NCBI GenBank assembly: GCA_024276575.1
Contig: JAJRWY010000171.1
Location: forward strand, 1,580-65,579
Length of the DNA stretch: 64,000 nucleotides
From: Candidatus Binatota bacterium
Lineage (GTDB): Bacteria; Desulfobacterota; Binatia; UBA1149; CAITLU01
Direction of reading: 5' to 3'
The stretch's first letter is position 1. The number at the start of each line of letters is the position of its first letter. Made by a program: the position numbers and the translations under genes. This document shows positions 1-64,000 of the stretch, piece after piece. The notes under the pieces are model-generated. The model made no database searches and was not told the DNA's origin. It worked only from the letters and a program-made list of their open reading frames with translations.

Positions 1-39
1 TATTTCCCAGCCCAGTGGCTGATCGCACTTTCGATCTTC

Positions 40-112
40 TAGCCTACCTTGACCTTGATCGGACAATAATTCACGGCGCAAATCGCCTCCGGCTCGCGCC
101 GGAGCACGCCAT
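40..112. repeat. intergenic repeat family R1 (CCTTGATCGGACAATAATTCAYGGCGCAAATCGCCTCCGGCTCGCGCCGGAGCACGCCATG), copy 1
   Basis: ~60 nt nearly identical to the reverse complement of 1831..1898; contains the internal hairpin CTCCGGC-TCGC-GCCGGAG. Confidence 0.65.
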
Positions 113-122
113 GCGCGGCCGC

Positions 123-1046
123 TCAACCTTTGAAGGTGCTCGCGCCGAAATCACCGAAAGGTTCGTCTCTTTCTCTGACGGCTTCCTTGAAACCCGCCGC
201 GGCCGCCCTTTGCTGAAAAGCGTAACCTTCGGCAGTATGCCGCGTGATCCCATCGAACACTGTCCCGACCAACTGCGTGGCCGGCAACGGCGACCCCAAC
301 ACTGTTTGGTTGACGAGCTTCTTCATCATGATGAGTTGATTCACGGGGTTTCGGGCTATGCGTTCGAGCAATATCTCGAAGCGCTGGTCCAGCTGACCAG
401 GCGCAGCACATTCACATGCCAGTCCCCATTCCACCGCTTCCTTGCCGTTCAGGCAATCGCCGGTAAACAGCAAGCGTTTGGCTTTTTCTATTCCTATTCT
501 GTAGGCCCAAACCGAAGTCGTCGGCGAACCCCATACGCGTGCAGGCGGGTAGCCGATCTTGGCATCCTCGGCAATCAACAAAAGGTCGCTACACAGCGCC
601 ATGTCAGTGCCCCCCGCGACGCAAAAGCCGTGGACTTTGCAAACCACCGGCTTATCGGCATGGAACAAACTCATGAAACCGCGCACGTTGCGCGACATCA
701 TCTGGTAATCGATCATCGGATCCCACACCACCGAGGGATCGTGGTTCGCAGCCGTGACCGCCGGGTCCAACGCCGAACCCTCCGGGACGGGGCTATCGCC
801 CGGGCCGCGCTCTTCGCGCATCTTCTCGGCGGAGGCCACCAAGTCGTAGCCTCCACAAAATCCTTTGCCGTTGCCCGACAGGGCAATCACATGAACCGAA
901 GGGTCAAGGTCCGCCTTCTCTACGCAGGCAGCAAGCTCACGCGGTAGATCCAAGGTGATGCCGTTCCCGCGACTGGGACGGTTCAGGGTAATCCGGGCAA
1001 TGCGCCCGCTGCTTTCGTAGGTCATCGTTTTCAAACTGTTCATCAC
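123..1046 (-). CDS. enoyl-CoA hydratase/isomerase (crotonase) family protein
   Basis: 307-aa ORF; crotonase-like signatures (..ALSGNGKGFCGGYDL.., ..VHGFCVAGGTDMAL..); stop TGA. Confidence 0.85.
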   Translation of the reverse strand: MMNSLKTMTYESSGRIARITLNRPSRGNGITLDLPRELAACVEKADLDPSVHVIALSGNGKGFCGGYDLVASAEKMREERGPGDSPVPEGSALDPAVTAANHDPSVVWDPMIDYQMMSRNVRGFMSLFHADKPVVCKVHGFCVAGGTDMALCSDLLLIAEDAKIGYPPARVWGSPTTSVWAYRIGIEKAKRLLFTGDCLNGKEAVEWGLACECAAPGQLDQRFEILLERIARNPVNQLIMMKKLVNQTVLGSPLPATQLVGTVFDGITRHTAEGYAFQQRAAAAGFKEAVRERDEPFGDFGASTFKG

Positions 1047-1155
1047 TACTCCCGGTACCGTCTAATCTTGTCGCAAGCCTCTCCGCAATCGCTTTCGGCG
1101 GCGAAAGGAACAGCGCCGTTTGCCGTTGCCGCAAGTTCTCAGCACATCATAGCCA

Positions 1156-1701
1156 ATGAAAAGCGTGTGCGTATTCTGCGGATCCGGTCACGGTGCACGC
1201 CGTGAATATCACGACGCCGTACGATCCCTGGCCGAAGCATTGGTAGATCAAAAACTGACTCTAGTCTACGGAGGAGGCGCGATCGGTATGATGGGAAGTA
1301 TAGCCAACGCCGTATTGGCGCGCGGCGGCGAGGTAACCGGCGTCATTCCTCGTTCACTGGCCGACCAGGAATTGGCTCATCCGGGCCTGAGTCAAATCCA
1401 CGTAGTTTCTTCCATGCATGAGCGCAAGAACTTGATGTACGATCTTTCCGACGCCTTCATGGCGCTACCCGGCGGCATCGGGACCCTGGAGGAATTCTTC
1501 GAGGTCCTGACTTGGTCCCAACTCGGCATACACTCCAAACCCTGTGGCCTGTTAAACACCGTAGGGTACTTCGACAGCCTCCTCGATTTTCTCGATCATT
1601 CAGTAAGCGAGTCGTTCTTCACGGCAAAGCATCGAGACAATATCCTCGTCGATGAAGATCCCCGGTCGCTACTGCAAAGTCTTAGCTTGCATTACTCATG
1701 A
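1156..1701 (+). CDS. LOG family protein (cytokinin riboside 5'-monophosphate phosphoribohydrolase-like, TIGR00730)
   Basis: 181 aa; VFCGS..G, VYGGGxxGLMG and PGGxGTxEE motifs typical of the LOG/lysine-decarboxylase-like family. Confidence 0.85.
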   Translation: MKSVCVFCGSGHGARREYHDAVRSLAEALVDQKLTLVYGGGAIGMMGSIANAVLARGGEVTGVIPRSLADQELAHPGLSQIHVVSSMHERKNLMYDLSDAFMALPGGIGTLEEFFEVLTWSQLGIHSKPCGLLNTVGYFDSLLDFLDHSVSESFFTAKHRDNILVDEDPRSLLQSLSLHYS

Positions 1702-1786
1702 AACCTCGTCGCGAGAGTCGTAAGCGCCCGTAAGATCGGCCCAAGCGTAGCGCCGAGGCCCGCAGGCGTAATAACACTACATCGAG

Positions 1787-1925
1787 AGCCGAAAAGTAGT
1801 GAGCATCGACGGGCGCGAGTACGGTAAGCCCATGGCGTGCTCCGGCGCGAGCCGGAGGCGATTTGTGCCATGAATTATTGTCCGATCAAGGCTGACGGTA
1901 CGTCGAGGACCGAAAAGTGGTGAGC
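1787..1925. repeat. R1 copy 2 (inverted) flanked by 16-bp direct repeats CCGAAAAGTRGTGAGC
   Basis: direct repeats at 1787..1804 and 1908..1925 bracket the element; the interior matches 46..112 in reverse complement. Confidence 0.65.
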
Positions 1926-2045
1926 CGGCGAGCGGCGAACGGCGAACGGGCCGAGATTGCGGGCGATTGAGGCTCGTAGCAGAGGTTTCATGAATAATGC
2001 GGGCTAGTACGCGAGCCAGCGCAACGGGCGAACAAGCTACGGGTC
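1926..2045. repeat. R2 repeat copy 1 (adjacent to R1 copy 2)
   Basis: GGGCGATTGAGGCTCGTAGCAGAGGTTTCATGAATAATGC matches 4600..4640 (reverse complement) and 42962..42990. Confidence 0.65.
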
Positions 2046-2071
2046 CAGATAGCGAGCGGTGGTGGAGGCTC

Positions 2072-3508
2072 TCAAGGGGGGAAGCCGATATAACTGCGGC
2101 GCTGGGCTTCCATAGCGGCGCGCAGCAGGGGCTCCTCTTGCAAGCCGAGTTGTGACTCACCGAACCAAGCCCCATCTTCGTTCCTTCGCAGCGTAAACCT
2201 ACGAAAACCCGATTGGGAAAACGCCAAGCCGTCAGCCGGCCGGGCTGCTTCGATCACTACCTGCGAAACTCCACGCGAGATATCGTCCGACGATATGTGG
2301 CGCCACAGTTCCACCGCCTCCGCACTCAAAAGCGCTAGGTCATCGAGATCAGTGGGCGTCTGGTAACGAAGGCCCGGGATGCTATTGGTGCCGCTCTCCA
2401 ACGGGCCCACCCACAACACTCTGATCTCGGTGCCCGAGTCCAGCGTCACTAGGTCCTGAGCGGGCAGCGCCATGGAACTCGCACCTACCCCGCTAAGCGC
2501 AGCGTCGAGCCGGCGGCGGCCTTCGACGATCGCGGCCTGCAAAGCTTCATCCAGCGCGTGATTGAACCAGCGGCCTGCCGGGCTCTCGCAGAAGTCGGCA
2601 TAGGCCGCAAGATCCACGTCGTCGACATCGGAATACCTCGCCAGAAGCGCTGCGGTGACCACCGGTTCGTATTGCTCCGCCAGCCCTTCAGCAGCACGCT
2701 CCCGGGCTATGATTTTCCAAAGTTCGGAGCTTCCACGACGCGAAGGCTGCGGGCGGCCACGCTCGACTATTTGCGCAACAGCCAAACCCATCTGCGCCAC
2801 GTGGTCCAGAGCCCACTCGAGCGAACCCGACGCTTTCATGATTCTTCGCACTATCGCTAGACGCTCAGGCGCAACCGAGCCCTGGTCGAGTTCTACGAAC
2901 CGCGCAGAAAACTCCACCCTTCCCCGCCGTGGGTCTCCCCATGTCATGGCCTCCGCAAACTTGATCTCAAACGCCTGTGGCGAAGACAGCCACTCGAGCG
3001 TTCGTGCCATCTGAGCACCGCCACCGACAGACTCTGCGCCCCCTGCCTCTTTCTCAACCGTCTTCTCGAGTGTAGCGACCGATTCGCCCAAATGATCCCG
3101 TGCAACTCCGGCCAGAAGGTTTTCGTCGTAAGCTTCCAACAGCACCGTGCCCATGGCAGCGCGAATATTCTCCGGGATAGAGTACCAATGTGCATCGAGA
3201 AGGCGTGCCACCTGCGGAGGCAAGCGCTGTACACGCTGGCGCAAGCTCGAGAGGTCGAACAGCTTCGCTGCCAGATCACGCGCTTTCACATCAACGCCGG
3301 CAACGGCTTCCGCCGGGGCGTTCCCATCGCGCGCTAGCCCCGGAACCACCGCAGCCGGAGCGTGAGATATTGAAATCACGACGAAAAGCAAAGTGATGAC
3401 AAGCAATCGCAGCGGAGAAAGAATTGCAGCACGACGCCGCGAGCGTCCCGGCAGCAGTACGGAGTCTAAGGCGATATGTCGGCAGTCTATCAAACGGCGG
3501 CACGGCAT
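2072..3508 (-). CDS. hypothetical secreted/membrane-anchored protein
   Basis: 478-aa ORF with N-terminal hydrophobic helix (LRLLVITLLFVVISISHA); no recognisable catalytic motif; exact start uncertain. Confidence 0.45.
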   Translation of the reverse strand: MPCRRLIDCRHIALDSVLLPGRSRRRAAILSPLRLLVITLLFVVISISHAPAAVVPGLARDGNAPAEAVAGVDVKARDLAAKLFDLSSLRQRVQRLPPQVARLLDAHWYSIPENIRAAMGTVLLEAYDENLLAGVARDHLGESVATLEKTVEKEAGGAESVGGGAQMARTLEWLSSPQAFEIKFAEAMTWGDPRRGRVEFSARFVELDQGSVAPERLAIVRRIMKASGSLEWALDHVAQMGLAVAQIVERGRPQPSRRGSSELWKIIARERAAEGLAEQYEPVVTAALLARYSDVDDVDLAAYADFCESPAGRWFNHALDEALQAAIVEGRRRLDAALSGVGASSMALPAQDLVTLDSGTEIRVLWVGPLESGTNSIPGLRYQTPTDLDDLALLSAEAVELWRHISSDDISRGVSQVVIEAARPADGLAFSQSGFRRFTLRRNEDGAWFGESQLGLQEEPLLRAAMEAQRRSYIGFPP

Positions 3509-3673
3509 GGGTAATGCTAGCGCGAGCGGCCTGAGGTCACGAACAACGCAGCGTGCCGGCAGCCTACCGGGCCAACAACAACGTCCGTGCGGGGGCTGCC
3601 CTTAGGAGCGAGGCTTCTATATACTTTATTGCAACGGCGGCGCTGACCGCCGCTTTCACCGGGTCCAAAGTAA

Positions 3674-4588
3674 ATGCCGAAAGCGATTTCCTCATCGATG
3701 CTCGGGATCATCTCCGCGCTTTTCGTGACGATCCACACTCTGTTCTGGTGTACATGGCTGTTCGCCGCAGCCGTGGCGAAACTCCTGGTCCCTGCACGAA
3801 GCTGGAGATCATTTTGGAGTTCCGTGGTCACCTCGATAGCGAAAAGTTGGGTGTGGGGCAACGGTACTTTCATGCGTTTGACCCGCCGCCTGGACTACGA
3901 TGTCCGCGGTGCCGACCAACTCGACCAACAAGGCTGGTTTCTGATCGCCTGTAATCATCAAGCATGGGCCGACATTCCCATACTGCAAGAAGTCTTTCTA
4001 CGACGGATCCCATTCATCAAGTTCTTCCTCAAGCAAGAACTCATCTGGGTTCCGGTGCTCGGACTCGCCTGGTGGGCCTTGGATTTCCCCTTCATGAAGC
4101 GGTATTCGCGTAAGTTCTTGGAAGCGCACCCGGAACTACGCGGCAAAGACCTGGAAACCACCCGGAAAGCCTGCGAGCGCTTTCGTTACAACCCCGTCAC
4201 GGTGCTGAACTTTCTCGAGGGTACTCGATTCACACCCCATAAACACTCGCGCCAAAACTCTCCTTACCAACACCTTCTCAAACCCAAAGCCGGCGGGATC
4301 GCATTCACGATCGGGGCGATGGGTGAAAAGTTCACGTCCATGCTCGACGTAACCATCTTCTACCCCGGTGGCGCTCCCAACTTCTGGCGCTACATGTGCG
4401 GAGATCTCGATCGCGTAGTGGTAGTAGTCAGGGAGAAGCCGATACCCGAGCGTTTCCTGAAAGGCGACTACATGGGTGACGACGCCTTCCGCCGTGAATT
4501 CCAACAGTGGATCGACAGCCTGTGGCGGGAAAAAGACCTGCTCCTCGCCGAGCTTGCATCAGAAAGCCAAATCCAGACCGGCCCCTGA
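3674..4588 (+). CDS. acyltransferase, YihG-like (PlsC/1-acylglycerol-3-phosphate acyltransferase superfamily)
   Basis: N-terminal TM helix; acyltransferase HX4D motif (CNHQAWADIP); FLEGTR motif; similar to E. coli YihG. Confidence 0.8.
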   Translation: MPKAISSSMLGIISALFVTIHTLFWCTWLFAAAVAKLLVPARSWRSFWSSVVTSIAKSWVWGNGTFMRLTRRLDYDVRGADQLDQQGWFLIACNHQAWADIPILQEVFLRRIPFIKFFLKQELIWVPVLGLAWWALDFPFMKRYSRKFLEAHPELRGKDLETTRKACERFRYNPVTVLNFLEGTRFTPHKHSRQNSPYQHLLKPKAGGIAFTIGAMGEKFTSMLDVTIFYPGGAPNFWRYMCGDLDRVVVVVREKPIPERFLKGDYMGDDAFRREFQQWIDSLWREKDLLLAELASESQIQTGP

Positions 4589-4594
4589 CCCGTA

Positions 4595-4740
4595 TAATTC
4601 ATGAATCCACTGCTGCGAGCCTCGATCGCCCACGACCCCGGCCCGTGCTCGTTCGCCCGTTGCACTTGGGCCGGTCTCACGGGCGTTTACGACGCTCGCG
4701 ACGAGGGTTCAGTAGAATTATGAAGGCTAAACCAGCGAAA
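4595..4740. repeat. R2 repeat copy 2 plus partial tail copy
   Basis: CGTATAATTCATGAATCCACTGCTGCGAGCCTCGATCGCCC...; second degenerate core AGAATTATGAAGGCT at ~4707. Confidence 0.6.
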
Positions 4741-5794
4741 CGGCAACGCCGCGCTCTGCCAAGGTCGCGCGGATATCTCCGGCGAGCAAGGCGGCGGCAG
4801 CCTCACTTTCCTTGAGCACGGCATCCATATGGGCAAGCCCCAGGCCACGCAGATAAGTATAGGCGTTCTCACCAGGGCATAATTCGCTCGATGGAGGGAC
4901 AAGCTTCGCGATGTCAGCCAAGGGTCCTGGAGGAGGCATCATGCGAAACATCTCGTGAGTCGCCTCGACGTTGTCACAGAAATGCATGTGATCCGCATTT
5001 TCCAACACCACCATTCGCTTGGGAGAACGCGTGCGGTCGAAAAGCTCGCGCATACCGTCGAGCGGAAGCAAGGTGTCGCGATCTGCCACCAAATACAAGG
5101 TCGGAACCTCGCGACCCCAATCCAAATCGAGGCTTTCGCGCAAGATCTCTCCGGGCAACGGACTGGCCCCGCCGGCCGGTGCCAAGGGCAGGGCTGCGCG
5201 AATTCTCTCGTCACTCCCGCTTACGCTGAGCGTCGTCCAGCCGCCAAAACTGTGGCCGCTCATACCGATTCGCCCAGCATCGATGATCGATGCAAGACCA
5301 CCCGCATCCTCTTCAACGATGCTGTCTATGGTAAAGCTGACGTCTTGCGGGCGGGCTTCGATCATCGAAGCCAAGAGTTCCCCGATATCCGGCAACTCCC
5401 CTCCGGACATCAATGACAGCGTCATCTGCATCACGTCGACGATGGTATTGCCGCTGTGGTCCATGGCTACGACTACATAGCCGTGGCTGGCGAGGTGGGT
5501 GCATAAGTGAGTCGTCTGCCGGCGGTGCCCGCCGAATCCATGAGAGAACACCACCAGCGGGAACTTACCATCCGACTGCGCGGCGTCGCGAAGTGCAGCT
5601 TGTTTCACAGGGGGGAACCCCGGCAGAGCTTCGAAAGCATCCTGCCGCTGCTCGTCAAGATCGCCGCCTTGGTATTGAACGGCGGCGGGATACCAAAGCT
5701 CCACTTCCAACTGCCTGGAACGTGCGGAATCATCGAGTGTGACAGTGCGCACGCCGACGGGGAAGGGACCTCTAGCAAACGGATCGTAGCTCAT
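4727..5794 (-). CDS. alpha/beta hydrolase (dienelactone hydrolase / PAF-acetylhydrolase-like lipase)
   Basis: GHSFGG nucleophile elbow, HGFGG oxyanion region; start overlaps the stop of the upstream DAHP synthase gene (ATGA). Confidence 0.75.
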   Translation of the reverse strand: MSYDPFARGPFPVGVRTVTLDDSARSRQLEVELWYPAAVQYQGGDLDEQRQDAFEALPGFPPVKQAALRDAAQSDGKFPLVVFSHGFGGHRRQTTHLCTHLASHGYVVVAMDHSGNTIVDVMQMTLSLMSGGELPDIGELLASMIEARPQDVSFTIDSIVEEDAGGLASIIDAGRIGMSGHSFGGWTTLSVSGSDERIRAALPLAPAGGASPLPGEILRESLDLDWGREVPTLYLVADRDTLLPLDGMRELFDRTRSPKRMVVLENADHMHFCDNVEATHEMFRMMPPPGPLADIAKLVPPSSELCPGENAYTYLRGLGLAHMDAVLKESEAAAALLAGDIRATLAERGVAVSLV

Positions 5795-6858
5795 GATTTG
5801 TTTCCTTTGCGGCGCTCACGCACCGCTTCGGCCAGTCTTTCCAACACCGGCACAGTGTCGTCCCAAGACAGGCAGGCATCGGTAATGCTCTGTCCATAGA
5901 CCAACGGTCCGCCTGGGACCAGGTCCTGCCGGCCTTCGAGCAGATGGCTTTCGATCATCAAGCCCGCAATCGATGACGAGCCGGCCGAGATTTGAACAGC
6001 GAGATTCTCCGCCACCTCGACCTGCCGTCGGAAATTCTTCTGCGAGTTACCGTGGCTGCAATCCACCATGACTCTGGGCGGTGCACCCATCGCTTCGAGC
6101 CGGCCGGCAACTTCGGCAATGCTGGCCTGATCGTAGTTGCTGCCTTTCTTCGATCCGCGCAGAATCACATGGCAAGCATCGTTGCCGGAAGTCCTCACTA
6201 TCGCAGTAATGCCGTCCTTGGTCACCGACAGAAAATGGTGCGACCCGGCAGCCGCCCGTATAGCATCGAGCGCGATCTGGATGTTACCGTTGGTTCCGTT
6301 CTTGAACCCAAGAGGCACCGACAAGCCCGAAGCCAATTCCCTGTGTACTTGGCTCTCGGTGGTGCGTGCCCCGATCGCGCCCCACGCGATTAGATCGCCG
6401 ATGAACTGAGGAATGATGGTATCGAGAAACTCCGATCCCGCCGGTACACCCAAGGCCCCTATTTCCAGGAGCAAGCGCCGGGCAGTACGAAGACCCTTGT
6501 TGATGTCGAAACTGCCGTCGAGATCGGGATCGTTGATGAGCCCCTTCCAGCCGACCGTGGTCCGTGGTTTCTCGAAGTAAACTCGCATGACCAGGCAGAG
6601 ATCGTTACGCAGAGCCTCACGATAGCGGCTCAGCTTGCGAGCGTACTCCACGGCCGCGACAGGGTCGTGAATCGAGCAAGGGCCGACGACGACCAGCAAG
6701 CGATCGTCGGCCCCCTTGAGTATACGCGTCGCCTCATCCCGGGTGGACGCCACCAGTTCCGAAAAAGATTCGGTAATCGGCAACTCCTCCATCAAGCAGG
6801 CGGGAGGTATCAAAGGGCGCAGCTGCGCAATGCGAAGGTCGTCGGTGCGATGAAGCAT
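5791..6858 (-). CDS. aroG: 3-deoxy-7-phosphoheptulonate (DAHP) synthase, class I (AroF/G/H type)
   Basis: 355 aa; strong similarity to phenylalanine/tyrosine-sensitive DAHP synthases (..VVGPCSIHD.., ..KPRTTVGWKGLINDP..). Confidence 0.9.
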   Translation of the reverse strand: MLHRTDDLRIAQLRPLIPPACLMEELPITESFSELVASTRDEATRILKGADDRLLVVVGPCSIHDPVAAVEYARKLSRYREALRNDLCLVMRVYFEKPRTTVGWKGLINDPDLDGSFDINKGLRTARRLLLEIGALGVPAGSEFLDTIIPQFIGDLIAWGAIGARTTESQVHRELASGLSVPLGFKNGTNGNIQIALDAIRAAAGSHHFLSVTKDGITAIVRTSGNDACHVILRGSKKGSNYDQASIAEVAGRLEAMGAPPRVMVDCSHGNSQKNFRRQVEVAENLAVQISAGSSSIAGLMIESHLLEGRQDLVPGGPLVYGQSITDACLSWDDTVPVLERLAEAVRERRKGNKS

Positions 6859-6929
6859 AACGCTTCTAATTAGCGACTTCGCAGGGGGAGTTCCAGGCTA
6901 GAGGCCCGGGCAGACTGTCTAATCCAGGG

Positions 6930-6980
6930 AAAAACAAACCCCGAGCGGAGCGAAGCCGTGGGGCTCCACTCCGCTCGGAT
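6930..6980 (-). terminator. putative intrinsic terminator downstream of the HU gene
   Basis: GC-rich hairpin (CCGAGCGGAG...CTCCGCTCGG) followed on the minus strand by a T-rich tract (GGTTTGTTTTTCC). Confidence 0.4.
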
Positions 6981-6994
6981 GGCAACGAAGCCGT

Positions 6995-7321
6995 TTAGAC
7001 CGCGTCTTTGAGCGCCTTGAGGGGGCGAATCTTGACCGCACGGCTGGCGGGTTTCGCCTTGAACATCATCTCCTCACCGGTGAAGGGATTGATGCCTTTG
7101 CGAGCTTTACGGGCAGGCTTCTTCTGCACCGTAAACTTGGCGAGGCCGGGAAGCGTGAACGCTCCGGCTCCCTTGGGTTTCAGGTGGCGATGGATCTTGT
7201 CCGTCAACGAATCGAGTACCCCCGCAACGTCCTTCTTCGTAAGTCCGGTGTCCTCCGCAATAGCCGCCGTGAGCTGAGCTTTAGTCAACGGTTTTGCAAT
7301 CGCCGTAGCCTTTTTAGCCAT
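6995..7321 (-). CDS. hup: HU family nucleoid-associated DNA-binding protein with Lys/Ala-rich N-terminal extension
   Basis: HU fold signature (..LTKAQLTAAIAEDTGLTKKDVAGVLDSL.., ..RKGINPFTGEEM..AVK); start set at MAKKATA (ATG 7319..7321). Confidence 0.85.
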   Translation of the reverse strand: MAKKATAIAKPLTKAQLTAAIAEDTGLTKKDVAGVLDSLTDKIHRHLKPKGAGAFTLPGLAKFTVQKKPARKARKGINPFTGEEMMFKAKPASRAVKIRPLKALKDAV

Positions 7322-7696
7322 ATCTCGTACCACTCCTTCCTTATTCCAGCGGCTGCGCCGCAAGGTGTTTGAACTACAAATTATAGGGAAACGCTTACTC
7401 GGTCGCGACTCCCTTGTCCCATAAATGTAGCCTCAGTCAAGACGTCTGTGCATATTGTGCCTATTTTTTCAGTACCAAGCCCCTTGCAACCCACACATTG
7501 GCCGGCCAAACAGCCACCAATTGTCCAATAGTGCGCCGCTAGGATAACTTCTGCGGCACAACCACGGCGCTGCTACGACGCGCAGGACGATACTCGAAGT
7601 GCCTAGCGGCTCAATGCGTAGCGGGCGATTCCACAAAGCGGATTCCCCGGCGTGCCGCGCCGACGGCGACACAACACAGCCTCTAAGGAGTACGAC

Positions 7697-8530
7697 ATGA
7701 CTTTGTCCACGAGCAGCGAAACCCCTGCAAATCCAGGCTTTTCCACTCTACGCGTTGAAGTAGAAGGAAGCGTGGGGCGCTTGACTTTGACGCGGCCCGA
7801 GCGGCTCAACGCGATGGGAGCCACCATGTTGCGCGAACTCGAAGGGGCCGCGCGCTGGTTCGACCAGCATCGCGACCTCCACGTGGTGCTGGTAAGCGGC
7901 GAAGGGCGGGCATTTTGTGCAGGCGCCGACTTAAAGGATCTGCCGCTGGCCGAAGCCGATCCGAGTTCGGGCAAGAGTTGGCTATACCGGCGTGAAGTGG
8001 CCCAATACGGGTTGCGGATGGCGGACGCCGTCGAACAGATGAGAGCCGTGACCATTGCCCGGGTGCACGGCTACGCAGTCGGCGGAGGTTTGGTCTTGAT
8101 GGCAGCTTGCGACCTTCGCATCTGCGCCGAAGACGCATCTTTATTCATTCCGGAAATAGACCTGGGCATACCCCTGGCCTGGGGCGGAATCCCGCGCTTG
8201 GTGCGCGAGATCGGCCCGGCATTGACCAAAGAGCTGGTAATGACCTGCCGGCGCTTTTCTCCGGCCGAGGCCAAAGCCGCAGGCTTCGTCAACCGCGTTG
8301 TCCCCGCCTCCGAACTAGAGCAAGTCGCGGAGGATTTGCTCGCAGAGTTGGACGCCAAACCTTCGGTGCCACTTGCCATCACCAAGGAACACGTAAACTC
8401 GATAAGCCGGGCGATGGCCACCGGCTACACGGCCTTCGCCGATGGGGACGCACTTCTCTCCGCCGTACAACAGCCGGAGGCCAGGCAAGCCGTCATCGAC
8501 TACACGACAAAGGCCTTCGGAGAAAAGTAG
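7697..8530 (+). CDS. enoyl-CoA hydratase/isomerase family protein
   Basis: crotonase motifs (..GEGRAFCAGADLKDL.., ..VHGYAVGGGLVLMAACD..); AAGGAG RBS 6 nt upstream of the ATG. Confidence 0.85.
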   Translation: MTLSTSSETPANPGFSTLRVEVEGSVGRLTLTRPERLNAMGATMLRELEGAARWFDQHRDLHVVLVSGEGRAFCAGADLKDLPLAEADPSSGKSWLYRREVAQYGLRMADAVEQMRAVTIARVHGYAVGGGLVLMAACDLRICAEDASLFIPEIDLGIPLAWGGIPRLVREIGPALTKELVMTCRRFSPAEAKAAGFVNRVVPASELEQVAEDLLAELDAKPSVPLAITKEHVNSISRAMATGYTAFADGDALLSAVQQPEARQAVIDYTTKAFGEK

Positions 8531-8556
8531 AGACAGGGACGTTCCGGGAGACCGGC

Positions 8557-8650
8557 CACCCACACAATCGATCTTAACCATCCTAACCTTGATCAAACAA
8601 TGGTCAGGCAATGGCCGGGCAACGATTCATGGCCTAAACCGCTTCCGACC
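8557..8650. repeat. R1-like diverged copy 3
   Basis: TCGATCTTAACC..CCTAACCTTGATCAAACAATGG..ATTCATGGCC..AAACCGCTTCCG aligns with 28..100 at ~70% identity. Confidence 0.45.
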
Positions 8651-8780
8651 CGCACCGAAACTCGCCGCCCACGGGCGGCTACGGACGCGAACGAGAGAGA
8701 ATATCGGCAACCATCCAGCTTGCAACAAGCCGTACGCGGCAGCACAAGAGAGACGACAGCCACCCACTTAGCTGAAAGCG

Positions 8781-9596
8781 ATGGAGGGCAGCATGAAGTC
8801 TACGCAAGGTATCGAGCTTAGCGACGTACAAGAGGTCTACAACGGTGCGGAAGGAGACCTCTGGGAGCTGCTGATGGGACAGCAGATTCATATCGGCGGC
8901 TTCTTGTCCTCGATGGACCTAGCCGAGCGTGCGAACATCGGCGCGGGCCGCAAAGGTATCGACCTATGCTGTTGCAACGGCGCGGGCGCCCGCTTTCTAG
9001 TTCGTTTCCGCAATGTTTCATCGATGATCGCTGTCGACGCCTCGCAAACCGTACTCGAGCGCGGGCGCCGACGCTGCGCTAGCTAGGGGCTCGGCGACCG
9101 CATCGACTTCGTGTTGGCCGACGCTTGCGACAGCGGCCTCCCGGACCGAAGCGCGGATTTCGTCTGGGGCGAAGACGCGTGGTGTTATGTGAGCGACAAA
9201 AACAAGCTTCTTTCCGAAGCCGTACGGCTAGTTGAATCCGGGGGGACCATTGCCTTCACGGATTGGGTCGAGGGTCCGGCCGGAATGAGCGATGAAGAAG
9301 CCACACGTTTTCTGAGCTTCATGAAGTTCCCGAACGTCCAGGACATCCCGGGCTACGCGTCCCTGCTCGAACACAACGGATGCGAAGTCGTGTGTGCCGA
9401 AGATACCGAACGCTTCGGACCTTATGTAGACCTATTCCTGGACATGGCGGCCAAGCAACTTACCTACGACGCGCTTTGTATCTTGAACTACGACTTGGTG
9501 GCCCTTGAGACGATTTCGAACGAATTCGCTTTCCTGGGAGAACTCGCCCACGCGGGCAAGATTGCGCAAGCTCGTTTCGTAGCTACCAAAAAGTGA
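8781..9596 (+). pseudogene. SAM-dependent methyltransferase (type 11/SDMT-like) interrupted by one in-frame TAG at 9084..9086
   Basis: ORFs 8781..9086 and 9111..9596 are in the same frame; motif I (DLCCCNGAGARFL) lies upstream of the TAG, the expected downstream motifs (..GLGDRIDFVLADACD.., ..GGTIAFTDW..) follow it. Confidence 0.6.
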
Positions 9597-9605
9597 GGAA
9601 CGGCA

Positions 9606-9926
9606 GTGGCGTGGACTTACCTGGTTTTGGCGATCATCTTGGAAGTCTCGGGTACCGTGAACATGAAACTATCCAAAGGCTTCTCGGTACCCGGCCCTAG
9701 CGCCGCTATCTTCCTTTTCTACGGCTTGAGCCTGTTTTGCCTGACCATGGCCTTGCGCAGCCTCGAAGTATCGGTCGCCTACGCGGTATGGTCGGGTCTT
9801 GGCACCGCGATGGTCGCACTGATCGGTGTGACCTGGTTCGATGAACCCATGAGCGCAGCGAAAGCGCTGTGCATAGCTCTGATAATCGGCGGAGTAGTCG
9901 GCCTGAACTTAATAGAGCGCGCCTGA
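9606..9926 (+). CDS. SMR-family small multidrug-resistance efflux protein (EmrE/SugE-like)
   Basis: 106 aa, four TM helices, conserved membrane-embedded Glu (ILEVSGTV); 9 nt downstream of the methyltransferase. Confidence 0.85.
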   Translation: MAWTYLVLAIILEVSGTVNMKLSKGFSVPGPSAAIFLFYGLSLFCLTMALRSLEVSVAYAVWSGLGTAMVALIGVTWFDEPMSAAKALCIALIIGGVVGLNLIERA

Positions 9927-10009
9927 ACGCCTCCCCCCTTCATCCCGCCCGTAGCCGGCCGGCCATCTCATGATGACCGGCGTTGAGTATTCGCTGGGCT
10001 GGAGCCGGC

Positions 10010-10492
10010 TCAGTGCCGGCCCTCGATGACTTCTCGCAATTGGCGGCGGAGAAAAGCGCGAAAGCGTAGTGCACTGCCGATATGGCTCACGATGATAATA
10101 AAGGCCCAGGTGAAACCGAGCACCGCCATCACCACCCTCGACACGTTGGCGATATCACCGGAAAGCACCAGCAGCTGGCCGATCGCTACACCTAGCATCG
10201 CGGTCAGAAGCAAGACCGCGCTCAAGAATTGAAGCGTAAATTCGACCCTGAGCTTGCCGCCCATATCAACAACCGTCACCTCGCCAGAGCTAGCGCCGGC
10301 CAGGGGGCTCGAACGCGAGAGAAATGCCACGATGGAAACCTTGAAACGAATACGCCCTCCGCTGTTGGAGATCTCGCTAGCCTGCTCGCGGCGAAGCCCG
10401 TCTTCGATAGCAGCACAGGCTTTCTCGACTTCATAGGCACGGTCGACGAAGGGGATCTCGAAGCTTCCGTCTACGGTAAAAGGTATCGCCAC
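10010..10492 (-). CDS. hypothetical membrane protein
   Basis: 160-aa ORF with two C-terminal hydrophobic helices; immediately downstream of and co-oriented with the MR-family gene. Confidence 0.4.
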   Translation of the reverse strand: MAIPFTVDGSFEIPFVDRAYEVEKACAAIEDGLRREQASEISNSGGRIRFKVSIVAFLSRSSPLAGASSGEVTVVDMGGKLRVEFTLQFLSAVLLLTAMLGVAIGQLLVLSGDIANVSRVVMAVLGFTWAFIIIVSHIGSALRFRAFLRRQLREVIEGRH

Positions 10493-10529
10493 CTGAACTC
10501 CTCGAGACTCACCGCATCATACCCCGGCA

Positions 10530-11795
10530 CTAGTCAGTGGCGCGTCCGGCCTGTTCGCGCTGCCTGCGTTTCCTCGCTTTATTGATCTCCCGGGAGACCT
10601 TCAAGCCTCGATGACGCAGCGAGTACCAGACCAGCCTCTTCTTATCCATCTTGAAAAAACAATGCCCGTGTTTCTTCAACACTGAACGATCCACCTCGAA
10701 ACCAAGGCCAGGCGCGGTCGGAGCCTCCAGAGTCCCGTGGTCGTGCATAAAAGGCGTCTCCAGTATCGCGTCGCGCGCGGCCACCGTCCATCCGGGCTCG
10801 GCCAAGGGATACTCGAGTGCTTTCTCCCCGGCAAAACCGCTGGCCAGAAGAGTCTGTAAATTCACAGCGAAACCGATGCCGTTGGTCCATGTGTGAGGAG
10901 TATAGAGAAGCCCGTGTTGCCGGCACAAGCGTGCTACCTCGAGAGTCTGGGCAATGCCGCCGGTAAAGATGGCGTCCGGTTGGAATATGTCGTAACAGCG
11001 CCTCTCGATCATCATCTTGAGTTCGGGCAAGCCTGCGCTGTGGATCTCGCCACCGGAGATAGGGATGCGGCTGTACTCGACCAGAGCACTCAAGTCGTCG
11101 TAACCGTCCATCGGCAACGGCTCTTCCAGCCAGACCAGCCCGGCATCTGCACACGCGTCGGCGAATCGGCGGGCCCGCGCCAAGTCCCACAGCGGGGCGT
11201 CGGCAATGAGAGCCACTCTCCAGGCTTGGTTCGCGTCGACTCCGATCTTCATACGCCCTTGCAGAGCTTTCGCGGTTTCTTCAACGTGGGTTATGTCCAC
11301 CTGCTCTTCGAAGTCGTGCACCCGCAACTTGATCGTGCGGAATCCTTCCTCATAACGAGCCTCGGCTTCCTTGACCCGTGCCGCCACGCTCTTGATCTCG
11401 CCGCAGGACGCGTAAAGCTCTACCTTCTGGGCCTTGCCACCAAGCAACTCATAGACCGGCTTGCCGGCAAGCTTGCCTTTGATGTCCCAGAACGCGGGTT
11501 CCACCCAGTAATTGCTCCAGCCGAGGTAGGACACTTCGCGCAAGCGCTGCTGAATACCTGCTATATCGATGGCATCCTCACCGATGAGATAGGGCCCAAG
11601 AAGCTCGCCGAGGCCCTGGCGCTCGCGGCCCATGGCGGGGCCGGCGCTGTAACCGGTGACGCCGTCTTTCGTGGTCACCTTGATAAGCGTCATGTTGTTC
11701 TCGGTCTGCGGCAACCCCGGAATCCAACTTGGATAAAAGGGCGCGGGCAAAGGAATGGAAACGTGAAACAACTCGATACGGCTGATCGTACTCAT
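10530..11795 (-). CDS. enolase-superfamily enzyme (mandelate racemase/muconate lactonizing enzyme family) with basic C-terminal tail
   Basis: MR/MLE features (K-x-K region, ..GVDANQAW.., ..LEEP.., ..DIFQPD..); about 40 extra C-terminal residues rich in K/R. Confidence 0.75.
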   Translation of the reverse strand: MSTISRIELFHVSIPLPAPFYPSWIPGLPQTENNMTLIKVTTKDGVTGYSAGPAMGRERQGLGELLGPYLIGEDAIDIAGIQQRLREVSYLGWSNYWVEPAFWDIKGKLAGKPVYELLGGKAQKVELYASCGEIKSVAARVKEAEARYEEGFRTIKLRVHDFEEQVDITHVEETAKALQGRMKIGVDANQAWRVALIADAPLWDLARARRFADACADAGLVWLEEPLPMDGYDDLSALVEYSRIPISGGEIHSAGLPELKMMIERRCYDIFQPDAIFTGGIAQTLEVARLCRQHGLLYTPHTWTNGIGFAVNLQTLLASGFAGEKALEYPLAEPGWTVAARDAILETPFMHDHGTLEAPTAPGLGFEVDRSVLKKHGHCFFKMDKKRLVWYSLRHRGLKVSREINKARKRRQREQAGRATD

Positions 11796-12068
11796 GAAGA
11801 AACTCGAGCAGACTACGAAAGCTCTGGCAAGACCCGCTACTCACCTAGCGTGCCATACCGCGGGCGCTCAAAACGGTCGCCGTTCTGCAAACGCTCAGGA
11901 CACTTGGCGTACTGCGAACGCTCGGGCCGCTTGCCCTGTTCCTAGTCTTCCTTCGCCACGCTCGGGGCGGCCACTGCGGGAGCAGGACAGAGCCGTGCGT
12001 TGCCACTGGCATGCAGCTACTATTGCTGATCGAACGTAGCGGGAATCCATAGCTTGCGAGGTGTACGA

Positions 12069-12836
12069 ATGTCGGTTGATCTGCAAATGAATGGAGACGT
12101 CTTGACCGTGGTTCTTTCACGCCCGGAACGGCGCAATGCGGTCGACCGCGAAACCGCCGAAGCACTGGCCGATGCCTTCCGCACTTTCGAGCGGGACGAA
12201 CAAGCCAAGGTCGCAGTGTTGTTCGGTGCCGGGGGAACTTTCTGTGCAGGCGCCGACTTGAAAGCCGTGGCTGAAGGCCGTGGCAACGCGGTCCGTAGCG
12301 ACGGCGACGGCCCCATGGGTCCAACCCGAATGCAGCTTTCCAAACCGGTGATCGCAGCAGTGGCGGGCTACGCGGTGGCGGGTGGGTTGGAACTCGCGAT
12401 CTGGTGCGACATGCGAGTGGTAGAGCGTTCAGCCCGATTTGGAGTCTTTTGCCGGCGCTGGGGAGTGCCGCTCGTCGATGGCGGTACCGTAAGGCTGCCA
12501 CGCATAGTCGGGCACGGGCGGGCAATGGACATGATCCTCACCGGACGCGAGATCGGTGCCGATGAGGCCTTGGCCATGGGCCTTGCCGACCGTGTGGTCC
12601 CCGACGGCCGCTGCCGGGCGGAAGCGGAAACACTAGCAGCGCAAATAGCGCGTTTCCCGCAGACCTGTATGAAGTCGGACCGCCTGTCGGCCTACCGTCA
12701 ATGGGGCATGAAGCTCGATGAGGCCTTGGCGTCCGAAACGGCATTGGGCCTCGAAGTAATTCGCAGCGGCGAGACCGCCGCCGGTGCCGGGCGCTTCAGT
12801 TCCGGAGCGGGCCGGCACGGAAACTTCGACGATTGA
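12069..12836 (+). CDS. enoyl-CoA hydratase/isomerase family protein
   Basis: crotonase motifs (..GAGGTFCAGADLKAV.., ..VAGYAVAGGLELAIWCD..). Confidence 0.85.
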   Translation: MSVDLQMNGDVLTVVLSRPERRNAVDRETAEALADAFRTFERDEQAKVAVLFGAGGTFCAGADLKAVAEGRGNAVRSDGDGPMGPTRMQLSKPVIAAVAGYAVAGGLELAIWCDMRVVERSARFGVFCRRWGVPLVDGGTVRLPRIVGHGRAMDMILTGREIGADEALAMGLADRVVPDGRCRAEAETLAAQIARFPQTCMKSDRLSAYRQWGMKLDEALASETALGLEVIRSGETAAGAGRFSSGAGRHGNFDD

Positions 12837-12929
12837 CCTGCACTATACCCAGGTTCCCCACCCAAGGACTGTAAGCACTAGCCGGACCGCGGCCCAAGGC
12901 CCTAGCCCCAATGCCGGAGCACTGGCGGT

Positions 12930-13703
12930 TCAGTCGTCGTCTTGTTCGCTGCCGAAGCTCTCGTGCAACCCGCACTCGCGTTTGAGTCCGAAGAAGCGGG
13001 TTTCTTCCTCGGCCATGCCGTCTACGAGTTTCTGCGAAGTATGCCAGTCGCCGATGGACACGTATCCCTGCTCCCACAAAGGATGGTAGGGCAAGTCGTA
13101 CTTCTCGAGATAGTCGAACACGTCTTTGTCATTCCAATCGACGATGGGGTGGACCTTGAGGTAGCCATCCTGAATTCCCAACACGTTGAGCTTGCGGCGC
13201 GTCGAAGACTGTGAACGTCTCAGCCCGACTATCCATCCGCGCGCGTCGAGATCGTTCAAAGCACGCTGCATCGGCAACACTTTGTTCATACGGTTGTACT
13301 TGTTGATTCCGTCCAGTCCTTTCTCCCACAACCTGCCATGGCGGGCTTCCTGCCAAGCCGCACATATGTCCGGCCGGTAGACTTTCAAGTTGAGCTTCAA
13401 ACGATCGACTAGGTAATCGATGAAACGGTAGGTCTCGGGGAACAGATAGCCGGTATCGGTAAGCACTACCGGGATATCCGGCCACTGCTGGGTGACCAGA
13501 TTCAAACAGACCGAAGCCTGCGCCCCGAAGCTCGACGACAAGATTATCTTCGGACAAAACTGTTCCAAAGCCCAGGCGACCCGCTCTTCGGCTCCGGCCT
13601 TCTCCAGAATCGGGTTGACTTCATCGATGTCGATCGAGTCGACTTCGGCAACTACCTCTCGCCGGGCATCGGGCCTTGGAACCAATTTCGACGTCTTAGT
13701 CAC
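12930..13703 (-). CDS. cysH: phosphoadenosine phosphosulfate (PAPS) reductase
   Basis: PAPS-reductase fold, C-terminal ECGLH motif as in E. coli CysH; GTG start. Confidence 0.9.
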
Positions 13704-13714
13704 AATGCTTCAGC

Positions 13715-14152
13715 TTAAGCTGACCGTAGAGCCGCTTCAATCTCGGGAAGTGGCACCAGGGCAGAGTCTGGACTTATCCCTTCGCACTCCGCAGCGGCCG
13801 CTTCCCATGTATCGGGAGACTCCAGATTATTTGGCCACCAAGGATAGGAGCGGCATTGCCGGGGACGTTGCCGGTATATGCGGCATTTCTTGCCCTCCAG
13901 AAATACGCATTCTTGATCGTACGGCTTGTCTAGTAGCGCGTAACGCCGGCCCACACGCCGTAAGAAACGCCGGCCGAAATCCTGTAAGTCGAGATCCAGT
14001 TCTGCGGCGATCCGCCTAGCCTCCGCCGCTTCCACCCAAACATAGGCGCTACTCCCAGTGCAGCACTTGCCACACTCAGTACAAGCAAAACGCAAACCGT
14101 CCCGGTACCAAGGCATATACCCGGAGGTCGTGATTCGAACAGGATCTCCCAA
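13715..14152 (-). CDS. ykgJ: YkgJ-family (UPF0153) Cys-rich Fe-S/Zn-binding protein
   Basis: CTECGKCC...C motif arrangement typical of YkgJ/DUF35-like proteins; 8 nt downstream of the esterase gene and 11 nt upstream of cysH. Confidence 0.75.
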   Translation of the reverse strand: MGDPVRITTSGYMPWYRDGLRFACTECGKCCTGSSAYVWVEAAEARRIAAELDLDLQDFGRRFLRRVGRRYALLDKPYDQECVFLEGKKCRIYRQRPRQCRSYPWWPNNLESPDTWEAAAAECEGISPDSALVPLPEIEAALRSA

Positions 14153-14160
14153 TACCGGTA

Positions 14161-15195
14161 TTACTCGAACGCCCTGCTCAAAGCCGCGACGGTATCGTCA
14201 AAGGCCTCCGCGGCCGTGTGGACCAGTGAGGACAGCGCCAGAAAGCCGTGAATGAGACCGGGATAGTCACGGTAGAACACTTCGACGCCCGCTTCGAGAA
14301 GGCGCTCGGCATAAGCCTTGCCCTCGTCGTGCAACGGATCGTAACCTGCTGTCGCCACATAGGCCGGAGGCAATCCGCTCAGATCTTCGGCAAGTAGCGG
14401 TGATACTAAAGGATCGCGGCTTTGCGCCTCATCCACGAGATAGTGCCCACGAAACCAACGCATCATGTCTCTGCTCAGGAAGAACCCGTCGGCAAAGAGT
14501 TCGTAGGACGGCGCTTCCGCCGACAAGTCGGTAACCGGATAGAGCAACAGCTGGAAGCAAGGCCGCGGAACTTCCCGGGCAACCGACAATGCGGCTACGA
14601 CGGTTGCCAAGTTTCCGCCCGCGCTGTCTCCACCCACCGCGACCCGAGCCAAGTCTCCGCCGAGTTGCAGGACGTTGCCTCTGACCCAACGATAGGCCGC
14701 GAAAGCATCTTCCAAAGGAGCCGGGAACTTGTGCTCGGGCGCAAGCCGGTAATCCACTGCAACCACTACACAACGGGCAGCAGCGGCAAGGTTACGCAAG
14801 GTCGTGTCATGGGTCTCGAAGCCGCCGAGCACCCAGCCACCGCCGTGATAGTAGACCAACACCGGCAAAGGCCGGCTCTCGCGCACCGGGGTGTACACGC
14901 GAATGGGCACTGCCCCCAAAGGGCCTGGAACGCTCAAGTCTTCGATCTTCGCCATCGTCGCGGCGGAGCCGGCGACAATGCGTGACCAGCGCTCGAGGTC
15001 CTCGCGGGCCTCGGGTGGGTGCGGATTCCCCGCACGCTCCATGCCGCTCAGTTCCAGGAAACGCAACAGAAGATGCACCTGCAAGTCCAGAGCTTCACTG
15101 CCGCGCTCTTCCGCCGTCCCCGCCAGTAGCGGGATCAGAGGACGGGGCGTCCATAACAAAGTTCCCAATATCCTCCCGGTCAGCCAATCCAACAT
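14161..15195 (-). CDS. alpha/beta-hydrolase fold-3 esterase/lipase (HSL family)
   Basis: HGGGW oxyanion motif, GDSAGG nucleophile elbow. Confidence 0.8.
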   Translation of the reverse strand: MLDWLTGRILGTLLWTPRPLIPLLAGTAEERGSEALDLQVHLLLRFLELSGMERAGNPHPPEAREDLERWSRIVAGSAATMAKIEDLSVPGPLGAVPIRVYTPVRESRPLPVLVYYHGGGWVLGGFETHDTTLRNLAAAARCVVVAVDYRLAPEHKFPAPLEDAFAAYRWVRGNVLQLGGDLARVAVGGDSAGGNLATVVAALSVAREVPRPCFQLLLYPVTDLSAEAPSYELFADGFFLSRDMMRWFRGHYLVDEAQSRDPLVSPLLAEDLSGLPPAYVATAGYDPLHDEGKAYAERLLEAGVEVFYRDYPGLIHGFLALSSLVHTAAEAFDDTVAALSRAFE

Positions 15196-15261
15196 CAGCG
15201 TAATCCAACCTCCACCCGTCTATTTATCCGGGGCCGGAAACCAACCATCAAACTATCCCGG

Positions 15262-15837
15262 TCAGAAGGGCCATAACCATCCCAAGAAACCCCCGCGCGC
15301 CAGACTGCTCTCGCAGCCGGCAAGTTGGCGCCGGTAGCGCCCGGCGCGCCGTGCAACCTTGCGCGCGGTATTGACCAGCCAGGCCTTGTTCCGGTAAGTG
15401 CCGCGCCGGAATCCTCCCGGACCTTCATGATACGCGAGATACAAAGAGTAGGCATCAGCTTTGGATATGCCGGCAAGTCTCGAGCTACGGGCACAGTACC
15501 AGGCTACGAAATCAACGGCATCGCCGAAGTCATCGCGGTCCGCACCCGAATTGCCGCTGTCGCGCCGGTACTCGTCCCATGTCGTATCCAAGGCTTGAGC
15601 ATAACCGAAGGCACTCGAGGGGCGGCGGCCGGGGAATATCCACAAGAACTTGCCTCGCGGCGGCTTCGCACGCGAGCGAAAACGGGATTCCTGATGAATG
15701 ATCGCCAATTGCACCGATACCGGCACGCCCCAACGCCGGTAGGCACGGCGCGATTGTTTATACCAGGAGGATTTCTCCCGAAAGATGCTGCAGGCATCGT
15801 CGACGTCGTGCGGTACAGTCGTCGAACATGCGAGCAC
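15262..15837 (-). CDS. putative lytic transglycosylase-like (SLT-domain-like) protein
   Basis: ..LAIIHQESRFRSRA.. resembles the SLT catalytic region (E-S motif); assignment tentative. Confidence 0.4.
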   Translation of the reverse strand: MLACSTTVPHDVDDACSIFREKSSWYKQSRRAYRRWGVPVSVQLAIIHQESRFRSRAKPPRGKFLWIFPGRRPSSAFGYAQALDTTWDEYRRDSGNSGADRDDFGDAVDFVAWYCARSSRLAGISKADAYSLYLAYHEGPGGFRRGTYRNKAWLVNTARKVARRAGRYRRQLAGCESSLARGGFLGWLWPF

Positions 15838-16044
15838 CGTCTAAAGTAGCGCCGCGCTAACTACAACCCTGGAAACAACCCTCGGTCCACTTCTCTTCCA
15901 TCCCACGACTCTCCATGTTACGTGGTCGCAGGAGCAGGTTCGACACCATGGATGTCAAAGTTTCCTAACCCCGGCCCCGTGCTAAGATGGTGTGGTTGCA
16001 GATCCCCTTGATGCGCTCGCCATGAAGCCGATGAAGACTAGCCG

Positions 16045-16596
16045 ATGAAAACTCCGGAACCGCACGCAACTCCGCGATTCTACCTGTTTTTGTTGGTAAC
16101 CATCCTCTATATGGTGGGCTTTGCCCTGGCTGACGCTCTTCTCGATGCGCCCAAGTCTCTGTTCAGCCTACATTCCCTTGTCGAAGTCGGACTGATACTG
16201 ATCGGCGCCGGCCTGGCCGGCTATTTGTGGCTGGGCTGGCTCAACGCTCAACGCTCCGTAGTACGGATCGAGAAAATGCTGGACGAGCAGCGAGAAGAGC
16301 GCGATCGGTGGCGGCAGCGGGCGCAACTACTGCTAAACGGACTCGGCGAAGAAATCGACATGCAGATGCGCCGCTGGAAGCTGACCAGAAGCGAAAGCGA
16401 GGTAGCTCTACTGCTGATCAAGGGCTACAGCCACCAACAAATCGCCGGTCTGTTGGGCAAGAGCGAGCGGACCGTGCGCCAGCACGGCGGATCCGTATAC
16501 AAAAAGTCCAGCCTCTCCGGCCGGGCGGAACTGGCGGCCTTCTTCCTCGAGGATCTACTGCTTCCGCGCCCGGAAAACGGCACAGCGGCTGAATAG
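16045..16596 (+). CDS. membrane-anchored LuxR-family transcriptional regulator
   Basis: two N-terminal TM helices plus C-terminal LuxR-type HTH (..LTRSESEVALLLIKGYSHQQIAGLLGKSERTVRQH..). Confidence 0.7.
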   Translation: MKTPEPHATPRFYLFLLVTILYMVGFALADALLDAPKSLFSLHSLVEVGLILIGAGLAGYLWLGWLNAQRSVVRIEKMLDEQREERDRWRQRAQLLLNGLGEEIDMQMRRWKLTRSESEVALLLIKGYSHQQIAGLLGKSERTVRQHGGSVYKKSSLSGRAELAAFFLEDLLLPRPENGTAAE

Positions 16597-16800
16597 CGAG
16601 GGTTCGCGGACGGCGAAGAAACGATCCTCAGTACGCCTGAACCGGACGGCCAAGCATCCCCATCCCCCGGTGGCTTGGAGGCGAAAGCGGTGGCAAGACA
16701 CCCGGTCGGCCATACCGAGGCCCGGCGATGATCAACCGGCGAAAAAGATCAAGCTGCGCCTGGCGATATCGGCAACGGGAACCCAATAAATTCCGAAGGC

Positions 16801-18210
16801 CTAGGTGGCGAAAGCCAGAAGCCCCGCAAGCGTAGCGTTGTGCCGGTCGAGGGCCATCTCGGGATCGCCGGGCTGCGGTGTATCCATGTACATGGTGCGG
16901 GCCACGCGAGCGTAGTAGTAAAGGCCGACCACCGAATTCGCTGCCGCGACCAACGCATAAAACCACATCTGCTTCTCGATGATTGCAGCGAACAGGTACA
17001 TCTTGCCGATGAAACCGGCAAACGGCGGCAACCCGGCCAGTGAAAACAAGAAGATCGCCATCGCCGCAGCCGGCAAAGCTCCGCCACGCCAAGCCAAGCC
17101 ACGAAACCCGTCGAGTTCTTCGCTGCCCGAGTTGTTGAGAACCATCAACAACACGACGAAAGCACCGAGGGTCATTAGGTAGTATACCGCCAGATAAAAC
17201 AGCATGGCCGCCAACCCGTTATCGCTCAGCACTACGAAACCCATCAGCAAGTAGCCGGCGTGCGCGATCGACGAGTAGGCAAGCAGACGCTTGACGTTGG
17301 TCTGCCTCAAGGCGGCGAAATTGCCGAGAGTCATGGTGACCATGGAGATCACGGTCAGCAGCGCCGGCCAGTCGACTCCCGCCGCGGCAATCCAGGCTCC
17401 CGCCCCGTCGCTTTGCGAGATGCCCGGATAGAACAAGCGTATGAGCATGGCGAAGCCCGCGGCCTTCGATCCCACCGCCAGGTAGGCCGTTATCGGCAGG
17501 GGAGCGCCCTCGTATACGTCGGGGCTCCACATATGCATCGGCACCATCGCAATCTTGTAGCCGAGCCCGACCAGTACCATCAGCAGCGCCACGAACACGA
17601 CCGGCCCGCTATCCCCACCGCTGAGACTCGCGCCGATTGCGGAGTAGTCCAGCGATCCGCTCAAACCGAACAGCAGGCTCATACCGTAGAGCATCACACC
17701 GGAGGCCACTCCACCGTAGATGAGATACTTCAGTGCAGCTTCGCTGGAGCGGGAGTTGCGGCGCAAGAATCCGCAGAGGATGTAGGAAGTTTGGCTGACG
17801 AACTCGAAGGCCAGATAGGCCATCAACAAATTGGTCGCCTAGGCCATGTAGAACATGCCTACGGTGCAGGCTAACAGCAACGCGTAATACTCGCCGGGAT
17901 GCTGGCCTTCCAGCTCTCGCGATCCCATGGTCATCCAGATCGTTCCGGCAGCGGCAAAGCAGAACAGGATCTTGAAAAAAGCGGCGAACGCGTCTAGCGC
18001 CACCATTCCGCCGAAGAGGCTCCCGTGATAGCCGGCCAATGAAGAAGACCCCACGAACAAGGATGCGATCACCACGATCCATAAAGCCATGTCGCCCAGG
18101 ATACGCTTGCTCGGCAACAGCAACTCGGCCATCAGCAACCCGACTACTCCGGCAGCTAGAGTAAACTCCGGATAAGAGTAGGCGAGGCTTTCAATGTTGC
18201 CCAGAGTCAT
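16801..18210 (-). pseudogene. nuoN: NADH-quinone oxidoreductase subunit N (operon 1), interrupted by an in-frame TAG at 17839..17841
   Basis: ORFs 17839..18210 (N-terminal 123 aa) and 16801..17829 (C-terminal 342 aa, TTG start) share a frame across ..MFYMA*ATNLLMAYLAFE..; the paralog in operon 2 has Ser at this position (..MVSATDLIVMFLGLE..). Confidence 0.7.
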
Positions 18211-18219
18211 TCGCGTAAC

Positions 18220-19719
18220 CTAGTGAAGCAGTTGGGCCGAGACGACAACCGCGTCGGCCACCGTTCGATTCAATGCAAGCAAAGTAGGGTCGATCAGATC
18301 GAGAACGGCGTGCGGGTGGATGCCGAGCACCAGTACGATCACCGCCAGCGGAAGCAACGTGACCAACTCCCTGGCCGAAAGGTCCGGCATGTTGGCATAC
18401 TTCTCGTTTACCGGACCCAGCCACACCCGTTGCAGCATCCACAGCATGTAGCCTGCGGTAAGCACTACTGCCGAAGCAGCCACTATGGTGAGTGCCTGGT
18501 TGTATTGCCATGCCCCGAGCAGAACCAGGACCTCGGAGATGAACGCCGACAAACCGGGAAGCCCCAAGGCGGCGAAAAAAGCCACCGTCATCAAACCCGT
18601 ATACACCGGCATCACCGATGCAAGGCCGCCGAAACCGTTGATGTCACGGTGGTGGGCCCGGTCGTAGACCACCCCGACAATCAAGAACAGCATCGCGGTG
18701 ACAGTGCCGTGGTTGAACATCTGTAAAACCGCCCCATTGATCCCCTGCGAAGTCAGCGTCGCCATGCCGAGCATGACGTATCCCATGTGTGAGATACTCG
18801 AGTAGGCGACCAGTTTCTTCATGTCCTGCTGCGCCATCGCACAGAGGGCACCGTAGACGATATTCCAGGTCCCCAGCACCGCTAGGCACCAGAACGCGAA
18901 CTGCTGCGTCGCTACCGGAAAGATCGGATAACAGATTCGAAGGATTCCGTAGGTGCCCATCTTCAACAAAACCCCGGCCAGGATTACCGAGATCGCAGTC
19001 GGCGCTTCTACATGGGCGTCGGGCAGCCAGGTATGAAAGGGAAAGGCCGGAATCTTGATCGCAAAACCTACGAACAAAGCCAGCCAGGCCCAGGCTTGAA
19101 AACTACGCGCGTAAGTGGGCGCACGCTCCATCAACACGAGCATGTCGAAAGTCCGCGGCTCACCGTGGAAATACAGGGCCAGCATCGCGATCAACATCAA
19201 CACTGAACCGACCAGCGTATACAGGAAGAACTTTATCGCCGCATACTCACGCCGCGGGCCTCCCCAGATACCGATCAAGAAATACATGGGAAGCAGCATT
19301 ACTTCCCAGAAAATGTAGAAGAGGAAGAAGTCGAGCGCGCAGAATACGCCCATCATGCCGGTTTCGAGAAGCAGAAACAGCATGAAATAACCTTTCACGC
19401 CTTTCTCGATGTTCCACGAAGCCAGGATGCAGATCGGACAGAGTAGCGCGGTCAGCAGCACCATGGTCACGGAGAGGCCGTCTATGCCCATGATGTACTG
19501 AATATTATAGGTCTCGATCCATGTGTGGCGCTCGACGTACTGCATTCCGGTAATCGAGCCGTCGAAGTCTCCGTACAACCAGATACCGAGCAATAACGGC
19601 ACCAAGGTGAAAGCCAAGGCCGTCCAGCGAATCACTTCGTGTTTGTCGCGCGGCATGACCATGACGGCCAGCATCCCGGCCAGGGGAACGAAGGTCATGT
19701 AAGAAAGAACGTTTTCCAT
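18220..19719 (-). CDS. nuoM: NADH-quinone oxidoreductase subunit M (operon 1)
   Basis: 499 aa, antiporter-like subunit signatures (..WLPDAHVEAPT..). Confidence 0.9.
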   Translation of the reverse strand: MENVLSYMTFVPLAGMLAVMVMPRDKHEVIRWTALAFTLVPLLLGIWLYGDFDGSITGMQYVERHTWIETYNIQYIMGIDGLSVTMVLLTALLCPICILASWNIEKGVKGYFMLFLLLETGMMGVFCALDFFLFYIFWEVMLLPMYFLIGIWGGPRREYAAIKFFLYTLVGSVLMLIAMLALYFHGEPRTFDMLVLMERAPTYARSFQAWAWLALFVGFAIKIPAFPFHTWLPDAHVEAPTAISVILAGVLLKMGTYGILRICYPIFPVATQQFAFWCLAVLGTWNIVYGALCAMAQQDMKKLVAYSSISHMGYVMLGMATLTSQGINGAVLQMFNHGTVTAMLFLIVGVVYDRAHHRDINGFGGLASVMPVYTGLMTVAFFAALGLPGLSAFISEVLVLLGAWQYNQALTIVAASAVVLTAGYMLWMLQRVWLGPVNEKYANMPDLSARELVTLLPLAVIVLVLGIHPHAVLDLIDPTLLALNRTVADAVVVSAQLLH

Positions 19720-19736
19720 TCATCTAGCTCCGCGGC

Positions 19737-21806
19737 CTACCAGGCCCGAGAGAACAAAACCAAGATCACGGCCAGCACCAAAACGTAAAGGTACGCGTTG
19801 ATTCCGCCGGTCTGCAGCTTTCGCGCCGCTGCGCCGCAGCGATCAACGACCGTAGCCGTACCATTGACCAAGCCGTCGACCACATAGTGGTCGATCGCCC
19901 CTCCGAAATCCGAGCTTATCCTCACCACGCGCGCAGCCCCGTTGACGATGCCGTCTACTACGTGAAGATCGATCCACGCCAACGCCCGCGACAAAGACAA
20001 CACTCCGTTCAAGAAAAAGCCGTAGTAGAACTCATCTACGAAATACTTGTTGAAGCTCAGCCGATAGGGAACACCGCCACCGATCGCTGCAAACGTAGCT
20101 GCGCTGAGCGACTTGCGAATATAAATCAGGTAAGCCAGTAGTATTCCCAACCCGGCCGTCGCCACCGACAAAGCCATCAACACGTACTCGAGCGTAGTGT
20201 CGTGGCCGCCGGCGGCGTGCGACAACGCTGCATGCTCGAGCTCCACTACCGGAGCCAACCACTGTTCGAAATGATTCGCGCCACCCAGAGCCGCGGGTAC
20301 ACCCAAGTATCCGGCCCCGGCCGCCCCCGCCGCAAGAACCACTAGCGGCAAAGTCATCGTCCATGAAGACTCGTGCAAGTGTTCTCTTGCATGCCCCTCT
20401 ACCCGGCATTCGCCGGCGAAAGTAAGGAACACGGCTCTAAACATGTAGAAGGCGGTCATGCCGGCCGCCGCCAAGCCCACGGCCCAGATCACCGGATTCG
20501 CGAGGAACGCTCGCCAGAGTATCTCGTCCTTGGAGAAGAAACCGGCGAATCCGGGCACACCGGCAATGGCCAGCGCAGAAATCAGGAAGGTGCCAAAAGT
20601 AACCGGCATGTAAGAGCGAAGCCCACCCATGCGGCGCATGTCCTGCTCATGATGCAAGGCGTGGATGACACTACCCGCCCCCAGAAACAGGCAGGCTTTG
20701 AAAAACGCATGCGTGAGTAGATGGAAGATGCCGGCGGCGTAAGCACCGACACCGACGGCCATGAACATGTAACCGAGTTGTGAAACCGTAGAGTAGGCCA
20801 GCACCTTCTTGATGTCGTGCTGGCTCAAGCCGATCGTCGCCGCAAAGAACGCGGTTGCCGCACCCACCGCGGTGATCACCTGCATGGTAAACGGAGCCAT
20901 GGAAAAGAGGAAGTTCAAGCGCACGATCATGTAGACCCCGGCGGTCACCATGGTGGCAGCGTGAATCAGAGCCGAGACCGGAGTGGGACCGGCCATGGCG
21001 TCGGGCAACCAGACATACAGCGGGATCTGCGCGGATTTTCCGGTAGCGCCGACGAACAGAAGCAGGGTTACTAGCGTCGCCACGCCCATGCCCCATAGCG
21101 TCATGCCCTCGAGCGCGGGCACAGCGTGGGCGAGTTCGCGGAAGACCAAGGTCGCCTTGCCGCTGTCGGCCAGCGACCAAAACAACAAGAACATCCCGCA
21201 AAGGAAGGCAAAATCGCCGATACGGTTGACCAGAAAGGCCTTGTTGGCCGCCGCGGTGTTCGTATGGTCGCTGTGCCAGAAACCGATCAAGCCCCACGAG
21301 CAAAGGCCCACTCCTTCCCAACCGACGAACATCACCAACATGTTGTCGCCGAGAATGAGCGTAAGCATGCAGAACAAGAATAGGTTGAGCATGCCGAAGA
21401 AACGCCAGTTGGCAGGATCTTCGTCCATATAACCGTAGGAATAGATATGTATGAGGCTGCCAATACCGGTAATAATCAAGCACATGACCGCCGACAAGGG
21501 ATCGAAGGCCAGGGCGATCGAAACGTCGAGATCGCCGATGTGAATCCACGACGACACCGTATCGAGCAACAATCGCTCGTCGACGGGCAAGGAGCGCAGA
21601 CGGAGAAAAGCCGCAACCACACAGACAAACGAGGCTATCGACATCGCCGATCCCAACACAGCCACCGCCGTACGCCCGGCTGCGTCTTGCAAGCGCTTGC
21701 CGGCTATCAGGTTGATCGCGGCGCCCGCCAAGGGCAGCGCCACTATCCAGCGCAGAGCATAGGACACGCCGGCTGCCGCTTCGTGTGTCGCCGCAGTTTC
21801 TAACAT
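19737..21806 (-). CDS. nuoL: NADH-quinone oxidoreductase subunit L (operon 1)
   Basis: 689 aa; NuoL signatures (..FVGWEGVGLCS.., ..WLPDAMAGPTPVSALIHAATMVTAG..). Confidence 0.9.
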   Translation of the reverse strand: MLETAATHEAAAGVSYALRWIVALPLAGAAINLIAGKRLQDAAGRTAVAVLGSAMSIASFVCVVAAFLRLRSLPVDERLLLDTVSSWIHIGDLDVSIALAFDPLSAVMCLIITGIGSLIHIYSYGYMDEDPANWRFFGMLNLFLFCMLTLILGDNMLVMFVGWEGVGLCSWGLIGFWHSDHTNTAAANKAFLVNRIGDFAFLCGMFLLFWSLADSGKATLVFRELAHAVPALEGMTLWGMGVATLVTLLLFVGATGKSAQIPLYVWLPDAMAGPTPVSALIHAATMVTAGVYMIVRLNFLFSMAPFTMQVITAVGAATAFFAATIGLSQHDIKKVLAYSTVSQLGYMFMAVGVGAYAAGIFHLLTHAFFKACLFLGAGSVIHALHHEQDMRRMGGLRSYMPVTFGTFLISALAIAGVPGFAGFFSKDEILWRAFLANPVIWAVGLAAAGMTAFYMFRAVFLTFAGECRVEGHAREHLHESSWTMTLPLVVLAAGAAGAGYLGVPAALGGANHFEQWLAPVVELEHAALSHAAGGHDTTLEYVLMALSVATAGLGILLAYLIYIRKSLSAATFAAIGGGVPYRLSFNKYFVDEFYYGFFLNGVLSLSRALAWIDLHVVDGIVNGAARVVRISSDFGGAIDHYVVDGLVNGTATVVDRCGAAARKLQTGGINAYLYVLVLAVILVLFSRAW

Positions 21807-21846
21807 CGCCTCTGCCTCGGACCGCGATTTCCGACAAACACCTTAA

Positions 21847-22161
21847 TCAACCCCTCAAAGTCCTCATCACCGACACGTCGATAGCTCGGAAACTGCGATA
21901 AATGGCCAGAACCAAAGCCAAGCCGATCGCCGCTTCAGCCGCCGCAAGCATGATGACGAACACCGAGAATACCTGCCCGTCCACCGCTGCGGCGCTATAC
22001 TTGGAGAACGCAACATAGTTGACGTTGGCCCCGTTCAGGATCAGTTCCACACCCATGAGGACGCCGATGGCATTGCGGCGGGTAAGTACGCAAAACAATC
22101 CCAAGCAAAACAGGATGAGGCCAACGGCAAGGAAGTGGTTGAGTCCTATTGCGCTTTCCAC
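21847..22161 (-). CDS. nuoK: NADH-quinone oxidoreductase subunit K (operon 1)
   Basis: 104 aa, three TM helices; ..GVELILNGANVNYVAFS.. Confidence 0.9.
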   Translation of the reverse strand: MESAIGLNHFLAVGLILFCLGLFCVLTRRNAIGVLMGVELILNGANVNYVAFSKYSAAAVDGQVFSVFVIMLAAAEAAIGLALVLAIYRSFRAIDVSVMRTLRG

Positions 22162-22165
22162 ACCC

Positions 22166-22684
22166 CTACTCCGATTCAGCCGTCTCTTTACGCGTCAGGA
22201 CCACCGCACCGACGAGAACGGCCAGCAAGACCAGCGAGGCAACCTCGAAAGGCAAGACATAGCGGCCCAGAAGAGCGTTGCCCACGGCCGCGGTCGACGA
22301 CTCGGCTGCCAGGTACTCCACTGGGCGATGCCACTGAGCGGCCTGAAAGCTCCGCCACAGCAAGGCGAACACCGCAACGACCGTGAGCAAGCCGAATCCC
22401 CTGCCGGCGCTACGGTTGGAAACCTTCACGTCTCGAATTCCCTGCGTAAGCATCACCGCAAACAAGGTCAGCACCACCACCCCACCGACGTAAACCAGGA
22501 GTTGCACGCCGGCGACGAAATCAGCGTCGAGCATTACGTAGAGTCCGGCGACACCGAGAAACGACAACATCAGCGACAAAGCCGAGTAAACGATGTGGGT
22601 CGCAAAGGCGACGCCGCAAGCTCCGACAACGGCGACACCGGCGAGAAAGAAAAACACCACCACTTCGGCCGACAATCCTTCCAT
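22166..22684 (-). CDS. nuoJ: NADH-quinone oxidoreductase subunit J (operon 1)
   Basis: 172-aa membrane protein between nuoI and nuoK. Confidence 0.9.
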   Translation of the reverse strand: MEGLSAEVVVFFFLAGVAVVGACGVAFATHIVYSALSLMLSFLGVAGLYVMLDADFVAGVQLLVYVGGVVVLTLFAVMLTQGIRDVKVSNRSAGRGFGLLTVVAVFALLWRSFQAAQWHRPVEYLAAESSTAAVGNALLGRYVLPFEVASLVLLAVLVGAVVLTRKETAESE

Positions 22685-22686
22685 CT

Positions 22687-23247
22687 TCAGCCGCCCTTAC
22701 CGGCCGCTGCCGGTGCGTCGTCCTTGGGATCGGCGAACTCTGCAATGTAGCGCTTGCCCCGTTCGAGTATGGGCGCCACCACAGGATCGTCCTCTCCCTT
22801 TTTCTTCGGTTTGTAAGCGGTTACCGGCTCCTTGATGAAACGCCGGACCATCGACTCCAGAGAAAAATCCGCGCCTTCGAACTCGCGCGTGTGATGGATG
22901 GAGCCGGTAGGACAAGGCTCCGTACACAGGCCACAGTACATGCACTTGGCCAGGTCGATGTCGAAAGTCTCGATCAACATCGACTTGGTTTCCTTGTCCT
23001 TGCGGGTCTCTATCAAGATGCAGTCGATCGGACAGGCGCGCTGGCAGGCCAGACAGCCGGTGCAGATCTCTAGGTCCACATCCAGAAAGCCACGGTAGCG
23101 ATAGGGAAGAGTGTCTTGTACCGGTATCGGCATGCGGTCGGGATACTGAATCGTGTAGGGCTCGCGGAAAAAGTGAGAGAAGGTCACCGAGAGTCCGTCG
23201 AAAATCGAAGTCGCCGCCTGCACGACATTGGCTACATACTCACGCAT
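22687..23247 (-). CDS. nuoI: NADH-quinone oxidoreductase subunit I (2x[4Fe-4S] ferredoxin-type)
   Basis: two CxxCxxCxxxCP motifs (CTGCLACQRACP, CMYCGLCTEPCP). Confidence 0.9.
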   Translation of the reverse strand: MREYVANVVQAATSIFDGLSVTFSHFFREPYTIQYPDRMPIPVQDTLPYRYRGFLDVDLEICTGCLACQRACPIDCILIETRKDKETKSMLIETFDIDLAKCMYCGLCTEPCPTGSIHHTREFEGADFSLESMVRRFIKEPVTAYKPKKKGEDDPVVAPILERGKRYIAEFADPKDDAPAAAGKGG

Positions 23248-23253
23248 AGCTAC

Positions 23254-24429
23254 TCAGACCGCCCCGTACCCCAGGCCCCGGGCGCGCGCCAGATGGAAGC
23301 GCACCCTGCGGGCGAACACGAAGATAATCGCAAGAACCACGGCCACCAAAGCAATGCGAACGACCAAACTTCCCTCGGGAAACAGCACCATGAAAAACGC
23401 TGTCCCCAAAGTATTCAGCAGCGCCATCGGGACCAGATACTTCCAGCACAGAGCCATCAACTGGTCGATACGGATTCTCGGCAGCGTGGCACGAACCCAC
23501 ATCGCGACAAAAACCCAGAAATAGGCCTTGAGAAAGATGGTAAAGAACTGGGCCACCGCGAGCAGCGTGGGATCATCAGTGAAACGCGGAACTTGCCAGC
23601 CGCCCATGAACAAGGTGGCGACCAGGGCGCCGATCACATAGAGGTTGCCCCACTCGGCCAGAAAGAAAAGCAGCGAGCGCATGCCGCTGTACTCGGTGGC
23701 GAAACCGGCGACCAGCTCCGACTCGGCCTCGGGTAAATCGAAAGGGGTGCGGTTACCCTCAGCCAAAGCACATACGAAAAACAGCAGGAAAGATACCAGC
23801 AGAAAAGGATTGTGGAACATGTGCCAAGTATGCGGCGCCCATCCCTGCGCGGCAGTGATGCCCTGGGTCGAAAGCGTGCCGGAAACCAGGACCACCGGAA
23901 AAATCGTCAATCCCAGGGGAATCTCATAGGAGATTATCTGCGTTGCGGAGCGAATGCCTCCGAGCATCGACCACTTATTGTTCGACGACCATCCGGCCAT
24001 CAAGATACCCACCACCACCAAGGAAGTGATCGCGGTGATGTAAAGAATCCCGATGTTCAAATCGGCAATGATCAAGCTGCCGCCAAAAGGGATCGCAACG
24101 AACGCGGCAACGAAGCCTGCAACGACCAGATAAGGCGCGATACGAAACAAGGGCTCGTCGACGGCCTGCGGTATTACGTCTTCCTTGAGAAGGTTCTTCA
24201 GTCCGTCGGCAAGCCATTGTAGAAAGCCCCCCGGCCCGACTCGATTCGGCCCGATGCGAGACTGTATACGCGCCCACACCCGGCGCTCCACCCAACTGGT
24301 GATGCCGGCTACGGGCAGGATGAACACGAATACCACCAACGCACCGAAGGCCAGCATACCCGCCACCCTCAGCAACACCCCCGGGACTTCCGGATTCGCA
24401 GCAGCCAGACCGTTCAAGAATTCGAGCAT
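23254..24429 (-). CDS. nuoH: NADH-quinone oxidoreductase subunit H (operon 1)
   Basis: 391 aa; NuoH/ND1 signatures (..RIGPNRVGP.., ..EAESELVAGF.TEYSG..). Confidence 0.9.
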   Translation of the reverse strand: MLEFLNGLAAANPEVPGVLLRVAGMLAFGALVVFVFILPVAGITSWVERRVWARIQSRIGPNRVGPGGFLQWLADGLKNLLKEDVIPQAVDEPLFRIAPYLVVAGFVAAFVAIPFGGSLIIADLNIGILYITAITSLVVVGILMAGWSSNNKWSMLGGIRSATQIISYEIPLGLTIFPVVLVSGTLSTQGITAAQGWAPHTWHMFHNPFLLVSFLLFFVCALAEGNRTPFDLPEAESELVAGFATEYSGMRSLLFFLAEWGNLYVIGALVATLFMGGWQVPRFTDDPTLLAVAQFFTIFLKAYFWVFVAMWVRATLPRIRIDQLMALCWKYLVPMALLNTLGTAFFMVLFPEGSLVVRIALVAVVLAIIFVFARRVRFHLARARGLGYGAV

Positions 24430-25587
24430 CTAACGATCGACCTCCGGCGCGACAACGTCGAGTGAGGCGATCAGAGCGACCAAGTCGGCAATCATCAGGC
24501 CATTACTCAAGCTTTCAATGATGGACATCGCGCTGAAAGACCCGGTTCGGATATGCACCCGGTAGGGTCGCTCACTGCCGTCGCTGACGACGTACCAGCT
24601 TTGGTCGCCACGCGGAGTCTCGACGCGAATGTGCACCTCACCCGCGGGCGGCTTGAAGTTACGCCTGACTTTGGCGATGACCGGCCCACCGGGCAGGCCC
24701 TCGAGGGCTTGGCGTACGATCTTGGCCGACTCACGCATCTCGTGCAGCCGTACGATGTAACGCTCCCAGCAATCCCCAACGCTGCCCCAAGTGCCTTTTC
24801 CGACCGGCACCGTGAAATCGAAGTCCGGATAGACACTATAGGGGCGGTCGCGCCTCAAATCGTAGTCCACACCGCTGGCTCGCAGATTCGGACCTACTAG
24901 GTTGTAGGCGATCGCCATCTCGGGGGAGATCACGGCGACATCGGCCAACCGCTCGATGTATATCTTGTTGTTCGAAAGCAGATCGTCGAACTCGTCCACC
25001 AAGGGAATGAAACGATCCAGGAAGCGCAACACTTTGTGCGCATAGTCCGGCGGAAGATCCCACGCTACACCACCGATACGCAGGTAGTTGAACGTAAGGC
25101 GCGCACCGCAGAGTTCTTCGAGAAGATCGTTAATCATCTCGCGTTCGCGAATCGCATGGGTGAAGGGGGTAAAGGCCCCGATGTCCATACCCATCGCACC
25201 GAAAGCCAGCAGGTGAGAGCAGATGCGCCCGAGTTCGGCGGCGATTACCCGGCAGTACTCGGCACGGCGGGGAACCTCGACCCCGCCAAGCGACTCTGCC
25301 GCCATCGCCCAGGCCTGGTTACAGGTCATCGCGGCAACATAATCCACACGATCGGTGTAAGGCATGAAACCATGCCAACCGACTTTTTCCGCGATCTTCT
25401 CTATGGAGCGGTGCAGATAACCGACGTCCGGAACCGCCCTACGCATGACCTCGCCGTCAGCCTTCACCACAAAGCGCAACACCCCATGGGTACTGGGATG
25501 CTGGGGCCCCATGTTGAGCGTCATCTCCTCGGTGGCAAAACCGCCCGCGGATCCGTGGTCGTCGGTAAATTCTATCTCTACGGACAT
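24430..25587 (-). CDS. nuoD: NADH-quinone oxidoreductase subunit D (49 kDa, operon 1)
   Basis: ..[17 protein letters not shown]..; C-terminal ..RVHIRTGSF.. Confidence 0.9.
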
Positions 25588-25812
25588 CTACTCACCCAAG
25601 GCACTCGGCATGCATACGGTGCACCACTCACTACGCTCTGTTCCGGCTAAGCCCGGCCGTTCCATGGCGAAGCCTTGCAGCCTCGCTTGCGCCCTGCTCG
25701 CTTGCCGACATCAGGCGTAGCGCCGGCTACACCTGCGAACCTCGCCGTCGCGCTCAGCCCCGTTCGAAACACTCCCGGACTTCTCGCGACGAGTTGCCAT
25801 GAACAATCCGGA

Positions 25813-26322
25813 CTAACTCCCCGAACGAATCCCCAGCATACTTTCACGTACGGTCGATATGCCGTGATACTGTTCGGGTTCTACATAGTCTTTGCGTAAA
25901 GGGTGGCCCACCCAATCCTCGGGTAGCAGGATTCTACGAAGGTCACTGTGGCCGCGGAAGCGGACTCCGAGAAGATCGAACACTTCCCGCTCCAGCCAAT
26001 TCGCCGCCGGCCAAACACGTTCAACACTATCGACCAGCGGATCGCCACGACGCGTAGAAACGCGCAAGACCAAAGACCGGTCGAACTCATAAGAATAAAG
26101 GTCGTAGACTATATCTATGGCGCCACGGCCGGGATAATCGCAACCGCTCAAATTGGAGAGGCAGTCAAAGCGAAGTTCCGGCGTGTCACGTAGCAACATG
26201 GCCGCCCGCTCGACGGCATCGTCGTCGATTCTTATCGACTCGTAGTGAGGGCCTTCCTCGACCACGCCGACAGCCGCACCCAATTTATCGTGAAGCAGTC
26301 GGCGTATGGCGGCGATTTCCAT
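25813..26322 (-). CDS. nuoC: NADH-quinone oxidoreductase subunit C (30 kDa, operon 1)
   Basis: ..WPAANWLEREVFDLLGVRF.GHSDLRRILLPEDW..; start set at the internal Met (26322) to avoid a long overlap with nuoB; ORF is open to 26508. Confidence 0.75.
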   Translation of the reverse strand: MEIAAIRRLLHDKLGAAVGVVEEGPHYESIRIDDDAVERAAMLLRDTPELRFDCLSNLSGCDYPGRGAIDIVYDLYSYEFDRSLVLRVSTRRGDPLVDSVERVWPAANWLEREVFDLLGVRFRGHSDLRRILLPEDWVGHPLRKDYVEPEQYHGISTVRESMLGIRSGS

Positions 26323-26345
26323 GTCCCTTTCAACACGCGAAAGCT

Positions 26346-26852
26346 CTACGAGAGCAACGCTGCCTCCTCCGCACTCGGCCGCACCAGCCATTTTTCCTCG
26401 GACATTTTCTTCTGCAGCAAGATCAGGCCGTCGGTCAGCGCCTCGGGACGCGGAGGACAGCCGGGGACATAGACGTCGACGGGGATGACCTTGTCGACTC
26501 CATCGCAAACCGAGTAAGCCAATTGAAACAGGCCTCCGCAGTTGGAGCAGCTCCCCATGGAAACGACGTACTTGGGCTCCGGCATCTGCTCATAGAGAAG
26601 CTTGGTGCGAAGAGCCATTTTCAGGGTCAGAGTTCCGGCGACGATCATCAGATCGGAAGTCCGCGGGGTCGCGCGCGGAGCCATGCCAAAACGGTCCAGA
26701 TCGGCGCGCGGCCCGCCGGTTTGCATGAGTTCTATGGCGCAGCAAGCGAGCCCGAAGAGCATGTACCAAAGAGACGACTTACGCGTCCAGTTGAGCAACT
26801 GGTCGACTTTGGTGGTAAGCACCATTTCGGGCACGGAGTTAACCAGCGACAT
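26346..26852 (-). CDS. nuoB: NADH-quinone oxidoreductase subunit B (N2 cluster, 20 kDa)
   Basis: ..FGLACCAIE.., ..GSCSNCGG.., ..VPGCPPRPE.. cysteine ligand motifs; start set at MSLVNSV (ORF open to 26909). Confidence 0.85.
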
Positions 26853-27285
26853 GACGTTCCACTCCGGGTGCCTGGCCAGCGGCAACGGCACTCTGTTTAG
26901 TGGCGGCAACTTGTTTCACCCAAGATATGTCGCCCTTGCTCCACACATAGATGAGACCGACCAGCAGTATCAGTACGAACACCAATATTTCCGTAAGAGC
27001 GAACAGGCCATTGCCCGCGGAGACCCAGTCTTTGAATACCGCGGCAACCGGGTAGATGAAGGCCACCTCGACATCGAAGATCAGAAAGACCAGCGCGACG
27101 ACATAGAAACGGATGTTGAAGTTGATCCAGGAGTCGCCTTCGACCTCTTCGCCACACTCGTAGGTGCTCAGCTTGATTTGGTCGGGACTAGCGGGACGCA
27201 GAAGAGCACCCAGCCACATCATCAAAGCGCAGAGCAAAACTCCGAGGCCCAGGAACACGAGGATGTTGGCGTAGTCGAAGTGCAT
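26839..27285 (-). CDS. nuoA: NADH-quinone oxidoreductase subunit A (operon 1)
   Basis: 148 aa; ..YECGEE.., three TM helices; first gene of operon 1. Confidence 0.85.
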
Positions 27286-27348
27286 GAAATTACTGCGCTA
27301 AACGCCTCCTGCTAACAAGGGGTGGTTGCGAAGTCAATCGGCCTCGAC

Positions 27349-28188
27349 TCAGCGCGTCGCGGCGCGGGGAAGCGGCAGAACGTTCAACTTGCCGGTCACG
27401 GTGTTGAGATCGACATAGACGTCTGTATCGAAAACCTCGCGTATGTTCGCATAACTTATGACCGCGCCCGGCTCTCCCTGCGCAAACACTCGGCCGTCTT
27501 TCAACATCGCCACCCGTTCAAAATACAAGGAAGCAAGGTTCAAGTCGTGCAACACCGAAACCACGGTCAGTCCTTGCTCGCGGTTGAGTTGCGAAAGCAG
27601 GTCATAGAGTTCGGTCTGGTGCTTGATATCGAGAAAAGCGGCCGGTTCGTCCAAGAGAATGAGTTCGGGTTCCTGCGCAAGAGCGCGAGCGACGGCAACA
27701 CGCTGTTTCTCGCCGCTCGACAAAGTGTCGAAATCGCGCTCGGAAAGATACGCCACGTCCATAGCGGCTATGGCCTTGGCCGCAGCATCGAGATCGGCCT
27801 GGGACTCCAGACGAAAGCCCTCTACATGGGGCGCTCGCCCCATCAACACCACCTCTTCAACGCTATAGGAAAAACCGATCATGCTCTGAGGCCCAACCAC
27901 CGCTACCGATCTGGCCAGCAGGCGGCGATCGGCCACACTGGGGTCGAGTCCGCACACCTCGACTACGCCGCAGTCCGCCCTCAATTCGCCACCGGCTAGG
28001 CGTAGCAAAGTGGTCTTGCCCGAGCCGTTGGGTCCGAGCAAGGCCAGCTTCGACCCACGCGGAACTTCCAAATCTATGCCTTCCAGGCGGTGGCCGCCTC
28101 CCGGATAAGCGAATCCCACACCCCTGAAAGCCAAAGCCGGGGATTTCGCCTTAGCGGCCCCCCTATCTTGATGCACCTTATCGCTCAC
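27349..28188 (-). CDS. ABC transporter ATP-binding protein (FecE/FepC/BtuD-type iron-siderophore/heme/cobalamin importer)
   Basis: Walker A GPNGSGKTT, signature LSSGEKQR, Walker B LLLDEP; family typical of type II importers. Confidence 0.85.
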   Translation of the reverse strand: MSDKVHQDRGAAKAKSPALAFRGVGFAYPGGGHRLEGIDLEVPRGSKLALLGPNGSGKTTLLRLAGGELRADCGVVEVCGLDPSVADRRLLARSVAVVGPQSMIGFSYSVEEVVLMGRAPHVEGFRLESQADLDAAAKAIAAMDVAYLSERDFDTLSSGEKQRVAVARALAQEPELILLDEPAAFLDIKHQTELYDLLSQLNREQGLTVVSVLHDLNLASLYFERVAMLKDGRVFAQGEPGAVISYANIREVFDTDVYVDLNTVTGKLNVLPLPRAATR

Positions 28189-28228
28189 GACGGCTCACGA
28201 GTTTCCTTGCTAGCGGGTTGGGCAAGCC

Positions 28229-28331
28229 GTAGCCACGCTTGCTGCACCGATTCAACGCTGTGGCACAATAGCTTTCCTGAGATTCGTCTGGGCCTCCGAG
28301 TAGCCGCGCTTGCTGCGCCGGTTCAACGCTG
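28229..28331. repeat. two ~40-bp direct repeats (~85% identity) in the permease-ATPase spacer
   Basis: GTAGCCACGCTTGCTGCACCGATTCAACGCTGTGGCACAA vs GTAGCCGCGCTTGCTGCGCCGGTTCAACGCTGTAGCTCACA. Confidence 0.6.
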
Positions 28332-28335
28332 TAGC

Positions 28336-29391
28336 TCACAAATCCCCCCCGTGCCAGGGACGGCGGCGCAACAGGTAGATGAAGAACGGGCCCCCGGTAA
28401 GCGAGGTTATCGCACCGACCGGCAACTCCGCAGGCGCGGCCAGCCAGCGGGCCAAGGTGTCACAGAGCACCAGGAACGCGGCGCCGCCGAAGAAAGACGC
28501 CGGCAACAGCAAGCGATTGTCACTGCCGAGCATTTTCCTGAGAACGTGGGGGACTATCAGTCCCGCAAAAGTAATGATGCCGCACAACGACACCACCGCT
28601 CCCACCAGCAGCGATGACGATGCGAACACCCGCCTACGCAGCCCCTCTGTGTCCACGCCGAGATTGCGCGCGGTCTCGTCGCCCAAAGAGATCAGATTGA
28701 GCGAGTGGGCTTCACGCATCAACAATAAGGACGCGGGTAGCACGAGCGCGGCCACCAAGCCGATAACCGGATACGGCTCGACCGCAACCCCTCCCATCAA
28801 CCAGAACACGATGGAATGAGACCTGGAAAGATCGGCAAGCGCATGGACCAGCAAGATGAGCGCCGCGGCAAAAGTATTGAAGATTACGCCGATCAGTACC
28901 TGCGTGTAGGGTTCGAGCCGGCCGCGAACGTGAGCCAGCCGGTAAACCAGGACACTCGAAATCCCCGCACCCGCGAAGGCCAGCAGCGGAACTAGGTACC
29001 AAGCGGAGCCCGAGGCCGGCAAGAAGGCCAGCGCGAGTACTGCCGCCAGTGCGGCCCCGCCGGAAACTCCGATGATCTCGGGACTAGCCAGAGGATTCCG
29101 TAAGGTCGGTTGCAACGCCGCGCCCGATACCGCGAGCGCAGCTCCCACCAGCGCCGCCAACAACACACGCGGAAGGCGCAGGTGGAGCCAAATCAAACGC
29201 TCCGTGCCTTGTTCGAAGAACACCCGGTAAGGATCCAGGGAAACGCTGCCGGCCATCAATCCGAAAAGCATAGCCAACAGCGCAGCAACTGCGGTTGCCG
29301 CCAAGCCCGCCGCCATGAAACCGGGCGTCAGGCGGTTACGGCGCTGAAGAGGCCTAGCGGCGGCGCTTTGCGGAGTGGATTCAGACATCAT
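28336..29391 (-). CDS. FecCD-family ABC transporter permease (BtuC/HmuU/FecD-like)
   Basis: 351 aa, ~9-10 TM helices, FecCD signature region (..EIIGVSGGAALAAV..). Confidence 0.85.
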   Translation of the reverse strand: MMSESTPQSAAARPLQRRNRLTPGFMAAGLAATAVAALLAMLFGLMAGSVSLDPYRVFFEQGTERLIWLHLRLPRVLLAALVGAALAVSGAALQPTLRNPLASPEIIGVSGGAALAAVLALAFLPASGSAWYLVPLLAFAGAGISSVLVYRLAHVRGRLEPYTQVLIGVIFNTFAAALILLVHALADLSRSHSIVFWLMGGVAVEPYPVIGLVAALVLPASLLLMREAHSLNLISLGDETARNLGVDTEGLRRRVFASSSLLVGAVVSLCGIITFAGLIVPHVLRKMLGSDNRLLLPASFFGGAAFLVLCDTLARWLAAPAELPVGAITSLTGGPFFIYLLRRRPWHGGDL

Positions 29392-29583
29392 AGTCCACCG
29401 CGCGCTTCAGAGACCGCACGCGCCTGCAGCCCGGACCCAGCCTGAGCTACGAGAAGTAGAGAGCCTACATGCCAACCCCCTACATGCGAAGCCACCACAT
29501 GCAAACCCACGTTGCGATAGCGGACCATCAGGGCTGGCGGCAAGGCCTTCATCAGCGATACGGCAATGCCGGCCGGCGCTACG

Positions 29584-30507
29584 CTAATCGTCCTCGCGGT
29601 CGAAAGCATCGGGATGCATGATATGCGCCAGCGTTAAAGCAGCTTCGCCCAGACGCGGCCCCGGCCGTAACAGCATCGACCGGCGGCCGTCAAGTTCGAC
29701 AACCCGGCCCGATGCAACCGCGGGTAAAGAAGGAAACCGCGACCAAGGTCCGCCGCCGTGTACTGTTCCAGCTTCGCTGCCCATGGAGATGTCTATTATT
29801 ACTTCCGGCGCCTCTGCAACGAAAAACTCCAGCCCGACCCTCGGCCAGCGTCCGCCTAAGTCCGCGACCAAATTGAGGCCGCCGGCGATACTGAGAATCT
29901 CCCCCAGGTAGCTGTCGGGGCCGGCAAGAATCAACGGGTCGTGCCCCACGAGTAGCGCAGTGCGCGGCCGCCCGCGGCCGCGCACTGCAGCCACACTTGC
30001 CGCCAATTCGGAATCGATCTTGTCGAGAATCCGGCGGCCCTCGGCCTCCCTTCCCAACAACTGCGCAATCCTCACAATGGCGGCGCGAGCCTCCGCAATC
30101 CCGCCGTCCCCGTGGACAACCTCCACGCGGATGCCGCTACGCTCCAAGGCTCTCACTGAACTCAAATTCCCGGGAGTCGGCGAAGTCAACACCAAGTCGG
30201 GCCGCAAGGCGACAATGGCCTCGGTAACCGGCCTCACGAAAGTGCCGACCCGCGCCAAGCCCGACAGGCGTGGAGGATAGTCGCACTGGTCGGACACGGC
30301 GACCAGGCTCGGCCCCGCTCCCAGGGCGAAGACCGTCTCGGTTATGGACGGAACCATCGAAACGACTCGTGAAGGCGGCGCCGCCCTAGCCGCCTCGACC
30401 ACGGCTACCGGCGGCCAATAGGACACCGCCATGCAGACAACAGCGAAAATCGTCGTAAACCTTCGAATGAAATTATCCTCGTCGCGTCTGAGTACTACGA
30501 AGTGCAT
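29584..30507 (-). CDS. ABC transporter periplasmic binding protein (BtuF/FecB class, cluster A-2)
   Basis: signal peptide then ..RVVSMVPSITETVFALGAG..LVAVSDQCDYP.. typical of cobalamin/siderophore PBPs; start set at MHFVV (ORF open to TTG at 30570). Confidence 0.7.
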   Translation of the reverse strand: MHFVVLRRDEDNFIRRFTTIFAVVCMAVSYWPPVAVVEAARAAPPSRVVSMVPSITETVFALGAGPSLVAVSDQCDYPPRLSGLARVGTFVRPVTEAIVALRPDLVLTSPTPGNLSSVRALERSGIRVEVVHGDGGIAEARAAIVRIAQLLGREAEGRRILDKIDSELAASVAAVRGRGRPRTALLVGHDPLILAGPDSYLGEILSIAGGLNLVADLGGRWPRVGLEFFVAEAPEVIIDISMGSEAGTVHGGGPWSRFPSLPAVASGRVVELDGRRSMLLRPGPRLGEAALTLAHIMHPDAFDREDD

Positions 30508-30589
30508 TGAAGCGGAAGTTTTCCTCCTTTTCCCTTCCGTTTCACGGCTCTGATTCCGGGTAGCCCCCAATACCCGGACAAAGGACCAG

Positions 30590-30680
30590 AAGGCGGCCCG
30601 GCAGGACCCCTCCCCTGCCGGGCCGCTGATTCAGTCCTTCAAAGAACGGGCGGCCCCCCCCCGAGCCGCCCGTTTTCTTA
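30590..30680 (-). terminator. two tandem GC-rich hairpins downstream of nuoN (operon 2)
   Basis: AACGGGCGGC-loop-GCCGCCCGTT followed by CTTTGAAGG, then GCGGCCCGGCAGG-loop-CCTGCCGGGCCGC followed by CTTCTGGTCCTTTG. Confidence 0.35.
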
Positions 30681-30843
30681 TATCAGCTACCGGCAACAAT
30701 CCCCTCAGACCCCATGAGACAAGTCCGGATAAATCCGGGCAAGTCCCATACGCAAGCGGGCCGGACAGCCGATCCCATAAACGACGAATCATTGACGAAG
30801 TAACACGGCAGCACGGCGCGGCCTCCGCCATCGCTTGGCGTTT

Positions 30844-32298
30844 CTATGGACCTAAGATTATTGAAGAAAACGCTCTAGAAGCGGCGCCCATCACCGGCGA
30901 GGGAGCCAGCCCCAGCGCCACGGTCACAGCCGCGGCTGCGGTTACGGCAAAGTTGAGATAGGGCCGGGGCGAGTATTCTTCAGCGTCCGCGCTCTGAAAG
31001 TACATGGCCCGTAGCACCCCTAAGTAATAAGCTGCGGAGACCACACTGTTGAGCACTGCGATGACCACCAAAACGGTGTAACCCGCCTCCAGCGCCGCCG
31101 TAAACAAGTAGAACTTGCCGACGAAACCCGCCAGCGGCGGCATACCCATCAACGAAAGCATGCAGATGCTCATTACCAGGGCCAGCACCGGCCGGTTCTG
31201 CCCCAGGCCCGCGAAATCAGAGATCTCTTGAAGCGCGTGGCGCCGCCGTGTCAAAGCCGCGAGCACCCCGAAAGCCCCGATATTCATTACTCCGTAAGCC
31301 GCGAGATAGTACAGAACCGCCGCCCCTGCCTCGGCCGTAGCGGCAGTCACGCCGACCAGAAGGTAGCCGGTGTGGGCGATGGAAGAGTAGGCCAGCATGC
31401 GTTTGACGTTGGTCTGTCGCAACGCGACGAAATTACCCATGGTCATCGTCGAAGCCGCCAGCACCCACATCAGCCAACTCAGATCCGGCATGACCGGGGC
31501 CAACGCCACCAAGACGATACGCAGCAGGGCCGCAAAAGCCCCCGCCTTGACCGCGGTAGCCATGAAAGCACTGACCGTAGTGGGAGCGCCCTCATAGACA
31601 TCGGGTGTCCAAAGGTGAAAAGGCACGGCCGCTATCTTGAACGCGAAACCTGCCAGCAGCATGCCCACTCCGAGCATCAGCACCAAAGAATCGGCTGCAA
31701 GGTAATCCGTGGAGGCGATCGCATTAGCGACCGAACCCAGCACAGTCGACCCGGTGATCGCATAGATCAGCGCAATTCCGTATAGCAAGAGCGCCGATGC
31801 GAAGGCGCCGAGCAGGAAATACTTGAGCGCGGCCTCGTTCGATCGCAACTCGTCCTTACGAATGCCGGCCAACACATAAACGGCCATCGACATGGTCTCG
31901 AGCCCCAGGAACATCACGATAAGGTCGGTCGCTGAGACCATTACGAGCAAGCCGGCCACTGCAAACAGTATCAGCGGGTAAAACTCCCCGTGGATGATAC
32001 CGGCCAGAGGCACGTAGTCCATGGAAAGAAACACTGCGAAGATCGCAAGCACGCTCAGAAGAACATAGAAGTAGACGCTGAACGCGTCGAGTGCCACGGC
32101 TCCCGCGAATACCTCGCCCGCACCCTGTCCGGAAAGCGAGATGCCCGCCACTGCGGCCAGACCCAGCGCACTGAGCCAACCAATACCGACAAAGCGCCGG
32201 CTAAGCGAGAACATCTCCACGGTAAGGACCAACAGGCCCCACGCACAGGCGAACATCAGAGGATAGAGAACTTCGATGTTGGCGATAGGCAGCGTCAC
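30844..32298 (-). CDS. nuoN: NADH-quinone oxidoreductase subunit N (operon 2, intact)
   Basis: 484 aa; GTG start overlaps nuoM stop (GTGA). Confidence 0.9.
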   Translation of the reverse strand: MTLPIANIEVLYPLMFACAWGLLVLTVEMFSLSRRFVGIGWLSALGLAAVAGISLSGQGAGEVFAGAVALDAFSVYFYVLLSVLAIFAVFLSMDYVPLAGIIHGEFYPLILFAVAGLLVMVSATDLIVMFLGLETMSMAVYVLAGIRKDELRSNEAALKYFLLGAFASALLLYGIALIYAITGSTVLGSVANAIASTDYLAADSLVLMLGVGMLLAGFAFKIAAVPFHLWTPDVYEGAPTTVSAFMATAVKAGAFAALLRIVLVALAPVMPDLSWLMWVLAASTMTMGNFVALRQTNVKRMLAYSSIAHTGYLLVGVTAATAEAGAAVLYYLAAYGVMNIGAFGVLAALTRRRHALQEISDFAGLGQNRPVLALVMSICMLSLMGMPPLAGFVGKFYLFTAALEAGYTVLVVIAVLNSVVSAAYYLGVLRAMYFQSADAEEYSPRPYLNFAVTAAAAVTVALGLAPSPVMGAASRAFSSIILGP

Positions 32299-34088
32299 GA
32301 GCCTTCCTCCAGAGCAGAGTATCGTGCCGCCGCCAGTGGCCCGTCCGAACAGTCCGCTAAAATGGCCTGAAAAACGTCCGGGCCCCCCACCACTGCATGC
32401 GAAGAACGTATCGTCGAAGCATCGCCGCCACTGCGCGGCGTACAGCCGGAGCCTTCAAGCGCCGCAACAACGCCTATGGGGCTTCGCAATCCGGGGCTTT
32501 GCGACCTAGGGTTTTGCGATCCGGGGCCTTGCAAGCGGAGCGCCAGGCCTTCGACCCTAACGGGGATATTCCCAGCGTGGCTACCGTGAACACCGGCGCC
32601 GGCGGCCGAAACACCGGCGCGTTCGAGTGTGGCCGCTACCGAAGCTTCCATGGTGTGAAGGAAAGGCTGGGGATAAACGCCCATGATCACGATCAAAGCT
32701 ATTATCGGCACCATAACCGTAAGCTCACGACGCGACATGTCTTGGAGTTTTTCGTTGGCGGGATTGGTGACTTCACCGAACATTACCCGCTGATACATCC
32801 ACAGCATGTAGGCAGCGCCCAGGACCACGCCGCTTACCGCAAAGGCCGTAAGCACGGGATCGAAATGGTAGGCGCCGACGAGTATCAAAAACTCGCCCAC
32901 GAAACCGTTGAGCCCAGGCAGCCCGATCGACGAGAGCATGACGATGAGAAAACAGGTCGCATATACCGGTACCACCCGCCACAAGCCTCCGTACTCGGAG
33001 ATCAAGCGCGTATGGCGCCGCTCGTAGATCACGCCGACCAATAGGAACAACGCGCCGGTGGAAAGGCCATGGTTGAGCATCTGATAGACCGCACCTTGCA
33101 CTCCGGTGCTGTTCATCGACGCGAGACCCAGCATCACGAAGCCCAAATGGCTCACCGACGAGTAGGCGACCAGCTTCTTCATATCGGGCTGCACCATCGC
33201 CACCAGCGCCCCATAGATGATCCCAACTACCGCCAGCGTCCCGATCCAGGGCATCGCCAGCGGCAAGACCTCGGGAAACAACGGCATCACGAAGCGTACG
33301 AAGCCGTAGGTACCCATCTTGAGCAAGACCCCGGCAAGTATTACCGAACCGCCGGTCGGGGCCTCGACATGGGCGTCGGGCAACCAAGTGTGCAGCGGCC
33401 ACATCGGCACCTTGACCGCAAAGGCCAGGAAGAAGGCCAAGAAACACAATTGCTGGGGCACGACCGGCATGTGAACACCGTATAGATCGACAAGTGCAAA
33501 GCTCCACTGCCCGGTCTCGGCGGCATGGCTCATTCCCAAATAGATGAGTGCCGCCAGCATCGGCAACGAACCGACCATGGTGAACAAGATGAACTTGATC
33601 GATGCGTAAACTCGGCGCTCTCCTCCCCATACGCCGATGATGAGATACATCGGCACCAGCATCAGTTCCCAGAACACGTAGAAGAGCAGCACGTCAAGGG
33701 ATACCAGCGTCCCGAGCATGGTGGTCTCGAGCAGTAGCATGGAAACCAGGTAGCCCTTCTGCCGGTGATGCACGGAGTCTGCCGAAGATATCAACACCAA
33801 CGGTGTCAGAAAGGTGGTAAGGACGATGAGTAATAGAGAGATGCCGTCGATGCCAATCAGGTAGGAGGCACCGAAGCGCGGGATCCAGCCGAACTGCTCG
33901 ACCAGTTGGAACTCCCCGCTGCTTGCGTCGAAACGCATCCAGGCCAGTGCAGAGAGCGCGAAAACCAGCAGCGACACCGCTACCGCAAGGCGGCGCATGA
34001 CAGCGACCGACTGCTTGGGTAGCATGGCGACGGCCAATGCACCCAGCGCGGGAAGGAAAACCATCAGACTGAGGAGATTGTGCTCCAT
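32295..34088 (-). CDS. nuoM: NADH-quinone oxidoreductase subunit M (operon 2) with ~100-aa low-complexity C-terminal extension
   Basis: start set at MEHNLLS (AGGAG RBS); NuoM core to ..MGVYPQPFL.., followed by a G/A/S/R/P-rich tail that runs exactly to the nuoN start. Confidence 0.85.
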   Translation of the reverse strand: MEHNLLSLMVFLPALGALAVAMLPKQSVAVMRRLAVAVSLLVFALSALAWMRFDASSGEFQLVEQFGWIPRFGASYLIGIDGISLLLIVLTTFLTPLVLISSADSVHHRQKGYLVSMLLLETTMLGTLVSLDVLLFYVFWELMLVPMYLIIGVWGGERRVYASIKFILFTMVGSLPMLAALIYLGMSHAAETGQWSFALVDLYGVHMPVVPQQLCFLAFFLAFAVKVPMWPLHTWLPDAHVEAPTGGSVILAGVLLKMGTYGFVRFVMPLFPEVLPLAMPWIGTLAVVGIIYGALVAMVQPDMKKLVAYSSVSHLGFVMLGLASMNSTGVQGAVYQMLNHGLSTGALFLLVGVIYERRHTRLISEYGGLWRVVPVYATCFLIVMLSSIGLPGLNGFVGEFLILVGAYHFDPVLTAFAVSGVVLGAAYMLWMYQRVMFGEVTNPANEKLQDMSRRELTVMVPIIALIVIMGVYPQPFLHTMEASVAATLERAGVSAAGAGVHGSHAGNIPVRVEGLALRLQGPGSQNPRSQSPGLRSPIGVVAALEGSGCTPRSGGDASTIRSSHAVVGGPDVFQAILADCSDGPLAAARYSALEEGS

Positions 34089-34093
34089 GATCC

Positions 34094-36040
34094 TTAGCTC
34101 CTCACCGTCACGGCCAGCACCAAAGCCGCCACACCGATAAGAACGGTGAGCAGATAGTGCTGCACGTTCCCCGTCGCCCAACGGCGCCAAACTCCGCCGA
34201 TATTGGTAACGGCAGACGCAATGCCGTTGGCCAAGCCGTCGACCACCTCGACATCGAAAACCCGCCACAGCCACTCGCTAGTTCGCCGAATCGGGCGAAC
34301 CACAAGTGCGTCGTAAACATCGTCGAGAAAATACGCGCCGGCCATACCCTCGTAACCGCCGGTGAGCCAATCGGAAAGGACTTTGTCGCCCTCGGGCCCG
34401 CGCCGGTAGAGCCGCCAGGCAAAGAAGATACCGGCAAAGGCGACACCCACCGAGACCGCCATCAACGCATACTCGGTAGCCGCGGAAATCTGGAACTCGT
34501 GATGGCCGACCACCGGTGCCAGGAAAGCGCCGATCTGATTGTGCCCGCCGAGAACGTGCGGCACGCCTACATAGCCTCCGATGGCAGCCAGCACCGCCAG
34601 CACCGCCAGTGGCAAAACCATCGAACCCGGGCTCTCATGAATGCGCGATTCGGCCTGCGCTCCGCCGCGAAACTCGCCAAAGAACGTAAGCACGGTCAGT
34701 CGCGTCATGTAGAACGCAGTCAGCCCCGCAGCCATCACTCCCATCGCCCAAAGACCGTAATTGCCATGGTCGAAGGTCGCAGCGAGAATCTCATCCTTGG
34801 AAAAGAAACCCGAAAGTCCGGGAACACCGGCAATGGCCAGGGTCGCCACCGCGAACGTCCAATAAGTATGCGGCATCTTCGAGCGCAAGCCGCCCATCTT
34901 GCGAATATCCTGCTCTTCGTGAAGGCCGTGAATGACGCTGCCGGCGCCAAGAAACAACAGAGCCTTGAAAAAAGCATGGGTCATCACGTGAAAAACCGCC
35001 GCCCCAAAGGCCCCTACCCCCAGCGCCAGAAACATGTAGCCGAGTTGAGAGACCGTGGAGTAGGCGAGCACCTTCTTGATGTCGGTCTGGGCGACGCCGA
35101 TGGTCGCAGCCATCAAGGCGGTGGTCGCGCCTATCACGGCGACCACATTCATCGCCTCGGGAGCGGCCATGTAGAGGCCGTTCAGCCGGGCAACCATATA
35201 GATGCCGGCGGTGACCATGGTGGCGGCGTGAATGAGCGCAGACACCGGCGTCGGACCGGCCATGGCGTCGGGCAACCACACGAACAGCGGTATCTGCGCC
35301 GACTTGCCGGTGGCTCCCACGAACAGTAACAAGGCGGCCCCCACGACCAGAGCATGGGGAAGCGCATCGACGTTCGCGTTGATGTTGGCAAAGCTCAAGC
35401 CCGGATGCCCCGCCGAGGCCAAACCCCAGAAAAGCATGAACGCACCGATCAGAAAGGCAGCATCACCGATGCGGTTTACCAGGAAGGCTTTCTTGCCGGC
35501 CGAGGCCTTGGCCATATCGGTGTACCAAAAGCCTATGAGCAAGTAGCTGCACAGCCCCACGCCTTCCCAACCGACGAACATCAGTATCAAGTTGTCGGCC
35601 AGCACCAACAGCAACATGGCCGCGGTAAAGAGGTTCAGGTAGGCGAAAAAGCGAGCATAGTCGGGGTCGTGCCACATGTAGCCGGTAGAATAGACGTGGA
35701 TCAAAAAACCCACGCCGGTCACGATCATGCACATCAGCGCACTGAGCGCGTCCACCTTCAGCGAAAAATCGACCGACACTTCGCCCGCGCTTATCCAAGA
35801 GTAGACATGGTCGCTCAGTACGGTCCCGGGAGTTCCGGTGTAGATGCTCCAGAAGGCGTTGAGTGCCAGCATGAAGCTTACATAGACCACCGAGCAGGCC
35901 ACGATATTGGTGACGGCGCGCCCCGCGCGCTGTCCCAGAATCAAATGAATCAACACGCCGACCAGGGGAGCCAGCGGTATATAACGCAAGTAATCGACAA
36001 CGAGAGCTGCTTCTTGAGGTGCCGGAGTATGCATGGTCAA
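34094..36040 (-). CDS. nuoL: NADH-quinone oxidoreductase subunit L (operon 2)
   Basis: 648 aa; ..FVGWEGVGLCSYLLIGFW.., ..WLPDAMAGPTPVSALIHAATMVTAG.. Confidence 0.9.
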   Translation of the reverse strand: MTMHTPAPQEAALVVDYLRYIPLAPLVGVLIHLILGQRAGRAVTNIVACSVVYVSFMLALNAFWSIYTGTPGTVLSDHVYSWISAGEVSVDFSLKVDALSALMCMIVTGVGFLIHVYSTGYMWHDPDYARFFAYLNLFTAAMLLLVLADNLILMFVGWEGVGLCSYLLIGFWYTDMAKASAGKKAFLVNRIGDAAFLIGAFMLFWGLASAGHPGLSFANINANVDALPHALVVGAALLLFVGATGKSAQIPLFVWLPDAMAGPTPVSALIHAATMVTAGIYMVARLNGLYMAAPEAMNVVAVIGATTALMAATIGVAQTDIKKVLAYSTVSQLGYMFLALGVGAFGAAVFHVMTHAFFKALLFLGAGSVIHGLHEEQDIRKMGGLRSKMPHTYWTFAVATLAIAGVPGLSGFFSKDEILAATFDHGNYGLWAMGVMAAGLTAFYMTRLTVLTFFGEFRGGAQAESRIHESPGSMVLPLAVLAVLAAIGGYVGVPHVLGGHNQIGAFLAPVVGHHEFQISAATEYALMAVSVGVAFAGIFFAWRLYRRGPEGDKVLSDWLTGGYEGMAGAYFLDDVYDALVVRPIRRTSEWLWRVFDVEVVDGLANGIASAVTNIGGVWRRWATGNVQHYLLTVLIGVAALVLAVTVRS

Positions 36041-36050
36041 AAACTCTCTC

Positions 36051-36353
36051 CTACCACCTGAGAAGGGCTATATCGTCGGCATTGACGGTTTGCCGGTTTC
36101 TGAACATGGCCAGAATGACGGCTAGTCCCACCGCGGCCTCCGCAGCGGCGACGGTCATGACGAAGAACACTATGGACTGTCCGCTCATGAGCCCGCGCCC
36201 GTAGGCAACCGCGACAAAAGCCAGATTGGCGGCGTTGAGCATCAACTCAACCGACATGAAGATGATCACGAGGTTGCGCCGGACGACGACCCCGATGGAG
36301 CCGATGGCAAAAAGGACCGCGCTCAACGCGAGATAGTGATTCGGAGTAACCAC
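36051..36353 (-). CDS. nuoK: NADH-quinone oxidoreductase subunit K (operon 2)
   Basis: conserved 100-aa NuoK core begins at an internal GTG 8 nt after the nuoJ stop (ORF open further upstream). Confidence 0.75.
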
Positions 36354-36361
36354 GACAGCAG

Positions 36362-36901
36362 CTAAGCCTCCCTTCCCGGCGCCGGAGCATCCATATCGGC
36401 CGGCGATGGGTCGCGCTTGGCAAGCACCACCGCGCCGACCACCGCTACCAACAACAGTATCGAGGTAAGTTCGAAGGCGACCAGGTACTCCGAGAAAAGC
36501 TGCCGTGCCAGGACTACGGTAGTGCCGAAGCCCTCGGGCAGGGGAGTGTTTGCAGCTCCGGGCAAGGTAGTGGCCCACAAAGCCCGGCCCAGCACAACCG
36601 CGAGCAACAGGGCCGAGCCCAAGGCGGCGGCACCGAAAAGCGGAGAGGTACGGTCGGCCGGATCCGGCGACAAATTGAGAAGGGTGATAACGAACAGAAA
36701 CAGTACCATCACCGCACCCGCATAGACGATGATCTGCAAGGCGGCGACCAAGTGCGCCTGCAAGGCGATGTAGTACACGGCCAGCAAGAACAAAGTTGCG
36801 ACCAGCGACAAAGCGCTACGCACCGGGTTGTTGTTCAGCACCACCCCGAGGGCTCCTGCTATGGTCAGGCAAGCAAGCGGGTAGAACAGATACGGACTCA
36901 C
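36362..36901 (-). CDS. nuoJ: NADH-quinone oxidoreductase subunit J (operon 2)
   Basis: GTG start overlapping nuoH stop (GTGA); 179 aa. Confidence 0.8.
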
Positions 36902-37995
36902 GCGACTTCTCCAAAGAGCAATATCGCGAGCGCAGTGACAAACACGTTGAGCAACGCGATCGGCATCATCGCCTTCCAGCCCAGATTCATCAGTTGGTCG
37001 TAGCGAAAACGCGGAACCGTCCAGCGAACCAAAACCTGCAGCCAGCAAAAGAACAATACCTTCACCAAGAAGGCGGCAACCTGCAGCAGGGAAACCAACA
37101 GGGGCGAGACCGTAATCACCGCCATTCCCGGCAACGCCAATCCCTGCGAACTGAGATAAGGAATCTGCCAGCCGCCGAAAAACAGGGTCGTCACGAGACC
37201 CGCCACCATCACGACCTCGGCGAAATCGGCAAGCATGAACGAGGCTTGTTTGCCGCCCGAATACTCGGTGAAATACCCGGCGACGAGTTCCGATTCAGCT
37301 TCCGGAATATCGAAGGGGACGCGCTTGGATTCGGCCATGCCGGCGGTGAAGATCAAGATGAAAGCCAGCTGCTGGTAGACAACGCCCCATGCCGGCAGCC
37401 AACCGAACAACATCTGCCCCTGCTGCCTCACCATATCCTGTAGATCGAGTGTTCCGTAGAGCAGAACGCAGCTTACCACCGCCAACCCCATGGCCAGTTC
37501 ATAAGAAATCATCTGCGCGGTGCCCCGGATCGAACCGAGCAACGCCCAACGATTGTTGGAAGCCCATCCGGCCAGGACCACGCCGTAAACGCCCATGGCC
37601 ACGGTAGCCGAAATGTATAGAATGCCGACGTCGATACCCACGGCCCGTAGTTCGATACTGCGCCCGGCCAACTCGATGGTGTCACCGAACGGGATGGCAG
37701 CGAAAGTTATGATCGCCGGGAACAGTGCCAAAAACGGCGCCAGAGAGTGTATGAACTTATCGGCGCCGTCAGGCACATAGTCTTCCTTGGTGAACATCTT
37801 GACCGGATCAGCGATCAAGGTGTTGGTAAAACCCAGATTGACCGGGAATATGCCGAGCAAATTCGCACGGTTCGCCCCTATGCGATTCTGAATCAGCGCC
37901 GCCCCCTTACGCTCGACCCACAGCATCAAGGCCGAAAGCTGGAGAACCAACAAGATGACCAGCAGGCATTTCACCCCGGCAATCAGCCACTCCAT
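36898..37995 (-). CDS. nuoH: NADH-quinone oxidoreductase subunit H (operon 2)
   Basis: 365 aa; ..EAESELVAGYFTEYSG.. Confidence 0.9.
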   Translation of the reverse strand: MEWLIAGVKCLLVILLVLQLSALMLWVERKGAALIQNRIGANRANLLGIFPVNLGFTNTLIADPVKMFTKEDYVPDGADKFIHSLAPFLALFPAIITFAAIPFGDTIELAGRSIELRAVGIDVGILYISATVAMGVYGVVLAGWASNNRWALLGSIRGTAQMISYELAMGLAVVSCVLLYGTLDLQDMVRQQGQMLFGWLPAWGVVYQQLAFILIFTAGMAESKRVPFDIPEAESELVAGYFTEYSGGKQASFMLADFAEVVMVAGLVTTLFFGGWQIPYLSSQGLALPGMAVITVSPLLVSLLQVAAFLVKVLFFCWLQVLVRWTVPRFRYDQLMNLGWKAMMPIALLNVFVTALAILLFGEVA

Positions 37996-37998
37996 AAG

Positions 37999-38517
37999 CT
38001 AGACCTCTTCTCCACGCTCGAGCTTGGCCACCAAGTCGATGACTTTTTCCACGGTGAGGTTCTCCACGTACTGCTTGTCGCCAATTTGCAGCATCGGTGC
38101 TGTGCCGCAAGAGCCCAGCCACTCGGCGCGATCGAGAGAAAACTTGGCATCCGGCGTAGTCTCACCCGGCGCGATACCGAGCTGGCGGCGAAGCGCCCCG
38201 AGAATGTCGTCGGCGCCACGCAAGTAGCAGGAGATGTTCGTGCAGACCTGCAGGTGGTACTTCCCCATCGGCCGCTTGTAGAACATGGTGTAGAAGGTGG
38301 CGACACCTTCCACCCAGCCCAGCGGCAACTCCATCAAATCCGAAACATAGGAGAGCACTTGCGGGCTCAACCACCCGAACTCGTGTTGGGCCAGCCACAG
38401 CACCGGCATCAGGGCAGCCCGGCGTTCGGGGTAGTGAGTAAGAATTTCTTCGTACGCCACCAGCGCCTCGGCACCAAACTCTACCGCCCCGCCATCCTTG
38501 TTTTGTTCTTCGCTCAT
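37999..38517 (-). CDS. nuoE: NADH-quinone oxidoreductase subunit E (24 kDa, thioredoxin-like [2Fe-2S])
   Basis: CxxxxC...CxxxC pattern (..QVCTNISCYLRG.., ..GSCGTAPML..); start set at MSEEQNK; no nuoF/nuoG follows. Confidence 0.8.
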   Translation of the reverse strand: MSEEQNKDGGAVEFGAEALVAYEEILTHYPERRAALMPVLWLAQHEFGWLSPQVLSYVSDLMELPLGWVEGVATFYTMFYKRPMGKYHLQVCTNISCYLRGADDILGALRRQLGIAPGETTPDAKFSLDRAEWLGSCGTAPMLQIGDKQYVENLTVEKVIDLVAKLERGEEV

Positions 38518-38575
38518 CTCAGGAACGCTCTCCGCCGGCACACCCCGTTTGCGATACAAACCGCCCGCAAGGCGG

Positions 38576-39790
38576 TCAGCGGTCACACTCTCCGCCGATC
38601 ATGTTGACCATGCCGAACACCGCAATGACGTCGGCCACGGTGTGGCCCTCGATCATACGGCTGAGCGCGCCCATCGCATAGAAACTGGGCGGGCGCACTC
38701 TTACCCGGTAGGGCCGTCCGCTTCCGTCGCTGGCAAGGTAGAAACCCAGCTCACCGTTGGCCCCTTCACCGCTGAAGTAAATCTCCCCTTCGGGTACTCT
38801 AATGCCCTCGATCACCAGCTTGAAATGGTTCATCAAGCCTTCGATGCTACCGTACACCTCGCTCTTGTCCGGCAGTACGACGGCAGGATCGTCCACACTC
38901 ACCGGCCCCCCGGGAAGATCCGCCAACGCCTGCTCAATGATACGTATCGATTGGCGCATTTCCTCGAAGCGAACTGAAAAGCGGTCGAAATTGTCGCCCT
39001 TGCTGCCCACCGGCACCTCGAAATCAAAGCGGTCGTAGAGCATGTAAGGTTCGGCCTTGCGCACATCGAAGGCCACACCGGTCGCACGCAATAAAGGCCC
39101 GGTGAGGCCATAAGCCATCGCCTCTTCTTTCGACATGACCGCAACACCGGCCATTCGTCCGATGAAAATGCGGTTGCGCTCGAGCAACTTCTCGCAATCG
39201 CCCAGCACTTGCTCGACTTTGGCGATGCACGCGCGCACATCATCGGCAAAACCGCCGGGGACGTCGTGTCGCAAGCCGCCGACACGGCCGTAGCTTACCG
39301 TGACTCTTGCGCCGGTCACCCGTGCGGTGAGGTTGTAGATCAACTCGCGGGCTTCGACCATGTAAAAGCCCGCCGACACCGCGCCCATCTCGGACGCACC
39401 CATCCCGAGACAAGTCAGATGATCCGCAATGCGTGCGAGTTCAGAAAGAATTACCAGAAGATAGCTGCAACGCTCGGGAACGGTTACCGAGCACATTCGC
39501 TCGACGGCTTCGCAGAAGATGAAATTATTGATCAGCGGCGAGGCATAATTGAGGCGGTCGGTGTAGGGGATAGCCTGGGTCCAAGTCCCCTGTTCGCACA
39601 TCTTCTCGAAACCGCGGTGCAGAAAACCGATCTCGGTGTCGCAGTTGACGATGGTCTCGCCATCGAGCCGCAGGTTGAACTTTACCGTGCCATGGGAGGC
39701 CGGATGGGACGGGCCCATCTGTATCTCCATGATCTCGGAAAGCGGATCGGCACCGTCCCGATTCGGAGTCAGAGGCTTGTCCGCGCTCAA
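38576..39790 (-). CDS. nuoD: NADH-quinone oxidoreductase subunit D (operon 2)
   Basis: ..MEIQMGPSHPASHG.., C-terminal ..RVRVRPPSF.. Confidence 0.9.
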   Translation of the reverse strand: MSADKPLTPNRDGADPLSEIMEIQMGPSHPASHGTVKFNLRLDGETIVNCDTEIGFLHRGFEKMCEQGTWTQAIPYTDRLNYASPLINNFIFCEAVERMCSVTVPERCSYLLVILSELARIADHLTCLGMGASEMGAVSAGFYMVEARELIYNLTARVTGARVTVSYGRVGGLRHDVPGGFADDVRACIAKVEQVLGDCEKLLERNRIFIGRMAGVAVMSKEEAMAYGLTGPLLRATGVAFDVRKAEPYMLYDRFDFEVPVGSKGDNFDRFSVRFEEMRQSIRIIEQALADLPGGPVSVDDPAVVLPDKSEVYGSIEGLMNHFKLVIEGIRVPEGEIYFSGEGANGELGFYLASDGSGRPYRVRVRPPSFYAMGALSRMIEGHTVADVIAVFGMVNMIGGECDR

Positions 39791-39791
39791 C

Positions 39792-40313
39792 TCACACCTC
39801 CTCGCTTAGGCCACGCTTGGGCCACGGATTGCTGATCGGATCGCGCTCGGGAACCAAGGGCTGGCGCTGCCTGTAATCGTAGGATTTTCTCAACGGATAA
39901 CCCTCGAATTCTTCGTACATCAGAATTCGACACAGGCCGGGATGCCCTTCGAATTGAACGCCAAACATGTCGTAGACTTCACGTTCCGCCCAATTGGCGC
40001 TGGGCCACAGATCCGTCGCGGAGGGAAGCCGGGGATCGGCGGCGCGTACTCTGACCTTGAGCAACGCACGTTTGGGAAGCGACAGTGACCGCAATACGTA
40101 TATTACCTCGATCACTCCGTCAGACTGTTCGCGATCGATCGCGGTTATGTCGAGCAGAATCTCGAAGGCCTGGGCGGGATCGTCGCGCAGGAAGGCCAGT
40201 ACGTCGATAAGATGCTCAGCGGTAATAGCCACGCCCTCGCCGTTGGGAGTCTCGAAGCCGCGCGGAAGCGCCCCGGGCGCCGCCTCGGCGATCGCCCTGA
40301 CGAGTTTGCTCAT
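39792..40313 (-). CDS. nuoC: NADH-quinone oxidoreductase subunit C (operon 2)
   Basis: ..WPSANWAEREVYDMFGVQFEGHPGLCRIL..; start at MSKLVRA overlapping nuoA stop (ATGA). Confidence 0.85.
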   Translation of the reverse strand: MSKLVRAIAEAAPGALPRGFETPNGEGVAITAEHLIDVLAFLRDDPAQAFEILLDITAIDREQSDGVIEVIYVLRSLSLPKRALLKVRVRAADPRLPSATDLWPSANWAEREVYDMFGVQFEGHPGLCRILMYEEFEGYPLRKSYDYRQRQPLVPERDPISNPWPKRGLSEEV

Positions 40314-40663
40314 CGCCACGCCAAAGCCCCTTTGCGCCATGCGTAAATGAAACCAATGGCGAGGATCAGGATGAACACCATCATTTCGATAAAGCCGAAG
40401 ACCCCAAGTTCACGAAAGATCACCGCCCAGGGGTACATGAACATCACTTCGACATCGAAAACGATGAAAAGAATCGCCACCAGGTAGAACTTGACCGAGA
40501 AGCGACCCCAGGCCGGTCCACTGGGATCATTGCCGCACTCGAAGGCAAGGCCCTTGATCTCGCTGTGGCGGCGGGGACCGAGCAATCGGTTGAGAGACAC
40601 CATGGCACCGACCACAATCGCGCCGATGGCGAACGTAATGATTACGGGGATATAGTCGGACAT
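40310..40663 (-). CDS. nuoA: NADH-quinone oxidoreductase subunit A (operon 2)
   Basis: 117 aa; ..FECGNDP..; followed directly by nuoC with no nuoB in between. Confidence 0.85.
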   Translation of the reverse strand: MSDYIPVIITFAIGAIVVGAMVSLNRLLGPRRHSEIKGLAFECGNDPSGPAWGRFSVKFYLVAILFIVFDVEVMFMYPWAVIFRELGVFGFIEMMVFILILAIGFIYAWRKGALAWR

Positions 40664-41028
40664 CGGCCGGTCAATCCAAAACTTCCCTAATTAGGTGCTA
40701 ATCCGGCCGCCATCATCAGTGAAAGCTCCGTAGGGGCGGCAATCACCCGCCATCTCGGCCGCTGCCCGCTTTCCGGCCCCGAAGACGCCCGGTACTTCTA
40801 CTACGGGCTTCTCCAGGCCTAAGCGCCGCGCCCAGCACGATCCGGTCAGGCGCTCGCAACTCTCGCGACGAGCTTTCACAAACAACGCCGGCCAGTGAGT
40901 CATTGAACAGTAACGGCGTTTTATGGCCAGACCGACGCGCTAAGTCAAAATGGAGGCCGAAGCGCCCCCATCCAAGCGGCTCCGGGATGGCTCGCTGCAC
41001 GAGACCCAGCCTGAATTAGGACGGCACC

Positions 41029-42201
41029 GTGAACGAACCTATTTGCCGGTCTACCCGCCCCACTGTAAAACTCGCGCCCATGTCCGGCGACCCCGATCAG
41101 CCAACTCCCGCAGAGCAGCGAGCAGTCCGCAAACTCGTAGAAGAACTTCTGTCGCAGCGCTGGCCGCAGGCACGGCTGGTCGCAACGGCCGCCATTCCAG
41201 GCGACGCGTCCACCCGGCGATACCTGCGCTGCCGGCTCGAACGACCCGCGGGCCCGCATGAATGTCCGCACAGCTTGATCGTCATGCTGATGCGCGACGC
41301 CGCGATGGCCCGCTCATCGGAAGAGCTTGGGGTGTTTGGAGAGCAGGGCCCCGAAGAAGTGCCTTTCTTGAATGTCGGACGCTTCCTCGCCGGTATTTGC
41401 GACGCGGTCCCTGAAGTGTTCGCCGTATCGCGAGACCAGACCATCGTGTTACTGGAGGATCTCGGCGATATATCTCTATGGGAGCGCGCCTCGAGCCAAC
41501 GGGCCCAAGCCGAAGCCTTGTTTGAACAGGCTTTGAGTTTGCTGGCCGGCCTGCAGGCCGCCGCCGTCGACGACGGAAGCGGCTGCTACGCCTTTGCGCA
41601 GCACTTTGACGAGCGCTTGTTCAATTGGGAGTTGAAGGAGTTTCTCGACTACGGAGTAGCCGGCGCTTCCTTGGGCGAACTGGACATGGCCGTCGCCGAA
41701 CTCGAAGAAACTGCACGGCAACTAGCCCTACTACCGCGCGTGTTCTGCCATCGCGACTATCACGCTTGGAACATCCACGTACAAAACGGACGCCTACGGG
41801 TTTTCGATTTCCAAGACGCCCTCATGGGTCCGGCGCTCTACGACGTGGCTTCGCTACTCACCGACCGCTGCACCCCGGAGTTGATCACTGAGACGACAGA
41901 ACGAAACTTGGTGTTGAGATTCTACCGTGAACAGGGCCGCGGGGGTCTCGACAGCGAGGAGAACACTTTGGCAGCCTACCGGCTATGCGCCTTGCAGCGA
42001 ACCCTGAAGGTGCTGGGGCGTTTCAATCAACTGGCCGAAGTAAAAGGCAAAACCGGATATTTGCACTTTCTCCCATCGGTGGCCGCCACCGCCCGGCGCT
42101 TGATCGCCCAAATCCCGAACATGGGTGCGGTCGAGAACTTACTGCACAACAAAGTGAAAGTTCCATCCGCCACCGTGGCGAAAGCCCAGCAGAGAAGTTA
42201 G
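41029..42201 (+). CDS. amgK: aminoglycoside-phosphotransferase-fold kinase, AmgK-like (anomeric MurNAc/GlcNAc kinase)
   Basis: APH/choline-kinase family motifs (..HRDYHAWNIHV.., ..FDFQDA..); immediately upstream of a MurU-like nucleotidyltransferase; start may instead be Met at 41080. Confidence 0.65.
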   Translation: MNEPICRSTRPTVKLAPMSGDPDQPTPAEQRAVRKLVEELLSQRWPQARLVATAAIPGDASTRRYLRCRLERPAGPHECPHSLIVMLMRDAAMARSSEELGVFGEQGPEEVPFLNVGRFLAGICDAVPEVFAVSRDQTIVLLEDLGDISLWERASSQRAQAEALFEQALSLLAGLQAAAVDDGSGCYAFAQHFDERLFNWELKEFLDYGVAGASLGELDMAVAELEETARQLALLPRVFCHRDYHAWNIHVQNGRLRVFDFQDALMGPALYDVASLLTDRCTPELITETTERNLVLRFYREQGRGGLDSEENTLAAYRLCALQRTLKVLGRFNQLAEVKGKTGYLHFLPSVAATARRLIAQIPNMGAVENLLHNKVKVPSATVAKAQQRS

Positions 42202-42209
42202 GAGAACCC

Positions 42210-42947
42210 GTGGCCAATGACGACGCTGAAATCCGCGGCATGATCCTCGCTGCGGGACTGGGCACACGCCTGCGGCCGCTGACCGACACCACACCGAAAC
42301 CCCTCGTGGAGGTCGGGGGAAGGCCTTTGATCGAGTACGGCTTGCACTTGTTCGCACGATCAGGAGTCCGCCGCGTGGTCGTCAACCTCCATCACATGAG
42401 TGACAAGATACGCGAGTACCTCGGTAACGGGAGCCGGTTCGGGCTGGCCATCGACTACAGTGTGGAGGAAGTGCTGCAAGACACGGGAGGGGGTATCCGT
42501 GACGCCCGCAAGCTGCTGGGGCAAGGAACGTTCATCACCTTGAATTCGGATACGATTATCGACATCGACATTGCCGAAGTGCTCGCAGAACACCGGCAGA
42601 GACGGGCGAGCGCGACCTTGGTATTGCGTGAAGACAGCAGGAAGGCCGACTTCGGCATCATCGAAACAGCGCATGACGGGCGAGTTTGCACTTTTCTGGG
42701 CCTGCGTGCCCCTGCCGCGGGGCAGGCCACCGAGGCCTTGATGTATACGGGCTTGCAAATACTCGAGCCTCGCGTTTTCGACTTCATGCCGGAACGAGGG
42801 CCTTTTTCCGTGACGCGTTTCACCTATCCACGCATGCTTGAAGCGGGCGAAGCCGTGTACGGCCACAAGTTCACCGGGCAGTGGCTGACGGTGGGAACCC
42901 CCAAAGAACTCGCCGAGGCCGACCGCAAATTGCACGGCAATGGGTAG
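42210..42947 (+). CDS. murU: sugar-1-phosphate nucleotidyltransferase, MurU-like (MurNAc-1-P uridylyltransferase)
   Basis: N-terminal ..ILAAGLGTRLRPLTDTTPKPL.. nucleotidyltransferase motif; GTG start after AGGAGA RBS. Confidence 0.7.
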   Translation: MANDDAEIRGMILAAGLGTRLRPLTDTTPKPLVEVGGRPLIEYGLHLFARSGVRRVVVNLHHMSDKIREYLGNGSRFGLAIDYSVEEVLQDTGGGIRDARKLLGQGTFITLNSDTIIDIDIAEVLAEHRQRRASATLVLREDSRKADFGIIETAHDGRVCTFLGLRAPAAGQATEALMYTGLQILEPRVFDFMPERGPFSVTRFTYPRMLEAGEAVYGHKFTGQWLTVGTPKELAEADRKLHGNG

Positions 42948-42954
42948 CCCCCTG

Positions 42955-43045
42955 CTAGCCGGCATTTCAGGCATTATTCATGAAGCCTCTGCTACGAGAT
43001 TGCGCGCTAGGTAACTGCTACGAGATTGCGCGGTAGGTAACGTGA
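42955..43045. repeat. intergenic repeat family R2 (GCATTATTCATGAAGCCTCTGCTACGAG core), copy 3 with internal 24-bp duplication
   Basis: near-identical to sequence at 1926..2045 (reverse complement) and 4595..4690. Confidence 0.6.
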
Positions 43046-43138
43046 ATCATGACGCGTCTAGACAAACCGACCTCTGCACCTGTAGTCTGTACGAAGACGG
43101 TACGTAGCGTCCCGGGGTAATGCCGGGGTAGTGAAACA

Positions 43139-44488
43139 GTGGGTATAACTTTCATCCAAAAAAGCGACCTCTCGGTCCGTAAAGCGAATCCGAAGATCGC
43201 GCTGGTACTGGCCGGCGGAGCTATCACCGGCGGCGCCTTCAAACTTGGAGGTCTAAAGGCCCTTGACGACTTTCTGATCAACCGCAAAACCACGGACTTC
43301 GACCTTTACGTGGGACTGAGCGCAGGCGCCCTGCTCACGGCACCACTGGCTGCGGGAGTTCCACCTTCGGAGTTACTGCGTGCCCTCGACGGTTCATCGA
43401 CGCAGATTTCTCAATTCAAACCGAGCCACTTCTACAACCCCAACGTAGCCGAGCTACTCGCCAACCCACTGCGCTTCCTTCTCGATTTGATGCAGTTTTT
43501 CCCGCGTACCGTCGCGGACCTGCTCAGTTCCTCGCCCGAGCTATTCGAGGAAGTAAGACCCGCTCTGCGCGTCTTTCGTAAATACCCAAGCCTGAGCGGG
43601 CTCAGTGACGTAGCGGCGCCGATAGCATCGGCCCTGTTGTCCAAGTGGCCGCCGCTGCCACAGGACTACCTGCCCTCGGGACTCTTCGACAACTGCAGTA
43701 TTGAACGCTACCTCCGGAAGAATCTGGAAGAAAAGGGGATCCCCAACGAGTTCGACGGATTCCTCGCCCACACCGGCAAAGAGCTTTATATCGCGGCGAT
43801 GAATCTAGACACTGCCGAGCAGGTGGTGTTCGGGCATGACGAGGACGACTCGGTCACCGTATCGGAGGCCATACAGGCATCGACGGCGCTCCCTGGATTT
43901 TACAAGCCCGCCCACATAAACGGGGTCTATTACGTTGACGGCGGCGTACGCCGCACCGCGAATCTCGATGTGGCGATTGAACACGGTGCGGACTTGATAA
44001 TCTGTTACAACCCCTTCCGTCCCTTCTCCAACCGCATTTCCCGTCACTACGATGGCGACAAAGGCCGCTTCGTAACCGACGGCAGGCCTATCGCCGATGA
44101 CGGTTTGCTCGCGATCTTCAACCAAGTCTTTCGAACCCTGCTGCACACCAGATTACGCTACGGCCTGCGACAATATGAAGCCGATGAGAATTTCCGCGGT
44201 GATATAATCGTTATCGAGCCGGCCGAAGCCGATACCCACATGTTCTCGACCAACCCGCTATCCTTGTGGGATGGGCCCCGCGCGGGCAAATTGGGTTACA
44301 CCTCTGTCACCCATTCGATCGACACTCACTACGACAAGTTCAAACGGGTTTTACGCTCTTATGGAATATTGATGACCCGCAGAGAAGTCCGCGAAGGTTT
44401 AGAGAAAATGAACCGGGGAGCTTTTAGCCGCGGGAGCGCCGAAGTGCTGTTGCGTAACGTACCCCGGCGCGAACTCGACGTGGCCTGA
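43139..44488 (+). CDS. patatin-like phospholipase
   Basis: GGAITGG oxyanion motif, GLSAG nucleophile motif, DGG catalytic Asp motif. Confidence 0.8.
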   Translation: MGITFIQKSDLSVRKANPKIALVLAGGAITGGAFKLGGLKALDDFLINRKTTDFDLYVGLSAGALLTAPLAAGVPPSELLRALDGSSTQISQFKPSHFYNPNVAELLANPLRFLLDLMQFFPRTVADLLSSSPELFEEVRPALRVFRKYPSLSGLSDVAAPIASALLSKWPPLPQDYLPSGLFDNCSIERYLRKNLEEKGIPNEFDGFLAHTGKELYIAAMNLDTAEQVVFGHDEDDSVTVSEAIQASTALPGFYKPAHINGVYYVDGGVRRTANLDVAIEHGADLIICYNPFRPFSNRISRHYDGDKGRFVTDGRPIADDGLLAIFNQVFRTLLHTRLRYGLRQYEADENFRGDIIVIEPAEADTHMFSTNPLSLWDGPRAGKLGYTSVTHSIDTHYDKFKRVLRSYGILMTRREVREGLEKMNRGAFSRGSAEVLLRNVPRRELDVA

Positions 44489-44515
44489 GCACTGGGGGCC
44501 TGAGCACTGGGGGCC
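44486..44515. repeat. perfect 15-bp tandem duplication TGAGCACTGGGGGCC x2 spanning the patatin stop codon
   Basis: seen directly; first unit includes the TGA stop. Confidence 0.8.
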
Positions 44516-44703
44516 TGAACACCCCGGAGAGGCCGGCGACAGAGCAGATCGCCGCGCGTGGGTTCGTGCCGCGAAGAAAATCGCCCCGATCGCGCAGCAG
44601 ATCTCTGCTCTCACCCTGTACTACCGTAATTCATCCGTGGGTAGCCATCGGTCTCACATTGACAGAGATAGAGGCACCGGGCGCAAGAAACCGGACACTA
44701 ACT

Positions 44704-44733
44704 GAAAAGGGGAGCCCTCGAGGGCTCCCCTTT
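44704..44733. terminator. bidirectional intrinsic terminator between convergent patatin and SCP2 genes
   Basis: AAAA-GGGGAGCCC-TCGA-GGGCTCCCC-TTTT perfect hairpin flanked by A- and T-tracts. Confidence 0.6.
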
Positions 44734-44776
44734 TCGCTACAACTTTCGTTGCAGCAGGTCGTTTCCTCTACCGTTT

Positions 44777-45112
44777 TCAGGCAGTGGGGAAAATCTGCTG
44801 CATCTTCAGGGCCAAGCTCATGTCACCCTTGATCTTGAGCTTGCCGCCCATGAAAGCCATCTGCGGGTTGAGCTTGCCGGTGGTCATGTCGAGATAATCC
44901 GAAGCCGCCATGGTGATGGTGATGTTGGCGCTCTCGGCAGGGCCCTCGTTCACAGAGCAGGCACCGTCGGCGATAGCCACATTCCAGGTACCCCCACCGT
45001 CTCCGGTGAGATCAAACTGGTAAGTCGCATTCACGCCGGCAGCCGCCGCCGCGTTAAAACGCTCGGGCATTACTGCAAAAATTTCAGCCACACTGGTCGG
45101 TTGATCAGCCAT
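44777..45112 (-). CDS. SCP-2 sterol-transfer family protein
   Basis: ..AAAAGVNATYQFDLTGDGGGTWNVAI.. typical SCP2 fold; start at MADQ with GGAGGAAGG RBS. Confidence 0.7.
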   Translation of the reverse strand: MADQPTSVAEIFAVMPERFNAAAAAGVNATYQFDLTGDGGGTWNVAIADGACSVNEGPAESANITITMAASDYLDMTTGKLNPQMAFMGGKLKIKGDMSLALKMQQIFPTA

Positions 45113-45410
45113 TTTTCGTTCCTTCCTCCTAAAGTCAGTCAATTCGGGATCTGAATCGCCAGTCGGGTGTAGTACGGGAGCCCCGTGCCTATGTCAACGG
45201 CAAGGGGACGAGTGATCGGTAGCGCAGGCACCACGCCGGAGACCACCCGCTGGAACCCTCCGGCTGCAGGCCGGGCAGCTGCTTCGGCTTGCCCCTACGC
45301 ATCAACACCATAGGCACTGCGGGGGTTGGAAGACGGGGGTTGAAGACACAGAGCCGCCACCCACCCCAGCATGGCGGTGTTTTTGAGACACTAGCGCCGG
45401 AGGATAGTGC

Positions 45411-45444
45411 AAAAAAGCCCCCCGGAAAACCGGGAGGCTTTTTC
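45411..45444 (-). terminator. putative intrinsic terminator downstream of the histone-like gene
   Basis: A6-GCCCCCCGG-AAAA-CCGGGAGGC-T5 on the plus strand; reads as hairpin plus U-tract on the minus strand. Confidence 0.45.
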
Positions 45445-45549
45445 GGACCACGAGATCCTGCTTAACCGAGAGGGTGGCGGGCCGGACGGCAACAGCGCCG
45501 CCCGGCCCGGGTGCGTCAACCGGGAAAGTATTCAACCCCTAGGGACCGC

Positions 45550-45873
45550 CTACTTTCTGCCGGCTTTCTTCTTGGCCTTCTTCTTGGCCGCTTTCTTCTT
45601 GGTAGCTTTCTTCTTCGCTACCTTCTTCTTGCCGGCTTTCTTCTTGGCCTTCTTCTTGGCCGCTTTCTTCTTGGTAGCTTTCTTCTTCGCTACCTTCTTC
45701 TTGCCGGCTTTCTTCTTCGCCTTCTTCTTCGCGGCTTTCTTCTTCGTAGCTTTCTTCTTCGCTACTTTCTTCTTCGCCGCTTTCTTCTTGGTGACTTTCT
45801 TCTTGCTCACCTTTTTCTTGGCGGCCTTTTTCTTGGTCGCGCGTTTCTTAGTCGCTTTCTTTTTCGTTGCCAT
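45550..45873 (-). CDS. lysine/alanine-rich histone H1-like nucleoid protein (KKKA-repeat, AlgP/Hc1-like)
   Basis: 107 aa composed almost entirely of (A/V/T)KKKA repeats; perfect GGAGG-N6-ATG start; the underlying DNA is a ~24-bp tandem repeat. Confidence 0.7.
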   Translation of the reverse strand: MATKKKATKKRATKKKAAKKKVSKKKVTKKKAAKKKVAKKKATKKKAAKKKAKKKAGKKKVAKKKATKKKAAKKKAKKKAGKKKVAKKKATKKKAAKKKAKKKAGRK

Positions 45874-45947
45874 TAATTGCCTCCTTCAGCTTCCTTCACC
45901 GACACCCTCTCAGGTTCAGAAGGAAGTCGAACACACAAAAGTGTCCA

Positions 45948-45977
45948 ACGATAGAATTATAGAGAGGCTTGACAAAG
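45948..45977 (-). promoter_or_regulatory. near-consensus sigma70 promoter for the histone-like gene
   Basis: minus strand reads TTGACT-N18-TATAAT about 70 nt upstream of the start codon. Confidence 0.45.
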
Positions 45978-46115
45978 GTAGTCAACAAAAACGCGAAAGC
46001 GATTCGCAACTCGTCACAGTCACTGTTCGCGCTTACGAGCATCCGAGACGATGTGAATAACGCGTTCGAACCGTCGCGGAGACGAGCATTGGTTCCTGCG
46101 AACGCTTCGAGAGTT

Positions 46116-47875
<1,760 letters not shown>

Positions 47876-47882
47876 CGCCACC

Positions 47883-50800
47883 TCAAGAACAGCCGCTGGT
47901 CGCTCCGCAGTTGTTACACTTGTAGCAGGCCCCGTTGCGGATCATGATCGCACCACAATCAGCACAAGAAGGCGCATCCTCCTGCGGAAGAATGAACTCG
48001 GTAGCGGCCGTTTCCGAAGCCCCGCCGCCGACGACGGTCAGGGTGGGACGCCCGTCGGCGGGCACCGCAGTCGCGAGGGCGGTAGCGGCCCCGGCAGTTG
48101 CCGCAACGCCGGCGGCAGCGTTGCGCACCGGATCGACACTCGCGCCGGCTGTAGCCTGAGCCGCAAGCGTAGCCGCAGCAGCATCCCCTTGGGCATGGCG
48201 TTGCCCACCAAAACGCAGATCAAGGAAGCGGAAGATATAGTCCGTCAGCGACTTGGCGAAACGAATGTCCGGGTTCTTGGTCATACCCGAAGGTTCGAAG
48301 CGAACGTGCGCAAACTTCTTGGTAAGCGCATCGAGCGGCACACCGTACTGCAGTGACAACGAAGTCAAGGTCGCAATGGTATCCATCAGACCCGAAATGG
48401 TGCTCCCCTCCTTGGCCATCTTGATAAAAATCTCGCCCGGAGAACCATCGTCATAGAAACCGACATGGATATAACCTTCGTGCCCCGCAACTTCGAACTT
48501 GTGCCGCATAGAGCCGCAATCCACCGGCAAGCGCCGGCGATGCGGCTTCGGCTCCACGACTTGATCGACCGCATCCGGGGCCGCACCCGGCTGTTTCACA
48601 CTCGATTCCTTACCGGTATTCAATGGCTGGCTACGCTTGCAGCCGTCTCTGTAGATGGCCACCGCCTTCAGACCCAACAGCCACGCTTCGATGTAAAGCT
48701 TCTCTACTTCCTCCACCGAAGCGGAGTTAGAGAGGTTTACGGTCTTCGAAATTGCGCCGGAGAGAAAAGGTTGCACCGCACCCATCATGCGGACATGGCC
48801 CAGGGGTTCAATACTGCGAACACCGTTTCGGGGCTTGAAGGCACAGTCGAAAACCTTCAGATGCTCATCCTTGAGCCCCGGCGCGCCCTCGATCGTCTCC
48901 TGCTCATCGATGTACTCGAGTATCTCTTGCACGCAGCGGCTTTCGTAACCAAGCCGGGTGAGCGCACGGGAAACTGTGTTATTCACGACCTTGAGCAAAC
49001 CGCCGCCGACGAGTTTCTTGTACTTGATCAGCGCAATATCCGGCTCCACTCCGGTCGTGTCGCAGTCCATCATGAAGGCAATGGTCCCGGTCGGGGCCAG
49101 CACCGTCACCTGCGAATTGCGCACTCCGAATTCGCGGCCCCGTTCAATGGCCTCGTCCCATACGTCGCGGCTGGCAGAGAGCAGGTCCAAAGGAACATAG
49201 GTGGGATCTACGCGACGGGATTTCTCACGATGCTTCTCGATGACGCGAAGTTGGGCGAGCCGGTTCTTCTCATAGCCGTTGTAGGGGCCCGCAGCTGCAG
49301 CCAACCGTGCCGACTGGTTGTAGGCTTCACCACACATCAGTGAAGTAACCGCCGCCGCGTAGGCGCGCCCGTGATCCGAATCATAAGGCAGGCCCAAAGA
49401 CATCAGCAGGGCACCGAGATTGGCGTAGCCCAACCCGAGTTGGCGAAAGTCGCCCGCCGTGCGTCCGATTTCCTCGGTCGGATAGCTGGAGTTATCCACC
49501 AGTATGTCCTGCGCCGTTATCAGAAGATCAACCGCATGCTTGAAACCTTCCACGTCGAACTTGCCGTCGCCGTCAACGAACTTGAGCAGATTCAAAGATG
49601 CAAGGTTGCAGGCCGAATCATCCAGGTGCATGTACTCGCTACATGGATTCGAAGCGTTGATACGGCCGCTTTCCGGGCAGGTATGCCAATCGTTGATGGT
49701 AGTATCGAACTGCAGCCCGGGGTCGCCGCAAAAATGCGCGGCCTCCGCCATCTTACGCATCAGGTCGCGGGCGCGGAAGGTTTGGTAGATCTCACCGCCA
49801 AGGACCGAACGCGTGTGCCATTCGCCGTTCTCCACCACAGCCTTCATGAACTCGTCACTGACACGAACAGAGTTATTGGCGTTCTGGAAGAAAATCGACG
49901 AGTAGGCGGAACCGTCGATCGAAGGATCGTAACCGGCATCGATTAGAGTCCAGGCTTTCTTTTCCTCTTCCGACTTGCAGCTTATGAAATCCTCGATGTC
50001 GGGATGATCGACGTTGAGAACCACCATCTTGGCCGCGCGCCGGGTCTTGCCACCGGACTTGATGACTCCGGCCGAAGCATCGGCCGCTTTCATAAAGGAA
50101 ACCGGCCCCGAGGCCGTGCCACCGCCGGCCAACGGCTCTTTGGCTGAGCGTATTCTCGACAAGTTGACGCCGGAGCCGGAACCGCCTTTGAAGATGACTC
50201 CTTCCTTGCGATACCAATCAAGGATTGAATCCATGCTGTCGGACACGGATAGAATGAAACAGGCCGAACACTGCGGCTTCTCTTCCACCCCCACGTTGAA
50301 CCAAACCGGAGAGTTGAAACAGCCCTGCTGCTGCAGGAGCAAGTGGGTCAGTTCGTCCGAGAATACCTGTTGATCCTCTTCGCTGGCGAAATAACCTTGG
50401 GCCGCGCCCCAAGAGACGATGGTCGAGACCACCCGGCCGATAAGTTGCCGTACACTCGACTCACGCTGCTCGCTGCCGAGTTGGCCGCGAAAATACTTGG
50501 AAGCCACCACGTTGGCCGCCAATTGGGACCACGACGCGGGAAACTCCACATTCTTCTGCTCGAAAACTACATTGCCGCCTTCACCCTGTATCACGGCGTC
50601 GCGCAGCCCCCACTCCACCGTGGAGTAAGGATCGACGCCGGCCGTCGAGAGCCTCCTGTGAAACCGAAGCCCGCCGCCGCTCTCAACCTGCCTGCTTTGT
50701 TGCTCTCCTCCCGCTTCTCCAGCTACTCGTCCCGACCCTAATTCCTCTTGCGCCCCAAGGCTTTCCACCCGCCCACTACTCTCTTCCACCGTGTCTCCTC

Positions 50801-50897
50801 TCCTTACCGTTACCGTTCTTCCTCGTTTCTCAATCTCAACCACGTCTTGACCGCACGCTCGCCCGGCACTTGCCCCGGCCACCGCTGCCCGCCGCAA
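47883..50897 (-). CDS. nrdJ: adenosylcobalamin-dependent ribonucleoside-diphosphate reductase (class II, NrdJ) with C-terminal Zn-ribbon
   Basis: ~1000 aa; class II RNR core (..NPCSEYMHLDDSACNLASLNL..), C-terminal CxxC...CxxC; N-terminal ~80 aa are G/R/E-rich and the ORF opens with TTG, so the true start is uncertain. Confidence 0.85.
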   Translation of the reverse strand: MRRAAVAGASAGRACGQDVVEIEKRGRTVTVRRGDTVEESSGRVESLGAQEELGSGRVAGEAGGEQQSRQVESGGGLRFHRRLSTAGVDPYSTVEWGLRDAVIQGEGGNVVFEQKNVEFPASWSQLAANVVASKYFRGQLGSEQRESSVRQLIGRVVSTIVSWGAAQGYFASEEDQQVFSDELTHLLLQQQGCFNSPVWFNVGVEEKPQCSACFILSVSDSMDSILDWYRKEGVIFKGGSGSGVNLSRIRSAKEPLAGGGTASGPVSFMKAADASAGVIKSGGKTRRAAKMVVLNVDHPDIEDFISCKSEEEKKAWTLIDAGYDPSIDGSAYSSIFFQNANNSVRVSDEFMKAVVENGEWHTRSVLGGEIYQTFRARDLMRKMAEAAHFCGDPGLQFDTTINDWHTCPESGRINASNPCSEYMHLDDSACNLASLNLLKFVDGDGKFDVEGFKHAVDLLITAQDILVDNSSYPTEEIGRTAGDFRQLGLGYANLGALLMSLGLPYDSDHGRAYAAAVTSLMCGEAYNQSARLAAAAGPYNGYEKNRLAQLRVIEKHREKSRRVDPTYVPLDLLSASRDVWDEAIERGREFGVRNSQVTVLAPTGTIAFMMDCDTTGVEPDIALIKYKKLVGGGLLKVVNNTVSRALTRLGYESRCVQEILEYIDEQETIEGAPGLKDEHLKVFDCAFKPRNGVRSIEPLGHVRMMGAVQPFLSGAISKTVNLSNSASVEEVEKLYIEAWLLGLKAVAIYRDGCKRSQPLNTGKESSVKQPGAAPDAVDQVVEPKPHRRRLPVDCGSMRHKFEVAGHEGYIHVGFYDDGSPGEIFIKMAKEGSTISGLMDTIATLTSLSLQYGVPLDALTKKFAHVRFEPSGMTKNPDIRFAKSLTDYIFRFLDLRFGGQRHAQGDAAAATLAAQATAGASVDPVRNAAAGVAATAGAATALATAVPADGRPTLTVVGGGASETAATEFILPQEDAPSCADCGAIMIRNGACYKCNNCGATSGCS

Positions 50898-51622
50898 GCT
50901 AAATAGCTACAGCGTCGCGCGAGGGGTCAATTGCCGAAGTCTCGAGAAGCAGCATGCACCCCTATACGGGGGAGTTGACATCTCTCCACCTGCCCGTGGC
51001 GAAGCGAATCCACCAGTCCCTGATATCCGAAAGCCAACTAACAGCTATCGATCATCTTGTGCTAACTGCATCTTTGTACCACCACATCTTGTATGGGTGC
51101 AACAAAACCGCCGCCAGCTGCCGCCCCTACGGCTACTTTTCCTAGCGGCCTGTGCTTAGATCTGTGCAGTCTATGTGCACAAGCCTAGAGAAGGCTCTAT
51201 TCTAGGCGAAGAAATAGCAAAAGTATAGCGCGATTTGGCTGCTGCCAAAGCCGAGACTTCTCGACCCTGAAGCTCGACGCAACCCAGCAACTGATCAAGA
51301 AGACGCCGCAATGGAGCGGTAAGGGAATTACTGCCGCGAATGTCGAAGCCGGGGGCTTTTCTGCTATAGCTGCCTACAGGCCCACAGCCGCAGCAGGCGG
51401 CCCGGCGGTGGCGGCCACGCGCGGCACAGCGTCACGAACCACCGTGCAGCGGCAGCGCGGCGACGGCGCAACTAGCGGCAGTGAGCCGCAGCGGCGACAC
51501 TGCGATAGCGCAAGTCGCGGCGACATGGCCGCCAGCGGTGTCGCTGCGGCGTTACAGCGGCGGCACGAATAGCGGCAGCGCGGGCGTAGCCGCTTCAAGG
51601 CCTGTGCAGAGCAAAAACGATT

Positions 51623-52132
51623 ATGGCGGAAAAGCGGAACACGGGACCAAAAACGGTGGGTAGTATCCTACAAGACGCCCTCTCACGCCTGAACCTCGAC
51701 CGCGATCTCGACGACTATCGGATTTGGCAAGGCTGGGACGAGGTGGTCGGAGATCTCATCTCACGCAACGCACAACCCAGCAGACTCGACGGATCACGTT
51801 TGGTCGTGGTCGTGCGAAGTTCAACATGGATGCAAGAGCTGAGCTTGCTTCAACGCGAGTTGGTGGAGCGGCTCAACCGCTGGATGGGCCGGCAAGTCAT
51901 CAGTGAAATCTTTCTCGTCGTCGGCAAAGTGCCCGAAACATCGACGGCAGCCGGACGACGCCGTCGCGAGAAGTCCACGGCTAGAACGCGACCCGCGACC
52001 ATGCGCGCTGCAGACGGCCCGGACGACGCCGAGACGACGCCAACCGCGGACTTCGATCGCAGTGCCATGAGCGACGCTATCGCCGAAGCCTTCGACAGCC
52101 TGTGGCGTACGGCGCGATCCCACCGTCGCTGA
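51623..52132 (+). CDS. dciA: DUF721 (DciA-like) protein, putative replicative-helicase loader
   Basis: ..LNLDRDLDDYRIWQGWDEVVGDLISRNAQPSRLDGSRLVVVVRSSTWMQELSLL..LVERLNRWMG..ISEIFLVVG matches the DUF721 pattern; C-terminus low-complexity. Confidence 0.6.
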   Translation: MAEKRNTGPKTVGSILQDALSRLNLDRDLDDYRIWQGWDEVVGDLISRNAQPSRLDGSRLVVVVRSSTWMQELSLLQRELVERLNRWMGRQVISEIFLVVGKVPETSTAAGRRRREKSTARTRPATMRAADGPDDAETTPTADFDRSAMSDAIAEAFDSLWRTARSHRR

Positions 52133-52203
52133 CCACCCGTCGCCGCCCCTGTAAGCACCCCTGCAAAGCACCGATAAAAGACCGGCGCATGCAACGGCGC
52201 AAC

Positions 52204-53403
52204 TCAAACCAGCCGCTGCCTGGCTTCACCCGCAGGCGGCCAGGAAGCCGGCACCAACTCGGCCTCCAATCCGGCCAGTGCATGCTCGACCAAAGTGTCC
52301 ATCTCTACCAGCGACTCCGCCGCCAGAACCTCCTCGGGCTTGGCAGCGGTGGCGGGATGCTTGGGCACGAACAGCGTACAGCAGTCTTGATCGGGAATGA
52401 TGGATATCTCGAAACTGCCCTCCCGGTCCGCGTAACGGCTGATCTCCAGCTTGTCCATGCCCACCAAGGGCCGCAACACCGGCAGCGAGGCCGCACGCTC
52501 GACCACCGACATATTGGCCAACGTCTGGGAAGCCACCTGGCCGAGACTCTCACCGGTAACCAGTGCCGAGAGATGAGCGCGCTTGGCCAGCGCCGAAGCT
52601 ATACGCATCATCAAGCGCCGGTAAAGGATCACCCGTAAGGGGCGTGGAACGCACCGCACCACCTCTGACTGGGCGTCCCCGAAAGGAATCAAACTGAGAC
52701 GCGTGGGGCCTTGTCCACGTGCCAGCACCGCAGCTAGGCTCCGCGCTTTGTCGATGCTGCTGTCGTTCAGATACGGAACACTATGGAAGTGGATGCAATC
52801 GACCCGGCAGCCGCGCCGCATCATACGCAAACCGGCGACCGGAGAGTCGATGCCTCCGGAAAGCAGCAACAACACCCGCCCGCCGGTCGGCAGGGGCAGA
52901 CCGCCACAGCCCTCGAAGCGCTCGAAACCCAGGTATATTTCCTGCTCGAGGACAATGATCTGTATCGAGGAGTCAGGATTGCGAAGATCAACCGGCGCGC
53001 CCGTGGCACTTACCACCGCCGCGCCGACATGGGCGGCGAGTTCGGGAGACGTCATCGCAAAACGCTTATCCGCGCGCTTGACCCGCACCGCGAATGATCC
53101 ACTCGGTTTCCAGCTAACGAGAGCTTCGCTCACAGCGGCATCCACCGCTTCTATACTGGGCGCAAGACGCCGGGCCGGAACACAATTGGCCACCCCGGGC
53201 TGCACACAGATACGCTGCAACAACTCTGCCTCATCGGCATCGCCGATCTCGACCAGCAGGCGGCCCATTTTCGACGACACCGCACCGCAACCGAGATCCG
53301 ACAAAGCACGCCGCAAGTTGTCGAGCAAACGGCCCACGAACATAGCCCGCAAGCCGAGCTTGAGCGCCACTTCGTTGTAATGGACTACGATGACATCGTT
53401 CAT
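52204..53403 (-). CDS. thiI: tRNA 4-thiouridine(8) synthase ThiI (no rhodanese domain)
   Basis: THUMP-like N-terminus plus PP-loop LLSGGIDSPVA; start set at MNDVIVV. Confidence 0.8.
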   Translation of the reverse strand: MNDVIVVHYNEVALKLGLRAMFVGRLLDNLRRALSDLGCGAVSSKMGRLLVEIGDADEAELLQRICVQPGVANCVPARRLAPSIEAVDAAVSEALVSWKPSGSFAVRVKRADKRFAMTSPELAAHVGAAVVSATGAPVDLRNPDSSIQIIVLEQEIYLGFERFEGCGGLPLPTGGRVLLLLSGGIDSPVAGLRMMRRGCRVDCIHFHSVPYLNDSSIDKARSLAAVLARGQGPTRLSLIPFGDAQSEVVRCVPRPLRVILYRRLMMRIASALAKRAHLSALVTGESLGQVASQTLANMSVVERAASLPVLRPLVGMDKLEISRYADREGSFEISIIPDQDCCTLFVPKHPATAAKPEEVLAAESLVEMDTLVEHALAGLEAELVPASWPPAGEARQRLV

Positions 53404-53734
53404 GCTCTTAGCCTGCATATGCATGGAAGCTCGTCGCTAGAGTTGCAAGCGCCCGTGAGACCGGCCAGATGGGCCCACGCGTAGCGTCGATGCCCGCAAG
53501 TGCAGTTACGCTACGTCGAGGGCCGTGAGCCCGCGAGCAGCGCAGCGGGCTCACGAACACGGTCCGAAATTGCGAGCGGTCGAGGCGCGCAGCATGGGTT
53601 TCATGGCTCATACAGGTTGATACCGGACAGGGGAGGTCATACCGCGGCCACAAGGCGCACGGAAACCCGCTCCGGCTCGTGGCCGGGAATACGGCCGGCG
53701 CGGCGATTTGCCAAGCCACCGCGGCGCAACCACT

Positions 53735-54352
53735 ATGGAGGTTGTGCGTCGAGCCATCGCCGAACAATTGAACAGCCGCGAACGCCGGATGCTGAGCGCC
53801 GACACGTCGCTGCGTTGCGCAGTACTGGTTCCGCTCATCGAGGGACCGGAGGGAATCAGCGTTCTCTACACTCTGCGCAGCGAGGGTTTACCAAGCCACA
53901 AGGGGCAAGTCGCCTTCCCGGGCGGCAAGCGCAGTGAACACGATGAAGACTTGAGCCATACCGCGCTACGGGAAGCTCAAGAAGAAATCGGGCTCGACCC
54001 CCGCTCGGTGGAGATAATCGGGTGCCTGGACGACGTTTACACCCTGTCGGCCAAGTTCCATATAACTCCCTTCGTAGGTGTATTGCCCCACGGCCTCGAA
54101 CTGCGAGCCAACCCCGGAGAGGTAAGTGACATCTTCGAGATCCCTTTACTTGATCTTCTCGATCCCAAGCACCACGGCAGCCAGCGGCGTAGTTGGGGCG
54201 GCAACGACTACGAGGTGCCGGTAATATCAGCCGGGCGCCATGAAATCTGGGGAGTCACTCACGGCATCACCATGAATTTCCTGGAGTGCGTGAAACAACT
54301 CCCGTCTACGCTGTCCTTGGAAGTCAATCACGAAAGCGTCAAGCCTGCATGA
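53735..54352 (+). CDS. NUDIX hydrolase, CoA pyrophosphatase-like (NudL family)
   Basis: Nudix box GGKRSEHDEDLSHTALREAQEEIGL; start at MEVVRRA. Confidence 0.75.
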   Translation: MEVVRRAIAEQLNSRERRMLSADTSLRCAVLVPLIEGPEGISVLYTLRSEGLPSHKGQVAFPGGKRSEHDEDLSHTALREAQEEIGLDPRSVEIIGCLDDVYTLSAKFHITPFVGVLPHGLELRANPGEVSDIFEIPLLDLLDPKHHGSQRRSWGGNDYEVPVISAGRHEIWGVTHGITMNFLECVKQLPSTLSLEVNHESVKPA

Positions 54353-54479
54353 ACTCGGGACAAGTGCAGCAAGTGCAGCGTGAGTCCCACAGGCGTAGTG
54401 ACAGAAGCCCCTCGAGCATTAGAGAGTGTGGGCGACGATCCGGCAAGCAGCGAAGGCCCCGAAACGGCGAAGCGCCGGC

Positions 54480-55211
54480 TCAGATTTCTATGACCATACC
54501 GTCGTAGGCGCGCTCTATCTCCAGGCCGCTAGCGGCGCGGACGTCTTCGCCCAGATGAGTAAGAAGCAGGCGTTTGCATCCAAGTTGCGAGCGCCTACTG
54601 AGGATTTCTCGGTAACTGCTGTGAAGGGGAATGAGAGGATCCATGGAACAACACTCGCACAAGAACAGCCCCGTTCCACGGCTTCGTTCCACGAACTCGT
54701 CGGTCCAGGCGGAATCGCCCGAAAACAACAGGCTACTCTGGCCACTTTCAATGCGATATCCCAAGGAAAAGGGCTCTGCATTGTGAGGCACCTGGAAGGC
54801 TTCGCAGCGAAAGCCGGCCAGTTCCACGCTTTGCCCCGGTTCAATTTCCACGTAGTGCAGTTCGAAAGGAAGATCGCGGCATTGAATGGCGCCGTACAGC
54901 GACGAGTACAAGCCGCACACTCTTTGTTCTATTCCCGGGGGGCCGGCCACGGTCAACGGACGGTCGCGGTTATTCACGAAAGTGTATTCGAGATATAGAT
55001 AAGGGATGCCGCCGAAGTGGTCTCCGTGAAAATGTGAAACCAGCACGGCATCCGGCAGGTCAGTGGCGATTCCGTTTCGCTTCATCCCGGCAAGCACACT
55101 GGAACCCGATTCGAGCATGAGCCGGCCGCCCTCGTGTTCAAGAAGGTAGCAGCTATGAAGTGCACCGGCAGCATTGAACGCATCGCCGGAACCTAGGATG
55201 GTAAGCCGCAT
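54480..55211 (-). CDS. MBL-fold metallo-hydrolase (RNase Z/BN-like)
   Basis: HFHGDH metal-binding motif, ..ILGSGDA.. N-terminus. Confidence 0.7.
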   Translation of the reverse strand: MRLTILGSGDAFNAAGALHSCYLLEHEGGRLMLESGSSVLAGMKRNGIATDLPDAVLVSHFHGDHFGGIPYLYLEYTFVNNRDRPLTVAGPPGIEQRVCGLYSSLYGAIQCRDLPFELHYVEIEPGQSVELAGFRCEAFQVPHNAEPFSLGYRIESGQSSLLFSGDSAWTDEFVERSRGTGLFLCECCSMDPLIPLHSSYREILSRRSQLGCKRLLLTHLGEDVRAASGLEIERAYDGMVIEI

Positions 55212-55307
55212 AAGACTTGGCAGAGTAGGCGGCACATTCCCGGCAAGTCAAGCAATTTAATGGCTGGCCGCAGCAACCAGGCCCGTACAGCGGTAGCGAG
55301 CAAAGCA

Positions 55308-56570
55308 ATGGAACTCGAACTGGAAATTGAAAAGCTCGTCCACGGCCGCGCCGGGCTGGCCCGGCACGAAGGGCGCGTAGTGTTCGTCGACCGGGTAGCT
55401 CCCGGCGATAGGGTGCGGGCGAAAGTCGTGCGCAACAACGAGCGCTACCTAGAAGCGGAACTAATCGAGTTACTCGAAGCCGGCGAGGCGCGCTGCGAAA
55501 GCCCCTGCCCCATCGTAGACCGCTGTGGCGGATGCCCCTGGCAACAGGTGTCTTACCCGCGACAACTGGAGGCCAAACGAAGCGCAGTGATCGATTCGCT
55601 CGAACGAATCGCCGGTATCGACAATCCCGAGGTGGCTCCCGTGGTCTCTTCTCCCGAAATCTTTGGCTATCGCAACCGGCTCAAACTGCGCTTTGAAGCC
55701 GGGAAACTGGGTTTTTACCGAGCGCGCAGCAACTCTTTGGTACCGGTCCCCGACTGCCTGTTGGCGGAAACCCGGGTGCGTGAGGCCTTAGCGGCAGCCG
55801 AGTCTTTCACGGCGTCGCTCAGCACCAACGTAACGCGGGTAGAGATAGCATCGCGAGGACTGCTGCCCGGAGTTCTGCTGGCCGTAAACAGCCGCGGCAG
55901 GCTGCGCCGTTCCGACGCTCACCGGGTCCGGGAGACCATAGAACGCGACGACAACCCAATCGCCGGAGTGGTCATGTGGGGGCGTGGTTGGCGCAGGCAT
56001 TGGGGCGAAAGCGCCCGCAGCCACACAGTGGACGGGCAAGGAACGGTGGTCACGCAAAGCGGCGGCTCCTTCGGGCAAGTCAACGAGAAAGCCAATCTGG
56101 CCCTGGTTGCCGCAGTGGCCGAATACGCTCGAGGGTCACGCTCGGTACTGGAGATTTATGCAGGTGCGGGGAACTTCTCCTTGCCTCTGGCCCGCTGCTG
56201 TGGCCGCGTTACTGCGGTGGAAGCGTACCCCCAGGCAGTGGAGGCGGCCAAAGTGAGCGCGCGCAAGCTGGGACTGGGGAATCTCGACATCATAGAGCGT
56301 AGCGCACGCGATTTTCTCCACGCCTATACGGGAACGGCACCGGAGTTACTGCTCGTTGATCCACCGAGAAACGGCCTTAGCGACTGTGCAGAGGCAGCCG
56401 CCCGCCTGAAAGCGCCCAAACTAGCCTACGTATCCTGCAACCCCGCCACCCTGGCCCGTGATTTGCGATCTTTCATTGACCACGGCTACCGATTCAAGCA
56501 GGCCCTGACTTTCGACATGTTCCCCCATACGTTCCATGTGGAAAGCTTTTGCAGCTTGGAGTTGACATGA
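55308..56570 (+). CDS. rlmD: 23S rRNA (uracil-5-)-methyltransferase RlmD/RumA family (TRAM + Fe-S + MTase)
   Basis: TRAM domain, CxxxxCGGCxxQ Fe-S motif (CPIVDRCGGCPWQQ), class I MTase motifs, C-terminal ..VSCNPATLARD.. Confidence 0.8.
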   Translation: MELELEIEKLVHGRAGLARHEGRVVFVDRVAPGDRVRAKVVRNNERYLEAELIELLEAGEARCESPCPIVDRCGGCPWQQVSYPRQLEAKRSAVIDSLERIAGIDNPEVAPVVSSPEIFGYRNRLKLRFEAGKLGFYRARSNSLVPVPDCLLAETRVREALAAAESFTASLSTNVTRVEIASRGLLPGVLLAVNSRGRLRRSDAHRVRETIERDDNPIAGVVMWGRGWRRHWGESARSHTVDGQGTVVTQSGGSFGQVNEKANLALVAAVAEYARGSRSVLEIYAGAGNFSLPLARCCGRVTAVEAYPQAVEAAKVSARKLGLGNLDIIERSARDFLHAYTGTAPELLLVDPPRNGLSDCAEAAARLKAPKLAYVSCNPATLARDLRSFIDHGYRFKQALTFDMFPHTFHVESFCSLELT

Positions 56571-56584
56571 TGCCCGCCACTGCC

Positions 56585-56700
56585 TACCCTTTTTTCGGGA
56601 AACGGGTGGAAACGGTCAGAAACGGGGTCAGGTCCCGTTTCCATTCGGGAAACGGGACCTGACCCCGTTTCGAAAATGACCCCGTTTCCACCCCGTTTCC
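56585..56700. repeat. extended ~115-bp palindrome centred on a perfect 25-bp-stem hairpin (copy 1)
   Basis: CGAAACGGGGTCAGGTCCCGTTTCC-ATTC-GGGAAACGGGACCTGACCCCGTTTCG with additional GGAAACGG(G) arms on both sides; begins 15 nt after the rlmD stop. Confidence 0.7.
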
Positions 56701-56709
56701 GACACCACA

Positions 56710-56973
56710 ATGAAAAAGAAATCCAGCGCCACCAACCCCGTATCGCCACCAAGAACGAAAATCACCATTATTCCGGGTAAAGGTGTAGCCCAGGCGATCA
56801 ATTATCTGCTCGAAGACCGCGATGAGTTGGAATGGCTGGTCGCGGTGGGCCGCAACAAGGACGGCGAAATATTCTTCTACGACACCGGCGGGGATATCAT
56901 CGAGGATCTCGGTACGCTCGAATATCTGAAAGGGCGCATCGCCAGAGCTCATTTCGGCGAGGACTTTGACTAG
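56710..56973 (+). CDS. hypothetical small protein (87 aa)
   Basis: ORF only; acidic C-terminal half; no recognisable motif; weak RBS. Confidence 0.3.
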   Translation: MKKKSSATNPVSPPRTKITIIPGKGVAQAINYLLEDRDELEWLVAVGRNKDGEIFFYDTGGDIIEDLGTLEYLKGRIARAHFGEDFD

Positions 56974-57110
56974 AAGCCCGGGCGAGCAGCCGGGTAGGGC
57001 GAAAAACCCGCGGGATCGGCGCGCGGACAAGCCGCATCATCTTCACGGCCTTCACCCCGCTCAACGGGGTTGCGCTACTCCGGTCGACGCAGCCTGAACT
57101 TTCCAATCCC

Positions 57111-57794
57111 TTGCGTTACTTTTTCCTCTTCTACCTACTCAACTACCTGCTTCACAATCCCCTATTGGCCCTGATCGTATTGGGGACAGTGTTCTACTTG
57201 GGCGAGGCCCGCTATAGCGGCCGCTATTTCAATCCCACGACTTTCTTCTCGGCTCGATCGCAACTAAGCGAACTCGCAAGTAAGCTCTCCGTCAACCCGC
57301 ACGACGTAGCCGCACACAACGATCTCGGACGCTTGCTGGCCGGCCAGGGCAAGTTCAAAGAGGCCCTACCGCACATGGAAGCCGCGATCGCGCGCATGGA
57401 TGAATCCGCAGAGACCAACTACTTTCTCGGACTCTGCCTACTACACTGCGGCCAAAGCGAATCTGGAATCGAATACATAGAGAAAGCTTTGGAGCTGAGT
57501 CCCTCCTTTCTTTACGGAGAGCCCAGGAGGGTCCTGGCCCGCCACTACTTCGACTCGGGGAACTATCGCGAAGCGGCAGAGCAGGCGCGGCTATGCGTAA
57601 AAAAGAATACTTCGGCGGTAGAGGGTTGGTATCTGCTGGGGGCCTCCGAGCAAGAGCTTGGCAACAAGAAAAAGGCCCGCCAAGCCTACGCAAGCGCAGT
57701 GGAGGCGTATAACAACCTGCCTCACTACTTGAAACTGGCCGGCCGAAGCTGGAACCGCCGCGCCCGCAAGGCACTAAGGTCGCTTCAAGGGTAG
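57111..57794 (+). CDS. TPR-repeat protein with N-terminal transmembrane segment
   Basis: hydrophobic N-terminus then TPR-like helical repeats (..AHNDLGRLLAGQGKFKEALPHMEAAIA.., ..NYFLGLCLLHCGQSESGIEYIEKALEL..). Confidence 0.5.
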   Translation: MRYFFLFYLLNYLLHNPLLALIVLGTVFYLGEARYSGRYFNPTTFFSARSQLSELASKLSVNPHDVAAHNDLGRLLAGQGKFKEALPHMEAAIARMDESAETNYFLGLCLLHCGQSESGIEYIEKALELSPSFLYGEPRRVLARHYFDSGNYREAAEQARLCVKKNTSAVEGWYLLGASEQELGNKKKARQAYASAVEAYNNLPHYLKLAGRSWNRRARKALRSLQG

Positions 57795-57846
57795 AAACGG
57801 GGTCAGGTCCCGTTTCCTTTTGGAAACGGGACCTGACCCCGTTTCT
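57793..57846. repeat. perfect 25-bp-stem palindrome, copy 2 (identical stem to 56614..56668)
   Basis: GAAACGGGGTCAGGTCCCGTTTCC-TTTTG-GAAACGGGACCTGACCCCGTTTC starting at the TPR gene stop codon. Confidence 0.7.
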
Positions 57847-58125
57847 GTCGTTTCTGCCTGCGGGATCTGAACTGCGGGAATTGACAACGTCGCGGCGCTT
57901 TGATGAAAAAAAGCGGCCAGTGATTGTCCTTCGCTTCAGCTCTAAACGGTCGTTCTCGACCGGTTTCACTTGACTGCTCAGCATCGGTCGCGTGCCGATC
58001 TAGTCTAGTCCCATCACTTTAGCACTTTAGCTCTATCCGGAGCGCCGTCGGCCGCAGCCATTCTCGCGTCTGCCATCTAAGATCGCGCAGACGCCGGCCA
58101 CGCCGCACAAGACCGCGAGGCAGTC

Positions 58126-59505
58126 ATGTCACCACGAATCGTTATCTCATCTTGGGTACGTTCTCGGCTCTTTTCTCTCGTAGCTTTGCTGCCGATACTG
58201 CTGATACCGCTCGGCAATGCTGAAGCGTCACCTTCGAAAGCACAGCTCGAAGCGCGAGTCGAGCAACTCGAAAGTCAGAATCGCGAGATCCTCGAGACCC
58301 TGAAAGCCTTGCAGGAAGTGCTGCAAGAAAGAACGCAGCCAACGGAAGCAACAGCGGAGGCGCCAGCCCCCCCGGCCCGGCTCGCAGACGAGAGCACCAA
58401 GAAGCAGCCGGTCCGTGCCGGCAACAGCTTGGAGCCCTACGGCTTCGTGCGCATCGACTTCATCGGCGATGATTCGCTCCCGAGCAACGCGCAAACGCCT
58501 TTCTTCATTCGTTCCCCGGATAACCCCGGCGGCGGAGATCCAAATTTCACGCTCCATCCCCGGCTGACGCGTCTTGGTCTTCGGGTGCACGGACCGGAAC
58601 TCGCAACGCTGGCCGGCTCGAAGCTGGCGGGGCGCATCGAAGTCGACTTCCAAAACGGCGGCAGCGAGTCGCGTGAGATCATCCGCATTCGCCATGCCTA
58701 CATCGAACTTGAACACGGCGACTGGAGCTTGCTCGCAGGGCAAACCTGGGATGTGATTTCACCGCTGCTGCCTACGGCCAACAATGACACTTTGATGTGG
58801 AACGCCGGCAACCTCGGAGACCGGCGCCCTCAATTTCGTGTGGACTACCATCCCTCGCTAGGCGGTGGGGAACTGTCACTAGTGGGGGCCTTGGGCCTCG
58901 GCGGCGCCATCAATGCCCGTGATCTCGACGGCGATGGAGTGCGCGACGGGGAAGCTTCGGCTCAGCCCAACTACCAGGGTCGCTTGGGTTACAGCCACTC
59001 GCTGTGGCGAAAAGATGCACACTTGACCCTTGGCGCATGGGGACACTACGCAAGAGAGAAAAGTAGCAGCACCGTAGGCGGCAAAAGTCATTTCGAAGGC
59101 CTCTCGGCAGGCATTGACTACGATCTCTCGCTCAGTGAAGCGCTACGGCTACGCGGCGAGGCTTTCTATGGAAAAGATCTTCCGGAGTTCCGCGGCGGCA
59201 TCGGCCAAGGGGTCAATAGCAGCAGTGGGCGAGAGATAGAGAGCAGGGGCGGATGGAGCGAGTTGGCTTTGAAACTCAACACCATCGACACTGTCTACTG
59301 TGGTTTTGGCATCGACGATCCCGACAACAGCGACCTCGAAGAAGGCGCGCGCACGCGCAACCGGGTCTGGTGGATCGGCAACCGCCTGCGCCTCGCCCCG
59401 GCGCTCCTCGTGGGACTCGACTACCTACGCTGGAGCACGGATTTCGACGGCCTGCGCCGCGGCCGCGACAACCGGGTGAACCTGTACTTTCAATACGACC
59501 TGTAA
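58126..59505 (+). CDS. putative outer-membrane porin with N-terminal coiled coil (DcaP-like)
   Basis: signal peptide, heptad-like ..QLEARVEQLESQNREILETLKALQEVLQE.., then alternating amphipathic beta-strand pattern ending ..VNLYFQYDL. Confidence 0.5.
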   Translation: MSPRIVISSWVRSRLFSLVALLPILLIPLGNAEASPSKAQLEARVEQLESQNREILETLKALQEVLQERTQPTEATAEAPAPPARLADESTKKQPVRAGNSLEPYGFVRIDFIGDDSLPSNAQTPFFIRSPDNPGGGDPNFTLHPRLTRLGLRVHGPELATLAGSKLAGRIEVDFQNGGSESREIIRIRHAYIELEHGDWSLLAGQTWDVISPLLPTANNDTLMWNAGNLGDRRPQFRVDYHPSLGGGELSLVGALGLGGAINARDLDGDGVRDGEASAQPNYQGRLGYSHSLWRKDAHLTLGAWGHYAREKSSSTVGGKSHFEGLSAGIDYDLSLSEALRLRGEAFYGKDLPEFRGGIGQGVNSSSGREIESRGGWSELALKLNTIDTVYCGFGIDDPDNSDLEEGARTRNRVWWIGNRLRLAPALLVGLDYLRWSTDFDGLRRGRDNRVNLYFQYDL

Positions 59506-59591
59506 CCGGAATGGGCGGGCGTCCAACGACCACGGTAAAGATCGAACGATAGGCCCCTGGCACCCGTTGCCACGGCTTTGCCGCCCGGATC

Positions 59592-60863
59592 TCAGTCGAG
59601 GCAGTGGAAGAGCAGGCCGCTCAACAGCTTGGGGTAAAAGTAGGTGGATTTTTGCGGCATCAGCTCGCCGGCCTTGCATACCGCCGCCATCTGCTCGGCC
59701 CGCGTCGCATTCATCAAGAAAGCGCCTTCGAGCGTGCCCGCGTCGACTCTATCGAGCAGCGGCAGCGGCTCGATAGAGTACGCCAGCTTCACTTCCCCGC
59801 CTCCCGCACAACGCAACAAGCTACCGAGCAATTGCTCATGCAAGACTTTTACGTCGAGGGCGGCCAGCGGTGAAGTAGCAGCGGCCTTTTGATCCACGGC
59901 TTTCTTGGCCAGTAGGTAGTGGTCAAGACCACTAAGGGCGATGGCAAAACCGTTTTCGTCTTCGCGGCACGCAGCCAACGCGGCCAGCAACTCACCGCGC
60001 CCCGCCTCGCTCTTGGCATAGGCGCCAAGCTCGAAATCCTCGCCTAGCAACTGCTCGAAGCGCCGGTGGTCGAGCCCCCCCGAGTCCAGCAACTCACGAT
60101 GCGTGGGCAAGATCAGCATCCCTGGATCTTCGAAAGCCGCGAGAAAAGCCAGCACATGGGCCGTGGGCGCTTTGTCGTCACCGGGAGCATCGTCGCCGCC
60201 CGGAGGATCCACCCCGTGAATCTGCCGATGGTAGTTCAGTGCCGTTTCGTAGCGGTGATGCCCGTCGGCAATGAACACCTGCCGCCCCGCAAGCGCCTGC
60301 CGGACCTCCTCTATACGCTCCGGATCGCGCAACGCCCACATCATGTGCCTCACACCCTGGTGGAAAACATCGACCAAGGCTTGCTCATCCCAACCGCCGT
60401 CGGGACAAGGATGGAAATCCGGATTGGAAAACGTCCCAAAGATCGGGCTCAGGTTGGCTTTCACTTTTGAAGTGAGATCGAGACGGTCTTTCTTGTGATG
60501 CTCGAAAGTAGTCTCGTGACGCAACACCACGCCGCTAGAGAAAGGCTCCAAGTGAAGGGCGCCGAGCACCCCGACGCGGCGGCGCGGACCCCCGGCCTCG
60601 AACTCCTGCGCGTACAGATAAAAGGCGGGCTGCTCCTCGCGCCACAACACTCCCTGCTCGCGCCATTGGGTAAAATACCGGGCGGCAGCATCGTGGCCGG
60701 AGCTGTTCAGGATCAGTTTGACGACGTTGAAGGGCGATGAGGCGTCGAGCCTGTCACGCTGCTCGGGCGAGATGACGTCGTAAGGCGGCGCAACCACCTC
60801 ACTCATCGCGCCAACCGCGGACTCGCTGTAACGAAGTCCGCGAAAAGGTCTGAACCTAGCCAA
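59592..60863 (-). CDS. DUF1015 family protein
   Basis: N-terminal MARFRPFRGLRY.. and ..ADGHHRYETAL.. are hallmarks of DUF1015. Confidence 0.8.
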   Translation of the reverse strand: MARFRPFRGLRYSESAVGAMSEVVAPPYDVISPEQRDRLDASSPFNVVKLILNSSGHDAAARYFTQWREQGVLWREEQPAFYLYAQEFEAGGPRRRVGVLGALHLEPFSSGVVLRHETTFEHHKKDRLDLTSKVKANLSPIFGTFSNPDFHPCPDGGWDEQALVDVFHQGVRHMMWALRDPERIEEVRQALAGRQVFIADGHHRYETALNYHRQIHGVDPPGGDDAPGDDKAPTAHVLAFLAAFEDPGMLILPTHRELLDSGGLDHRRFEQLLGEDFELGAYAKSEAGRGELLAALAACREDENGFAIALSGLDHYLLAKKAVDQKAAATSPLAALDVKVLHEQLLGSLLRCAGGGEVKLAYSIEPLPLLDRVDAGTLEGAFLMNATRAEQMAAVCKAGELMPQKSTYFYPKLLSGLLFHCLD

Positions 60864-61557
60864 TTGATCTCTCCTCGCTGTGCAACTCGACCACGCTCTC
60901 TATATCGGCGCGGCTCACGGAACCGACCCGGCGCAGATAGGCGCGCCCGTCCAAAAACTCAACCACGGAAGAAGGCGCAGACGCCCCCCGTGCACCACCG
61001 TCGAGGTAAACTGCGACTTTATCTCCGAAATAATCCCGCGCTTGTTCGACGCAAAGGGCCGCTTCGGCGCCGCTGGGATTGGCCGATGTAGAGGTAAGGG
61101 GGCGCCCGAAAAGGGCAAGCAGGACGCGCGCGTCATCATCGGAAGAACAGCGCAAACCGATCCCGCCGCCAGCGCCCCGCAAGGATTCCGGCACTGAAGG
61201 GGCGGCAGGCAACACCAAGGTAAGCGGCCCGGGCCAGAAACGCTCAGCCAGCGCTGCGCCCTCCGGCAAAGGGCTCCGGGCAAGCAAAGGGGTCGCCATC
61301 TCGAGTCCGCTTACCAGCACGGCCATGCCTTTGGACGCGTCGCGGCCTTTGAGCTCGACCAGCCGCGACAACGCGCCCGCATCGCCCGCGTCCACACCCA
61401 GCCCGTAAACGGTTTCAGTCGGGTAGACTACGATCTCGCCGCACGACAGTGCGGCCGCCGCGGCTAGCAGTTGCTCTTGACGGTTCACCGGGTCCGGAAA
61501 GTTTCCGCGAGGGGTTTTGCTGCGAATGCCTTCGTTAGGGGAATCTTCGCCACGCAT
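60856..61557 (-). CDS. tsaC: L-threonylcarbamoyladenylate synthase (TsaC/YrdC/Sua5 family)
   Basis: ..IVVYPTETVYGLGVDA.. YrdC signature. Confidence 0.8.
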   Translation of the reverse strand: MRGEDSPNEGIRSKTPRGNFPDPVNRQEQLLAAAAALSCGEIVVYPTETVYGLGVDAGDAGALSRLVELKGRDASKGMAVLVSGLEMATPLLARSPLPEGAALAERFWPGPLTLVLPAAPSVPESLRGAGGGIGLRCSSDDDARVLLALFGRPLTSTSANPSGAEAALCVEQARDYFGDKVAVYLDGGARGASAPSSVVEFLDGRAYLRRVGSVSRADIESVVELHSEERSIG

Positions 61558-61607
61558 CCGGCTCGAAACCGCTGCCCGCTCAGCGCCACGACCGAAGCGG
61601 CGCGGTA

Positions 61608-62120
61608 TTACGCATCTCCCGCAACCTGTTTGACGGTACCCGGAACTTCGCGCGCCATCTTGGCCTTGCGGCGGTCGAGCTTGGCTGCCAACACGCGATC
61701 GGAAAGAGCAAGGATTTGTACAGCCAGTAGCGCCGCGTTCTTGGCTCCCGCCGAACCGATTGCCAAACTCGCTACCGGTACTCCGGAAGGCATTTGCACG
61801 GTTGCCAGCAAGGCGTCCATTCCCGCCAAGGTTCCCGACTCCAGGGGTACTCCGAGCACCGGAAGGTTGGTGTTGGCCGCCATCGCGCCAGCCAAATGCG
61901 CCGCCATCCCCGCACCCGCAATAAGCACCTTGAGGCCGCGCTTTTTCGCACTCGACGCGTACTCGGCGGCAAGTCCCGGCGAACGATGCGCGGAGATCAC
62001 GCTTACTTCGTGGGCAATGCCTAGTTCTTCGAGCAAGGCCGAAGCTCCGGACATCACTTCGAGATCACTGGAACTGCCCATCAATATTCCGACCAAGGGC
62101 TTGACCTTTTTCGCCGACAT
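61608..62120 (-). CDS. purE: N5-carboxyaminoimidazole ribonucleotide mutase
   Basis: ..[11 protein letters not shown].., ..AHRSP.., ..[12 protein letters not shown].. PurE motifs. Confidence 0.9.
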
Positions 62121-62183
62121 AAATTGCTACTCTCCTTGCTTCCCGGATTCGCGGATTCCTTGCTTCCCGGATTCCGAAAACTC

Positions 62184-63473
62184 TCAAGCCCCCGCGGCTA
62201 TCCTGCCTACCGCTCGATGAGCGATGTCACGCCGGTAGTGAACACCATCCCAGCGAATCTTGGAAACAGCCTCATAGGCCCGGTCTACAGCCTTCGAAAC
62301 GTCCGGCCCGGATGCGGAAACGCCCAGCACCCTGCCTCCGGTTGATATCCAGCGTCCCTGCTCATCGCGCGCGGTGCCGGCATGAAACACCTCCACCGCG
62401 GGCTGTGACGCGGCAGCCTCGAGACCGGAAATCACGTCGCCCTTGCGATAAGAGCCGGGATAGCCGGCCGAGGCCATTACCACACAGACCGCCGCGCCGG
62501 GTTTCCAACGCACTTCGCTCGAAGCCAGAGTGCCGTCGATACAGGCCTCCATGAGATCGACCAGGCTGCTTTCCAGACGCATCATCAGCGGCTGGCACTC
62601 CGGGTCGCCGAAACGCACGTTGTACTCCAGCACCTGCGGACGCCCGTCCTTGATCATGAGCCCCGCATACAGCACGCCCCGGTAATCGATGCCACGGGCC
62701 GCCAGCGTCGCCACCGTCGGCTCGATCACGGTCTCGAGTATTTCTTGGTGCAAGGCTTCGTCTATGACCGGGGCAGGTGAGTAGGCGCCCATGCCGCCGG
62801 TGTTGGGCCCGCTATCGCCGTCAAAAGCGGCCTTGTGGTCCTGTGAAGAAGCCAGGCCCAGCACACTGCTGCCATCGCTGAGAGCCATGAACGAAGCTTC
62901 CTCGCCCTCGAGGAACTCCTCGACGACAATTCGTGCACCGGCCTGCCCGAAACGCCCGCCTTCGAGCATCGAATCCACTGCTTCATCGGCTTCGGCGGCA
63001 TTGGCGCATATTACCACGCCCTTGCCCGCAGCTAGGCCGTCGGCCTTTACCACGCATGGAAAACCGAGTTCGCGCGCGAAGGCCCGGGCCTCGGGGGCCG
63101 ACGAGAACTCAGCGTAGGCCGCCGTCGGCACGCCGGCTTCGATCAGCACACCTTTGGTAAAAGCCTTCGAGGCTTCGAGCTGCGCGCCGGCTTTGCCGGG
63201 GCCGAAGATCCGCAAGCCGCGGGACTTGAAAAGATCCACTATGCCGGCGGCAAGCGGGGCCTCGGGTCCCACTACGGTTAAATCTATCGATTGTGAGGAC
63301 GCGAAAGCGGCAAGCGCGTCGAGATCATCGGCCGCCAAGCCGGTCGAACGCGCAACTTGGGCCAAGCCGTCCGAGCCGGGGGCGGCGTAGATCGCTTCCA
63401 CCTTGGGGTCTTGCGCGATCTTCCAGGCCAGCGCGTGTTCGCGCCCGCCGCTGCCTACTATCAACACTTTCAT
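62184..63473 (-). CDS. purD: phosphoribosylamine--glycine ligase
   Basis: 429 aa, ATP-grasp; [18 protein letters not shown].. N-terminus typical of PurD. Confidence 0.9.
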
Positions 63474-63481
63474 CGCAAATC

Positions 63482-64000
63482 TCAGTGGCGGAAATGCCGC
63501 ACCCCGGTCAAGACCATCGCCATACCGTGTTCATCGGCCGCCGCGACGATCTCCTTGTCCTTGATACTGCCGCCGGGCTGTATCACCGCGGTGGCACCGG
63601 CCGCGGCACAAACATCGAGACCGTCGCGGAAGGGAAAGAAAGCATCCGAGGCCACCACCGAGCCGCGGGTATCGAGGCCGTGGGTCTCGGCGCGCATCAC
63701 CGCTATGCGCGCCGAGTCGACCCTACTCATCTGCCCGGCGCCGACACCGACCAGACTGTCTGGCCGCGCCAGCACGATCGCGTTGGACTTCACATGCTTG
63801 CAAACCTTCCAGGCGAAATCCAAAGCCTCGAGTTCCTCCGCACCCGGCTTGCGCGCGGTCGGCGCTTCGCAATCCGCCGCGCGCGAAGGCTGTAGATCGC
63901 GGTTTTGCAGCAACAAGCCGCCGAGCACTCGCTTCATATCGTAAGCGTCCTCACCTCCGGACTCGCCGGGGTCCACTTCGAGCAAACGAATATTGCGCGA
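63482..64000 (-). CDS. purH: bifunctional AICAR transformylase/IMP cyclohydrolase, C-terminal portion (runs off the window)
   Basis: ..[11 protein letters not shown].., ..[10 protein letters not shown].. PurH C-terminal motifs; ORF open at the window edge. Confidence 0.85.

Follow-up and report, generated by a model that had tools for sequence, protein, structure and literature searches.

The closest described systems are the REPINs and the RAYT transposases associated with them (Nunvar 2010; Bertels and Rainey 2011, PMC3116915, PMC3337134; Ton-Hoang 2012). A REPIN consists of two inverted copies of an imperfect palindrome of roughly 20–25 nt, which together form a long hairpin. Such repeats are extragenic, often lie directly after genes and occur as singlets, doublets or tandem clusters, and over-representation is part of the definition of a REP. 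Copies of the unit stand on both sides of a Y1/HUH gene, inverted with respect to each other; changes in the transposase go with changes in the repeat, and the systems have been described as mostly vertically inherited. No mechanism by which Y1 transposases generate REP clusters is given in PMC3337134. A related arrangement is found in the TIRtrons: in the parts of the account by Di Nocera, De Gregorio and Rocco (2013; PMC3733652) that are drawn on here, RAYT-like Y1 genes (TIRYTs) are accompanied by inverted TIR repeats with the motif GGGGWSAS at short, similar distances, some of which overlap the gene end. These TIR repeats are without GTAG, form moderately abundant families, occur as dimers or clusters, and are reported there from Acidobacteria and other phyla that do not have classical REPs.

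Two further systems offer points of comparison. The BIME/REP elements of Escherichia coli are palindromic units of alternating orientation in intergenic, often intra-operon, spacers, where downstream hairpins can shield the mRNA that precedes them or lessen read-through. The MITEs of the IS200/IS605 group are short, non-autonomous elements made from the two ends of a transposase-bearing parent, which fold as hairpins and are mobilised in trans via single-stranded DNA. Here we describe two hairpins in a 64,000-nucleotide stretch of DNA (the window), and find it probable that they are REPIN-like doublets of a Y1-transposase-associated repeat family, inserted in two gene spacers. As an element it is fairly ordinary; what is new is its lineage.

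Anatomy of the two hairpins

The original prediction of two hairpins with identical arms was borne out, with perfect pairing at 56619–56671 and 57793–57846; its coordinates for the second copy were exact, whilst those for the first (56614–56668) were wrong by 3–5 nt. Hairpin 1 (56619–56671) has arms of 24 bp that are 100% complementary and a loop of 5 nt. The larger imperfect palindrome that had been noticed round it is real: this composite, termed locus 1, measures 108 bp (56595–56702, unstranded) and has outer 21-nt arms that are 86% complementary. It runs from truncated forward repeats through a full forward unit, the 5-nt loop and a full reverse unit to truncated reverse repeats. At 56597–56618 (+ strand) the 5′ part of the unit is present as two truncated forward copies, GGGAAACGGGT and GGAAACGGTCA, with 10-nt spacing, followed by the full REP-like unit in forward orientation, GAAACGGGGTCAGGTCCCGTTTCC (56619–56642, +), which is the left arm of the hairpin. 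The right arm is the full unit in reverse (56648–56671, −), and beyond it two truncated reverse copies, TGACCCCGTTTCC and ACCCCGTTTCCGA (56677–56702, −), form the mirror image of 56597–56618. Locus 2 is hairpin 2 itself (57793–57846, unstranded), a REPIN-like doublet with arms of 25 bp that are 100% complementary, a TTTT loop (4 nt) and a T-rich tail; its left arm holds a full forward unit (57794–57817, +) and its right arm a full reverse unit (57822–57845, −). Part of the tail (57847–57856, −) may be a degenerate truncated reverse copy, GTCGTTTCTG, 9–10 nt past the CGTTTC of the unit, the resemblance being weak.

Exactly four copies of the 24-mer GAAACGGGGTCAGGTCCCGTTTCC are present in the window (two on each strand), all within the two hairpins, where shuffled sequence gave none (0/100 shuffles); further copies in the window were not found, even allowing three mismatches. 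Because all four units are identical, recent copying is plausible. With only two doublets (four units) in 64 kb, 1.2 kb apart and with none in the other 62 kb, the over-representation that defines a REP is not shown in the window. The arms are imperfect palindromes of 23 nt, GAAACGGGGTCAGGTCCCGTTTC, and within each 24-nt arm GAAACGGG is present as an inverted repeat, a point absent from the original prediction. Locus 1 can thus be written as eight copies of this 8-mer, arranged F F F R F R R R. Folded as RNA, the 126-nt stretch 56585–56710 has a predicted energy of −83 kcal/mol (z = −10.2), and the fold z-scores of the hairpins lie between −10 and −12.6. The 23-nt unit is also predicted to fold by itself as a small hairpin (−7.4 kcal/mol as DNA), the figure for the commonest family variant, which carries an internal mismatch, being −3.3 kcal/mol.

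Genomic setting and syntenic relatives

The units in the window are extragenic, locus 1 lying in the spacer between rlmD and a small open reading frame (ORF87) and locus 2 at and after the stop of a TPR gene. (A test of extragenic position by spanning ORFs and GC3 was dropped because spurious ORFs of 150–200 aa arise in GC-rich DNA, even over known spacers.) Upstream of locus 1, rlmD (55260–56570, +) encodes the 23S rRNA U1939 methyltransferase (TIGR00479, 254.7 bits against a cutoff of 183.55, with Pfam in agreement); the outer palindrome follows 25 nt past its stop (56570) and ends 8 nt before the ATG of ORF87 (56710). ORF87 itself (56710–56973, +), which encodes a conserved 87-aa protein of unknown function, and the gene for a 227-aa TPR protein with a hydrophobic N-terminus (57111–57794, +) both lie outside the element; the first base of hairpin 2 falls within the TAG stop codon of the latter (57792–57794).

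The block of MBL, rlmD, small ORF and TPR genes is conserved in six relatives, and the order rlmD, 87–90-aa ORF, TPR is kept in 6/6 of them. In these syntenic relatives (about 86 kb), the unit is represented by zero copies. The spacer between rlmD and the ORF is 139 nt in the window compared with −4 to about 50 nt in relatives, the two genes overlapping by 4 nt in L056 and L057; in L058 and L059 it is 186 nt of unrelated sequence. Alignment of the window with L001 and L002 places about 90–100 extra nt at locus 1, with conserved flanks on both sides. Judged from such comparisons, locus 1 is an insertion relative to the orthologous spacers, and since the unit is absent from the syntenic relatives and their spacers are short, it is the lineage of the window that gained the insertions. 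Hairpin 2 adjoins a slot with content that varies between relatives.

A repeat family associated with Y1 transposases

Exact 23-mer scans found no match to the arm in 185,579 reference genomes, nor in the JGI metagenomes; it is therefore not a widespread exact repeat. A degenerate scan, by contrast, located the same unit at 43 metagenome loci and in two Acidobacteriota MAGs. The original prediction had held that a motif occurring only here, in a segment conserved without the palindromes in relatives, would speak against a mobile or REP role. The exact sequence is indeed unique in the collections searched and the six syntenic relatives do lack the unit, but a near-identical, transposase-tied unit is widespread elsewhere. 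From 62 non-identical instances (window, 43 metagenome loci, 2 MAG loci) the consensus [G/A]AAACGGGG[T/A]CAGG[T/c]CC[A/c]GTTTC was derived. Position 18 is a non-pairing A in most copies, and conservation thus exceeds what the ability to form a hairpin would demand. Some of the 43 metagenome matches, L030 and L039 among them, are probably due to chance or lie within genes. All units contain the GGGGWSAS motif, as defined in PMC3733652, in the form of GGGGTCAG and GGGGACAG. No conserved GTAG or CGTC tag was detected at flanking positions −12 to −1 and +24 to +35 of the 62 instances; the GTAG before hairpin 2 is the context of the TPR stop codon and is absent at locus 1.

The arrangement of units in the window recurs elsewhere. 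Forward–reverse doublets with short spacers are also present in L010, L035, L050 and L052; mirrored truncated repeats are found in L050 and at RAYT flanks, and truncated forward copies in L050, L046 and L028 as well as beside RAYT-like genes. Several planctomycete loci of 1.8–14.7 kb, chosen for the presence of a unit or a RAYT homologue, carry 3–7 units, and in L054 and L055 the units away from the transposase gene sit between called genes. A strict forward–reverse–forward pattern had seven matches in the reference genomes, each of them single, with no reference genome holding more than one; L004, L005, L007, L008 and L009 among these were found to be unrelated hairpins and set aside. The unit core, looked for as a string in the literature, matched nothing but unrelated primers and human sites.

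Six independent loci tie the unit to a Y1/HUH transposase gene, which it either flanks or, in the case of L010, follows as a doublet about 460 nt downstream; flanking in inverted orientation is seen in L041, L036, L017, L053, L054 and L055. The gene of L041 (6456–7133) matches Pfam Y1_Tnp (E = 1.6e-13; 51.3 bits against a cutoff of 23), and its best and only NCBIfam match is NF047646 REP_Tyr_transpos, the REP-associated tyrosine transposase, at 69.3 bits, below the 80-bit cutoff. Homologues of this transposase adjoin units in L017, L036, L041, L046 and L010. Five genes (L041, L036, L053, L054 and L055) are bracketed, with a forward unit upstream and a reverse unit at or after the stop; they are independent, with mutual identities of 60–100%, and one comes from the isolate Posidoniimonas polymericola. 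The forward unit precedes the ATG by 26–36 nt in L041, L036, L053 and L054 and by about 68 nt in L055, where the copy is diverged, whilst the distance of the reverse unit from the stop is −2 to +7 nt in L053–L055 and, on the downstream side, 154–345 nt in L041 and L036. L044 encodes a more distant homologue (38% identity), with a different but similarly styled doublet at its flanks whose repeat carries GGGGACAC (GGGGWSAS), and transposase and repeat therefore vary together. In the 64-kb window itself no Y1 transposase was found (best tblastn E = 0.77).

Comparison with the described systems

The hairpins had been read as REP- or BIME-like rather than as plain terminators, and that reading is both supported and sharpened, since the family of the arms brackets RAYT-like Y1 genes elsewhere and the inverted doublet has the layout of a REPIN. 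In unit length, extragenic position, presence of singlets, doublets and clusters, inverted bracketing of a Y1/HUH gene and covariation with the transposase, the family resembles the REPIN–RAYT systems. It differs from them in the spacer of the doublet (4–5 nt here, compared with 18–110 nt in Pseudomonas fluorescens), in having no GTAG tag, in an associated transposase that scores below the NCBIfam RAYT cutoff, in a copy number that amounts, in the 64 kb of the window, to two loci where over-representation belongs to the definition, and in a near-identical unit that is spread across phyla. The TIRtrons are similar in their RAYT-like Y1 genes, inverted GGGGWSAS repeats, short distances between repeat and gene (or overlap of the two) and lack of GTAG; the match of the unit is one of motif, and a Binatia-like host and mirrored truncated-repeat arrays do not figure in the portion of the TIRtron account used here (PMC3733652).

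The E. coli elements share the alternating orientation and the intra-operon position, but their sequences are unrelated, and no IHF or gyrase motifs were identified here; effects on mRNA like theirs would apply to the hairpins by analogy. From the IS200/IS605 group the elements differ in that their ends are inverted, whereas true IS ends are not mutual inverted repeats and the IS is multi-copy.

Origin and possible function

Each doublet consists of two inverted 23-nt REP-like units with 4–5 nt between them. The unit belongs to the family of inverted repeats that bracket single RAYT/TIRYT-type Y1 (HUH) genes in Planctomycetota and other environmental bacteria, and the forward–reverse doublet accordingly looks like both ends of such a transposase element joined without the gene. 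As it resembles these joined ends, the doublet may be regarded as a miniature, non-autonomous derivative. A Y1 transposase encoded elsewhere in the genome would recognise the folded single-stranded hairpin, cut it and rejoin it, and this action in trans, perhaps recently, could have put identical copies at two places in a conserved operon, one in the spacer that separates rlmD from the small ORF and the other in the spacer that starts at the TPR stop.

Several other explanations were weighed against this one. The hairpins could be intrinsic (Rho-independent) terminators or mRNA-stabilising structures of local origin, one of them copied by duplication or gene conversion, with no mobile history. 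Both are located 3′ of + strand genes, the unit has the shape of an A-tract, GC-stem and T-tract, the window has another palindrome in the style of a bidirectional terminator (44704–44735), and the units of L003 lie between convergent ORFs. The claim that neither hairpin has a U-tract is true only in part: it holds for hairpin 1 (TTTC, then GAAAA), whereas hairpin 2 overlaps the TPR stop, is followed by TTTCTGTCGTTTCTG with five T in the first 8 nt past the GC stem, and was flagged as terminator-like by the scan. Hairpin 1, however, escaped the terminator scan and lies inside an operon that is tight in relatives (overlap or about 50 nt in 4/6), and a 23-nt sequence that recurs, non-pairing position included, in unrelated phyla and brackets Y1 genes is unlike a locally evolved terminator. 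As an account of origin this is unlikely, whilst a terminator role is compatible with REPIN-like insertion as a secondary effect, and hairpin 2 probably does act as a terminator or 3′-end stabiliser. It is less likely still that the arrays of half-sites GGAAACGG are an operator, a multi-site platform where a DNA-binding regulator or a nucleoid protein would act on the small-ORF/TPR pair. Locus 1 does contain eight half-sites, with a spacing of 10 nt (about one helical turn) for the first three in forward orientation, the two sites bracket exactly one gene pair, many family members have the DNA-type palindrome GGAC-AG-GTCC as core, and Bertels and Rainey (PMC3337134) have speculated about a regulatory binding of REPINs by RAYTs. 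Yet relatives express the same highly conserved operon without such a site, family members are found in unrelated gene contexts, no regulator gene is adjacent, and the period of the truncated repeats differs between loci (10–18 nt), so that a fixed binding register does not fit.

Identical self-palindromic sequences round exactly two genes, one of them at the edge of a slot that varies between relatives, had also suggested the recombination ends of a mobile cassette (integron-attC-like or other) carrying the small ORF and the TPR gene. This is contradicted by the six unit-free relatives, in which the MBL-rlmD-small ORF-TPR block is intact and rlmD and the small ORF may even overlap (L056, L057); moreover, the neighbours include no integrase or recombinase, attC-type core sites are absent and GC content is continuous through the segment. 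Such a cassette is highly improbable, and an integron attC site in particular was rejected, there being no integrase and a fixed synteny. Equally improbable is an assembly or amplification artefact such as a fold-back chimera: the source is apparently a MAG contig and chimeric reads can yield perfect palindromes, but the arms are just 24–25 nt long and lie between intact, correctly ordered genes, and the same unit and architecture occur in dozens of independent assemblies, including that of an isolate genome. Phage or plasmid origin was rejected because the unit is absent from viral contigs and locus 1 had no match in annotated plasmids or phages. The anatomy does not fit a CRISPR array (no spacers, spacing too short), a DNA-uptake sequence was discarded since the 8-mer shows no enrichment beyond the two loci, and the sequence in common with SRP RNA is limited to the 9-mer GTCAGGTCC, so an SRP-RNA fragment was rejected too. 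Rfam had no family at threshold anywhere in the window, and its matches in the region were confined to sub-threshold miRNA-hairpin lookalikes.

The assignment as REPIN-like doublets gives the hairpins a concrete, testable mechanism and corrects a tempting misreading, in that identical palindromes round two genes do not, in this instance, amount to a mobile cassette. The range of RAYT/TIRYT-associated repeats is widened by it to a little-studied, uncultured lineage that is Binatia-like. Annotators would do well to mask such doublets as repeats and to regard them as likely transcript boundaries. The sharing of one 23-nt unit by at least three phyla bears on strict vertical inheritance, and the recurrence of mirrored truncated repeats gives a modest starting point for working out how REP clusters arise through Y1 transposases. 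A more ambitious, and doubtful, joint reading would take the GGGGWSAS-type unit as a single ancient or horizontally spreading REPIN-like family of Planctomycetota, Acidobacteriota and the Binatia-like lineage, the mirrored 5′-truncated arrays as a record of Y1 hairpin processing, and the doublet as co-opted at the ORF87–TPR operon. If so, the cross-phylum family would run counter to the lineage-bound, vertically inherited view of REPIN–RAYT systems, and the arrays would record iterative cleavage and rejoining, or template switching, by the Y1 enzyme. Hairpin 1 appears to be an intra-operon hairpin that stands in place of the Shine–Dalgarno region of the small ORF; on the joint reading, a doublet replacing the ribosome-binding region of so extremely conserved an ORF could serve as a translational or attenuation switch for ORF87–TPR.

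Structure of the hairpins

The window contains exactly four copies of the 24-mer GAAACGGGGTCAGGTCCCGTTTCC, found by direct reading and by a repeat scan and arranged as two inverted pairs, in line with the original prediction of two identical long hairpins. The arms of hairpin 1 lie at 56619-56642 and 56648-56671 around a 5-nt loop, and those of hairpin 2 at 57794-57817 and 57822-57845 around a 4-nt loop, the latter arms reaching 25 bp (57793-57846); the predicted coordinates were right for hairpin 2 and off by 3-5 nt for hairpin 1, now placed at 56619-56671. No fifth copy was found in the 64-kb window at up to three mismatches, and none in 100 shuffles. When folded as RNA, the 126-nt stretch around hairpin 1 gives -83 kcal/mol (z = -10.2) and the 76-nt stretch around hairpin 2 gives -56 kcal/mol (z = -12.6); DNA folds of somewhat shorter stretches give -53 and -34 kcal/mol, respectively. 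The larger imperfect palindrome predicted around hairpin 1 was also recovered: it spans 108 bp (56595-56702, locus 1), from 25 nt past the rlmD stop to 8 nt ahead of the ATG of an 87-aa ORF. Hairpin 2 (locus 2) starts within the TAG stop of the TPR gene. Each arm is an inverted repeat in its own right, GAAACGGG-GTCAGGT-CCCGTTTC, a feature absent from the original prediction, so that a single 8-mer is present eight times in locus 1, oriented F F F R F R R R (F, forward; R, reverse), the first three forward copies being spaced 10 nt apart. Locus 2 reads F R F R with one degenerate extra reverse copy, and eight of the nine occurrences of GGAAACGG in the window fall within these two loci. Elsewhere in the window, a perfect 32-nt palindrome (44704-44735, GAAAAGGGGAGCCCTCGAGGGCTCCCCTTTTC) consists of an A-tract, a GC stem and a T-tract in the style of a bidirectional terminator, close in shape to the REP-like 23-nt unit formed by each hairpin arm but of different sequence.

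Insertion into a conserved operon

It had been proposed that the hairpins delimit a cassette with self-palindromic ends. When the segment was compared with six syntenic relatives, one of which bears the NCBI name Candidatus Binatia, the gene pair was present and the palindromes absent in all six, which contradicts a mobile two-gene cassette. The conserved block comprises RNR, DciA, ThiI, NUDIX, MBL-hydrolase, rlmD, an 87-90-aa ORF, TPR, DUF1015, Sua5, PurE and PurD, and the window carries it on both sides of the hairpin region, with flat GC content across the segment. Shared gene order and the best named homologue suggest that the window itself is Binatia-like. The unit was not found at up to five mismatches in the relatives (~86 kb). 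The rlmD gene shares 4 nt with the small ORF in L056 and L057, and is separated from it by ~50 nt in L001 and L002 and by 186 nt of unrelated sequence in L058 and L059. Alignment of the spacer showed conserved flanks (…CTACCCTTTT… and …CCAC-ATGAAGAAGAA), between which the window is ~90-100 nt longer; the palindromes are thus lineage-specific insertions, and both loci were gained in the window's lineage by insertion into a conserved operon.

The 87-aa ORF (56710-56973, + strand) had no match in Pfam or NCBIfam, but is very strongly constrained: identity is 93% in L001 and 84% in L002, compared with 67% and 59% for the adjoining TPR protein (a well-populated orthologue family of ~226 aa), and residues 15-87 show almost no variation. 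Its position between rlmD and the TPR gene is constant, and its family is small (64 representative clusters among 1.84 billion proteins), with a few weak multi-stretch matches in very long proteins (P0260, P0269, P0274). L001 and L002 carry a GGGAG Shine-Dalgarno-like motif where the window has hairpin 1, and no such motif is left within 20 nt of the ATG in the window, so hairpin 1 may reduce the translation of the small ORF or act as a gate on it. Hairpin 2 is followed by a T-rich tail and was flagged by a terminator scan; it is probably a terminator or stabiliser of the rlmD-ORF87-TPR transcript. Directly downstream of it lies an insertion point whose occupancy varies by lineage: between TPR and DUF1015, L002 and L058 have nothing, L056 has DHFR-ThyA and the window has a 459-aa ORF (58126-59505, + strand). 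This encodes an outer-membrane-protein-like product with a signal-peptide-like N-terminus, a coiled-coil-like stretch and only a weak DcaP match.

A dispersed repeat family

The exact 23-mer had no match in reference genomes (185,579 species, one genome each) or in the JGI metagenome collection, the unit was not found in viral contigs or, as a string, in the searchable literature, and locus 1 matched no annotated plasmid or phage. Rfam gave no family at threshold over the whole window, and only sub-threshold miRNA-hairpin lookalikes at the hairpin region. A loosened forward-reverse-forward pattern gave seven hits in reference genomes, one per genome, five of which were set aside as unrelated hairpins; L003 (Vicinamibacterales) and L006 (Acidobacteriota) hold clusters of closely similar units, including, outside the pattern-matched stretch of L003, a copy (GGAAACGGGGACAGGTCCAGTTTCC) with 23/25 identity to the window arm. 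The single-unit pattern GAAACGGGGNCAGGNCCNGTTTC was found at 43 metagenome loci, with GAAACGGGG[T/A]CAGGTCCAGTTTC accounting for 30 of 48 matches. A logo of 62 non-identical instances reads [G/A]AAACGGGG[T/A]CAGG[T/c]CC[A/c]GTTTC with unconserved flanks, and its position 18 is most commonly a non-pairing A, indicating that the sequence is conserved and not hairpin-forming ability alone. Short-spacer inverted doublets (a forward plus a reverse unit) also occur in L010, L035, L050 and L052.

Association with a Y1 transposase

In metagenome contig L041, an ORF at 6456-7133 matches Pfam Y1_Tnp (E = 1.6e-13) and, as its sole NCBIfam match, NF047646 (REP-associated tyrosine transposase, RAYT), where it scores 69.3 bits and the cutoff is 80. 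It has a forward unit 26 nt ahead of the ATG and two reverse units downstream. Homologues adjoin units in L017, L036, L046 and L010, with another in L044 (tblastn); the 64-kb window has none (tblastn best E = 0.77). A protein search placed the transposase in a clade of >7,900 proteins at E <= 1e-20, every named member of which is from Planctomycetota. Three members on long contigs (L053-L055; 60-66% identical, one from the isolate Posidoniimonas polymericola) share this geometry: the forward unit lies 35-36 nt (L053, L054) or ~68 nt (L055) ahead of the ATG, and the distance between the stop and the reverse unit is -2 to +7 nt. Additional units lie between called genes in L054 and L055. The L044 gene (10056-10712, reverse strand) is a more distant homologue (38% identical). 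The doublet on either side of it, AAAAAGGGGACACTCCCCTTTTT-GA-AAAAAGGGGAGTGTCCCCTTTT, is similar in style but distinct, which indicates that transposase and repeat vary together; a lone GAAACGGGGACAGGCCCCGTTTC unit lies ~4 kb away.

Further features were observed around these genes. The forward unit in L053 (9945-10000), L054 (9944-10000) and L055 (9911-10000) is directly followed by TTGACA and, ~17 nt on, a TA-rich hexamer, so the transposase gene has a sigma-70-like promoter adjoining the repeat. Long, variable heptamer/octamer microsatellites (GTTGCGA, GCGGCGA, GTAGTGA, GCTGGTGA, GTTGGTGA), whose length varies by sample, separate the transposase stop from the downstream reverse units (L041 7133-7215, L036 1044-1330, L017 1545-1830). 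L040, a planctomycete-like contig also coding for an FGE-sulfatase-type protein, carries a phage-integrase-family tyrosine recombinase (8805-9905, + strand) ~250 nt from a four-unit cluster.

Relationship to REPINs and TIRtrons

REPINs are two inverted REPs that fold as a hairpin, and RAYTs are single-copy Y1 transposases with REPs on their flanks (PMC3337134; PMC5581495). A GTAG or CGTC tag is found on most REPs. TIRtrons/TIRYTs are RAYT-like genes between untagged inverted repeats, many with GGGGWSAS, forming moderately abundant families in dimers or clusters, Acidobacteria included (PMC3733652). The TIRtron/TIRYT description fits the units best, since they have no GTAG and each contains GGGGTCAG or GGGGACAG. 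Unlike a dense REP family, the window holds two doublets 1.2 kb apart and none in the remaining 62 kb; the strict pattern matched no reference genome more than once, and the L041 transposase falls under the curated RAYT cutoff. These points limit confidence, and we hold it likely, though short of near-certain, that the hairpins are REPIN-like doublets from a Y1-transposase-associated family of the GGGGWSAS type, a reading that narrows the essentially correct prediction of a REP/BIME-like element. A doublet would represent the two ends of a transposase-bearing element, brought together with the gene left out, and a Y1 transposase coded at another site in the genome would move it in trans as a single-stranded hairpin; the identity of the four units would reflect recent copying or ongoing homogenisation.

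The sole unusual aspects of the hairpin loci are the sharing of one unit across phyla and their mirrored truncated repeats. Beyond the full unit there are runs of 5'-truncated units with a period of 10-18 nt, usually matched by a mirror-image run on the opposite arm (window 56597-56618 and 56677-56702; L050 4100-4355; L046 1227-1317; L028 4368-4392; L053 10690-10715; L055 9880-9935 and 10660-10700). L050 (4085-4365) is a larger version of the locus 1 layout, with truncated forward, full forward, spacer, full reverse and truncated reverse units in turn, and in L046 six 18-nt truncated copies precede a full unit. Such runs occur at free doublets and at transposase gene flanks alike. Among the latter, L053 and L055 have truncated copies on the outer side of the full reverse unit, and L054 and L055 have truncated forward copies ahead of the forward unit.
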